A DNA stretch of 64,000 bases from Bispira polyomma (Eukaryota). Shown piece after piece: positions 1 to 64,000 of the stretch. The first letter of the stretch is position 1; each line of letters opens with the position of its first letter. A program made the translations under genes and the position numbers. The DNA is taken from positions 22,320,001-22,384,000 of the forward strand of contig OZ287756.1 in NCBI GenBank assembly GCA_965649765.1. Direction: 5' to 3'. Under the pieces are notes generated by a model. That model was not told the DNA's origin. It was given only the letters and a program-made list of their open reading frames with translations, and did not search any database.

Positions 1-562
1 GCTTTGATGATGTATACTCTCTGTTCTGTGGTTGTAACAATTGAATTAAATTGCCTCTTTTTTAGCTCTATTCAAATTGATCTATTTCAATGGCAAACAC
101 AAATGCCTTGAAGTGCTTATATTGATTTACAGAAACGCAACCAAATAGTTGTTGCTTGTTCTGATCAATAAATTTTTCTCTACAAACTATTCCACTAGAT
201 GTTAAGAAAGTGAAATTTGTTGTTTTGTGCCTAGATAATATCTTCATTAATATTTCCCTTGAACCAGTACCTGGGTGTAAATCAGTTTAATAGTTAATGT
301 GTCATCATGGTGTCAAACAAATATCAACTAAAGCAATACAGGAGAACATATAAACTGCATAGTAGAGTTAAATAATTTAACTCCTAGAATCATGCGCATG
401 CACATGGTATCAGTCTATGAATTTTTGGTGAAACTCCATCAATTCAAACCCTGTGGTTATCATGCTTGTCATTATGCTGCAATAATTAGTCCCCTAAAGG
501 GGACGTTATAGTAGTACAAACCTGGTGGAGTCATAATGTATTCTGTAAAGACCTACAGATAC

Positions 563-760
563 ATTGATTGATTAATCGATTGATTGATTGGGGTTTAACT
601 TTGCTTTCAACACGTTATATCGGTCATATCACAACGGACAGTTTTACTGGTGGGGCAATGGGGTGCATTCTCGCTGGTCGAGATGCTGCCAACTTTCCCA
701 CATAAAGCTGTGACCATGATTCAAACCCATGACCTCAAATGCAGGAGGCGAGGGACTGTA
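563..760 (-). mobile_element. tRNA-derived SINE (decayed) with (ATTG)n tail
   Basis: (ATTG)n run at 563-590 followed by GGGTTTAAC..GCTTTCAACAC..GGTCATATCAC, shared with the copy at 12485-12698; degenerate B box (GATTCAAACC on +). Confidence 0.65.
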
Positions 761-2712
761 CCGGTACAGAAAAATATTCATGCCAGATACCATGTTACAT
801 GGTTCTAGAAGTTGGATTGATTGACTCTGCCAAGCAGTCGTGATACATTCCCCTGTGTTGATTTGTTTGTCACCAGGATTACCCATTACACATTACTGAA
901 CAGATTTAAAGTATCACCTTGTTTTACCAACTCTCTGAATGCAAGTGAAGGAACCCTCACACACAAATCATACAAAGACCCCACAGGCATGGACAGCCAC
1001 ACATGTAACCATTCACAGCCATTCATTAATATGTTTATTAATATGTCGGTCTGGTGGTTTGAAGAGAGTTAAGTCTTGTCACCCCACACCCAGCTGGACA
1101 TGAGAAGTTTAACACCATTATATCTACAAGGAGGCCAAGTATCAAGCCTACCTTTAACCTTAAACTATTTACACCTAGACTAACACTGATTGCTCAGCCC
1201 TCAGTTTATTGTATGAGATCGGGTATATAAGATATAAGTGAAAATAGCATTTATTCTGAGTGAAACGTTCCCTTAAATATAGAGAATATATTTAAGAATC
1301 CCCAAAACAGAGCAAAATTGAATCTTTGGATAATATATAAGTTTAAATGTCCATTTGTTTATATTTATTTTTCCACTATACTATTACCATTAAAACTATG
1401 CTGAGTACCACTAGCACTGGTTGATTTGGTGCTTCAGAATCTCCTACTTTACCTGATTATAATATTATGTCTAATATGAGGCCGTTATTAACATGTTCGC
1501 TGATTTTGTTAAGTGGGTTTGTTGGGGCTGAGACATAACTGACTCATGTATGACTTTTAGTACAAGTGGGGAATATATTGAGAGACAACAGCTTTGAAAG
1601 TGGTTACATGGATTTTTAACAATATTTTATAGTGAATAGAAAGTCATTGAAATTTGTTGGAGGTATGGAGAGACATCGGTAGGGATAGCCAGAAACATAG
1701 ATAAACATATCTGAATTTAGGTTTAATATCGGTTGCCATATTGGGCTCACAATTCTGTGCAGAAAGTGCACTAGTGATACATCTACACTTCTGTCACATG
1801 ACATAATACACGGGTACACACTTGATTACTGCTCTTTAAAATTAAAAACTTTGAGTTCAAGACAGTCTATTCAACCAATAATCTCAATACATAAGTACTG
1901 ATACACCAAACAATTAATCTACTTAGTAATTCAAGTGAGTTATCACATGTTTTACTGTATGTTACTGGTCTGTTTGAGATAAATAGAACACTTTTTGACA
2001 TAGTATAGTTGTTTATTACACACACCAATAGGTTTAATATAGATTATATTTCAATGTCACACATGGAACATCTACTCATATGATCCATCTTGTGTACTAT
2101 CAAATAACGTCTTGTTTGGCAACTTATCACTTGATAGTGTATAGTATTTCTTTTTGTACTGTGCAAAATGCTATTTTTGGACAAGAACCCCAAGTAGCTT
2201 GTAGCTGTGGATATTAAAGAAATTATGTTTAAATTTAAAACAAAAACAAACTTAATTCAAATGACAAGCAGGTGGTTACTATACTTGGTAAAAGAAGAAA
2301 ACCAAGCACTTTGGGATTGTATATTTTTGATAGTAAGTAAAAATTTAAGTGACATATAAGCCTTTGCAACACTTTTACTTTATAAAACCTATTTAAACCA
2401 AATGTTGTAAAAGCTGGAAAAGTAGGTCGAAAACGTCTGATAAATGGTAGGTTGAAACGTTCTAGTATTCGTTGTATCACCAACATGTACATAAAAGCTG
2501 CACTACACGTTTCCCCCTTTTTTACAGTGCCTCTGTGATGAATGTGGTAGCAATACAGGTAAGTAAAAAAGAGCCCTTTTTAGGGAGAAACATTAGTTTA
2601 TTCTACATTAGCATTTACAGTATGTACATACTGGAGTAGGGGCCACCTTTAATTAATTTAAGGTTAAATGAAACTAAGGTAACCTTAAGTTGATGTTATA
2701 GTAACAAAAAAT

Positions 2713-2915
2713 TAGATTATGGTTACCTTTAAGTTAGGTCACATTAAGGCGACCTTAAATTGGAGTTTGAAGTTAAGCTTGACATTTATGGTTATGTTAA
2801 ATCACTGTCCAATTTAGAATATAATTAATTATACAAAGGTCACCTTAACTTAAAGTTAAAGTAACTAAATTTTTGAGATTATGGTTACCTTTAAGTTAGG
2901 TCACATTAAGGCGAC
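2713..2915. repeat. ~40-bp direct repeat pair within a small palindrome-rich element
   Basis: AGATTATGGTTACCTTTAAGTTAGGTCACATTAAGGCGAC at 2713-2752 and ~2877-2915. Confidence 0.7.
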
Positions 2916-2922
2916 TTCAAAC

Positions 2923-5020
2923 TAGAAGCGTTTATCAAATGATGATCCTTATTTAGGCATATTTTGGACTTTCAACCTTTATAACTCAACCAGTTTCTAA
3001 CATTTTTTTATGTTAGTGGCTCAACTAATAGGTATGGCATTTATTTATCATTTTACTAAATATTATGCCTGTGATATGTATAGAAATATTTAATATGTAA
3101 TTTTTTCCATCTGTCATTGGAGTAAATCCAGCGATCAAACTATGATCCTATTTGTGGTCAAGTAACAGTATGTACTCTTGATTAATACACTGCTTGCATT
3201 TTTATACATTATGCCAAATATGGGCATTTTGTTTGACACTTGCAGAAGCAGTAGACCTGGTTTTGGACAAACAATATTGGCAATTCAGTATTATAGAGAA
3301 TATTATATGTACATCAAGATGAGGTAATAAAGGAAAAAATTTATAAAAGCATGTGTATTCTAAAGAATTCTATTACATGTATTTATTTAAACATAGCAAA
3401 TTGTATTTAATGGCTGATTCATTTTGTCATTGTATGTGTAAATGTCAGAGCCTAACTCACAATTTGGCCAATCTTAAGATGAGCTACAGCCCAACTTAGG
3501 ATCCTATGTTTGTCAGCCTATCCTAAGATAGCCCATGTTGAGATTTGTTGCACAGGAACATAATATAGAAAACTACTATAAAAGTGTATTAAAAAAAGAC
3601 ATAAACTAAAAGTAATGATAATACGGAAGAACATTTACTTTTTTGGATTAGGTACAATCGGGATCTGGTCAACACTTAATCTAGAAAGGCCATCACTTAT
3701 TTGAAATAGTTTATTTTTCATCCATGGTTTCAAATGAGGATCTCTGTTTATATCTTATTTGTTAAGCTATTCAATAATCTCTGTTCCGGGTAAACTTTGC
3801 CCCATTAATAACTGGTGATGTTTTTGAGCCGTCCAGTTTTTCCATATGATCTCTGCGGTCTAAAGAAGGTACTTTAGAACTAGCTATCTTAAATTATAGT
3901 ACAAGAGTTTTGTTTATATAAGCAGCATGAAGTCATAACTAAAATTAGCAATAACAATTCCATTTCTTTATTTGACTTTACCCCAATGCAGTACAAAAGC
4001 AATGTAAATTCAATTTACACCTACATGGATTAAAAACTGTTTTAATCACACAATTTAAATTTGGTTGCCTTTTATTACAACATCCAGTCTTCACAAACAA
4101 ATTAATTAATCCATGGCTTCCCATTACTTGGTACCAAATGCCTTGGTACCTAAGGCATATTGAAAGGGAAAGTGAATTGTGATCTTATAACAATTTAGGG
4201 CAATTTTAAAAATAAAATTATACTCCAACAAAAGATACATTATAAATGTAGGTTTATCAGTAAAACAAGTAATAACTGGAACATTCAATAATAAAATTTA
4301 AACCTGTGATTACATTCAAAAAATTAACAATAATTCATCATCATGTGAATTAATTATTATACAATTGAAACATTTAAGATGTCTAGTTTTCAATTTTAAT
4401 CCAATCTCAAGTTTGGCTAGTTTCCGTTGCCAATCTAAGATGGGATAGCTCACCTTAAAATAGGCTGCCAAACTTATAAGTTGGTCTATTACCCATCTTA
4501 AGATTGATCAATTGTAAGTTGGGCTCTGACATTTACATAATACAATGACAAAAATGAATCAGCCAAATACTACAATTCTTTAGAATACACATGTTTTTGT
4601 CCGTTTTTGCCTTTCTTCCCTCATCTTGATGTACATATATTATTACTTACAATACTGAATTTACAATATTGTTTCTGCAAACCAGGACTCCTGCTTCCAC
4701 AAGTGTCAAACAAAATGCCTATATTTGACCTAGTGCATAAAACTGCAAGCAGTGTACCAATGAAGAGTTCACACTGTCACTTGACCACAAATAGGATCAT
4801 AGTTTGATCGCTGGGTTTAGTCCAATGACAGAAGGAAAAAATTATATATTAAATATTTCTATACATATCATGGGCATAATATTTGGTGGAATGATAAATA
4901 AATGCCATACCTATTAGTTGAGCCACTAACATTAAAAAAATGTTGGAAACTGGTTGAGTTATAAAGGTTCAAAGTCCAAAATATGCCTAAATTAGGATCA
5001 TCATTTGATAAACGCTTCTA
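2923..5020. mobile_element. Foldback-type non-autonomous DNA transposon with ~600-bp inverted arms
   Basis: TAGAAGCGTTTATCAAATGATGATCC at 2923 is the reverse complement of GGATCATCATTTGATAAACGCTTCTA ending at 5020; arm homology continues to ~3550 and ~4420; TA at both ends; no ORF in the spacer. Confidence 0.9.
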
Positions 5021-6483
5021 CCCCTATTTTAAAGACGCCTCTCATTTAAACAACACCCTTTAAGACAGCCATGTCTGCGTCAAACTTATAGGTCTCATAT
5101 CAGAAAGTATTGTGGCTCCTGCCTTTACAAATGGTGTTTTTCCTTCTGATGAAGATCTTGTCTTAAATTGAGCGTGAACTCTCTGAAGACTGGAGATGGT
5201 AATGAACTGAGAAAAGGGGCGGGGGGAGAAACATCCCAACCCCCACCCTGATATTCTATTCAGAGTAAGTTGTGACCTAAATTGGAATATTGTTAATAAA
5301 AGTCTAGTACTTCTATTCCCTTTCAGATTTGTAATACATGCAGCTTTTTCCTAAACTGTCAAGGATTTCTTACAGTTTTCAAGATTTGTAAACAATATTT
5401 ACCTATTTGTTCAAAGCAACCTTCATATGCATATTTTAAAGCCAGTTTTAAATTAAGCAAATTCTTGGCTATTATAATTTCCTCGCCTTTCTATCGATAT
5501 ATGTTGTATTACATAAAATTTATTAATTTACCCTAATTCGACCTGATTGACTGGTTTAATATTTCAGTAGTTGAATCTTTTCTATGAATTTTGTATAAAA
5601 TTTTGATTATTTTGGGGTTTTTAATAAAATGTCCTCCTTTTTATTTGTATCATAACTCTACTGAATATAATATCATATTTACCTGAGTTTGATTCACCTG
5701 TCCTAATCAGTATAAAAATAAAATCCCTGTGTAAAGCAAGTGACTTCCATCTTAATTCATGCATACTTTACATCATCTGCTTCTCAGTATACACCAGCCA
5801 CTCACCCCCCTCCCCCCCCCCCACCCTGTCTCTTATCCTTAGTCAGTAGTGATCACAGTACATAGATGTAATGTAGTAGAATATGAAAAGGGAGATTTTG
5901 ATTTAATTTAATTTGGGATTAGAACTGATCCAAGAAGTGGTAATGGCCCAAAAGACAGCATACTATACAGGAAGACACAATTGGATTTACACAGATTATT
6001 ACGCCTATTTGCTGATTACAGGGACGTGTTTGCTGCTTACCACTGATGATCACTTAAAGGGATGAAGAAGAAGGGGGGTGGTTAGGTTTTTTATCAAGAA
6101 GTTTATCGTAGAAATAAAGTCTGCAAGCGTGTACATTATTGGAGATTAGTCTAAAGGACGGCTTTACCAGTGGAATAAGGGAAGAGGGCTGATAGGCCCG
6201 AGTACATTATGCCAGAATGCCGTCCTTGAGTCAACTTGCTAATATTAAAATATGCGCTCACAGAATTTATTTTAAAGCAAATAATAATTTTCCAATTCAG
6301 TGAAAACTATTTTTGTTGTATCACTTCTTTTTCGTATCGGTACTTTAATCTTCCCAGATAGAGTACGACTACAAATTATGCATGTGACGGATTTTGTGTT
6401 TAATGCACACTTCATGTCTTGATAATTCTGGATAAGTTCTAGTAACTAAAAAAACTAGGGCAATATGGCTATGTGGGATTAAA

Positions 6484-6735
6484 GGGGCCGCGGTGGCCTA
6501 GTGGTTAGCAAGCATTGCGCTTCACAATCACTGGTCTCTCACCTCTGGGCGGCGTAGGTTCGAATCACGTCGATGCCTATGTGGGAAAGGTGGTAGTTCC
6601 TTACTGTGGCCCGCTGGTTTCAGTGCAGAACCTTGATCAACTGTATGCAGTGTTTCCTCCAGCGTTTCCAACTACCCGTCCCAATATAAGCTAAACAGGT
6701 ACTACAGTGGACATTAAATATCCAAATTCAAAAAA
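6484..6735 (+). mobile_element. Full-length tRNA-derived SINE with target-site duplication
   Basis: A box TGGCCTAGTGG, B box GGTTCGAATC, A-rich end; 15-bp TSD CTATGTGG(G/C)ATTAAA at 6469-6483 and 6736-6750. Confidence 0.85.
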
Positions 6736-8534
6736 CTATGTGGCATTAAATTACTGGAGAATCTTTTGCAAATACCTTTCAAGTATCAATTTTGTTTGTG
6801 TTGCTGTTTGTTTTTTGCCACATTATATTGTAGTTATAATTACTTTATTTACATGAGCAATCGAAAATGATAAGTGTGAGATCCCACACATTAGGATGGG
6901 ATTTACAAAAACTTGTTGCAAAATAGATTATACAATAGATGCAACATTAACATTAATTTGTAGACGAAAGAAAAAAATTTACCACATCTATCAATAAGAA
7001 GGTTGGATTTGCCATTTAAACTTTAAAGAATAAATATATTACTGTGCAACAAGTATGTTAATCAAAATGTTTTTACTTCTATAGCACCACAATCGATGAT
7101 CAGGCATTCTCTGTGGCGTATATCCGAATCAGTATGCATAGGAATAGTAATAAAAGAAGATTTGTTTTCAATGGTTTTAGATACTCTGATTTACTTAATA
7201 GTGAAACAACCAGTTTAATAAAATAAAATAAAAAAAACATAAAAATATTTTAATTCGACATAAAAACTGCAATAAACTAAACAGCAATAATAAGATATTA
7301 AAAGATAACGCTTAAGAGTTGTCAACATAAAACATTGAATAAAAGTACAAATTTTTCAATATTGTGTATTTTTTGGCAAAAGCTGGTACTACTATGTATA
7401 CAATATTGAAGACAAAAAAAATATATAAAAATCATCTGCGAAAGATATCTATCAAACCAACCAATTCAAAAGACCAATATTAGACTTATATAGTATATTC
7501 TTGTTCTGTAAAAAAATAAATATATATATTATAAATCCAAATTGTGCAATAACATTCCAGTTGTTTACCAAACTATTCAGCCTCGTTTTGTGTCATTTTT
7601 AAGTCATAGATGGGCGCAGAATGAAACACATTGGAACAGTGATAGAAAGATTTTCACTGCTGAGACGTGAAATCTCTTTGTTAAATATTGGTTAAGGTTC
7701 ACTTAATTGGAGGCATTTTTAACCTGAATACACATACTCTCTGCTTAGGTCAAATAAATATTACAGGAAAATTACCTTTAGCTGTATTTATAGTTATGTG
7801 TTAAAACAAACAACACACATAAAATCTAGCAGGTTACTCAGTACAGTCCATACCTCAACTAATAAGGTGCGACAGTGACAAAAAGTGAAAACAAATTCAA
7901 AGAACCATCCTTGTAACCTAATCCGGACATTTTATGCCTGAGTATCACATAGGCAACCAAATCGCACGACAGTATTAAGAAAGAGATGGGACAGCCATGA
8001 GACTACAGTGAGACAGCATTGAGACATGGATAGAACAATGGTATAAGAAATGTCAATTTTGGGTTCTTACATGACATTATGCCTCTGATTGTAAGACATT
8101 AATGGCATTTTATACAATATCATTGCCGCATTGTCTCTGTCATGTCTTCTGCTTTTCTCATACTGTCACCTCCACCTAATTGGTGTGGCAACAAATAGAA
8201 GACAATGCCAGACTATGAAAACGACAGTGTGGCGACTTCGAAGACAAAAGACGAGTCAATAAGACGATTGTCTGCACATTGTCTCCTCAGAGGGTTGTTG
8301 TGGCACGACAATCGAGCAGAGGCGATTACTGAAGACAACAAAAGGAATTGAGGAAACATGAAGAAAACAATCCGCTATCAAATTTTGTGTCAATCTGTAA
8401 AATTCCGGTGAAAAAAAAAAACCAATAAATATCATCAATGTCTTTTTTTGACAGAAGCAATTTAAACAATGTACTACTTAATCTATAATATATATATTTT
8501 TTTAAATTCGCGTATTCCATGCTAAATTAACTTA

Positions 8535-8689
8535 CAGTAGAACCTCTATTATCCGAAAGTTGTGTGGGAGTGTAGAACTGTGTTTGGATAATAGAAGGTT
8601 CATAAAATAGAAGAGGCAGTTTTAGTGTACATGAGTTTATAAAATCAAATGTTTGGGCAACATAAGTTCAGATAATAGAGGTTCTACTT
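8535..8689. mobile_element. Tc1/pogo(Tigger)-type MITE
   Basis: TA|CAGTAGAACCTCTATTATCCGAA ... TTCAGATAATAGAGGTTCTACTT|TA terminal inverted repeats with TA flanks. Confidence 0.8.
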
Positions 8690-9061
8690 TAAATCCAGCT
8701 AACTTAAGCCACAAGTGTCCACCTGTGCAGTGTTGTGTACTAACAGAAGCTTCATATAAACATCAGAAGATGTACTTTGGTGTGTGGGCTTTAAGTGTCC
8801 ACTCCTGTCTGCCCTATCTTTTACTATTGTTTGCTCCATGCAGCATATCCATTTCCCTTGTTCCAACGATTGTCTTCTTTTGTACCTCATATCTTGTATG
8901 TAACTACCAAATTACAACTGACTGTCCTCCACTACTAAAATATTTCCATTCACTAAAAGTATGTATTCTTGGCTATATATTGATTATTGGAGATACCTGG
9001 TATGAAATTATCCCTTTGCCAACTATGCTAAAATGCTGTTATGCATATAAATAAACATTGT

Positions 9062-9270
9062 TGAGTCTAGTGGTGTAGTGGTAACACACTCGCCTCCCAT
9101 CTCTGCCATTGTGGATTCGTCTTGAGTTCCTGACATGTATCTAACGAAAGTCAGCAGGGGACTTGCTGAAGGATGGTGGTTTGCAGAACCCAAAAACCTT
9201 AACCAACTAAACATGTTTTCATTTCCTTTAACAGTGATCTGCCTGACGTGATACAACACTAACTTTCCAC
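9062..9270 (+). mobile_element. Decayed tRNA-derived SINE
   Basis: A-box-like TGGTGTAGTGGTAACACACTCGCC matching the head of the 12485-12698 copy; rest degenerate. Confidence 0.55.
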
Positions 9271-12200
9271 GTTAGCCATTTTAAGACCATTTCCTTATAC
9301 ACCAATCACTGGGTATAAAAACATAGAAAAATTACAGAATTAGTGTCAGTGAATGGATACTCTCTGGGAACGACTACACGGAAAAAACACAGGCGGATTT
9401 TGAAAGATGAAATATTTTATATTTCAAATCAAATCTGTGTCGGTTTTTCAGTTAACGACCATCGGCAGTCTGTCACATGTAAACATACCACATCTCTAGA
9501 AAAAGAACCAATTTGTGACATGGTTGATTTTAATGAGATTCATTTTGTGTGACATTCAGTACAGGTTGAGGGTGATTTATTTTTTTCGATTTGAAAATAA
9601 GATTATATAGTTGGCGATGTCCAAATTCTATCCCAACAGTTATTTAATACTCATGCCATTCTATATCTTATATCATTAATCTAATGCATAAGTTACACTC
9701 TTTTAAAATAGAGTATGCTCTTTTTTTAAGGCCAAATATCCCAGTTGTAATTTATGTTTTAAGGGTACTTTAAATACTTTTATACAAAAATTAAATGCTT
9801 AGCTGTGGGTTTTTGAAATATATTTTTGGCTTAAATCACAACAGTGTGTATTAGTAATAAATAAGTTTGTTGGTGCAGCATCAACGTACCATGCCAAAAA
9901 ATTAAACAATTCACGGATCCGATCCCTTCTCTACCCGAATCTTCTTCTTCAAAATGTAATGTATTCTGCCTTGGCCCATGCCTAAATCCAACACCAAATT
10001 CCATGTAAATCACTTCAATAGTGTTTGACTGATCCTGGTGACAAAAAAAGACACCAAACAAACCCACTAACAGAAACCTGCACTGACAACATCCTGGGCT
10101 AAGATCAAGATTACCAACTGGCTGACTAAAAAACAGGCTTTTTGTTTTTAGTTTAGCCTTTGTTTTTACACATGGGCTTGTATATGTTAACCATGTTATT
10201 TGTAGAAAATAATTCTTTATATCCTAACATTTTGTATTATACCTGGCACTTTTAATCTTATCCTTGTGATGCAAACAACAACAAAAATCCCAGGTAAGAA
10301 CCAGCAACATATCCAAAATAGGTTTGTGTTCCAGTTAGATCATAATGTGTGCACGTGTATTTGTTGAGAAAACAAATGAATAACCTAATTGGAGTATAAC
10401 TAGGCCTTTATACCACAGTTCTTAGTATTACAATACATAAAAGACACTACACAAGAATACACAGGAAAAACTCATAAATGTAAAAGCAGAAGAAAGCTGT
10501 CCTTTTAAAGGCATCTGGACTGGTATTCTCGAAAGTATACTCGGTGTAAACTCATAGTCAACTACAATCGGGATTCTCCATAACTCTGGATATACAGAAA
10601 ACATATCTAAAATATGACACATCATATTTGAATGCAGTGTTGAAAGCTCTATTAAAATAATTGGTCACAAGTATAGGTTATTTCTATGTATAGATGATTT
10701 CCAGCCTATATTTAAGTTAAGTTTGAATTTAAACATGAATTTATTTTGAAAATATACCAGCTCTGATTTTTCTTTCTTTAGAAAGAGACAGAGAATTTCT
10801 ACCAATTTCTTAACCTTCATCATATCAGCAATAGGTGCCCTCTCTTCAAACCCCTTTTCTAGCCAACTACCATTTAAATGACAAATAACAAAGTGAAGGT
10901 TTCTTTCTTTCTCCATTAACACCAGTTACTTTCTAAGATTCAGCAGAAAAGGATTCTTCAACACTTCATTGGTATTCTCAAGACACAAAATACAAGTCAA
11001 ACTATAACTAAGAGCTCCATACTAAAACCTAAAATATATGCAGACAGGAAGACCCACATTTTAGGCCTCCCCCCTACCCACCCACCCGAAAAAAACCCAT
11101 CAAGAATTCATCTACACACTTAACCCTTAATTCAAGCAAATTAGTGTGGCTATGTTTGACCTCAGCAGCCCCTAAAATACTGCAACAATTACTTAAAAGG
11201 CAGAGGCCTTTGCCCCAGAAAACCGAATTTGTGACAAACTCCATCTTGGGAGGAAATGAGATTAAGACCCTCTCAATGAGTGCTGTCTTTTAACAGAATC
11301 ACAATTTGCCAGCCAGGCTTTTTAAAACAGAATTAGACCTTTGTTGGCAGAGGTTATTGGTAAATGTCTTTCTCCCGTTATTTCTGTGAAGTGCTCTCCG
11401 GTCACATGACTTTGTGTGCAAATATAGCAGTCAATATCCTTGAACAGAACAGTATAACATCGTCTGTAAATAGCAATGTTTTTCTCATATACAGAAATGA
11501 ACTTTTCCTAGAAATTTTTGGTATAGTTTTTCATATAAAGGGCTGGTAACATTTCAAATCATTTAATAAAAATGTTTTAACATAAAGTGCTAGTAAAGTT
11601 ACAAAGCATGTAGAGAGCAGTGTTTTATAAAAAAAATGCTGGGTGTAACATTTTAAATCATATACTGAACACTGTTTTATATAAAGTGCCTATACAGTTA
11701 CACATCACATACTGTCCCTTGCAGTGTTTTATAATGTTTGTATATGTAAGTGTGAAGTTTTAGATCAAACACAGAACTGACCATATGCGTTTTTCCTTAT
11801 GCCTGCATACTTTTACAGACATATGAAATTGAAGACACACCATCTGTCGCATAATGTTTATGTCACATACTGTCACTTTCTTAACACAAATCACCACTTT
11901 TAAACAAATGTTGGGGAAGGCCTCTTTAAACCTACCATCCAGCATGAAAGTTTTGAACAGTCGTGGGGGGAGCCACTAATCCTCGCCAAGGCATTTCTAA
12001 AACTTTTCCAAATTTTCTGACATGTAGGGCGACATTGCGACAGCGATTTATTTGTGATAAATTCGGGGGTGGCGATTCATGTAAATGAGACATAAGGGAT
12101 CAGGGTCTATGAAATAAACAGGAAGAAAGCGAGGGAGCAGTACATGAATCCTGCGATAAGTGACTACATGCTGTATAACCTTGCTCTTGACCTTGTGTAA

Positions 12201-12484
12201 TTCACCCAGGTTGATGCAGTTTGAAGCAGATGGAGGGTTAGTCTGAATGCTCACAATCCGGGTCAAATCTGGATAATTTTCAACCTTCCTCTAGACGTGG
12301 TTTCAAGCAGATTCAACAGATTAAACTACATCCTGCATTTAAATTTCCATGCATTTAAGGCAACCACCTAGTCAGTTTCTCCTTCTATTGTAAACAAACA
12401 CCAGGTTGAAATGTTTCTTTCGGGTTATTTTTCCCCACTTGTACTGTGTTGTAATGCATATTTAACTCCTGGTTTGTTTTTAGA

Positions 12485-12698
12485 TTTGGGGTTTAACGTC
12501 GCTTTCAACACATTGTATAGGTCATATCACGACGGGTATTTTTAGTGTTGGAGGAAACAAGTGTATACTACTGGTTGGTCTCGAATTTACAGTGTAAACC
12601 AAGTAATTGACAACTTTTCCACTTAAAGCCCTTAAGATTCGAACTGAGACCATACAGGTAAAAAGGCGAGTGTATTAGCACTGGGCCACCGAGGCCCC
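12485..12698 (-). mobile_element. tRNA-derived SINE
   Basis: Minus strand starts GGGGCCTCGGTGGCCCAGTG (A box), B box GTTCGAATC; body related to the 6484 and 563 copies. Confidence 0.8.
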
Positions 12699-14061
12699 TA
12701 TGTTACTCTTGATAAGATTTGTGTTTGTGTCCATTAAAGTAAAGCCACATCAATTACTAGATGTTTTGCTTCTTTGATCATATTGAGATTTCTGTTGCTT
12801 TAAAATATTCACGTTTTGAGTATGAAAGGGAATAAGTAAAACAGTTTGCCCTCAGAAATACAAGACTTTGCCTTATTTAAAAGAAAGTAGACATTTTCAC
12901 AGGGAAATAGTTTTAGTTCAAATGAGCTTAGATGGTGAAAATTAATTCCAAGTGTAAGTTTGTATTGATTTTTTAACTAAGTAATAGCTAGTATTGAAAA
13001 TAGGTTGTTAATTGGTAAAACATTATAAATTGGTGAAATCCAGCTAATTTCTACAGTTTCTTGGAGACACCATATGGGACATCAATTGCATGATACTGTA
13101 GATACTACATGTATAGGACAAAAATACACTCAATACAGAGTAAATCTCTACAAATTTTTTTCTATGAAACTTTTAATCTTTTTAAAATTTTCTAGAATAA
13201 ACACAATACATATAAAACCTCTTTTATCCGAGCAAATTATAAGAAAAAAAGTTGATAAAATTACATGAATAGTAATATATAACAAGAGCAAAGTCCAAAC
13301 TTGGTTATAAAATTCAACTTTTGGAGTGCATGATTAGAATGGCATAAGTTATACTAAAAAAAAAACAAACCATTTCTTGATTATGTGTAACCACTATTAT
13401 CAACACTATTACCATCCACACGATAAATAATTTGGGTTTTGAGTCACACTCATACAAAGCATTAGCTAGATGTATAGATAAACAATACCTTTGTGGTACA
13501 TATTATAAAAAAACTTGTCTATCAAATATTTCAAAAGATGAGGGGCGTCTGTTACACAGAAAGTACTGCATATACAATGGGTTATTACATTATAAAATTA
13601 CATCTTAAAAAACTAAATTGTTATACTTAATTTCTAGATATGAAGCATTGAAAAAATAAATGCAAACATGCTTCTTTTTTGGCAACAGGACTACATTCAC
13701 CTTCTATTATGATACACAATACATAAGTGATATATACACGATATACATGTACACAAGACATTGGCATCTATAACAATTTGTATCCTGCATACTGTCAAAT
13801 CAATACAGAAAATAATAACAAATTGTATGTAAGTACATCATTATCAATCTAGCACCCGAGTTCAAACCCACTACCTTCGTTTTCAATCTATTAGTGTTGT
13901 CTTATAAATGTATTTATTATTACAACTTAAGGCAATACCACAAAGTTACAAACTAAATGTAACCATATTACACTGTACACGTATGGACATTTAGATAAAG
14001 CTGTGACATTTTATTGCTGTGTTAACCCATGTCATCTGCCTAAACAACCAAAAGTCAAATA

Positions 14062-14235
14062 CAGTGGAACCTCTATTACCAAAACTTCTGTTTACAAAAT
14101 ATTCGATTTGATGAATTTCTACTCATTCCCAAATTTATATTTTTTTCAATAATGCCTGTTTAATTTTAGAACCCTTCTATTATCCCAATAAAATCTTGCT
14201 CTCCCAACATGATTTAAATAACAGAGCATCCACTG
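14062..14235. mobile_element. Tc1/pogo-type MITE, same family as 8535-8689
   Basis: TA|CAGTGGAACCTCTATTA ... TAACAGAGCATCCACTG|TA. Confidence 0.7.
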
Positions 14236-14384
14236 TACCTCTATGCAAAACCTAGTTGCATTTATTTTCTACTGGAGTCCCTACCAGTCTTTAGTTTTAA
14301 GATACTGTAGGACGGAGTAACTTATCTCAAGCATTTGTTCAAATACAATTACAGTATGCAGTGGTAGTAATTTGACTGTATATA

Positions 14385-14605
14385 TTTTACAATATTTAAA
14401 ATACAATATTTTTACAATACAGGCAACAATTACAGTAGTTTTAATATTTACATTTTACAAGACTTTAATACAATACTTATAGAATACAGGCGACAGTTAC
14501 AGTAGTTCAACTTTTTACATTTTACAATATTTCAGTACAATACTTTTACTATACAGGCAACAGTTAAAGTATTTTAACTATTTACATTTGTTTTTTTACA
14601 ATACT
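14385..14605. repeat. Degenerate ~67-bp tandem repeat (3 copies) just downstream of the 650-aa ORF stop
   Basis: ATACAGGC(A/G)ACA(A/G)TTA(C/A)AGTA recurs at ~14417, 14483, 14551. Confidence 0.75.
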
Positions 14606-14608
14606 TCA

Positions 14609-16561
14609 TCAGGTTTGTATAGCCCCAGACTTGCTGACTGTTGTCTTTGTACCTGTTGCCTCATCGGTGTCTGGTTCTTTTAGTGTTGTTGCTGTTGCTA
14701 CTGACTCACCCACATTATCTGCACAGTTTCTAATACACGCTGCATAATCAAAGGTTTGTAAGGCAGGAGCATCTGCTAACGTCGCTTTATCTATTTCCTC
14801 GACTTTGTCATTTGATGGCCTTGAGCGACGTGTTTTTTTCTTTTTCTTAAGTTTACTCAGCAATATGCGACTTCGAGATTCCAACTTGGCTGTGATGCCT
14901 CCATTGATATTCTCATTGGTTTCGCTTTCATTTTCCGGGTCAAGGTTTAGCAGCAGGCTGTCATTCTTGGCTTCTGTCACACCCGAATCTGCCATATCAG
15001 GGTTCCCAGCTTTCTCAGTGAAAGCAATCAAGCTATTTTTGTCAACAGATGACATTACCATTTGGGTTTCTATTATTGAATCGCCAATTTTCCTTGGGTC
15101 ACATCGATCAGTGGGAGTTAGACTGGTTTCTGTTTTACTTCTGTCTTCCACTTTATCACTGTAACTCTGGCCAGTAATAGCTTCTTTGTGTTCCTTTGTA
15201 TAGGTATGACCAGGCTTAACACCACTAGCAATACTTTCAGGGAAACCACCATCTTCACTCTCACTGCCACTGTCACTTCCGATTAAGATATTGTACTTGG
15301 TAGTTGGGTTCTTCTGGTCTAGATGTTGTGGTATGTCCAACAAAAGTCCACTGGGGTTTCTAGCTGCAGCAAAATCACACCTGTGACCCGCATTGCTATC
15401 TAACTGATAGTGTACACCAGTAGAATTCAATGTATTTGACACATATGACGGGATTCCTACCATTGCAGGCAACAGAGTCTTGTGGGCGGCATTCATTTGT
15501 TGAACAGGATATGCGCCACCATTTTGCAACATAGGCACCGGAGGAGACTGCATTATATATTTAGGGGGTATGATGGGTTGAACTTTTTGAAGTGGAGGAT
15601 ATTGGCCATAATACTGTCTATTTGGCAGGGTGGACTGCTGCATCGGTGGTATGAACTGGTGAGGCTGAGGAAAAGCTATTTGAGTTGGAGGATAATGCCA
15701 ATCATACTGCCTATTTGGCAGGGTAGACTGCTGCATCAGTGGTATGAGTGGCTGAGGCTGAGCTATCTGAGCCTGGAGAGCAGGCATTCTATTTGCATAA
15801 GTTGCCTGCAGGAGATTTGCATAAGCATCTGCTATACTGAAAGGTCCTCCTCCTTCATTTATCATGCTCTCTTGTGTCTTATTATTAGTATTAGAACACT
15901 GTACCTGAGTTGGGGTCGTATCCTGTAACAACGGTGACACCGCCTCCCCCTGGTTAGTAGAGCCTGTTTTATCAGCTGGACTCTTAGCAGTATCTTCTAA
16001 ACCTCTTTCAGAGCATGCATCATCTTTTACGTAATTAATTTCTTTGCATACAATCAATTCCGTTAACATATCCGCATTGATCTCTTCCACTCCCACTTCC
16101 ACAGATATGGGGGACAACACATAAGGATCTATCATATCTAAAGCTTTTCTCACCTCTTCCACCTCTTTGCTGAAGCTTTCATAATCTTCTTCTTTTTCAA
16201 ATTCGTCACCAGATGATGATGACGATGATTCATCTCCGGTGCTCTTCGGTCCTGCCTGCCTTTCTGTCAGTAAATTGATCTTCTCTTGCAGATTTTCTTC
16301 TGTGTCGCTGCAGAATTTCACATCCAATTTCAGTTGGTCCAGTAATTTGGCGTTGATTATCTCAATGTTTTGTAGTAACCTGCGATGGTGTACCTCTATT
16401 TCGTTGACCAACTGGTTCAGGCAGGCTTGTACACGAGAGATCTGCTCTTCCTTGGACTGTTCAATTTCACCGATTGTCTCCCTGAGTTCTAAAGATTTCA
16501 AAACGGTGACACTTTTAAGCCTATTCAATTCCCTGACTATATCCTCAACTGCAGTAGCCAT
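14609..16561 (-). CDS. Uncharacterised 650-aa protein; N-terminal coiled coil (resembles the TRIM B-box C-terminal coiled coil), P/Q-rich disordered middle, basic NLS-like patch
   Basis: 1953-nt uninterrupted ORF in AT-rich DNA; heptad pattern in aa ~5-100; internal duplication MQQSTLPNRQY x2; KLKKKKKTRRSR. Confidence 0.8.
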   Translation of the reverse strand: MATAVEDIVRELNRLKSVTVLKSLELRETIGEIEQSKEEQISRVQACLNQLVNEIEVHHRRLLQNIEIINAKLLDQLKLDVKFCSDTEENLQEKINLLTERQAGPKSTGDESSSSSSGDEFEKEEDYESFSKEVEEVRKALDMIDPYVLSPISVEVGVEEINADMLTELIVCKEINYVKDDACSERGLEDTAKSPADKTGSTNQGEAVSPLLQDTTPTQVQCSNTNNKTQESMINEGGGPFSIADAYANLLQATYANRMPALQAQIAQPQPLIPLMQQSTLPNRQYDWHYPPTQIAFPQPHQFIPPMQQSTLPNRQYYGQYPPLQKVQPIIPPKYIMQSPPVPMLQNGGAYPVQQMNAAHKTLLPAMVGIPSYVSNTLNSTGVHYQLDSNAGHRCDFAAARNPSGLLLDIPQHLDQKNPTTKYNILIGSDSGSESEDGGFPESIASGVKPGHTYTKEHKEAITGQSYSDKVEDRSKTETSLTPTDRCDPRKIGDSIIETQMVMSSVDKNSLIAFTEKAGNPDMADSGVTEAKNDSLLLNLDPENESETNENINGGITAKLESRSRILLSKLKKKKKTRRSRPSNDKVEEIDKATLADAPALQTFDYAACIRNCADNVGESVATATTLKEPDTDEATGTKTTVSKSGAIQT

Positions 16562-19500
16562 ATCTGATGTATATATAGTATTGTTAGTATATTTGTTATA
16601 TCAACAAAATAGTTTGAGTTGATAAAGTGTCAGAAAACGCACCGGTTCACATACAAATATAATATATCCTTTGACTTTTTATCAGGGAAATAGACACACC
16701 CATATACGAGTACTAGTCCTATATTTACTGTGCATTGTACAGAACACCATATGTACATATTACATCTAAGTACTACAACGTTTTTTATACGACAGCAAAA
16801 TGAGTCACATCAATACCCCTTCTTATATAAACAGTACATTCAGCAAGATATTCTTGTCAATAACTTTACAAAAAACTATTGACTCAGCATCATATCGTCA
16901 TCAAGAATGCATTGTTTTCAAGCTGTCTGTACTATTTATGATATTTACCAGTATTAATCAATCAATACTTGATGCAAAAACAGAACTGACTGTTTAGTCA
17001 CCTATACACCCATTGTGAACATATAAATATGATAAGTTATACCTTTAAAGTACAAGATATAAATTGGCCCTTATAAATATTTTAAAGATAAGGAAGATCT
17101 GTTATATATATATACTACACAAACAGGTAGGGAATTGCATTCTAAACGTACATCTTAAAAAAATAGATTATTACTTGATTTCTACAGATATATCCATAAT
17201 TAAACATTTTGATAAAGTATCAAAAAACACAGGTTCACATACGAATATAATATATGTTTTGACTTGTTACCACGTCGTTGCCACCTGTACACAAGTACCA
17301 ATCCTGTATTTAGTGAACATATCAGAGAAACAGAAACTAAAACTCAGCACAATTTCCTAAAATGCCTTGTTTTGAAGCTGTCCTATAAGTTTTACTATTC
17401 ATCGCACGCAGTACAAAACCGATCTTTATGGGGAAATCCCCGCGTGATGTTGTTTCAATATTTTCTAAATATAAATATGACACACTTTTCGTCGAATTAT
17501 AAAAAAACTGTGTTTTTTTTTTCTCCTTCTTTTCAACAGCAATTCATTAGTTTTCTAACACTTGTGGTAATCAATAGCTAGGACGTTGAAAAGAAAGGCT
17601 TTCTTTGTTATTTATTTACTTCATATATTGTTTACACGGAAGAAAAACAATAATACGGGCCAAAGTGTGCAGACAAAGTGCACCTGACCCACATTAAGGT
17701 GTATTTACATTATTCCGTCACTTGACTCTGTGTGTTTTATAGACTTGTCCATATTTATTGTACAGTAGAGTGTTATTTTGTAAGTCGGTGAAGCTTGTAG
17801 TAGTAAATTATATTTTGAGGGATAATCCTTAATACCTACACACTTTGTGGCCATTGTGTAGCATCAATAGGAGAAGAAAATGTATTCTGAAATTACGATT
17901 TTGTAAGAACCCGTTTTTCACGGATGAAAATGTTTTGAATTTGTGAAACTGTTTTCCACCCGTGTATGAAAACAGCCCATAAGGAGATAACCACAAGTTC
18001 ATCAATCGGCACGTACATAAAATATATAACCACACACAATTCTGGAATTCCCCACGATCATAAGGTGGAGTGCTGGTGTCAGACCACTATTCATTTTGTT
18101 ATACGTTATCTTAGAGCCTTTTGCACTACACTGAAGTCCGGCGAAGTGATGGCCCTACAAACCACATATCACATTAAACATCAACCATAGCCTCATATTT
18201 AAGTATTATTGAAAACAGGTCTAAACTATTGTTGTTGTTTTAGATATCTTAAAAATATAGAACCAGGTGATTTCCTGTCAAATCCAAGATGGTTGAACAG
18301 TACAGAAAGGCCCTTCAAAAAATAGCTTCTGAATGTTTATCCTGGTGAATTAGTTTCCAGAATGTATTTGAAATTAATCAGTAGTCATTCCTTTTTAATA
18401 TCTGTGAATATTCACCAAAGTTATAATTGTTTACTACTTTTATGAATTTTAGTTGCAACCCTATCCATTATTTCGTTTCTACGTTAAACATTCTGTAACC
18501 AGGAAGCCGGAAATAATAAAATCACTCCACGTGTTTAAAGGTGGCCGTCTTTTCACAACTACAGTAAATGGTTGAAAATTGTGTGAAGAGTGTAGCTTTT
18601 TGGAATGGCTGTTATTATATATATTTCTGCTTGATACATTCACATTTTTAAAGTTTGTGCTGAGGTCGGCAGTTGATCATATTCCACCATTCCAGTATGT
18701 TATATTTACAACATTTATACCCATAACACTAAGGATATCTTAAAAAAAAAACCTTCACATTAATAAAAATACATTTTTTAAACTCTCCATCACCATAATT
18801 TGAAACTTTTCGGGAGGTCACACTGAGTATGTTTAGGTTTATGTTTTTTATTTAATGAACGTAAGCTAATGAAAACAATGAAGTAAAATTTGAAAAACAT
18901 AATCATTTCTGTCAGGTTCTTCACACATATTTGGATGAACAACATGTGAAGCTTAAACTACATCTGTGGTGCAGGCCACATTTCAAGTTTGTTGTAATTA
19001 CATTCTTATACATCCAAAATTTGTTTCAGATTTGTTTTCATTATGTTTGGATTACATTGAATACGTATCAGTGGATATTGCAAAAACAAAGCATATTTTT
19101 GTGCTGCTCGAAATGATGGATTTTTTCTTTTGTTTTACTTACGCAAGCATACATTCAAGATGCAAAATTTGTTTCAAATTTTTTTTCATTATGCCTTACC
19201 TTCCGTTTGCTAAATTTTGTGCGTTAACGAGATGCAAGCCCAGTGTGACCATACCGGGCCATATGTGTATGGTTATAACTCTGTGTACAGTAATATAAAA
19301 TGTTGTGTGAAAAGTCTCAACTTGTGTGTTGCATATTTACTGACGTTTGTCTGTTTTCTGCTCCTGAAGAGGGATGGGGGAGGGTGAGGTAGGGGGCAGT
19401 GGGCGTGGCCTGCCCCTAATTGATGGACAGGAGGCTGTAATTAAGGGCCAGGAAGCAAGTGGGCCCTAGGGACAAAATCCAAGATTGTGACATGTCTGGG

Positions 19501-20439
19501 GAAGATTGCCAGCATCTATTGTTTTTGTCATGCCATTTTTGTGTGTGTGGTGTGAAGCCTGACCTTGCTTTGGGCTCAATTGTGTGGACACTTTTATAAT
19601 AAAAATTATCATTTGATATAGCGCAGTTATGAAATGTTATTACTGTTATCTAATGTGCTGTGATATCATTACCCCAGATTGGGTTCCTCCAATTGTCAAC
19701 CAATTGTTCAGTCTCAGCTCCCTCAGGAAGCATACCAGTCATGCAGCTACATACAGCACATCGAAAACTAACACCCATAAGTATAATCTCCAGGCCTGCA
19801 GCTAGGACCAACCCAGGACTCTCAGATCTTTCAGATCCAAATTTCGACACTCTAACTTCTAGGCTAGAGAGATCACATTTGCCTTCATGCGCTATCCAGA
19901 GCAGCAGTTAGCCTTCTCTTGATCGCTTAAGAATTATTAATATTATGCATTTTTAACACACTTTATTTATGCTAGGCATCTTCTGAAGCACAACAAAATT
20001 GTTCAACAAATCGTGTAGTCCATAAACATAGCCAGTTTGTAAGGAAGTATGTGTGGGTGTACAGGACGGAATTAAGAGGTATAGGTTTTAAAAAAATTAA
20101 AAACCAATAAGTGTTTCTACACGGCCGGTCACAATACCAGTCGGGTCACAATACCGTTCGACGCACATTTGAATGCTTAAAACGTAGATTTATTTAAAAT
20201 AAAACCAGGTATTCCATAGACATGAAGTAGTACGTGTTTTTAGTGTTAATTAAATTTTTTCCTCTCTTGAGGTTACTGTAAGAAAGAAGAGACGCGAGGT
20301 AGGCCTTTATATGGAAATAACGTCCTCAAGCTTGTACTTTATTTGGTTGATTTAATTTTTCCCGTATAACCAGGACCCACACCTGATGTTCATGCTCTAC
20401 CATTATTATTTCAGAACCTTGTTCTTTGATATGCACTTT

Positions 20440-20630
20440 AATGGTCAAGCAGTTCGAGAGGTTCGACTTTGAATCAGAGGTTCCCAGAGGGTCTAAGTTC
20501 GATCCTCGCTGCAGGCTTGGATATTGTACCCTTGGAGAAGATACTTCACACAAAGTTGGGCCTTTGTACCTAACTGTATAAATGGGTACCTGGCTGCTAA
20601 TGGGAGTTAGTCTGTGGCAGCATGGCTATA
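20440..20630 (+). mobile_element. tRNA-derived SINE of a second family
   Basis: B box GTTCGATCC followed by GTACCCTTGGAGAAGATACTT..TGTATAAATGGGTACC, a typical SINE central core pattern. Confidence 0.55.
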
Positions 20631-20633
20631 GTA

Positions 20634-21403
20634 CACTGGTCAAAATAAAAATAGAACTCAGACATATAAATGTTGATAATTTCAAAAGTTTAGACAATTT
20701 TAATTATTTTGATATGTATTTGTATCAACACATCTATTTTCCTTATTTCAAGCTATTGTTGCTACCCACAAAAAAAATATCTTTAAGGAATTACCAAGCA
20801 AAGAATGTGATGCGCAAGAAATCCAAAGTCACAAGCACAGGACAACAGATGTCAAGAACATAAAAGTTGTCTTTCACTTGCCAATTCATTGAAAAAAAAG
20901 TGTTAATAGAGGGTTGTAGCCCCATTCAGGTTAATACACTCAATACAATGTCTTTGCATAGTCACAAGAGTGTTATGGATTATAATCCACCTGTTCCAAT
21001 GTGGTCATGCAGATCCTGGCCCTCAGAAAAAGTGAGAAAACCTGGAAAATTAAGTCATCCGGAATACTGTTGTGACTATTTAAAGACATTGTATGGAGTG
21101 CATAAACCTTAATTGGAGTAGTACCCACTATTAAAAGGTAATTTTTCAACAAATTGGCAAGTTAAAGACAACTTTTGTTTTTTTGACATCTGTAAATCTG
21201 TGTGCTTGTGACTTTAGATGTCTTGCCCATCACACGATTTTCTGTGTAATGTTCTGAGGAACATTTTTTTTTTAAGCAACAAGAGCTTAGAATAAACAAA
21301 ATGGATATGTTAATACAAATACATATCAAAATAATTAAAATTCTCCACACTTTTAAAATTACCTACATTTATATGACTGAGTCCTATTTTATTTTGAACA
21401 GTG
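20634..21403. mobile_element. Non-autonomous Tc1-like element with ~260-bp TIRs
   Basis: TA|CACTGGTCAAAATAAAAATAGAACTCAG ... CTGAGTCCTATTTTATTTTGAACAGTG|TA; inverted homology extends to ~20899 and ~21142. Confidence 0.85.
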
Positions 21404-21999
21404 TATATGTCCCCTTAGGGAGCTGACAGTGAACAAATTGGTTGACAAGTGGAAGACCTCAGGCCGGGGGTGTAAACTGTGTACAGCGCTTTATAAATGC
21501 AAATTTACATTTACACTCTCAGACGTTTATTTGTAAAGGGAAACTACAGCCTTAGTCCAGGCTAATGAGTGAAAAAGTTAAGGAAGCAAAAGAGCACAGC
21601 CAGAAAGACACCCACACAGAATGTGTGAGAGGATTGTCTTAAGGATGCCATTCACTCCTATGAATGTCTTTGTCACGTGAAATAGTATAGCCCACATATT
21701 AAGTGTAGGTAAAACAATTGAGTACACACAAAAAAGAGGACAATATGTTCTTTTTGGTCAAATATTTTTATCATCTTTAGAAAAAAATGGCTTTATTTAT
21801 CAACATTTTAGACAGTTCATATTAGCAGAAACGAGGATATCGATAAAGGTTGCTTTCATTTCTTTAAGTTATAATAGATTTTAAATCAAAGTTATTTTTC
21901 CTAATTTCAAAATTTAAATTTGGTAATGTAAGGTCATGGTTAGGTATAAATATTTTACAATAACCTCATTTAACACACAGAGCTACCAACTTGTGTGAA

Positions 22000-22310
22000 C
22001 AAAAGAGACCACGATTGCTGAATAGAATAGATAGCAGAAGAACCAGACTGTGAAGACTCCACAACACGAGAAGACAAAGCACCCTCATCGCCCAACAATC
22101 TATCTTGCGAACATTTTAGTTGAGCCTTGTGCTTTAATTTGTCCAACCTAGAAGTAATAATATTCCTCTGTTCTTCCGAAAAAAATGATACAATTTTCTG
22201 CCGATTCAGGGTCACACAAATCCGTAGATTTTCCTTCAAATCGACACCTAACACAGGCATTATGATCATCCCAAGACAATACAAAATGCGTACATATAAA
22301 GCAATAACAT
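22000..22310 (-). pseudogene. Frameshifted fragment resembling the N-terminal Cys/His knuckle of DIRS-type retroelement gag
   Basis: CFICTHFVLSWDDHNACVRCRFEGKSTDLCDPESAENC (frame of ORF 22148..22381) continues after a frameshift as FFSEEQRNIITSRLDKLKHK (frame of ORF 21970..22374); similarity judged from memory only. Confidence 0.45.
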
Positions 22311-22789
22311 ACAAAGATACAAATGGGCAGGTTCCAGGTAGAGATTTGTTGGACCCAGGAAAAAATGGGTTCAAAGGTCATAAGGTTAATAATTTGTTCC
22401 TACAGCACATATCAGCATTGTATGGACAGCTTCGCATCAGGACAAGTTACCATCACCAAAATACCAACAAGGGCAAACTTGCCCAAATACCCCCAAGACC
22501 TTTTCCCATCATACATATGCAAGGGCATGTTTCCGTCACCAAGACACTTATCATAATATGTTCCAAGTAACCATATCCCCATTACGATATGTTCAAAACA
22601 CCTTAAAACTCACCAAAAGATATTGCCATCACATAAACTCAAACAAGAACATGTTTTCATTACCAAAATACCCATTACCAATATACTCATCAGGATAGGG
22701 TCCCATTATGAACATATCCATTACAATATGTTCTAAACACTAATTTACCCATCAGGAGAAGTTCTGATTACCATTATACATATCAAGAC

Positions 22790-25260
22790 ACGTTTACATC
22801 ACCAATATACCAATCAGGACACATTTAAATCACCAATATACCCATCAGTACAAGATTACATCACCAATATACCCATCAGGACAAGATCACATCACCAATA
22901 TACCCATCAGGATATATTTAAATCACCAATATACCCATCAGTACAAGATTACATCACCAATATACCCATCAGGACAAGATCACATCACCAATATACCCAT
23001 CAGGACACATTTAAATCATCAATATACCCATCAGTACAAGATCACATCACCAATGTACCCATTAGGACAAGATCACATCACCAATATACCCATCAGGACA
23101 CATTTAAATCACCAATATACCCATCAGTACAAGATCACATCACCAATGTACCCATCAGGACAAGATCACATCACCAATATACCCATCAGGACACATTTAA
23201 ATCACCAATATACCCATCAGTACGAGATCACATCACCAATGTACCCTTCAGGACAAGATCACATCACCAATATACCCATCAGGACACATTTAAATCATCA
23301 ATATACCCATCAGTACAAGATCACATCACCAATATACCCATTAGGACACATTTGAATCACCAATATACCCATCAGTACAAGATCACAACACCAATGTACC
23401 CATCAGGACAAGATCACATCACCAATATACCCATCAGGACACATTTAAATCACCAATATACTCATCAATACAAGATCACATCACCAATGTACCAATCAGG
23501 ACACATTTAAATCACCAATATACCCATCAGTACAAGATCACATCACCAATGTACCAATCCAGACACGTTTACATTATCAATATATCCATCAGCACATGTT
23601 CATTTGTCCACCTAACACAAGTTTGTCCGACACCAGGTTGTCCGTTCAGTGTTAAGTCTGACACAGCACCTCTACCTTGTCCGCCCAGTGTTAGGAATGG
23701 CAAAGTGATTTTGTTGTGTTTCATCAATTTACCCGTCAGGACACGTTTAAATCACCAATATACCCATCAGTACGAGATCACATCAACAATGTACCCATCA
23801 GGACAAGATCACATCACCAATATACCCATCAGGACACATTTAAATCATCAATATACCCATCAGTACAAGATCACATCACCAATGTACCCATCAGGACAAG
23901 ATCACATCACCAATATACCCATCAGGACACATTTAAATCACCAATATACCCATCAGTACGAGATCACATCACCAATGTACCCTCCAGGACAAGATCACAT
24001 CACCAATATACCCATCAGGACACATTTAAATCATCAATATACCCATCAGTACAAGATCACATCACCAATATACCCATTAGGACACATTTGAATCACCAAT
24101 ATACCCATCAGTACAAGATCACATCACCAATGTACCCATCAGGACAAGATCACATCACCAATATACCCATCAGGACACATTTAAATCACCAATATACCCA
24201 TCAATACAAGATCACATCACCAATGTACCAATCAGGACACATTTAAATCACCAATATACCCATCAGTACAAGATCACATCACCAATGTACCAATCCAGAC
24301 ACGTTTACATTATCAATATACCCATCAGCACATGTTCATTTGTCCACCTAACACAAGTTTGTCCGACACCAGGTTGTCCGTTCAGTGTTAAGTCTGACAC
24401 AGCACCTCTACCTTGTCCGCCCAGTGTTAGGAATGGCAAAGTGATTTTGTTGTGTTTCATCAATTTACCCGTCAGGACACGTTTAAATCACCAATATACC
24501 CATCAGTACGAGATCACATCAACAATGTACCCATCAGGACAAGATCACATCACCAATATACCCATCAGGACACATTTAAATCATCAATATACCCATCAGT
24601 ACAAGATCACATCACCAATGTACCCATCAGGACAAGATCACATCACCAATATACCCATCAGGACACATTTAAATCACCAATATACCCATCAGTACGAGAT
24701 CACATCACCAATGTACCCTCCAGGACAAGATCACATCACCAATATACCCATCAGGACACATTTAAATCATCAATATACCCATCAGTACAAGATCACATCA
24801 CCAATATACCCATTAGGACACATTTGAATCACCAATATACCCATCAGTACAAGATCACATCACCAATGTACCCATCAGGACAAGATCACATCACCAATAT
24901 ACCCATCAGGACACATTTAAATCACCAATATACCCATCAATACAAGATCACATCACCAATGTACCAATCAGGACACATTTAAATCACCAATATACCCATC
25001 AGTACAAGATCACATCACCAATGTACCAATCAAGACACGTTTACATTATCAATATATCCATCAGGACATGTTCATTTGTCCACCTAACACAAGTTTGTCC
25101 GACACCAGGTTGTCCGTTCAGTGTTAAGTCTGACACAGCACCTCTACCTTGTCCGCCCAGTGCTATGAATGGCAAAGTGATTTTGTTGTGTTTCATCAAT
25201 TTACCCGTCAGGACACGTTTAAATCACCAATATACCCATCAGGACACGTTTACACCACCT
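22790..25260 (+). repeat. Satellite array: 31-bp monomer, 93-bp trimer, 736-bp higher-order unit
   Basis: CACCAATATACCCATCAG(G/T)ACAAGATCACAT monomers; 31-aa periodicity in translations; near-identical ORF starts at 23549, 24285, 25021 (period 736). Confidence 0.95.
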
Positions 25261-26631
25261 AACATACACTACCTTAACTTAATTAATCATATATACATTT
25301 AAATCATGCTTCGTTTAAATGGACAATTTGGATTGGAACTATATCACAGAATGAAGGTGTACCACCAAACTATGCTTCTTTTGAAAGCCATAGTGCATCA
25401 CCATAAAACGTCATTTTTTTCAAATCAGCATTTCTTCCCATAAAAAACGGTGAATTAATTCTTTCATTTTTCCTGCATCTACCCGTACCGATTAGGTTTG
25501 TTTTATTTTTTAAATGGCGAAAGTAATATAGATTTAAGTTGCCCTTTTTGAAGCAAAATTTTACAGAAAAAAAGATCAAGTTAAGCAATAACAGATAGTT
25601 TATGACAGTTTCAAAAGAAATAGTTGATAAAAATTGGGATAAAGCCCCTAACTCCCTACATGCATTTTTAAAGTAAGGTAAGTGACGTCATAATAGTATC
25701 ATTCTATAGCCCATGTCCTATCCGTTCACAAAATACATAGGAACCCATTCAGTAGTTGCTTTGTTGTTTTTGTCTATGGGTAATCCTTGTGTGACAAACG
25801 AAAGAACAGAACCAGGACGAAAAACATAACCTTCTTGGTTGGCTGGCAGAGGTAATAACTTGCATATACTAGTAGAAAGGTACCACTTCTTTACAGCATG
25901 ACTCATTAAAACTATACAAGAGTTGCCTTTTTTAAAAGACACAGGGGCACAGTGTGAAATACACTAACGTTGATATGGCTACTATTTTTACTCAAGTATT
26001 TCTGCCCCCCCCCCCCCCCCCTCAGTTTGGATGGGTCGATTTGCTTCCAACCAATCCAAGAAGGGCTTACATATTATTTCAAATATGGCACACCCTTGTC
26101 AGAATGAAAACAATATCATATGATAAGTAATGCATTGGATGCCCTGTGGATATAGTTCCTTCAATAACATAATTTTGCACCAAAAACAGCTGGAATCAGG
26201 TAATAATTTTGATTTCTTCGAGGCATCGTCTTCATGTTACTACGCCTCTAATCATGGTAAAAATTACCGTATACCATGCTTTGTCATTGGTTATTCCTAA
26301 ATTTTAAAGACGTTTGGATGTTTAATCTCTTTCCCCCAAATGTTTGAAAGAAAACCATAACAACAATATTCACAGCTGTCCCATCCACAGTTCAAACATT
26401 GAAAGGTCATTGTATCATGTTTAAGTTGTTCTGCTAATAACCATAATATCGCCCCAATTTGGCCCAATTATTGCTCCTGGAATAACCACTTGTAACTAGG
26501 GAAAATAACCTAAAGAAATTGCTTGAGTAAGAAATGTCACAGTAGATTGACACTTTACTGCCTTGTTCTGTCTTTCTTTTTGCCTCTTCTGGTCTGTGTT
26601 TATTGTGACTGATGTCTTGAGTATGGACCAA

Positions 26632-26670
26632 GTGTGTGTGTGTGTGTGTATGTGTGTGTGTCTGTGTGTG
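26632..26670. repeat. (TG)n microsatellite
   Basis: Directly visible. Confidence 0.9.
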
Positions 26671-27779
26671 GAGGGTTGGGGGTGGGGGGAGGTGATCGGG
26701 TAGTCAGTAGTGCCAGCCTTTCCTCTCTAGCGGGTGGCGATAATTCTGGTCACACAGTTTATTATTGTCATGTTGTTATTTCATATCTCTGTATTACTTT
26801 CACAAAAACACACAGTCACAGAGAGACATAACAACTATCAGCATTTACCTGGTTATTATAAAAAAACTTGAACTAACACAATGAAATTTAAATGTTTACA
26901 TACATTTAAGTACTTCTTATATTACAAACAAAATCTGTAAGCTGTTATATTGTGGAAAGATTTTTCTTGTGAGAATAAAATTCAAGAAAATATCTTGAAT
27001 CGTGATTACTGTGTGAATAGACATCACTAACATGTGATGTCTCAGGGCTATGTGAAGTTGTTGATCCATGTCAATGTTTCTTGAATTATATTATTCTGTC
27101 ATATTTCTTCTTTTTTTTTTCTTCTTCTTCTTCTTAGCCTCAACAAGGCTATGATTTTCTAAACCAAGAACGTTTGGTTTACGTGTATTTGTGGCCCTGT
27201 CATTCACTGAAGTGGATATGAGAGTACTTATAATCTGACAATGAGATAAAACCACGTTATGTATTTATACAAAATACTAGAATAACTTAATTGTGCTTTA
27301 CAAATTTACACATTTATATTCAAGTTCATATTCTATCATATTGTAGTCTTACTCGGAGACATTATATTTATTTATTTTATTATAGTGACATGCACACTTA
27401 TTTTATATATACCAATACATTACTACAAAAATATTGCCTAGCTCAATGGGGTTATTTGTCACTTTAATTGTTACATATTTTTGTGGATTGTGAGACTATT
27501 AAAGCTCTGATGATCCTGACCATGTTCCAATCATTTAGTCCAGAACCAAAGCCATGTGGACGGAGAAAATGCATATTACCTCAACCAACTATTAAGTGAA
27601 GGCCTAATGGAATATAAATGACTTCAGTATTGGTTTAAGTAGTTTTGATGATTTACAAGAAACCATGAAATCATTATAAGTGATGGTCGTCTGGCTTCGG
27701 TGGGGTTGAATGTTTACGGTGGGGTTGAATGTTTACGTAGAAATGGTATAACAATGATACCTCTCTAAATGTTGTAGTT

Positions 27780-28695
27780 TAACATATAACATGGGAAGGT
27801 TCCATGCAGAGTTTTGTTGAACCCAGGACAAAATAATGCCATAAGGTTGATAGATAGTCATCTAAGTTCTATCACAAGTTCACATCACCAAAATACCCAC
27901 AAGGACAAATTCGCATCACCAAAATACCCAGTGAGACATATTTTCATCGTAAATATATTAGAACATGTTTGCATCACCGAGAAACTGATCAAAACATGTT
28001 TTCATTACCAATATCCCCATTACAACCTGTTTCGAACATCCACGAAGACATATTGCCATCACATAAATTCAAACCAGAACATGTTCTCATCACCCAAATA
28101 CCCATTACTCATCAAGATATGTTTCCATTATAAATATATCCATTACATCACCAATATACCCACCAGGACATGTTTACATCACCAATATACACATCAGGAC
28201 ACGTTTACATCACCAATATACCCATCAGTACACGGTCACATCACCAATATACCAAATCAGGAGATGTGACATCACCAATATACCCATCAGGACATGTTAC
28301 ACCACCAATATACTCATCAGGACACGTTACATCACCAATATACCCATCAGGACATGTTATCAGAATTATACCCTTCAGGACACCAATATACCCATCATGA
28401 CACAAGTATACTCACCAGGAAATCTCACCATTATTAATATACCCACAAGGACATGTTTACATCATCAATATACCCATCAGGACACGTTCTTATCACCAAT
28501 ATACCCATCAAAATATGTTAACAACACTAATATACCCATCATGACACCAATATACCCACCAGGACACGTTCTTATCACAAATATACCCATCAGGACATGT
28601 TTACATTACCAAAATACCCATCAGGACATGTTCACAACACCAATATACCCATCAGGACACCAGTATAACCATTACGACATTGTCCGTTCAGTAAA
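27780..28695 (+). repeat. Second, more diverged copy of the satellite-bearing element
   Basis: Flank ATGGGAAGGTTCCATGCAGAGTTTTGTTGAACCCAGGA matches ~22323-22360; CACCAATATACCCATCAGGACA monomers; ends TTGTCCGTTCAGT as in the 23638 spacer. Confidence 0.85.
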
Positions 28696-28745
28696 AGTGG
28701 GGCCTGGTTATTTTTTGGTCCCAATAGCCATGTTAAAACACACTG

Positions 28746-29832
28746 TAATAGCCCAGTCACACCTACACGTGCTGGAGCTACGTGTGTGTTACATTTTGGA
28801 CTGTTTAGAAACGTAGTAGAAGGTAATGGCAAAGTGATGGTCTCTGGTGCGTTCGTTCCGTGACGTTGCTTAACGGATGATATCGTTCCGGAAACGTCTC
28901 CGTCCTAGTAAGCCTACGCTTCCTTTCAGCACATTTTTATAGGCCGACGTCGGTCGATTTTTTCGCTCATCATACAATACTAGCAAGTGCTTCAGCAGAT
29001 TCAAATCAGATCCGATCAGACATCCGCCGACGTCTGTTTGGCTAACAGATTTAATCTGTCAAGGAGGGAAAAAATCGGGAGGGCTGACCGATTTTGAACC
29101 AAAAATGGCTACAAAACCACTGTCATAGGTATAGTTTCATCCAATAAATACTGAATATTCATCATATGTTAAAGTTGAAAATGGTATGAGAAAGCTTATT
29201 TTATTGTGATTACTGTGCTTTTTTCCTCACCAAAATCCGTTAAGAAACGGCTCAGATATTTAAGTTTATAGAAGAATACCCCATTTAACTTCCCATTCTA
29301 CAGTGAATAATACGTCACAGTGACGTCATAATGACGTCAGCTTTGTAGCTACGTCACAGCTTACATACCAGGAAGTAAAAATGGATACTCTTTTTTTTAA
29401 CTGTATATATCTCAGTCGTTGTTTCTAAACGAATTTTTGTGGAAAAAGAAGCACTTTAACAATAAAATAGGCTTTCTCCTACCATCTTTCTCCGGAATGT
29501 GCTGAAAGGAAGCGTAGGCTTAGTAGTGAGATCGTCTCCACTCGTCTCCATTAGTAAAGAAACGTTTCACTAGGTAGAAAAACGGACCAGAACGCAGCTG
29601 TAAGTAGCATACAGTAAATGTAGGTAGTAGTAGGTAGGATATCCTACCAGTAAAGTCTTTGTTTTTTTCTCCCGCTTCGTGTGTAAAAGCTCCAACATCG
29701 TCACCAAAACGTCACAATCGACTGCACCTTCGTCAAAATAACGTCACTATGACACAAACCTACCCCGTTTTTAGATATATTGCTTTGGTACGTTGTGGAA
29801 CGATAGCATGTGTAGGTGTGACTGGGCTATTA
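28746..29832. mobile_element. MITE with 28-bp TIRs (outer element of a nest)
   Basis: TAATAGCCCAGTCACACCTACACGTGCT vs AGCATGTGTAGGTGTGACTGGGCTATTA, 27/28 match. Confidence 0.85.
28911..29520. mobile_element. Nested MITE with perfect 25-bp TIRs and TAGTA duplication
   Basis: TAGTA|AGCCTACGCTTCCTTTCAGCACATT ... AATGTGCTGAAAGGAAGCGTAGGCT|TAGTA. Confidence 0.85.
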
Positions 29833-31059
29833 GTCTGTGATAGGAATAACAAGTCTTATAAATCATGCTTCGCCTAAATGAACAATTTTTGGGTTGGGAC
29901 TATAATACACATAGAGATATACCCGCGAAACGAGGCTTCGTTTGGGAAAAAAATAACTGCTGTAGTGTATTAACTGCAAACATTTCTTCCCTCAAGACTA
30001 CACACCTGTGATCTAATAAACACCAGTAACAGCTACAAATATGACCATTTGTAACACAATACCAATATATGAATTCATGTTCTACCACAAAACATGAAAA
30101 GAACACTGATTGTGTATTGTATTTGTAGTCAGTCAATAGACAGGTGATGTTTTTGTGTAAACAAAACCTCCCAGATATAAGATCTCTCCCTGTAGCTTCT
30201 GTACAGTGTATGTATATGTACACTGTGTATAGGTACATAGCATATTCTATGGATATTTATACAGGATTCATTACTGCCATTCTTCTTGTTGTGGTGGTCT
30301 GCTCCAAATCCTCTATGGACTTATGCTACTGTACACAAACACACACCCATACGCACCCATACAGACACACAGACATCACTGGTCAAAGTGGTCCTGCTGT
30401 CAAGATATTTTGACCACAACCCAATATGGTTTCTATGGTAACAATTTCAGATTTGTTTGTTGTTGTTTTTCTGCACCATGGGACATGGTTGATATATGTG
30501 TATATTCTAGACAGAGCTATGTGCTCACACACTTGACATCTAACAGATGCCAATACCATATATGTAATCCCTATAAGCCCTACCCCCCCTTCCCCCCCCC
30601 CCCCCATCCCCCAATATTTCTCACCATGAAGCCTCCAGATACTTGTGTCTACATCTATGGGAATGGGAACCCTGGCCTGAATTCCATGGTCTCTCTTTTC
30701 ATGACAGCACCTGTTTTATATGAATAATACCAGTGTATATGATTACATCATGACAGTTCTCACCCGGGGACACAAGGTCTGACTTTATAAGTTATTGGCA
30801 TGTGGCTATGGTTATTTATTTAGTGATAGTTGATCTGGTATTATATGGTATAGTTTACATAATATTATATGATATGTAATAAGATTCCAACAGGAGGTAA
30901 AATGATGTGTGGTATCTGAATATGTAGAAAAGAGCACCTGCTTCTTGTACAATATATAGAATGGCTGTACAGGGAGTTGTGGGGGAAATGCTAAAAGGGG
31001 GTTGTGCAATTATTTTATACATATATTATAAAATTACATGGACTATTATAACAATAAAT

Positions 31060-31385
31060 TTGAAAAAGGAACAATTTGTGTTGCCTTTTCAACAGGTCTT
31101 GTTATTTTATTTATGTATTAAATATATAGTGACTTGCACATAACATTATAAATTAAACAAAAACAGAAACAATTTTAGTTGGCTTTTTAACAGGTCTTGA
31201 TATTTTATTAGTTTATTATGTAGTAGGTAATTGCACATAGCAATATAAATTAAACAAAAAAAACAGGAACAATTTTAGTTTACTTTTCAACAGGTCATGT
31301 TATTTTATTAGTTTATTATATAGTTACTTGTACATAATATTATAAACTAAAGAAATATAGGAACAATTTTAGTTGCACTTAGCAA
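31060..31385. repeat. Degenerate ~97-bp AT-rich tandem repeat (3+ copies)
   Basis: GAACAATTT(T)AGTT..TTT(C/T)AACAGGTC recurs at ~31068, 31166, 31266, partially 31360. Confidence 0.75.
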
Positions 31386-31780
31386 TAACAGTCAGTTCAT
31401 TGTTGAATGAAAAAACAGAGCATAGTTACTTGGTCAAGGTTATATGCACTGCAAACGACCGGCCTTCAGCAAGTCTACTGCCAATGGTTCCACAAACACG
31501 CCAGGGTAGAGATTTGAACCCACGACTGCAGTAGATGTGTGACGAGTAGTGTGTAACCACCAAACACCGAGAGATCCCCAGATTACTGAAACAAGTATCC
31601 AGTAATATAAGACCATGTATGTCACTAACCGTACAATGTGTATGTCAGTAAAAACAGAAATATAAATGGAACAACAATTGAGAATTTCACTCAGACCGAA
31701 GCACTGGAACAAAATTTAGAACTATTTATATAAATATAATTATTTTTTATTTCATGCTTTAATTTTTTTTTATTTTTTTT

Positions 31781-31812
<32 letters not shown>

Positions 31813-32689
31813 GGGGGGGGGATTTCAACACACTGACAAATAAATGATCAATTCTTGTGATGAATTAAGAGTTGAATTTATCAAAATATTTCTAGCATTT
31901 ATAAAGAAAATGAATATTATCTTAAACCAACAAAGCTACATATATAAAGTGTTACAAATGGAAAACTACCGACAAATCTTGATACATTCAAAGTATTCCA
32001 AAGATGTATATCTGATCCATGTTGGCATATTAAATATAAAATAAGAAGAACGACATATCAAATAACAAGTAATATATATGAGTTATTATGACATTAAATA
32101 CAAAAATTGGAGAACCTGAAATGGTGCAGTTCAAAACAGGCAAAAATAGGAGACAAATCTTAAAAAAATAATACCAACTTTGTATCTGTTTCTGTCAAAG
32201 CCTATCTTATTACAAAAGCAATATATCTTCATTATGTCAGAGTTTCAACTCAAACCGTCCAGCAAAAAGAAGAAATTATTCAAAAGAATATTCTTTAAGA
32301 AATTACCAAAGTCCAGTTCCCCCATCTCTTGTTAATGTAAAAACCAAACTGGTTAGTCCACAAACTTTATCTGACGTCTGTTTGATAAGTGATTTAAGAG
32401 ACCTACAATGCCACTTGATTAAACTCCGGGAATTTATTTTATACCAGTGGGCGATAAATGGGGTTTATTGTACCTTAATTTGATTAGAACACGAGTAATC
32501 TGAGCAGTTTATCTGCTGGCTGTCACTCTTAGCTTATTAACAACAAAACCCCCATGTCTATATAAAACACACACAGAAAGATATACTGGGGTGGGAGGGG
32601 GGTTTCTCGCGCCTGTTATAATCTCTCCCCCCCCCCCCCCCCCCAGTCCCTATCTGTGTGAGAGAACTCTAACTAAATCTACAGACAAG

Positions 32690-32952
32690 GGGGTCCGGTT
32701 GGAGCCCATTTTATAATTTAGCCCATCTTAAGATGGACTATAGCCCAACTTAGGTGCTCTACGTCAGGATGCTATTCCATCTTTAGAAGATAGCTTATTA
32801 ATTATTAATTGAATGAGTAATTATTAGAAAAGGAATATATTTAAAATGTATGTTTTCTAAATATTTAGTTTAAAAGTTTTTCTGGGAAATCTTAAGACAG
32901 GTCAAATTGAGTCGCACATCTTAAGATAGACTGAATCCTAAGATGGGCCCCA
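32690..32952. mobile_element. MITE-like element related to the inner part of the 2923-5020 arms
   Basis: GCCCATCTTAAGATGGACTATAGCCCAACTTAGG resembles GCCAATCTTAAGATGAGCTACAGCCCAACTTAGG at ~3467-3500; repeated ATCTTAAGAT palindromes. Confidence 0.6.
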
Positions 32953-33159
32953 ACAGTCACAAAATCAAGGCGTTCCAAACCAAGCAAGTGAGGGTCAAAG
33001 GGAGAAATGAGGAGAGATGGGAGGAAGAAGCCCAGTCTGTTAAGTCTCGCATAGCCTTCCATAGGGCTCTAGTGTGTGGCCATATTCTCAAAAAAAAAAT
33101 TATTATTATTATTAAAATATTTATCTACCACCTCATTGATATTTCATCCACTGGGGTGT

Positions 33160-33390
33160 TCATTCTATGAAATGGATTGTCCGTTGTCCGACAACAAATA
33201 GCCTTGGTCATCATCAGTCAGAATGGCGTATTGTCACATCTTCTACAAGGATCTTATCTTACCACTGAACCTAACGGCTTTAGCTGGAGTTAAAACCGGG
33301 GACCTTACAACAAATAGGCCAATTGCCCCAGTGGGAGTGGAACCGGGAACCTTCTGATCACCAGACCAACTTTCCAACCACTGGGCCAAT
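33160..33390 (-). mobile_element. tRNA-derived SINE of a third family (same as 49455-49685)
   Basis: CTTCTGATCACCAGACCAAC is the reverse complement of GTTGGTCTGGTGATCAGAAG at 49473; A box TGGCCCAGTGG on the minus strand. Confidence 0.7.
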
Positions 33391-34151
33391 GGAGACCACA
33401 TCCAGTATTCTCAAAATAAACTCACGATTAAGACTAAAAACTCCAATATAGGTTATGTGGAAATCCTTTTACAAGTATAAGTCATTTCAAATATGAAATC
33501 AGGTTTTCAAAATGTTTACTGTATCCAGAGTTGTAGAGAATCCAGATTTGAGTTTGCCACACTTGATTTTGCCACAATTTCCACAGGGGCATTGATTTTG
33601 CAACAGTTGTTTGCTTTGATATAAAATTTGTTTAATTTTTTAAGTAAAGCGTTATGGAGGCTTTGTTGGTATTGGCTATTGTTGGTAAAATTGCTATACA
33701 TGTGCTTAAAATCAACTATATATTCACCAATATCAATAATGATAGTATTACTATAATGTGCTCATTTATTTTTATTGCATTGAGAAATATGAAGTAAAGT
33801 ATACTTTTTTTATCTGTAAGAAGACAAAAAAGCAGTGGCAAACTTCAGCCTTCAACCTGGCTAGGTGGCTCATAGATGGCAAGGAAACAACATTAACACT
33901 AGACAATGGGTCTTGCAGCAAGTAAAGGTCCATCCAGAATTGAATGGTGAATATCATTGTGGTGAAAAACGTGAATATTTGAACGATGAATATCATTATA
34001 TTGAAAACATAATAGCACACAAGATATAATTGTTAAAAATTTCCATGTCAGCATTGTCAAGTCTATAAGCAAGTTGCTGTTTGCTATAGCTAAAGTTTTA
34101 TTGAGAAGCAAAACCATGACAAAGACTTTGATATAATAAACAAGTTTATAA

Positions 34152-34386
34152 TAAGCTGTGGTCACACTGAGCACTTTCGCGTTGCGTTTAAGATTCTGTA
34201 AACGTAAGAAAACAGAAATGAACAAAATGAAAATTCGGGGAAAATAAAAAAAACGGGATATTAATGGACCATCTTACTCACGCATGCTTATGTTTACTTA
34301 AGTACACTACGTTCTGCTTACGTTTCCCTTTCGTTAGCCATTTTTTGTGTGTAATCGAAACGTAAGCCCAGTCTGACCACTGCATA
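34152..34386. mobile_element. Short MITE (possibly PIF/Harbinger-type)
   Basis: TAAGCTGTGGTCACACTGAGC vs GCCCAGTCTGACCACTGCATA, 17/21 inverted match. Confidence 0.55.
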
Positions 34387-34455
34387 AGATAACCAGGCAA
34401 AACAACTTCTTCCGTAATTTCATTTTGAAATACACTTGGATTTTGAATTTTAGGT

Positions 34456-35296
34456 GGGTTTTACGTTGCTTTTAACAGCTTAGGTCATCTTGCGATGACC
34501 AGGTTTAATGATGGGAGAAACTGTACTAAACCACTGTAGTAAACCACTGTACTAAACCACTGTAGTAAACCACTGCACTAAACCACTGTAGTAAACCACT
34601 GTACTAAACCACTGTACTAAACCACTGTAGTAAACCACTTTACTAAACCACTGTAGTAAACCACTGTACTAAACCACTGTAGTGAACCACTGTACTAAAC
34701 CACTGTAGTAAACAACTGTACTAAACCACTGTAGTAAACCACTGTAGTAAACCACTGTAGTAAAGCATTGTAGTAAACCACTGTACTAAACCACTGTAGT
34801 AAACCACTGTACTAAACCACTGTAGTAAACCACTGTACTAAACCACTGTAGTAAACCACTGTAGTAAACCACTGTAGTAAAACACTGTAGTAAACCACTG
34901 TACTAAACCACTGTAGTAAACCACTGTACTAAACCACTGTAGTAAACCACTGTAGTAAACCACTGTAGTAAACCACTGTAGTAAAACACTGTAGTAAACC
35001 ACTGTACTAAACCACTGTACTAAACCACTGTACTAAACCGCTGTAGTGAACCACTGTAGTAAACCATTGTACTAAACCACTGTACCACTGTAGTAAACCA
35101 CTGTACTAAACCACTGTAGTAAACCACTGTAGTAAACCACTGTACTAAACTACTGTACTAAACCACTGTAATAAACCACAAACATACAGCAAAGTACCTG
35201 ACTGACTTCTCTACATGAAGGAGATTCGAACCCACATTGGTGACAGACCAGTGATTGTAAAGCAGACGCTTTTAACTATTAGACCACCACAGGCCT
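34456..35296 (-). mobile_element. tRNA-derived SINE interrupted by a minisatellite
   Basis: SINE 3' end GGGTTTTACGTTGCTTTTAACAGC on the left; B box GATTCGAACC and head GACCACCACAGGCC on the right; matches the uninterrupted copy at ~43148-43345. Confidence 0.75.
34521..35180. repeat. 13-bp minisatellite (CCACTGTA[G/C]TAAA)n, ~50 copies
   Basis: Directly visible; two interspersed variants. Confidence 0.97.
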
Positions 35297-38200
35297 GGAA
35301 ATACAGTTTTTTTTCTGTCAATAGTTTCATACTTGACATCTTTTTTTTTCTACAACAAACCATCTTCAAAATGTCACATACAATATTTACATTAACACGA
35401 GTTGTATACAGTTTAATGTCAAGAAATTCAAAAATCCGGCTGAACTACTGTTTATCCCCCAAAGAACAATTTTTTCACCATTTTTCCCTTTCCCCTGTTT
35501 AACAATAAACATATGTCCCTTGTGGACACACCCCTCCCCACACTCCCACACCCCCCCCCCCTCCCCGACACGCACCCATACAACCCCAACAGCAAATGCA
35601 CACTCCTCAGAAAGTATCAACAGACAACTAACCCCCAGTGGGTTCTTCTCTAAAACCAACAGCCACCCACACGAGTAACTCAGCCCCTTTCTTTTTACAA
35701 CACTCGCCGATGTTTTGGGATATTACCGTAAAACCACGAAATCGTGCCTCACCGTCAAGCAAAAAGATTAAGACTGTTTCTCCATTTTAATTTTTTTCAA
35801 AATTGTCAGTTCAATAGAATTGAATATCCAATACATTTATGTTTATTACTAATCTAAATTTAAAAAGTGATGAACTGATTTGCTTGGCTTATAGTGTGGT
35901 CAATTTGAGCATTTGTGTGTTAAAATGTCCATAGTTTTACTGTAGTAAAGCCACTTACTCCTAGCAATCGGCCAATCTCCGCTATTGTATAATACCCCTA
36001 ACTGGCAGCAGATTGGCGGAGGTTCATTAGTTGCTATTGAAGATTTTTGGGGTCTTTATTCTGGCATTTTAGAAACACCCCAGCCAAAACTTAAAATTTT
36101 TGCCCTATGTAGTTTGTTAGTTTGAGACATATTTATATAATGTTAGACATTTCAAAGTTGAACTTAAAAAAAAAAAAAAATTTTTTTTTTCAAATGCTAA
36201 ATGTTGTTATTATTAACTGTACAAAGATATTATACTGCATACCTCAGATTTGAGTAGATTTAAGGCTTTAGTTAAGTTTAAGGATAAATCGTGTAAACAG
36301 TAAATATGGGCTCCTCGTGGCCAGTACAATACATGGCCTGTCCAAAGATGTTGTAGAATGTAACCACCATGGTGTAAGTTAGCCTTGATTGGTCTCTACA
36401 GTGTGCCATGGAAATAGAGACTACTCATTTTCCCTCAAGTCCAGTGAAAATGTGTTAATGATAGAATTTATTTGAAAAAAAAAAAAAAAATAAATGACTA
36501 AATATTTTTCTTAAAACATTTCAAGAAAATATGATTTAACACTGACAATTATTTTATCAGATACGTTTTCCCAGTTATTAGAATGGAATGGGTCTTTAAT
36601 CAATCAGTAGTAATGTTGTGCATTAAATAAATGTGCAAATATTGAGCCAGATAAAGGCTAGGAGTGGTCAGTCTGTGGGCGGGCTTTTGTTGTGACATGC
36701 GGACAGGAACAAGGCTTACAACAACGTGCTATTGTCTTTTGGCTAGAGTTGGACGGAAGTGGCAAAAGCAAAGAAGGAGGGATATTGAAACCGCCCCATT
36801 TACAATATTGCACCTTTCCATGAAATCTCTTCCTCTAACGAAAACCAAAACAAATTGTATTATGACGTAATCGAGTGTGTTTGTACTTTCTTGTTTCCCC
36901 TCATAGTAAACCGTGTAAAATCAATTTTTGTCGTGTTTTATATGTAAACAAAGAGTACATCACATGACCCTCTTACGTCATAGCGTCACATGACGTCCAC
37001 GTGGTTATCAAATCTGGTGCGAGAACTGTGAAGTCAGAGAGATCCATATCACCACTTATGTGTCCTAAAACAATGAACACCCTTTTCTGTAGACAAGAAG
37101 ATATGCATGCCATTAATTAAAATCGTGGTAGCACTTCAGAGGCATCTACTGTGCATAAAAACAATGGGGGAGAACATATCAGTTCTATCTCTGTACATTG
37201 ATATTTGATATATGTTGGAGTCTATTTCTTTCTTAAATAATAGACTACAACTACATAAGATTACAAGTTTGGCAGTCAATCTGGGCTATTTTAAATAACA
37301 TTAAACAGCCAAACTTAAGATGTCCAGGGTCCATATCCACTAAGATTCTTACAATTAGAATTACACTTTATTCATACAATTTTCTAAGATAACAGCCATT
37401 TTCTAAGAAAATTTCTGAGAATAAGAATTTTCTATTTTTAGATTTCCAAAGTAAATGTTGACAAGTTGAGTATTATAATACCTGTGTACAACACAGGTAG
37501 CATTAATATTTTAGTTGTTGATTAGCATGGAACTATTGTTTTTGGTAAAGTTTTATTGAAAAAGCATGTTTATGACAATTCTTAGTAATTTACATAGAAA
37601 AAGCTTTTCTGAGAAAATCCGCAAAATAAGTAATCCTACGTGAAATAATGTCAGTGAATATGGATAGTAATGTTTTGTGAAGTGGCTAGTCCATCTCAAA
37701 ATTGGCTTGTCGAACCTAAAAAGCTATTTTGGGCCTCATTTGGTGATGTTTTTATAGCTATCCATAAATTTCTATATCCATGTACCTTTCTGTACATATT
37801 TAACTATTAAAAAGTTATTTCTCCTTTACAAGTATTATCAATTATTTCTCCAGTATTTAATATTTTTCTTTATTATTTATCTTTCAATTGTTTGTTAGGT
37901 TTTTTTATTGTATTCTATGCATTAAAATAGAGAATAAGAAAATCTCTGACAAAAAGACAGTATTCAAATCATGTCTTGCCCAGTGTGTGCTAACTATGAA
38001 AAGCTGATGGAATTACCATATGTGTACACACAAAGTAAAGAATATATTGACCCAAAATTCATTTCTAATTGTATTTTTCAGTTCTCCACATTCTACTTTG
38101 CTATCTGCAAATTGACTTTGACCCCCAGATCATTTATACCAGACACTAAAATTAAGGTCAACCATTCAATATATTCAGTATGTGAGTATCCGTGTTCTCG

Positions 38201-38497
38201 TCAAACTCGTATTGCATGCTATTTTATGTTTCTTAAATTACAAACACCTTCTGAATGCTTTAAAAATAAAAGTTAGAGGTTTGTGATTTTCATTGCTCCT
38301 GAATACTACTAAACTTGTTTCCACACTGTGAAATATAACTGTGAACTAATAAACATTACTCTGGGTTTGGTGCTTGACTTTTCAACCTTTTAACCCTTTA
38401 ACCATGTTATGTAGTTGAGATATGCCCAAACTGTATGTAATAAAAGTTGTTCATAAAATGTTATTCATTTCTGTTTATTCCTAGCATCTTAGGTTAA

Positions 38498-38860
38498 ATT
38501 GCAGTACACCTGCTGCTAGGTGGTATTACTCTACCATCTTGAATAAATGGTAGTGCACTTGTTGATTGTTGGTCTTAATTGCAGTACACCTGCTGCTAGG
38601 TGGTATTACTCTACCATCTTGAATAAATGGCAGTGCACTTGTTGATTGTTGGTCTTAATTACAGTGCACATGCTGCTAGGTGGTATTACTCTATCATCTT
38701 GAATAAATGGCAGTGTACTTGCTGCTAGTTGGTCCTAGGTAAACTGCAGTGCACCTGCTGCTAGTTGGTCCTAGGTAAACTGCAGTGCACCTGCTGCTAG
38801 TTGGTCTTCATTCTACCATCCTAAGCATTGGCAGTACACTTGCTCCTTGTTGGCTTTAAT
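38498..38860. repeat. 80-bp tandem repeat with 36-bp derivative subunits
   Basis: ATT(G/A)CAGT(A/G)CAC(C/A)TGCTGCTAGGTGGTATTACTCTA at 38498, 38578, 38658; AACTGCAGTGCACCTGCTGCTAGTTGGTC at 38742 and 38778. Confidence 0.9.
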
Positions 38861-39799
38861 CTATCATTTGAATAAAACTGGACCGGATATTTAACGTGCC
38901 TAATTGATGCCAAGCAAATTATAAAGCACAACATCATTGACAAAGTTGTTAAAATCAGCGTTTGTTTCCAAAACAAATTCGTGATTGGGTGGTGACATGG
39001 AGGAGGAAGATGTCAATGAAGGATGAAAGGTTAGGAAGTGTGAAGAGATGGGTCTTAAGGTTACTTCTGAAGTCAAATAAGGTTTCTTGGGATCGAATAT
39101 TGGTTGGGGAATTATTCTATAGGGTATGTGCTGCAACAGAGAAGGCATGGAATCCAACTGAATCCCCTTGAATTGTTAGTGTATGTAGAAGAATACTGGG
39201 CTTATTTTGTTGTTGGTTTTAACTCAAGGCCAAAAATATTGTATCCTAACATATATTGTAAATATATATATAATACAAATTATTGTATTCTAATTTATAA
39301 CCATTGTATTGAACAATTTATTGATTCCTCATTCCCACCCTTTTATTGGCCGTCCTTTTACTTCACCTTAACACAGACTACTGACATATCAAACAACAAA
39401 AGCCATCTGTACACCCATTTATAAGCAAGAAGTATCAGCTACTTGGTTACAAAAAAAAAATGAAAGGACCCTACATTTTTTATTTTTTGACTTCCTCCCT
39501 TTCTACTGATTACAATAATCTGCGAGACTCCGTTGACGTAGATTTAGCTGCAGTTTACGAGGAAATTCCTTCGGCTCTGTATTTATATCTATACCACCCC
39601 ACCTCCCCCCTCCTAATTGCATAACAAGGTCCTTTGATATGACAAGCAGGCGACTTGCTCAATAAACCCTACTTTTCTTCCCCTCCCCCTTCTCATAAAA
39701 AACCCTGTACCCCTTCCCCCTAGCTCCTCCACCCCCACTTTCCCTTACAGACCCTCTGGAAAATCATGCTTTTGGCACATCAGCATACCCATCCACCAT

Positions 39800-39912
39800 C
39801 TGATTGGCTGTGACGTCACAATCGGTTAGAGCTTCTCATTGGCGCCAAAATCAGCAGCTGCAGACGATCTCTGTTCTGGTTTGCCGCTTCTGTTGTCGTT
39901 TTGCTCAGTTTT
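39800..39912 (+). promoter_or_regulatory. Candidate distal Awh promoter (two CCAAT boxes, CRE, E2F-like palindrome, Inr)
   Basis: ATTGG at 39803 and 39838, TGTGACGTCACA 39809-39820, TTGGCGCCAA 39839-39848, TCAGTT 39905-39910; ~800 bp upstream of ATG 40706. Confidence 0.55.
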
Positions 39913-40705
39913 GAGGAGTTCTACTCAAGTCTTCAATAAAAGAAAGAGAAAAAGTGTGAGTACATGTGGCGATGTGGGACGGGTCCTTAGCTATTGAGTA
40001 GAAAACAATAAAACAGTATACATATAAGGCTGATGGTCTGGATTGTTTTATTAGAAGGGCTTCATCTTTTTTAGTGTTCCAAGTTGGAGGGAGTCAGCGT
40101 CTGGACTTAAAAATTGTATATCTAGCATTGTTGTTATTGCTATTATCATTTGAGGTATATACAAACAAATATATCATAAAAAGTTTATTTTAAACATATG
40201 TATGAGTTTTTATGATTTTGCTACAAAAAGAAGACTTGGATTCTGGAATATAGTCTTGTGGAATTTTTTTAGAAAATTGCAATATTGATTTGTTTGAGTT
40301 ACACCTAGATTTAAGGGTATCAACACAAACTGTGCAAAAAACAAGCATTTCTTAGTGGTTACTTCTTTATATAACTATAATTACAAAGAACTAGAGTACA
40401 ATAATAGGAGTAGAAAGTGTGACTTTGTACTAAAAAAAGTCTATTTTATTGGATGAGAAACAGCCATCCTCACAAATAACTGCACTTGTACTAAAATAGA
40501 GAGACAAGGGGGATTATTTTTAGTATTTGTTATAAGAAGAAACACAGAAATAAATATCATAATATATAGAAAAAAGACAAGACATAAAAGAGGGAAGTTT
40601 TTTTTTTGTTGCGTCTGTCTGGAGTTTACTGTTGAAAGCTTATTTTTTGTTGTTTATAAAACAATAGAAAAGAACTCAAGTTGCTATAAAAAATCCTCTC
40701 ACAGG

Positions 40706-40786
40706 ATGACGACAAGTGAGGACAGCTTCACCAGTTCTGTGTCTTATGAGATCGAGAGGACTTCTTCATTTGGATCTCTGCTAAAG
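40706..40786 (+). CDS. Awh: Awh candidate first coding exon 1a (MTTSEDSFTSSVSYEIERTSSFGSLLK)
   Basis: ATG in AGGATGA context, 27 codons, donor AAG|GTAGGA, phase 0 matching the LIM1 acceptor. Confidence 0.6.
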
Positions 40787-40849
40787 GTAGGATCCCATTA
40801 CATATAGATTATATATATATTTATATATCTAACCTATCTTTAACAAACT

Positions 40850-41880
40850 TGGAAGACTAAGTCCTCGATTTTGTTTTTTTAATATTTGTACTTTAAGTAG
40901 TGGTACATTTATAATTGTTGGTATTAACTTGGAATTCTCCGTCAATATTTCTCTTTATGAATCTTGCTTAAGACTGAAAGATTAAGTCCTGGATATTGTT
41001 AATATGTGATTTTTTTTTAATTCAAATATTTAAAAATGTTACAGTAAAGGTAAGCCCTGAATTTTATCTATTAATATTTGAACTAAGGTGGTATACTTAT
41101 AATTGTCAGTGTTAACCATAATAAAGGATTTTTCTTTCTTAATAGTTGTACACTTAATTGTCTATGTCTAAATCTCCTACGAGATTTCTACTTTTGGATC
41201 TCTAAAGGCTAAAGATATATGCCTGGATATTGCTAATATGTAATTTTTTAAAACTAAAATATTATAAAATGCTCTGCAAAAGGTAATGGATGGATTTTGT
41301 CAATTAACCCTAACAATATAAAAGGAATTATCCTAAGAGATTTCTCCTTATATGGATCTTGGTAAATGTGAAAGATTAAGGCCTAGATATTGTTATTTAT
41401 GAGATGTTTCAACTGAGATATTTGTAAAATGTTCTGTACACTTAGAATTGTCAGTGTTAACCGTAATAAGGACCTTCATACACCACCAACATTGCGACAC
41501 AAAACAAAAAAAAAAATTAAAAATGAGATAATAATATAAACATTAGATAGACTGCTTACGACAATGACATGGCAATTTAACTTAGAGAAATCTCTAGAAA
41601 CAAAACGTGACATTGCATGTTTGAAAATTGTTTCTTAGAAATAGCTGAAACGAAAAAAAAAAACACACTTATATTTTATATGGATTATGTAGTGTCGTCC
41701 CCTGTCGTTCTATAGTCCGCGGTCTGTAAAGACCATAAAAATATTCCAGAATTCCACTTCCAGATTTCTCTGTATAAATCTTGTTTAAAACTTAAAGATT
41801 AAGTCCTAGATAATGTTATCTATGTGATTTTTTAAACTAAAATATTTCGAAATGCTCTACCTAAGGTAGGGCATTAATGT
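40850..41880. repeat. Degenerate dispersed direct repeats in the intron
   Basis: AAAGATTAAGTCCT(A/G)GATA..GTTA-like motif at ~40977, 41211, 41371, 41794. Confidence 0.6.
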
Positions 41881-43147
41881 TGTGATTACAATATGACCCA
41901 TATTATCCGAACATGCTGGGAGAGCTAAATTATTTTGTTTTTGGTATTATAAGGTTCATAAAATGGAAGATACAATTTGGTTCGGAACAACATAAAAATA
42001 TATTTTTGGGAGAGTAAAAATTGAATATTCGGATAATAGAATATCTATGTTATTTAAAATTAATATTTGTACTTTATTGCACTTGATTGTCGAAGGTCAT
42101 GCTAAAAAGCCTTTACTAATTAAGGTTAAGCCTGACATCTGTCATTATACAATAATTAAGCTTAAAACATTTGTAGTTTATTTGACTTCGAAGTAACCAT
42201 ATACCTGAGTTAATACTGGTCATACTCTGCTTAATTTATGGTCTAGTGCTGTATTTATGAAAAATCTTTAAACTTACACTCATACTTCAACTCTAATAGA
42301 ACAAATTAAGATTTTGTTATTGATGAAAATAAACAATACATCTTACCATTTTATTTCAATTAATAGAGCTTTAAGTGAGAAACTAGAATAAGTAGTTCGA
42401 TTAAATTTTTAGATCTTCGATCAATATGAACCTCAGCTTCTGTTACTATTTGCTTTAAACTATGAAAAAAAATATTTTACGAGGCAACAGAAAGGTACAA
42501 TACAAAGATACAATCAAAATACAAGTACAATGTAACAATTCAACCAATTCAGTAACCATCATGTTTTCTACTAATCTGATTTGTATCATATACAGTTTCA
42601 ACAGTGGAAAGTTTCAGCTAGATTTAAGTTTCATTCATTCCTTAAACTTAATATTTGTACTTAGGTGTGTCTAAATGAGTAAAAATTACGTTCAAAAATT
42701 CTTTAATTTTTAGGTTAAAAGCAATTCACTGAAATAAATATTGCACTGTTAGTCACCTTTTTACTTAAAAAAAAACAAGACGGATATTTAAAATATTACC
42801 TTGGGTTCATTTTTATTATACAAGCGCTTTTTGTGTTACAACAACTACAATAAATTCCTGGTGGTGATTGTCATGTATGCCCTCTGTGTGTATCAGATAC
42901 TTTATAAATTTACTTTAGGGTTCGACATCGTTGTATAGTATTACGGCGGGCAGTTTACTGGTGGAGGAAACCAGTGCAGGGTAGTTGGCCAATATATTTT
43001 CTGCAATGTAAAACTAACGATCTTCAGCAAGTCTACTGCCAACTACCTCAAATGCGTGTCAGGGAATTCCAAAACAAGATGGCCGATTTCAGTATATAAA
43101 CTGAAGATACTAATAAAGATTAGAATTTATTTAAAATTAGCTTAAAT

Positions 43148-43345
43148 TAGTTTCATGCCACTTTCACAAGCTTATGTCGTATCACAACAATCGGATTCAA
43201 TGGTGGAAGAAATTAGTGCTAAAGACACTGTAAACCATCAGCATACGGCAAGTACCTGATAAACTTAGGCTACAGGATTCGAACTCACATTGGTAAAAGA
43301 CCAGTGATCATTAGGAAGCTCTTCTAACCTCTGGGACAATGTTGC
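43148..43345 (-). mobile_element. tRNA-derived SINE (uninterrupted relative of 34456-35296)
   Basis: GGCAAGTACCTGA..GATTCGAACTCACATTGGT..GACCAGTGAT shared with 35190-35255. Confidence 0.7.
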
Positions 43346-44571
43346 CTCTGATACTAATCTGTATAACTAGTTTGTGTAATATGTATGCTGTCATTGTAAA
43401 TTATAAAGGTCAACTCAGATGTGAGCGAAGAAATGCAATGGAAGTATCTATGTATCAAATATACAACCAATACTAGCACTTTTTCACAAGTTTTAAGTGT
43501 TTAAAGTTACAGAAGTAAGAAAGCACACTGAATATTTTGTTTGTTTGCTATGTTTTTAAAAGAAATATGCTTACCGGTGCAAAGTGTCCCAACCTACACA
43601 ACACCTAAGCAACAAGTTGTACATGTCTTTTTATACCAACAATTTTACATATAAACATAAAAACACAAAACAACATACAGCTCCTCTACAATGTCTAAAT
43701 GATTTATATAATAATAAAATATTAGTTTTTAAATAAAAAATTTGAACTATCAATAAACTCTACCACCAAAAGACAAACAATCACTTTAAACCATACATAC
43801 ATATACATATCTATGTAGCATATCCTATTTAACCAAAAATAACCGTATACAGTTGTATATACATATTGTACAATTTTGTTTGATTATGTCGTCTGCTGTG
43901 CTTATTTTCCTTAATTTTTCAGTAATTTTCCTGGTGTATTATTTTTTTTGCCACAGCCAACCTGCTGTATTGCAAACATATACTAATATATAATATATAA
44001 TATCACAAACAGTTACAAAAACCCACCACACCACACACAATACATGTATTATATATATCCATGTTTACTTGCTCATTATCACCCCTAGATGTCCTGTATT
44101 CAATATTCAAATTCCTTACCATTAAAACTTAACTAATTATACTGCCCCACGCCTCCCCCCCCCCCACACCTTTCCAGCCCCATCCCCTCCCCCTACATTT
44201 GTTCTTCCATATACAAATTCCGAATGCAGTTTTTAAACTGTATACAAATTGTGTGTTCACCTTATGGCCGTCGGTTGAATACTTGCTATTGTCTCCCCAT
44301 TGTAGAACTACTGATGGGTTTTGTAATTGTTGGGCATAAGGTCCATTGTCTTTTTTGTGAGAGGCAGGGGTCATTTTTTTTTGTTTTACGTTTGAAAAAA
44401 TACTAGTAATATAATAGTCTAATAGTTATGTACAAATTGGGGGAAACAATGTTTTTCTATTTAACTTTCTTCAAAATATTTTAATGAATTATTTGCTGGG
44501 GCAAAATTTGTAAAGAAACTGTTTGATAAAATTAGGGTGATTATGACCAATTTGAGGGACCTGTTCTTGAC

Positions 44572-44616
44572 TATAAATACTGGCCAGAGGGTTCCTGTTT
44601 CTTCAGTATTCTCAGT
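44572..44616 (+). promoter_or_regulatory. Candidate TATA/Inr core promoter for exon 1b
   Basis: TATAAATA at 44572-44579 and TCAGT with its A at 44605 (TATA at about -33). Confidence 0.45.
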
Positions 44617-45087
44617 TAATGGTGTACAAAGCATGGTCTAAGATTGAAAGTTCAAGTTACATTAATATATATAGAGATAAGATATATTGTAATAATATGC
44701 AACAAACTTTACTTCAACCAGTGTATATTTCAACAAAATTATCTTATTTATAAAATAGTGTTTTCTTCAAAAACTGTTGGAAAACAAAAGATCTTAGTTT
44801 TAAAATAATTGACAGAAGAAATATTTTTTATAACTAAAATCATTTCTTATATACTGAAAGATAAATATATAAAAAAATATTTCTAAAGTCAATAAGTAAA
44901 AGTAAAATAAATGTTAATACATAGATAAAAGCCAAATTACTTAGACGAGGAACACTGAAAATTTAATAAAAATATGGTTAAGAAAAAGATAACAAGCAAA
45001 GTAGAGAATTCTGGGGGCAAAGATAAGTTACATAAGACAAGGAGAGACAGGAAGCGGAAGTGCACCTCTCCGTTTGATATCAAGACG

Positions 45088-45111
45088 ATGGAGCAACTGT
45101 TTACCTCACTG
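45088..45111 (+). CDS. Awh: Awh candidate alternative first coding exon 1b (MEQLFTSL)
   Basis: Strong Kozak ACGATGG, 8 codons, consensus donor CTG|GTAAGT, phase 0. Confidence 0.5.
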
Positions 45112-48100
45112 GTAAGTTGGTCTGACTCCTCTATACATATACTTTACAAATAGGGAGAAATTTAACTCTTAAAAGAGATTTTGATTTTTAAGTTTCAATT
45201 TGTTGTTGTGTGGGATTTGCTACTAATGTGTATCCAGAATGAGGGTGTTACATGCTATGTATCTCATACCTTAACTAGTTTTTCTAAGGTCTTGGGGGCA
45301 GTGAAAAATAACTCCTAGTGAAAAATAGGGCACTTGAATTGCTAGTTGAACTACAAACACAAACCAGCCAAACGTGTAAAATGAATTCCCTTCAAATTCC
45401 TAAAGAATTGATCATATAAAGTGAAGCTATACCGACGTGTTTTCAATCAGCCCATTTTTTTTTCATAAAAGCAATAATTTAGTAATGTAGCTCATGATTT
45501 TGTTGATCAATATAGCTTTGAGTTTAGTTTTAGGAGTGAAAAAAATAGTTGAAATTTGAAATACAAAACACATGTTGTTTTCCAATTTTTAAACAAGAAC
45601 CACTGGTTATGATTAGCATAGAGATCTCAAATATTTCAATATCTACCAATCTCTATCTATCTCTCGTAGTTATCTCTACATAATATTCTAAGAGATAAAT
45701 CCCTATCCCTCTTCTCTCTAATCATGAATTCCCTACAGGCTTAAGAAGTTGTTTACGGGGTTTTGGGCACACGTTTTGTGACCCTTTCAAGCCCATACAC
45801 TATTTGTGAGATTTAATGAGAGATATATATGTACAGCTAACTCCAACACACACCCATCATCAACCAAAAGTCCCCACATCACAAAAACACACTCCTGTTT
45901 CTAATTAACAACCATACAAACTATGCACACACACACAAGATATCATAATGATTATACTTACTAATAAGCAGTATGTCTGAACATATGGCTACTTTATATT
46001 ATTAGTTATAATATCTATCTATCTCCGCGTGTAAATATTCTCCTACCAAAGTGATTTGCTCATCCAAGCGTGGAATATTTTCCTTCCAAGAACGACAGAT
46101 GCAAATACCACCGTCAGTCATGCGCAGAGGTGCGTAATCTATTGAACTCTCGCTTCTACACCTCTCGTTTGAAAAAGCGCGAAAACTAGAGCAGTTGTCG
46201 TCTGCCGCGGTAAATATGTATTTTCTGTAGCTGTCTCTGTGTTGATTTCTCCTTTCTTTTGTATTGATGACAATACACAAGAGACACCAAAAACTATAAT
46301 AAAGGGCTGACCCACTTTTTGTTGTTTTGGCAGTTTTTCCCTTTGTAAAAAGAATACATTAGGGACTTCATTAAAACGTTGAACTCTGTTTTGGGCTTGT
46401 TAGTTGTGATTTGGGTAGAAGTCAAGTCTCCATTGAATTTTATTAAAACTGTCTAATAAGGGGGTGGGGGGGGGGGTGAAAGGTGGAGGTGCATTATAGA
46501 ATACATTAACATGGGGGTCTTTGTATTATAAGACCTTTAGCTGATGATATATTTGTTATGTAAATTTAAAATTTTTGAAAATTGTTGAAACCACAAGTGA
46601 CTTTACAAATGAATTATGAAACCTAGTTATTTTTTATCAATTATTAATGATGCCAAATAGATTAACATTGGTACATATTTCATCAAAATTAGTAAAATTT
46701 GCCAGCTAACAATAGTGTGCAAATAATGATGATCAACTAAGGTACATTTGGTTTTTGTTCCAAACTCACAGAACATAATATCTTCTGTAACTACTAATTT
46801 TTTTTGTTGAGGCACTTCTCGAATATCAAAGTAAACTGATTTCACTTAGTTTCTTTTACCCAGACCTCAAAACGAAAACTCTCAGTCTTAAAAAGTTTTG
46901 ATCAATTTGTACTATCATAATCTATCAATTGTTTCAAAATAAACACCTAGTACATATATAACAATATTGTCTTTCTATTCTCCTGTGATCTAGAAGAGGC
47001 GTTAAAAAAGTTCTAAAACCAATATACATTGCAATTTATTCTACATCACCCCCCCCCCCCCCCCAAAAAAAAAAAAAAAAAAATACATAAGGAAAATAAA
47101 GCTAATCACTTTACAAATGAGTTTTTAAATATTTACACTTAACCCCCTTTACATCATAGTAAATGATAGGCCCTCTCAATCGCTCTTAACCCCATTTATC
47201 AATGATGTACATACACAAAGAGGGGAAGCAAAAAGGAGGGGGGGGGCCAATCCCATTCAAATTGTCTCTCTTTCTATAATAATGATATTGAAAATAACTT
47301 AATGGGTTGGAGGGGGGACATGCATCTCCATTGCTTTGATGATGGGGGGGATTTTCTTAAGAGATCACAACAACAACAATAATATCCCTTAGTTTGACCC
47401 ACTTTAAACAGGTGAGCTATAGGGTGGGTGAGGGAGGGGGGGACCTAACTTAGCCCTATATAATAGCCAGTGTGACAAACATAGGCTCACATTAGAATCA
47501 TCATCTCCTAGTGGTGCTTCTCAAATTAACTGCAAGAAAGTTGCCCACTTTTGCTTTTTAAACAATACTATATTATAGAGTGTGTATAGTCTTAAAGACA
47601 GAAAGACTGCTGAATAGTATTGTCCCTATAGCAGTTATAACTAGCAGTTATATATACTTCTAGTGAATAAGTTAAATGGTTGGCACAAGTGCACTTTAAC
47701 AGTTTTGTGTGTATACATATATTGTATTGGTTTTATTGATACATACAGAAAAAAGGGTGTAGTGGAGTTTTTTTGTTAATTTTAACGGTGACCTGTTTTA
47801 GTGTATAGATATAAATCTATATAAAAGACGGTCGAACAGAGTCAGTTTTATTATAGTATTGGCAAAGGAATGCCAACGAGTTATACACAAAATATTAAAT
47901 TGCAAATGCAAAATATCCTCGTGGTTAATTTTTTTTTTCACACATTACCACTGAGGAATATAAATGTAACAGTTGACATCTCTAGCATTTTGAAAATCGA
48001 TAAAAAGTTTCACGACAAAGTGTGCATTTTAGGCTGCATAAAAGAAAGCAATATTTAAGTCCGTGGCTATTGATATATTTATAATAAGTGTGATATAAAA

Positions 48101-48674
48101 GTATTAGGAGAACAGTATATATATATGTATATAATAAGTGTGTACCTTTTAAACAAAAGAAGGGTTTGGATATTATTAACAAAGGGGTTGGAAAATCCTT
48201 TCTGGCAGCTGTCACAAAAACAGGGATTAGCTTCATATTTGAACAGTATACATACCTCATTGCAATTGGTGGGGTGGTGGTTACATGCAATAATCCCCCC
48301 TTTTTCAAAAGAAGCCTTGTGACATATTATTGATTTTCTCGGGACTGACTTATATTCCACATTTTTTGACAAATGTTAGGTCAAGTTGAATTTCACTCGG
48401 GAAGTGACAGATTTTGAGAGGTTTACTCAGTCAAGTTAATAAGACATCTGATAGATGTATATATAATAAAGGAGATAACTTGCTAACATTAACACAGTAG
48501 ACAGAAGAAAGTTAGCATATCACTAACAGTTACAACGAAGAGGCAAATTGGAGTTTATATCTTTGTGGTGTGAAATTTACCTGAATTGGATTTTAAATCT
48601 TGTCAGCGGCAGAGTTGTGAGTTGAAAGATTGTTGTTGAATATTTGTTGTCACCAATTTTTTTAAAAACTCAAT

Positions 48675-48872
48675 ATGTGGTCACCATTTTCCTCGTTTGG
48701 AAGTGACAGTGGTTCTGATGGGGATATTTATATGGAAGATGACACCCATATTACTGGTAGTAGTAACCATGATAGCTCTAAAACTACACCTACATGTAGT
48801 TTTAATAGCAGTTCTGGGGATGTAGATTCGGATTCTTCCAAATCTGCGAAGGAGATATCTGTGGTATCTTTG
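48675..48872 (+). CDS. Awh: Awh candidate alternative first coding exon 1c (66 aa, Ser/Asp-rich)
   Basis: ATG, open S/D-rich frame, donor TTG|GTAAGT, phase 0, 359-nt intron to the LIM1 exon. Confidence 0.6.
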
Positions 48873-49231
48873 GTAAGTTGTGTGTGGTTTTCTTGAACTA
48901 TTTTTTTGTGTAGAGTTTTTAATGACTGCATGATTTGCTTACTTTTATAGAACTCAATCTTCAGGAAGAAGAATATTTTTTTTAATTTTACTTATGTTTG
49001 TTTGTTCAGGGATGCTTAATTTGAAGGCCACTGAAGAATAATATAACATCATTTTTGTTACAATATGATCTGCTATGTAAGATTATGCATGTATGTGATT
49101 TTTAATACCCAGTCTATTTTACATGTTGTTAATCAATGTTGAACTGACAACAGTAGAATGATTCTGACTGTATCTAATAATAATATTTCAAACAATTCAT
49201 TTATATTTTATATTCTTTTATTATTTTCAAG

Positions 49232-49413
49232 TCAGAAGGAGAGGTGTGTTTTGGCTGTGGCCAGGTCATTGGTGAGAGGTACATCCTCAAGGTCAGTGGG
49301 CGGGCCTACCATACCAAGTGTTTACGCTGTTCCGTCTGTCAAACCGTCCTCGACAGGCACACTTCCTGTTACATCAAGGATGATGCCGTCTTCTGCAAAA
49401 CTGACTATTCAAG
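49232..49413 (+). CDS. Awh: Awh exon encoding LIM domain 1
   Basis: SEGEVCFGCGQVIGERYILKVSGRAYHTKCLRCSVCQTVLDRHTSCYIKDDAVFCKTDYS (frame missing from the ORF track); acceptor TTTTCAAG, donor AG|GTAAGA phase 2. Confidence 0.93.
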
Positions 49414-49454
49414 GTAAGAGACGACATGGTTTGGTTTAAGGTAGTGGTTTCCTG

Positions 49455-49685
49455 TGGAATAGTGATTCGGAAGTTGGTCTGGTGATCAGAAGAAGGTTTT
49501 CGGGTTCGACTATTGGTTTGGAAGCAGAGTTGGTCTGGTGATCAGAAGGTCTCCGGTTCGACTCTCGCTGATGTCGTTATGGTTCTATTGATAACTTCTT
49601 TGGACAAGAGGTAAACACGCTACTCGCCTACTGATGACGGACCCAGTCAGTGTTGTAGGACTATAAAAATGATTCAATAATAACA
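49455..49685 (+). mobile_element. tRNA-derived SINE with duplicated head
   Basis: GTTGGTCTGGTGATCAGAAG twice (49473, 49529), each followed by B box GGTTCGACT. Confidence 0.7.
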
Positions 49686-50482
49686 AGTAAAAAGGGAATG
49701 GCTGTTTCTGACAAAAACACAATAATTTTTCATTAAAGAAATGTAATGTTTTTGTCATCATTGCGATTATTAATATTCACAATTTAATAGGTGTGGGTTT
49801 TTTTTGTTCTCCCTGATTCTATGAAATCTGACATTTGCCCCCCCCCCCCCTCCCCCTTCTCCCTGCATTTATTTCAATTTGCACATGTATAATATCAATA
49901 ACACTCAGTACAAGTATAGTACTTGAGAAGTATGATCAACTTTGACACTAGGGAGGATTTCTTCCACCCCTATCCACCCTCCTACCCCCTCACCCCCTAC
50001 TCTAGCTCGAGGGGTGCAATGGCTCTTTAAATGCTAACCTATTCCTGGACTACTCATCATTTATCGCCCAATTAGGCCAGATCAATAGCGGGCGTGTAAT
50101 ATTATTTATGCCCGAGGGCAGCTAGCTCTTGATTTGGACACATTTTCATAATGTTTCTAATGGACTGTGATAATTGCAGCCGTGTCACATTTAATCATAT
50201 CATTTTTTTCTGAGGACGAGATTTTTTTTTAAGCAAGTATTTATTTTCTCCCCAGGTAGATAATTCAGAGGAAGGAAAAAGATTAGGATATTTGCATATT
50301 TTGATTCTTCCTTAATAAAGCAATTATATTTGTGCATTGCAGATGTTCCAGAAATTACAAAATATAAAAAAATGTACATTTATTTGTAAATAATTCAAAG
50401 TTTTCAAATCACAAATTAACTGCTCTGATATACACATAGGATCTTATTCTTAATTATTATTTTTGTCTATTTCTTCTCACAG

Positions 50483-50694
50483 AGAATTTGGTACGAAGTG
50501 TGCTAAGTGCTGCCGTCCCATCCAGTCAACAGATTGGGTCCGTAGGGCTAAGGACAACGTCTACCACTTAGCTTGCTTCTCCTGTGACGCCTGCAAACGT
50601 CAGTTGTCGACAGGGGAGGAGTTTGCCGTACAGGAGGATAAAGTGCTATGTAAAACCCACTATATCGAGCTCATAGAAGGTGGAAATGACGGAG
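50483..50694 (+). CDS. Awh: Awh exon encoding LIM domain 2
   Basis: REFGTKCAKCCRPIQSTDWVRRAKDNVYHLACFSCDACKRQLSTGEEF..LCKTHY; CAG acceptor phase 2, G|GTAAGT donor phase 1. Confidence 0.97.
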
Positions 50695-53600
50695 GTAAGT
50701 GTGAAAGAATTACCTAATTAGAATTACAGGGAACATAGTGACCTACAAAAGCTTCTATGGAAACCAGGTTTGGATTTTCTTAAGGCTGGAAACTGTCTGT
50801 TTTCTATGGAAAAGGGGAAAATTCAAACAATTTATAAGAAATTACATATTATACTGAGGAATTATTTTCTGCTTCCAGTAAAATTTTAACCAAAATATTG
50901 CATTTTCTCCTAGATTAACAAAGGACTGAGTAAGCCTGATTTAAACTTGACCTCATTTAAAATATTTGATACAGTTACTGAGGAGGCCTAATTTAAACTT
51001 GACCTCATTGAACTATAATTAGTGGGTTATTTTTAGGGATAAATCTTGTTGCTATTTTGCACTTAAAGAATGGAGCACTAAATACATCTTCTTTGGTGGG
51101 TCTTTAGAGCTCCAGAACTGTATCAGCTTAACCCTCAACTTGTCCCCTCCCAATTCAGACTATCCTCCCCTATTCCCACCATCACACACTGGAAAGCTAC
51201 CAGATGCAGGCAGATAAGGCTTTCTTTCTATATTTAAATCCAGTGCAATGGTCATTAGAAAAGACAAACAAAATACCCTCCCCCTTTTCCCTTCATATAT
51301 GATGTGTGTGGGGGGGAGGAGGGGGGGGGGGGGTAGGGGTAGCAGGCTATAAAAAGCAGATAGATTGCATTATCTGCCAATAGTCCTAACAAATTCTGCT
51401 CACGTCTCTACTATCAAATCAGAAAGGAAAAGAGAGAGAGAGTCATGGCCCTGGGGGGTGGGGGGGGGGGGGGTGGGGGGGGGAGGTCGGTGTCAAACAT
51501 AACTAGTTATGATAGGGAGCAACCGCCCAGAACACGCACTCAATCTCGGCCCTCAAATATTCTAACAGTGCCCAGACACCACTAGCCTTTCTGGAGTTTT
51601 TTGTTTTTTTTTTACAGTAGCAGAAATTAATGGATTCCTTTCTTTCTTTCCATTAAAGAAATACTCTGTTATGACTGGACTATTAGCCCTGTGATGTCTA
51701 CATACATTATTAGTAATCTGTCTTAACTGTACAGTTGTGTAGGTTTTACATTACAATTTTATTGTAAAAAATGTTAAACGTATTTATTGTGAGACTTAAT
51801 TTGGCTAGTTTATTATTTTACTCGGTTCTAGTAAGGGTCAATAATTTACGATTAGGCAAAAACAATTCTCACAAAACTTACTACCCAGCTAAAACTGAAC
51901 TATATTTAAAATATGATTTTACAATTATTTGTTTTGCCAGTGTTAATCGTTATTTTTAGAAATAAAAAAAAAAAACTGATAAAAAGGTTGAAGTTCCTTT
52001 GATATGGTACAGGTTTTTTTACAATACTAATGTCAGGTTTTAAAGTGCAAGTTAAGGTTGGGTGTCAAATCTCGTCTGCTCTCCGTCCAGTGTCTTCCCT
52101 TGGTACCATGTCTGCTGCATCAGATGTTCATCTTTGACCCTACTGTGTTTGAGTCCTTCACACTCGACAATCAATCCCCAGCCCATACTGTAAGATAATG
52201 GTTTTACTAAGTGTAAGCTAAGGTATCTAAGTAAAATAAATAACAATAATAAAATATTACAAATGATGTATGCCCTTAAATATATATATTAGCCAATCAA
52301 AATTATAGCAAATATTTTTTTTTAAATGTATGAAAAGATTTCACAAAGCAGTTATGCTGTAGTTGCATATCTCAACAATAAACAAAATGATCTTCACAAA
52401 GATCCCCAAATAAAATCATTGATTTATTTCATAGTTTGTTGCAGTTATTTGGAGCAAATAATATTTATTTTTGCCACTTTGATACATTATGAATATGCAA
52501 ATATATTGACTAATTTATATATTCAGTTTTATCACAAATATTACAAAAACAGATGTGTTGTGTGATATAATAATATTCATTCCCCCCTCTCCCTTTCTCT
52601 CTCTTCTTGCTCTCTTGTAATTTAAATTTCCAACGTCCAGATCTTTACCAAGAATTAATTGTGTGAAGTGTGCTGGATTATCCAGCAGATTTCAGTGTCT
52701 GTGTGTGATTCCTGATACACGCAGTCCCAATTTCTCTTTCTGTGCAAAAGGGTTTCTCGCCAATTGTGCTCTAATTCAATTTAGCTGGCTATTTTACTGC
52801 CTCCCATGCTACACACACAGATTTCTGTTTTCCCCCTCCTCATTCTGGCTGCCTACCCCTCCCCCATCCTCCCACCCTGAGGGATCATAAGGACATGAAG
52901 ATTTTGTCAATAGATCTAAGAAAACCCGAGGACTAGGCCCTTGGCGTGTTCAACAAATCAAATTATATTTTCTTGCATAGGAAACAATTTTTGAGCATAG
53001 CTGTCGATGTTGGTGGCAAGCCTGATGTTGAAATAAAGTTGTTTTTATGGTCTCTTGGGAGTCACTGATGGTTATATGAGATTTTCATTGTCCCTAGTTG
53101 GGTATTTATTATTTTACAGTAAATAAGTAGCTTGATACTGCAAAAACAGTTGAACAACATAAGAACATATTTTCAAACATGGTCATAATTATATTATACT
53201 TGTTTATCATTCATATGCATTCTACCTTCAGGTTTAATAAAGGTTATTGTTTTACTTTATTTTTTTGTAACTGTAAATGTCATTTTCTTGGGTGCCAAAT
53301 TTAGCCTTTCTGGGGTTTTTTATTTAGGAAATATCATATGACATTTTGAAGGAGAATTTTGAGTTGCTTTTAGCTGTTTACACTGTTTTTGTCTCACTTG
53401 GTCAATTCAAAGAGTTGTTAAGTTGTAAAGGACAATCTTTATTCTTAGTATCAATTGACTGTAGTAAGATCTACCCATACATACTAGCTTCATGCAGTTG
53501 GAGAAGGGGGGGGGGGGGGTGATAGGGTTATTTTTGATAGCATTTCTAGAACAATTTGATAGTGTCGTGAGATTTAACAGGTCTCTAGGGGAAAGAGACC

Positions 53601-54009
53601 ATGAACGTGATGTGCATAAGTAAAAATCCATTGATATGAAACCCTTCTTGTACTGTTAGCACCATTTGAAGGAGAGTTTAAAACAAAATACCACAAATAA
53701 AATAGCAGATATACAGATATAATATATTTAGACAAGTAACTACAACTTTAAATGTTATATAATATGTTTTGCTGTTTTAAACATTTTAGCATATATTTTT
53801 TTGGGTTCAAGACATTTTGGACTATTTGGACATTTAACAATAGCCTATATTACTTGAAAAATACCTCACCCATTTAGTTAGTTCAGCAAAATACATGAGT
53901 TTGAGGTGACAAGGGCAATTTATTAAAGTTGTGTAAACATATTTTATTGATAAAAGCATAACACTATATACCATATTTAATGGAATTGTTTGTTATTTGT
54001 TTCTTGTAG

Positions 54010-54173
54010 AAGAAGGTGGAAGTCAGAAACCCAAGACAAAGCGAGTGCGCACTACGTTCACTGAAGAACAGGTCCAGGTGCTCCAGGCAAATTTCCAGCT
54101 GGACAGCAATCCTGACGGTCAGGATCTAGAGAGGATAGCTCAGATTACAGGACTCAGCAAGAGGGTCACACAG
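54010..54173 (+). CDS. Awh: Awh exon encoding most of the homeodomain
   Basis: KTKRVRTTFTEEQVQVLQANFQLDSNPDGQDLERIAQITGLSKRVTQ, diagnostic for Awh/Lhx6/8; TAG acceptor phase 1, CAG|GTAGGT donor. Confidence 0.97.
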
Positions 54174-55065
54174 GTAGGTGTTATTTTTTAGAAAAGACTA
54201 GGATCATTCTGGATCTTAAATTTTCTGGATCTTTGATATATCTGGATATACTTAAATATTATTATAATAGTTAATTTTTCATTACGGTAATCAAATGTTT
54301 GAAAAATGCATATATTACTGTACACATAGTTTATTTATTATATGGAATTCATTCTCTTGAACATAACATTTGTAATTTTTTTAGCAATGGAATTATTCTA
54401 TTAGTTTACACAGTATAAATACAATAACATACATTTCCATTGCAAAAATCATGGAGGATTCTGATTTTAAAAAACCAAAGACCGTTTGTGGTTCTAGATT
54501 TGCTGGAGCATGTTAATTTATCTATTTTAGTTGTTAAGAGTGTGCAATGAGATCACATCAGAACACCCTTCATTGCCTTGTCTGATATCATATTAGGTCA
54601 TCAGTTTTTGTCACTGGTAAAGGTTGTATGATCAACGCTTGCTCCCTCGTGTTTATGGTACTTAAGGTTTTAAGGTCACTTAAGCAATTGCTCATAAACT
54701 CATACTTGAGTGAATAGTTAATATTTATGAGATCTTATGTGTCCCCTATACTATTGTATACTATTTTTTTTTTTTTTCAACTGATGCCTAAATACTGCAT
54801 CAAGTATATAACACAATTAGTGTCACTCACAAGTAATAATGGAAGTGTAGTATTTACAAAATTTTACGGTAATCATGTTTCCATGAAATATCTATTTAAC
54901 AAGTGAGGAGATGTAGATAACAGATTTCTTCAGTGTAAACTATAAAATAAATGTCAACTGATATTGAGCTGTTTCGTACGTTGTTTGAAATAGATGTAGT
55001 TATATACATATTTGTATATTTGAGACATTTGTTATCTAAACCTTAGTTCTCTGTTTATCCGCCAG

Positions 55066-55297
55066 GTGTGGTTCCAGAATTCCCGTGCCCGCCAAAAGAA
55101 GAACCAACAGCTGGGTCACCATCACCAAAAACACAACAACCTCCTGAATAACATGTCCTCCCTAGTCACCAACCTTAACAACAACACCAGCCCTCAATCA
55201 TGTACTCCCCTCACCATGGCAACCTACACAAACTCCACAAGCCCCTCCCCTTCCTGTGACAGTTCGGATCAGTGCTACCCTCGGCACGTGGATGAAT
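55066..55297 (+). CDS. Awh: Awh exon: homeodomain helix 3 and N/S/T/P-rich tail (reads to stop at 55305 if unspliced)
   Basis: VWFQNSRARQKK after a CAG acceptor; donor T|GTAAGT at 55298. Confidence 0.93.
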
Positions 55298-57485
55298 GTA
55301 AGTAATGACATATGCAAACTAGTAACTAATCAATAATATATAATAGTAATCTTTTTCTTCTTCTTCTACAGAAGAATAGAATAACAATGGCTCCTATACT
55401 GAATAAGTGGAAATTTGATCTGGATTTCATAATTAGTTGCAATACAGCTCACTGAAATTGGTTTTCAGTTAAAATAGCAAAACAAGCTGGGAATGTATTT
55501 TGTCTCTCCCAGCTTCATTAGTTAAAATAGGTCAAATTATTTATGGGTGAAAATGAAAGAAGAAGTGAAATAGAATGATATAACAACAGTAAGGCTAAGA
55601 CATTTTCCAGATGCAAATTTTTAAAAATACTAAGGGGCTAGGTAAAAGTCTGATAGAGTTTATTTTGTTGTTTTTGTGAGTGGATATAAATACCTTGCTT
55701 ATAGTAGCTTATAACCAAGAAATACCAGGGACAAAGGACTGAAATACCCTAAAAAAGACACCTGTATATGTTCATGTCACAGTTCATTAGTGGATGGGTT
55801 CAGAGATATTTTGACAGAAAGTAGATTGGGGAGAACAGACGGCTGGACAGTCATAATTGTCTTCTCCTCTCTGTCATCTACTACCACAACAACCCCAAAA
55901 TGTTTGTCAACATAATAACTAATACTACAATTCCCACACAGAGGTTCATCAAAAATAATTAGGGGGATTTTTTATGAGGACGTTTTAATAGCATCCCCAG
56001 TCAAACCAGAATAGTTGATCTCTCTCCACAACACACGACAACAAAACTGATGTCTCAATTGCAAGCTAGAGTGTCTTTTTGGGATCAGGCCATATTGGCG
56101 GATAATTGCTGTGCTAATTATTATATTGGGGTGGAAAATGACTACCCCTTTATTTGACCACAGCAGAGGGCAGAAATAACACACACTTTAGAAAGTGTCT
56201 ATTTTTATAGTATGGGGGTGTGTGTCTATGAGGGGTAGGGGAGTTGTAGCTGATATTCTTCAGAGACAGCAGGCTTTAACCACTCAGTCACACCCCACCT
56301 CCCTTTTTCTAAAACAAAGCTTGAACTTCCCATTTCTTTTTTTGTGTACTTATAGTTCATCTGTTTTTTCACTGTGGGATTATTTGTTCCCTGTTGTGCT
56401 CTTGAAATATCAACAGCTTTTGGCAAAAGGGTCATTTTGGTTTTCTGTTAAATCATTCTTGACTTGATATCATGCTTATATTCTTTATTAAGGCATGGCT
56501 TTTTGATATAAAGTTCACATAAATATGACATAAATAAATACAAAAAGCAGATTAAGCAGAAAAAAAAAACTAGTTTGGTTTTTAAAAAAATAAGGATTAT
56601 TGTATAGGAGAAAGGGAGTTCAAACTACTAGTGACTAGGCACACGTTAAGATCATAATTACACGGAGATAGGGAGAGAGGGGGTTTTTAGTTCCTGCACA
56701 CCCCCATACTTTTTACTGCCCCCTCTTGGCGAATGGGTTGTTTACGTGCAGTGGGGCCGTGTACAGGGGAAGGCAGGTTAGTTATTAGGACGGTGGTTAA
56801 GGGTGAGCAAATGGCCAACACAAGAGGGAGAGGAAATGATAGGCTTGTCCTTAGTGTTGTCATAAAGGAGCAAGTGGCTTTTGACATGATGGGGTGTGGG
56901 GTTTTGGGGGTGGGGGGGTTAAAGCCCTGGAATATGGGTGTTAGATCTTAGAAAGGAAGGGGGAGGGGAGGAGTGGGGTTAGCTACTGCTGTATAAGTTG
57001 TTTTAAGGCTTTAGCTAGACAAGGAAATAGTCACTAATATTATACAAAGTTTACTGGAATTCATTTTCACCACTACTGACAACATTTTTAGTAAAAAATC
57101 AATACAAGTTGAAAATGTTCACTGAGAATTTATGTTCATTATCTCAATTCAATAGCTACGAAAATAGCTAAACTCCATCCCTTGTGACAATTTCCACTTC
57201 TACAGTAACTAAAGAAATACCCTTTTCTATTTGAAATAAAATGTACATGTTTCTGTGAGAATTTAAGACTAGTCTAATATGTACACATTGGACTGTCAAA
57301 ATCAACCTCAGAATTGTAAACACAATATATGGTAAAAATAAGAAGATTTAAACTGAAGAATTTAATTGATCAGTTGTAAAAGAAATGTTTATTTATATTT
57401 TTGGGTATTTTGGTTTCTTTTGACACATAAATTGTAACTTTGTAATTTCTTATAATAATTCCTTATCTTTCTTATCTATTTTCAG

Positions 57486-57547
57486 GGCACTCTTGGCAGA
57501 GTTTAGACAGTAGTCCAGGCTGTAACGATGGATTAGTGTACAGTTAA
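57486..57547 (+). CDS. Awh: Awh candidate terminal coding exon (WHSWQSLDSSPGCNDGLVYS*)
   Basis: Long pyrimidine tract and TTTCAG acceptor; phase 1 matches the 55298 donor; GC-richer open frame ending TAA. Confidence 0.6.
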
Positions 57548-59247
57548 AGACGAGGTGTGGAGAGAATGCTGAAAAGAAAAGCTGCCTGAAGAAATACCCT
57601 AAAATTGTGCTAAAAAATGTGAACCTAAAACCTACATTCAAAATGGACACGTGTAAACATGTGATACTTTAAATGAGTACATAATTGTTTCCTCTTGAAT
57701 GTGGACATAATGGATTTGCAAACTGCGCCAAAAGCTGGACTTATTTATAAGCAGGGGACATTACTATATAGCCTGAAAAGTATACATAGCAAAATATAAT
57801 CTGTTTTTGCAAACTTATTATATATAATTTATTTGAAAAACACGAAATACTGCAGAAACTGCTATATATAGATTATTGCTATGATGTTAATATATTACCT
57901 GCTCTAAAATTATTCTCACTGATATTGAGAATACAAGTTGTGTGACTACAATTAAGTACAATAATGATACTCTGTGCGTATTCTAGAAGAGTATTTGACT
58001 ACAGTACCTATGATGATATGATGATACTACTGATCTCTATAAAGTTATGCTGAATGCACTGTGTATTTGTGTCTGTTATTATATATATATATGTGCACAG
58101 CATTATTGTATTATTTAATATGTTAAAATATATGTTATATAAAAGGACACACCACTTGTATTTTCTTTAATGACCCTCACACAATAACGAATTATACAGA
58201 TGATTTGTTTTCTACAAGACAGATTTGAGACACCCCAATTTGGTCCATGTGTCTTAGTTGTACACATTGAAGTGTAAACAACTTAATTGGGTTCAGTACT
58301 TTGAATACTGGCAAATGCATTGGTTATTAAGCTCATATTAGCAGGCGGGACTGTTGCCATTCCCTATCTGATAATAGTAAAATAATTCTTATTCATAAGA
58401 ATTATTATTACTTCAGAATCTTATCTCTCCAAACTCCCCCCCCCCCCCCCCCCCCCAGACACCCTTAGTTCTTTTTTTTTTTTTTTTTTTCTTCTCGATG
58501 GGTTAATTGATCCTGTTGAAGCACATTTAAAGATGCCACACATCAATAATGTACGTTAAAAGTGCAAAAGACACAAAATTATTTATATGCTTATTTCCAA
58601 ATTGGCACACAATTGTTCACAAAGAGATTTCAACCTACACGCAAGTCAAATAACAGTAAAATTAACATCCTCATCGTCAGTATTATTGTATTAAATAATT
58701 TTCTTTCCCTTTTTTTTCTACTTTTGGAACTACTTCAGGTTACCTTATCCTTTGCCGTACTCTACTAGATCTATAATATTGTGTAATAAGATCTACATCT
58801 CCACGGTTATTTGTTGGTATTTATGTTTTTCTACCCTTTTTTACATTAAATTCTGTACAATTCTGTACATTTATTTATTACTATTTATGATTTTTCTACT
58901 CCTTTTACATTGACTTTTTATCTCATTTTGCTGTTCTATATTGTAAATTTACCAATATAACCAATATTTACCAATATAATTATTGTCTCATCTTCTGTCT
59001 CATCTTCTGTTTTCTGTTGTTCTATATTGTAAATTTGCCAATATAATTATTGTCTCATCTTCTGTTGCTACATGTTGGTGTGGTTGTACTTAGCTTAAGG
59101 TCAGGCTATAGTGTGGGGTGCTAGGGTGCCCGTGAGTCGCCCACGGGATGAAGAATTATGCGGTGAGTTGTAGGGACAAGCTTTCTGAGGCTCCCCACTG
59201 TTGAGTTCAGGTTAAGGGCGTCTTCTTTTTCTACAACCTCACTAGGC

Positions 59248-62200
59248 ATGTTTCTGCTTCGGGTTGTCCTTTTTTCAGCACTGTTTGCTGTGGCTATGGC
59301 TCATAGGTATGAGTTGTTGCATCAGAGTGTTGCTCATACATCAGCAACCTCATTGGCTAAAGTAGCAAAAAAATTTTCATACACTTGTTCTTGTCGTAAA
59401 TTTCCTATCACCATTAATGGAAGAGGTCTTGTCTTGTTACTTTTACTCGCCGGCGATGTGTCCCTTAACCCTGGTCCTGTCATGCTCGGGGTGTTAAATG
59501 CTAGATCCGTGAGGAACAAGGGTCCACTCCTTACAAATATTGTGACATCGCACGACCTCGACTTCCTTTGTGTTACTGAGACCCATGTCCGTCTATCTGA
59601 TATGGATAGCTTCTTACGGTCTGTTACTCCTCCAGATTTTGTGTTTCCTCAAACGCCTCGTCCCTCACGTATTGGTGGCGGTGTTGGTTTCTTCATCAGA
59701 TCCTCCTACAAACCAAATAAAATAGATTCTCCTGTCTATCAATCCTTTGAAAATATGGTGGTGTCAATTGGGCTTCATGGCCACTCACTGTTGCTTGCCT
59801 GCGTCTATCGCCCCCCAGGATCATGCACCTGTAACTTTTTAGAAGAATTTATGTCTTTTGTTGGTTTCTTGTCTTCCATTAACAGTTCATATCATATCTG
59901 TGGTGACTTTAACATCCATGTTGATGCACCAGTTGGTGACGGTCATAAATTTATGACCTTTCTTGATTCATGCGATTTAAAACAGTTAGACAACCTACCC
60001 ATCTGCATGGTCACATTCTGGACCTTATTTTATCTCCTTGTGATCAGGATGCTATTGTGGATGTCAAAGTCTGTGATTTCATATCGGATCATGCATTAGT
60101 CAAATGCTCAATTGCCTCTCCCCCACAGGTGGCTCATATTCCCAATACAGTGCATTATAGGAGGTACCACCGTATTAACATGTCTGACCTCCGTACTGAT
60201 CTTGAGAGTACTTCCTTTATTAAGTCACCTGCCAATTCTGTAGCCAAACTTTATGAACAATACATACATGACTTGGGTGATGTACTAGATAAGCATGCAC
60301 CACTTGTATCCAGAATGTCAAAGAAAGATTCTGTGCATTGGCTCTCTGATTCTTACCGACGGGCAAAATCTCTCAGGTGCCAATATGAAAGAACTTGGCG
60401 AAGGGCCAAGAATCCATTAAATAGAAGTCGACTACGTCGCCAGATTGCTCGGTGCAATGTACTTGTTAACGAGGATAAGTCGGTGTATTACAGCAAACTT
60501 ATCTGTGACAACAGTCACAAATCCAGGAAGCTGTGGCACGAACTGCGCAAGACCCTTAATATGGATACCAATGTGGCACTCCCGTCCCATGATTCTGATA
60601 AATCACTAGCTGATAAGTTTGCTTCCTTTTTTTCGGACAAAATTAAGAGAATTAGAGATACTTTTGTTGTCTCTGGAACTAAAATTGATGTTCATCCTCT
60701 TTCTGATCCCCCGGAAATTACTGCCTTTACCAGAGTCTCTGAAGATGATGTTAGTAAGATAATAAGTAACTCGCCTACAAAATCCTGCATGTTGGATCCA
60801 TGGCCAACATCTCTTATTAAAGAATGTATTGATATATTACTACCATCCATTACAAAACTTGTAAACTGCTCACTTACGGAGGGACATGTACCTGCTGGTT
60901 TTAAAACAGCTGTGGTTACTCCTCTTATTAAGAAGGCTTCTCTTCCGGTTGATGACCTGAAGAATTATCGCCCTGTATCTAGTCTTAGTTTCATATCAAA
61001 ACTGGTTGAATGCGTGGTTGCTAGGCAACTGTTAGATCACATCTTTGTCCACAACTTAGACAACCCATACCAGCCTGCGTATAAAACTGGTCATTCGACT
61101 GAGACAGCTCTTCTGTCTATAAAAAATGAAGTTCACCTATCTTTGTCAAGAGGGGAACCTACTGCCCTGGTATTGCTCGATCTCTCTGCTGCCTTTGACA
61201 CCATTGATCATTCCACGCTTCTCAGTTGTCTTCAGACTTGGTTTGGAGTTACGGGCTCTGTTCTTAAATGGTTCACTTCCTACTTAACTGATCGTTATCA
61301 GTCGATAAAAATTGGCTCTACTCTGTCCGATCTTTGTAAACTCTTGTTTGGTGTCTCTCAAGGTTCTGTTTTGGGCCCTCTGTTGTTCTCATTATATACT
61401 GCTCCTCTCAGATTGGTTATTGGCAAATACACAGGAATAAAGTTTCATTTTTATGCAGATGACACCCAAATTTATGTGCACCTATCCAATAAAAATACAT
61501 CTACTGCCTTTGAACAGTTGAACAGGTGCCTTGACGATGTGAAAGAGTGGATGTCAACTGGTAAACTCAAACTTAATCCCGACAAGACTGAGTTCATAAT
61601 CTTTGGCTCAAAACAACAGAGGGATAAGTTGAAAGCATTGTTTCCAGTTGACATCCTGGGTAGCCCTTTCAGTCCAGCTGATTCTGTCAAGAACCTGGGT
61701 GTATGGTTTGACTCTGACTTTTCTTTATCTAAACACGTTCAGAGTGTCTGCAAAAGCTGTTTTATGCAACTTCGTGACTTTAGACGTGTCAGACGGTTTC
61801 TCACTTATGATGCTTCTATACTTGTGGCCAATGCCTTTGTTAGTAGTAGACTGGATTACTGCAATTCACTTTTCAGGAGTCTCTCAAAGTTTAATTTACG
61901 CAAATTACAATGCATTCAAAATAGTGCAGCTAGAATCAAACACCAGTCGATACACTAGTATAACTCCTGTTCTTAAGAAATTGCATTGGCTCCCTGTTGA
62001 ACAGCGTTCAGCGTTTAAGACAGCTACAGTTGTTTATAAGTTTCTCCACACTGGGTTTCCAAAGTATTTTGCCCCATATCTTTCCACTTACAGTAGTTCC
62101 TACAATACCAGACGTAGTCAGAGTGGTAGTAATTTCCTTGTTGTTCCGAAGTTCCACCCATCTATTCAAAAGTTGGTTAAACAGTTTGGTCACAGCTTTG

Positions 62201-62319
62201 CTTTTGATGCTCCCATTGTTTGGAATGGTCTTCCTGATGTGATTCGTGCTTCCCCCTCACTAGCCTGTTTTAGAAAGAAGCTTAAAACCCACTTGTACAC
62301 TAAAGCATATCCACCTTAG
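59248..62319 (+). pseudogene. LINE endonuclease/reverse transcriptase ORF (~1020 aa when repaired)
   Basis: Three overlapping ORFs (59248, 59970, 61648) join at frameshifts near 59989 and 61937; no in-frame stop in the repaired path. Confidence 0.9.
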
Positions 62320-62418
62320 TCTCAATCATCCCCCGGTGCGCTCTATGTTGCTGACCCTTTTTCTGTCCCTTGATTTTGGAAATTGGATAACTGTCTTTTG
62401 TGCTGGTGCGCCTTAGAG

Positions 62419-62474
62419 TCCCCTTTGTTAAGGGGAGATTAAGCGCAATAAAAGTCTAATTACAATTACAATTA
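62419..62474 (+). other. LINE 3' stem-loop, AATAAA and short-repeat tail
   Basis: TCCCCTT-TGTT-AAGGGGA hairpin 62419-62436; AATAAA 62447-62452; AATTACAATTACAATTA. Confidence 0.75.
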
Positions 62475-62779
62475 TCACAATCAGAATCACCTTTTTGGAG
62501 CCAAAAAATTGACCCATTCTGAAACCCAAACCATAGTATACAGTATATTATTTTTAACTATACTGGCAACAGTCATGTAACACAAGATTTCCTATTCATG
62601 TATTACTCCTTTGGATATCTTATACATAAACTATTAGAAACCTGAATAGCACTGGATCTTTTAATGGCAGACTGTATTTTTCTGCAAATGTTTCAGACAG
62701 TTGTAAATCAGTCTGCCATAGTCTACTGTATATATATTAGTTGTACTTGTGTCATGTTGGATGTCCCACAACTCCTGCA

Positions 62780-63040
62780 GTTCTGCAATTTTCTCTAACC
62801 AATTCAGGCTCAACTTAAACTCAAGCTAAAATCTAAGATCTTTACAACTCTATCTCTGGCTGGAAATTAAATACATTTTAGATGCATTTTTTTCATTCAC
62901 CACTAATTGTTCTATTCAAATCAATAGTCACAATGCAGGTTTGAATTCATATATACAAATACATTTGACTTAACTTGATTCTAGGGCTTGAGATTTGGGC
63001 TGGAGTGTGAGTTGAGTTGGAGATCTTTCGAGAATATGAC
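62780..63040. mobile_element. Decayed MITE
   Basis: CTCAACTTAAACTCAAGCTAAAATCT (~62809) vs AGATTTGGGCTGGAGTGTGAGTTGAG (~62992), about 21/26 inverted match. Confidence 0.55.
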
Positions 63041-64000
63041 AGAAGGTTGTGTGTAGTCGTATCAGCTATAGCAAACTTATCCTTGCCTGTGGTGTATGAT
63101 CATTTGAACTAAACAGACCACAAGCATAGTTCCCAATACTCTTTGTAGAACCATTCCCAAGTGCAATATGTTTCTTTAGAACGACTCCACACTTAAAAAG
63201 TTTAAACTGGCTTCTAATAGGACAAAAATAATGATCACAAATAATGGATCTGCATTAATTCTATCACTCACAGAAACAGTAATAATCTGGTCGACCAGCT
63301 TGAATAACATTTTATATTCATTAATATAGATCTACTTGAAAATAGTATAAGTAACCAAGAAACTATATTTCCCCACAAGTCCTGTAATGGTGGAATCCTA
63401 CGACCAGTGGTTTCTTGTACAAATAATAGTTTCTTCCGTCAATAAATCTGGGCCCTGTAAATCGAAAGCTTCGTTAAAATGCCAACTAACGAAGGTATAA
63501 TGGCCAAGGAATGAGACTATATCTGAACAACTCTGTGGGTGAACGAAAAGCATTGGTTAGGCTTTCGTTAGTTCAGTTCAAACGATGGTCTAACCAATGT
63601 GGTTGTATTGCACCATGGGATGTGGTTATGATATAAATGCAGAACTTATGCCCCTTTTAACAAGAACCAAGCTTTTAGATAATTTATACAGAGTTACTGA
63701 ACCCAAAAGTGTAATAAGAAATAAATTTATGTCAGTTATTTTTTCAACATACCTAAAACACATACACGTATACTTTCCCTTAATAAAATTATATGAGTGC
63801 ATTGGCAAATATAGAGGTGAACTGTAATCATAATTATTGATTTTGTTTGCAGGCTGTATATGACAAAACAAGTCAAATGTAGTGCAAAACTGGGCTTCAA
63901 ATTATTTTCTGTTTTTTTACCATCCTTTTCATTGATTATTTGTGAATATATGGCTTAACTGATGCATAACGACATGGTCTAAGTTGTCGTCTGAGTTGTC

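Follow-up and report, generated by a model that had tools for sequence, protein, structure and literature searches.

A single-ORF LINE of the CR1 group

The window, by which we mean the whole 64-kb stretch of DNA analysed here, carries on its forward strand a ~3.7-kb copy of a single-ORF APE-RT non-LTR retrotransposon (58754..62473), whose limits come from alignment with 29 other copies. These do not share one 5' start, some beginning at 58754 and the majority at ~58858; homology finishes at ~62471-62473. The 5' UTR (58754..59247, + strand) has short tandem repeats together with five small uORFs (2-18 codons), no ORF1 being present between the 5' end and the first codon of the coding region, and its last ~150 nt include blocks conserved with a 78%-identical sister family from another assembly. 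The coding region then specifies, on the same strand, an APE endonuclease domain (59479..60130, the end being approximate; Pfam PF03372), a reverse transcriptase domain (RVT_1, PF00078, E = 2e-32; 60927..61706, corresponding to residues 320-579 of the ORF at 59970-61958) and a C-terminal region that ends at the stop codon (61707..62319).

In place of poly(A), the 3' UTR on the + strand ends with a terminal stem-loop (62395..62454; minimum free energy -24.1 kcal/mol, z = -3.44 relative to shuffles), a stretch that is 93-99% identical among copies, and a short (ACAATT)n-type tandem-repeat tail (62458..62473), where copies stop after 2-4 units and unrelated flanks begin. A 3' end of this kind, with a stem-loop and short repeats, is typical of the CR1 group (CR1/L2/Rex1/Crack). 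Together with the succession of APE and RT in one ORF (PF03372, PF00078) it places the element, at group level, as an ORF1-less CR1/L2-group LINE with a CR1/L2-like tail.

The family is young and high-copy, with more than 1000 first-look candidates in the genome, 97-98% identity in the 40 that were scored and full-length open frames in at least 16 of 121 scored matches, and it is probably still active. The copy in the window is dead: measured against other copies, it has lost 4 nt after 59983, which breaks the frame of the APE domain, and 5 nt after 61935, which breaks that of the C-terminal region, though the leader described below is itself intact. Only natural copies were used in these comparisons.

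A three-part leader precedes the endonuclease

The ATG at 59248 starts a 283-aa ORF, the first 77 residues of which form a leader (59248-59478, +) lying directly 5' of the Pfam Exo_endo_phos domain, with RVT_1 further downstream. The leader begins MFLLRVVLFSALFAVAMA|HRY and finishes LVLLLLLAGDVSLNPG|P, and between these ends it carries C47-S48-C49 and a K/R patch. It can be divided on the + strand into a signal-peptide-like segment (aa 1-18, 59248..59301), in which an n-region, MFLLR, leads into 13 uncharged, hydrophobic residues, with A-M-A immediately ahead of H19; a variable, basic linker containing the C-S-C motif (aa 19-51, 59302..59400), poorly alignable between families; and a 2A-like 26-mer (aa 52-77, 59401..59478) consisting of F-P, a Leu-rich helix and G-D-V-S-L-N-P-G|P, where S replaces the canonical E. 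The 2A-like motif directly abuts the APE domain, its putative skip site falling between 59475 and 59476.

AlphaFold2 modelling, performed on an intact relative rather than on the window copy, predicted a helix at aa 2-26 (pLDDT 73-80), very low confidence for the linker (pLDDT <50 at aa 22-49), a second helix at aa 58-67 within the Leu-rich tract, and a confident APE fold (pLDDT >90) from residue 78. The anatomy described in the first-pass annotation was thus borne out by the ORF, Pfam and AlphaFold2, and the low pLDDT at aa 22-49 led us to reject a folded domain for the leader. Pfam matched no family to the leader part of the ORF, and an ESM Atlas search with the 77-aa leader returned no credible relative (best score 0.77, below the useful threshold). 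Across relatives, whole leaders are 73-155 aa long.

The 2A-like motif has a non-canonical core

A degenerate DNA pattern for G-D-[VI]-x-x-N-P-G-P had one match in the window, with 0.00 expected from 100 shuffles. The leader shares with class A 2A peptides the C-terminal N-P-G-P (aa 74-77), the residues at positions -8/-7/-6 (G69, D70 and V71) and a Leu-rich tract (~-19 to -10), with six Leu at -10 to -14 and -16. At -5, where the class A consensus G-D-[V/I]-E-x-N-P-G-P requires E, the window family has S72, and we therefore term the motif 2A-like rather than a canonical class A member. Within the clade (n = 42) the surrounding positions are nearly fixed (G 38/42, D 40/42, V or I 40/42), and the E site is occupied by S in 17 cases, A in 13, E in 6, K in 3, H in 2 and N in 1, so that S or A is the commonest residue (30/42). 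In 20 aligned leaders, which were picked for carrying NPGP, L67, G69, D70, N74, P75, G76 and P77 are invariant, and G-D-[VI]-x-x-N-P-G-P is retained through differing synonymous codons in nine coding sequences.

A 2A sequence in LINE ORF2 is known biology and not a discovery. Such motifs have been described at the ORF2 N-terminus of Rex1, L2, L2A, Crack, CR1 and Ingi/L1Tc elements (Odon et al. 2013, PMC3708506; Heras et al. 2006), where their occurrence 40-80 aa into ORF2 correlates with loss of ORF1 and a down-regulation of ORF2p has been proposed (PMC3708506, PMC3894237). The leader resembles these examples in the location of the motif 40-80 aa from the N-terminus and just upstream of APE, in lacking ORF1, and in combining a Leu-rich tract before G-D-[VI]-x-x-N-P-G-P with a heterogeneous E site. 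The E-to-S variant itself has been reported in CR1-2_NV, Crack-3_NVe and L2A-1_NVe (PMC3708506). In contrast to the published motifs, where S or A is occasional at the E site, these residues predominate in the window clade, for which purifying selection on the motif is also shown (see below).

The E at -5 corresponds to E14 of FMDV 2A, which contacts 28S rRNA, and among E14 substitutions in deep mutational scans only E14H retained high activity. Moreover, reticulocyte lysate assays showed no activity for the E-to-S motifs of Crack-3_NVe and L2A-1_NVe (PMC3708506). By analogy, S at this site is expected to weaken or abolish StopGo. The earlier suggestion that the E-to-S change may tune or abolish skipping meets a published record that speaks against efficient skipping with S.

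A signal-like segment recurs at the leader N-terminus

Signal-peptide-like segments were called by hydropathy and -3/-1 heuristics, requiring a short positive n-region, a 7-15-aa uncharged h-region and small residues at -3 and -1. The window leader shows this pattern of a Sec-type signal, namely R5, the 13-aa run V6-A18, and A16 and A18 before H19. The feature is common among diverged relatives: in 23 of 27 leaders, the 11-aa window of greatest hydrophobicity begins no later than residue 11, with 6.0 such cases expected by shuffling, and the summed statistic reached 43.1 compared with -0.1 (sd 4.3) in shuffles. The hydrophobic run has the size of a signal peptide (median 13 aa, range 8-21), and a -3/-1-compatible site follows it in 22 of 26 leaders. 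The predicted signal-peptide-like character of the N-terminus thus holds, by simple rules, in most diverged relatives, including leaders that are no longer alignable in sequence.

Over codons 1-20, an excess of T is seen at the second codon position (0.5-0.85) but not at the first or third, indicating that the hydrophobic start is encoded in frame; an origin in DNA composition was rejected on this ground. The other frames at the leader start contain mostly stops or are less hydrophobic. Signal-like starts were found in 20 of 27 2A-bearing relatives versus 11 of 32 2A-less ones (p = 0.004), the compared leaders being homologous and the counts across relatives not independent events. Since about one third of the 2A-less relatives also have a hydrophobic start, the segment may serve some purpose unrelated to skipping.

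Two papers on 2A in LINE ORF2 do not mention a signal-peptide-like segment upstream, and neither contains the terms signal sequence, signal peptide or hydrophobic; we found no signal peptide in LINE ORF2 leaders in the literature searched, which covers few subscription journals. A conserved signal-like segment upstream of a LINE 2A thus appears undescribed.

The leader is maintained by purifying selection

Both the conservation and the dN/dS checks proposed in the first-pass annotation were passed. An open leader is retained in 26 of 30 other genomic copies, 23 of which have an intact NPGP, and 42 of 120 database relatives likewise carry this arrangement immediately ahead of the APE domain. 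Nei-Gojobori comparison of the family with its 78%-identical sister (P0001) gave omega of 0.23 for the leader and 0.11 for the rest of the ORF; by part, the values were 0.28 for the signal-like segment, 0.25 for the linker and 0.11 for the 2A 26-mer. In this pair dS was ~1.1, equal in leader and ORF body, and dN of the leader was 3-4 fold below dS. Subfamilies C1 and C2 of the same genome, an independent and less diverged pair, yielded a leader omega of 0.22-0.24. Purifying selection on the leader was significant in both comparisons (Fisher p ~1e-6 and 5e-6), the linker being under moderate constraint (omega 0.15-0.25 over the two). A third pair, with the P0002 family, was dropped because synonymous sites were saturated. 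This leader architecture is thus shared by many diverged families, specified at the protein level and under purifying selection.

Parallels with dual-targeting and attenuating 2A sequences

In Strongylocentrotus purpuratus NLRs, a signal sequence combined with StopGo leads to dual ER/cytosol targeting (Roulston et al. 2016, PMC4981915). The first-pass annotation proposed this logic for the LINE, with an N-terminal signal sending unskipped product to the ER and skipping leaving it in the cytosol. In the NLRs, however, which are host immune genes, a single 26-aa element with the canonical D-V-E-x-N-P-G-P serves as both signal and 2A, whereas in the leader of this mobile element the hydrophobic start (aa 1-18) and the non-canonical 2A-like core (aa 59-77) lie ~40 aa apart and would be separate modules.

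Leu-rich eukaryotic 2A-like peptides, including 59% of the tested ORF2p ones, reduce protein abundance (bioRxiv 2026, PMC13405545). The leader resembles these peptides in its six Leu at -16 to -10, its ORF2p context and a core that departs from the canonical one; that study used isolated 20-mers and did not consider the native upstream protein. According to a report on Ty1 (PLoS Genet 2014, PMC3945221), Gag and its RNA undergo SRP-dependent co-translational ER localisation, a precedent for a retrotransposon that targets its own mRNA to the ER co-translationally. Ty1 as described there differs in being an LTR element that targets Gag rather than an enzyme and in having no 2A, so that the analogy is functional only.

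A model for dosed release of the APE-RT enzyme

We infer from its sequence that the leader may direct both ER targeting and skipping. In the model we favour, at somewhat less than an even chance, an ORF1-less LINE keeps its leader under selection for signal-mediated ER capture, a 2A-like stall or partial skip, and a dosed supply of free APE-RT. Once translation arrives at N-P-G|P (codon 77), the signal-like segment would already be outside the exit tunnel and open to capture by SRP, which would recruit the LINE mRNA under translation to the ER membrane. Stalling of the ribosome by the Leu-rich 2A-like peptide would follow and, in a fraction of events, the leader would be released (StopGo), leaving APE-RT as a separate, signal-free protein starting with Pro. 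Unskipped chains would remain fused to the signal and either be routed to the ER or undergo degradation. The outcome would be low, tightly dosed free ORF2p made by membrane-bound ribosomes, with the leader substituting for the attenuation that an upstream ORF1 normally gives. Two considerations bear on this scheme: the 2A reaction can be inhibited when the upstream part is translocated into the ER (PMC2978324), which counts against it, and near-zero skipping combined with a cleavable signal would place all APE-RT in the ER lumen, which seems incompatible with an actively amplifying family.

A more far-reaching version, which we regard as speculative and rather unlikely, would pair an SRP-type signal with an S/A-type StopGo or stall at tunnel-clearing distance, the enzyme being made on ER-bound ribosomes and a small signal-free fraction released; the whole would form a portable 5' module, exchanged between lineages along with the promoter and functionally replacing ORF1 in ORF1-less CR1-group LINEs.

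Why 2A-like sequences occur at the ORF2 start of LINEs that lack ORF1 has awaited an answer since 2006-2013, with a vague down-regulation as the sole proposal. The conserved signal-like segment upstream offers a concrete, testable model of SRP capture, stall or skip, and a split of ORF2p between ER and cytosol. If correct, it would extend dual targeting, shown only for the sea-urchin NLRs, to mobile elements; should the signal-like segment prove inert, the finding shrinks to another 2A-bearing CR1-group LINE family. In addition, the clade comprises dozens of natural D-[VI]-[S/A]-x-N-P-G-P variants under selection, though E is thought near-essential, and these would be useful for defining the requirements of the core motif on non-mammalian ribosomes.

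Alternative explanations

The leader could instead act solely as a translational attenuator, with a Leu-rich 2A-like stall, perhaps aided by the hydrophobic start, lowering ORF2p through stall resolution or degradation, with no ER step and little StopGo separation. Throttling of retrotransposition, which the first-pass annotation also raised, is not a new idea, having been advanced by Odon et al. and Luke et al. The presence of 3-6 Leu at -19 to -10, and in particular at -13/-14, is tied to lower protein abundance (PMC13405545), which suits the leader's Leu positions, and E-site variants skip poorly. Yet attenuation leaves unexplained an N-terminal run of signal size (23/27 leaders) that is kept under selection, and this run, lying at least 55 residues upstream of the stall site, would be outside the exit tunnel during stalling. 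We consider pure attenuation possible but on balance unlikely. An uncleaved anchor, tethering full-length ORF2p to the ER or outer nuclear membrane with APE-RT in the cytosol and the 2A-like stretch persisting as a remnant or second hydrophobic element, strikes us as improbable. Basic or His residues behind the run in many leaders (H-R, R-K, K-S) would agree with the positive-inside rule and a cytosolic C-terminal side, the hydrophobic start also occurs in some 2A-less relatives, and weak skipping predicted for the S variant would be harmless. A median run of 13 aa is, however, short for a membrane span, and N-P-G-P, invariant among the aligned NPGP-bearing leaders, is kept through synonymous changes at omega 0.11, which argues against a remnant.

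Another reading makes the released leader the functional product, whether as a small peptide that is secreted or resides in a membrane, or as a stand-in for ORF1 that works in trans on element RNA or the host. Odon et al. suggested discrete products from functions upstream of 2A, and the linker is basic, contains Cys and His and is moderately constrained; but the same linker is barely alignable between families and falls below pLDDT 50, neither Pfam nor the Atlas yielded a relative, and leader length varies widely. We judge this reading decidedly improbable, and found no evidence in favour of the export route raised in the first-pass annotation. Least probable of all, and already disfavoured, is that the leader has no function at the protein level, its hydrophobic start reflecting nucleotide constraints (an internal promoter, a T-rich 5' end) and its 2A-like motif being inherited baggage. 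LINE 5' ends contain internal promoters, and the 5' UTR blocks conserved between families would fit such constraints. Against this, the excess of T is limited to second codon positions, dS of the leader equals that of the body with dN 3-4 fold lower, and the hydrophobic start survives in leaders that have diverged past alignability.

A bipartite leader precedes the endonuclease domain

The LINE copy, delimited by homology among copies (~58754 or 58858 to ~62473, + strand), opens its ORF at the ATG at 59248 with a 77-residue leader (59248-59478), and these residues match the first-pass annotation, which had described a signal-peptide-like start and a 2A-like end. The start, M-F-L-L-R and then an uncharged hydrophobic run of 13 residues that closes in A-M-A just ahead of H19-R20, leads into a basic linker containing C-S-C. 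The leader ends in L-V-L-L-L-L-L-A-G-D-V-S-L-N-P-G|P, with six Leu at -16 to -10 of the 2A-like motif. Pfam places Exo_endo_phos immediately 3′ of the leader and RVT_1 farther on. A DNA pattern for G-D-[VI]-x-x-N-P-G-P had a single match in the window, where shuffling predicts 0.00. For residues 1-330 of the longest natural ORF of the family (L048), aligned with 20 relatives, AlphaFold2 (mean pLDDT 80) predicted a helix at residues 2-26 (pLDDT 73-80), very low confidence at 22-49 (pLDDT <50), a short helix at 58-67, and a confident APE fold beginning exactly at residue 78. As modelled, the leader does not resemble a folded domain.

Besides short tandem repeats, the 5′ UTR (400-500 nt) contains just tiny uORFs, and the element therefore lacks ORF1. 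Its 3′ end carries a stable stem-loop (z = -3.4), then two to four ACAATT-type repeat units in place of poly(A). A stem-loop with a short repeat tail and no poly(A) is typical of the CR1/L2 group, and by its 3′ end the family is of this style. Two small deletions, of 4 nt after 59983 and of 5 nt after 61935, have left the window copy dead. It belongs to a large, young family: the genome holds >1000 first-look candidates, identity among the 40 scored is 97-98%, and at least 16 of 121 scored matches lie in full-length open frames. An open leader is kept in 26 of 30 other copies, 23 of them with D/N-V-S-L-N-P-G-P intact; serine (S72) at the E site, the position of Glu in canonical 2A (E14 of FMDV 2A), is therefore a family state and not a private mutation. 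Blocks of the 5′ UTR (window 59093-59234 versus L058:1550-1720) are strongly conserved between this family and a 78%-identical sister family from another assembly (L058), while the sequence between them has diverged; the blocks may represent an internal promoter or RNA element.

The signal-like start recurs among relatives

A word-based protein search with the L048 ORF (926 aa) returned 120 relatives. Of these, 42 contain N-P-G-P within residues 1-200, in every case in the form of a Leu-rich tract with G-D-[VI]-x-x-N-P-G-P directly ahead of the APE start. The E site is occupied by S in 17 of them and by A in 13, and just 6 have E. In 23 of 27 representative leaders, taken with annotated starts, the 11-aa window of highest hydrophobicity in the pre-2A part starts within residues 1-11, where residue shuffling expects 6.0, and the summed N-terminal hydropathy excess lies ~10 sd above shuffles. 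The uncharged run has a median length of 13 aa (range 8-21; 26 leaders) and is followed, in 22 of these 26, by a site that fits the -3/-1 rule. The hydrophobic start is reading-frame specific: in eight coding sequences, T makes up 0.5-0.85 of codon position 2 over codons 1-20 and far less of positions 1 and 3, and most of the remaining frames are interrupted by stops or have lower hydrophobicity. Signal-like starts were found in 20/27 2A-bearing versus 11/32 2A-less relatives (p = 0.004, with relatives that are not independent samples), so they are not exclusive to 2A-bearers.

Seven distant LINE ORFs without N-P-G-P (P0035, P0047, P0072, P0079, P0082, P0096 and P0104) have a signal-peptide-like hydrophobic start. 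In the five ORFs whose N-termini were inspected in full (P0035, P0047, P0079, P0082 and P0096), a basic module of the R-G-x-R-[GA]-G type lies between this start and APE. Another relative, P0057, joins a signal-like start to a G-D-I-H-P-H-P-G-P variant. Judging from these N-termini, the hydrophobic start may be more widespread in this LINE group than 2A. The same signal-like and 2A-like leader occurs in at least five diverged LINE families (L052, L055, L056, L057 and L058) that coexist in another eukaryotic assembly, ERZ22147071, from the ENA metagenome analyses. Three further relatives (P0040, P0084 and P0111) carry P-G-D-G-H-C-L-L-H at the N-terminus, ahead of APE-RT, a motif resembling that of OTU-type deubiquitinases; similar deubiquitinase-ORF2p fusions have been reported in other taxa (2026 preprint).

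The leader is maintained by protein-level selection

The sister family encodes the full 77-aa leader from position 1818, upstream of the gene-caller start. Between the two families, Nei-Gojobori omega was 0.23 for the whole leader, 0.28 for the signal part, 0.25 for the linker, and 0.11 for both the 2A 26-mer and the rest of the ORF, values that are rough because dS (~1.1 for leader and body alike) is near saturation. The leader is roughly two-fold more relaxed than the enzyme domains, and constraint on the 26-mer equals that on RT. In a second LINE family of the same genome (family C, L071-L076), which has an 89-aa leader, A at the E site and two subfamilies, leader omega between subfamilies was 0.22-0.24. 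Fisher tests of synonymous versus non-synonymous changes gave p ~1e-6 and 5e-6 for the leaders and 0.02-0.04 when only the signal parts were tested, and nine coding sequences encode the 2A-like core with differing synonymous codons. Together, these results indicate that the leader is maintained by selection on the protein; the expectation that it would be conserved and under purifying selection was borne out. The leader is conserved, selected and bipartite.

A model for signal capture and ribosome skipping

Neither the 2A-like motif nor its E-to-S form is new. Such motifs lie 40-80 aa from the ORF2 N-terminus in Rex1, L2, L2A, Crack, CR1 and Ingi elements, their presence correlates with ORF1 loss (Odon et al. 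2013, PMC3708506), and Glu is often substituted, including E-to-S in Nematostella elements (PMC3708506). A signal peptide upstream of 2A in LINE leaders is mentioned neither in the 2A papers cited here nor in anything retrieved by full-text searches of the accessible literature, within which the conserved signal-peptide-like module appears undescribed.

This module yields a testable model. Leaders in the clade span 73-155 aa and the ribosome exit tunnel holds roughly 30-40 aa, so the signal-like run is clear of the tunnel when the G|P codons are reached. We infer that SRP could capture the nascent chain through this exposed run and that ribosomes would stall on the Leu-rich 2A-like peptide; some of these events would release the leader, so that APE-RT continues without a signal, and unskipped chains would be diverted. 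The model agrees with a published idea, in which 2A takes over the attenuation exerted by ORF1, and supplements it with a targeting step.

Serine at the E site poses the main difficulty. The family is plainly amplifying, so with zero skipping a cleavable signal would be self-defeating, and one of three explanations must hold. The S/A core may work on the host's ribosomes, a reading for which the published record on efficient skipping is discouraging: two E-to-S motifs showed no activity in reticulocyte lysate (PMC3708506), and only E14H among E14 substitutions retained high activity (2026 mutational scan). The hydrophobic run may instead be an anchor that leaves the enzyme in the cytosol, or it may be no ER signal at all. 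Leu-rich eukaryotic 2A-likes, including most tested ORF2p ones, are tied to lower protein abundance (2026 screen, PMC13405545). As regards targeting, an N-terminal 2A-like sequence of sea-urchin NLRs is itself the signal sequence and gives dual ER/cytosol targeting (Roulston et al. 2016, PMC4981915), and the 2A reaction can be inhibited when the part upstream of it is translocated into the ER (De Felipe et al. 2010, PMC2978324). Overall, the first-pass proposal of two products from one frame, a small ER-targeted peptide and a free APE-RT, is partly supported, namely in its evolutionary predictions.

The 5′ UTR and leader behave as an exchanged module in family C

Subfamilies C1 (L072, L073) and C2 (L071, L074; example family C locus, G000:C6:63886311-63887126 in the same genome) share 97-100% identity beyond ~nt 250 after the ATG. 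Over the leader and ~340 nt of alignable 5′ UTR their identity is just 58-87%, and the sequences farther upstream cannot be aligned. The stretch coding for the 2A-like motif, which runs to nt 267, contains the switch, and dS between the subfamilies is 0.57 in the leader versus 0.054 in the body. The 5′ UTR and leader therefore behave as a module that lineages have exchanged, and the 2A-like motif marks the junction.
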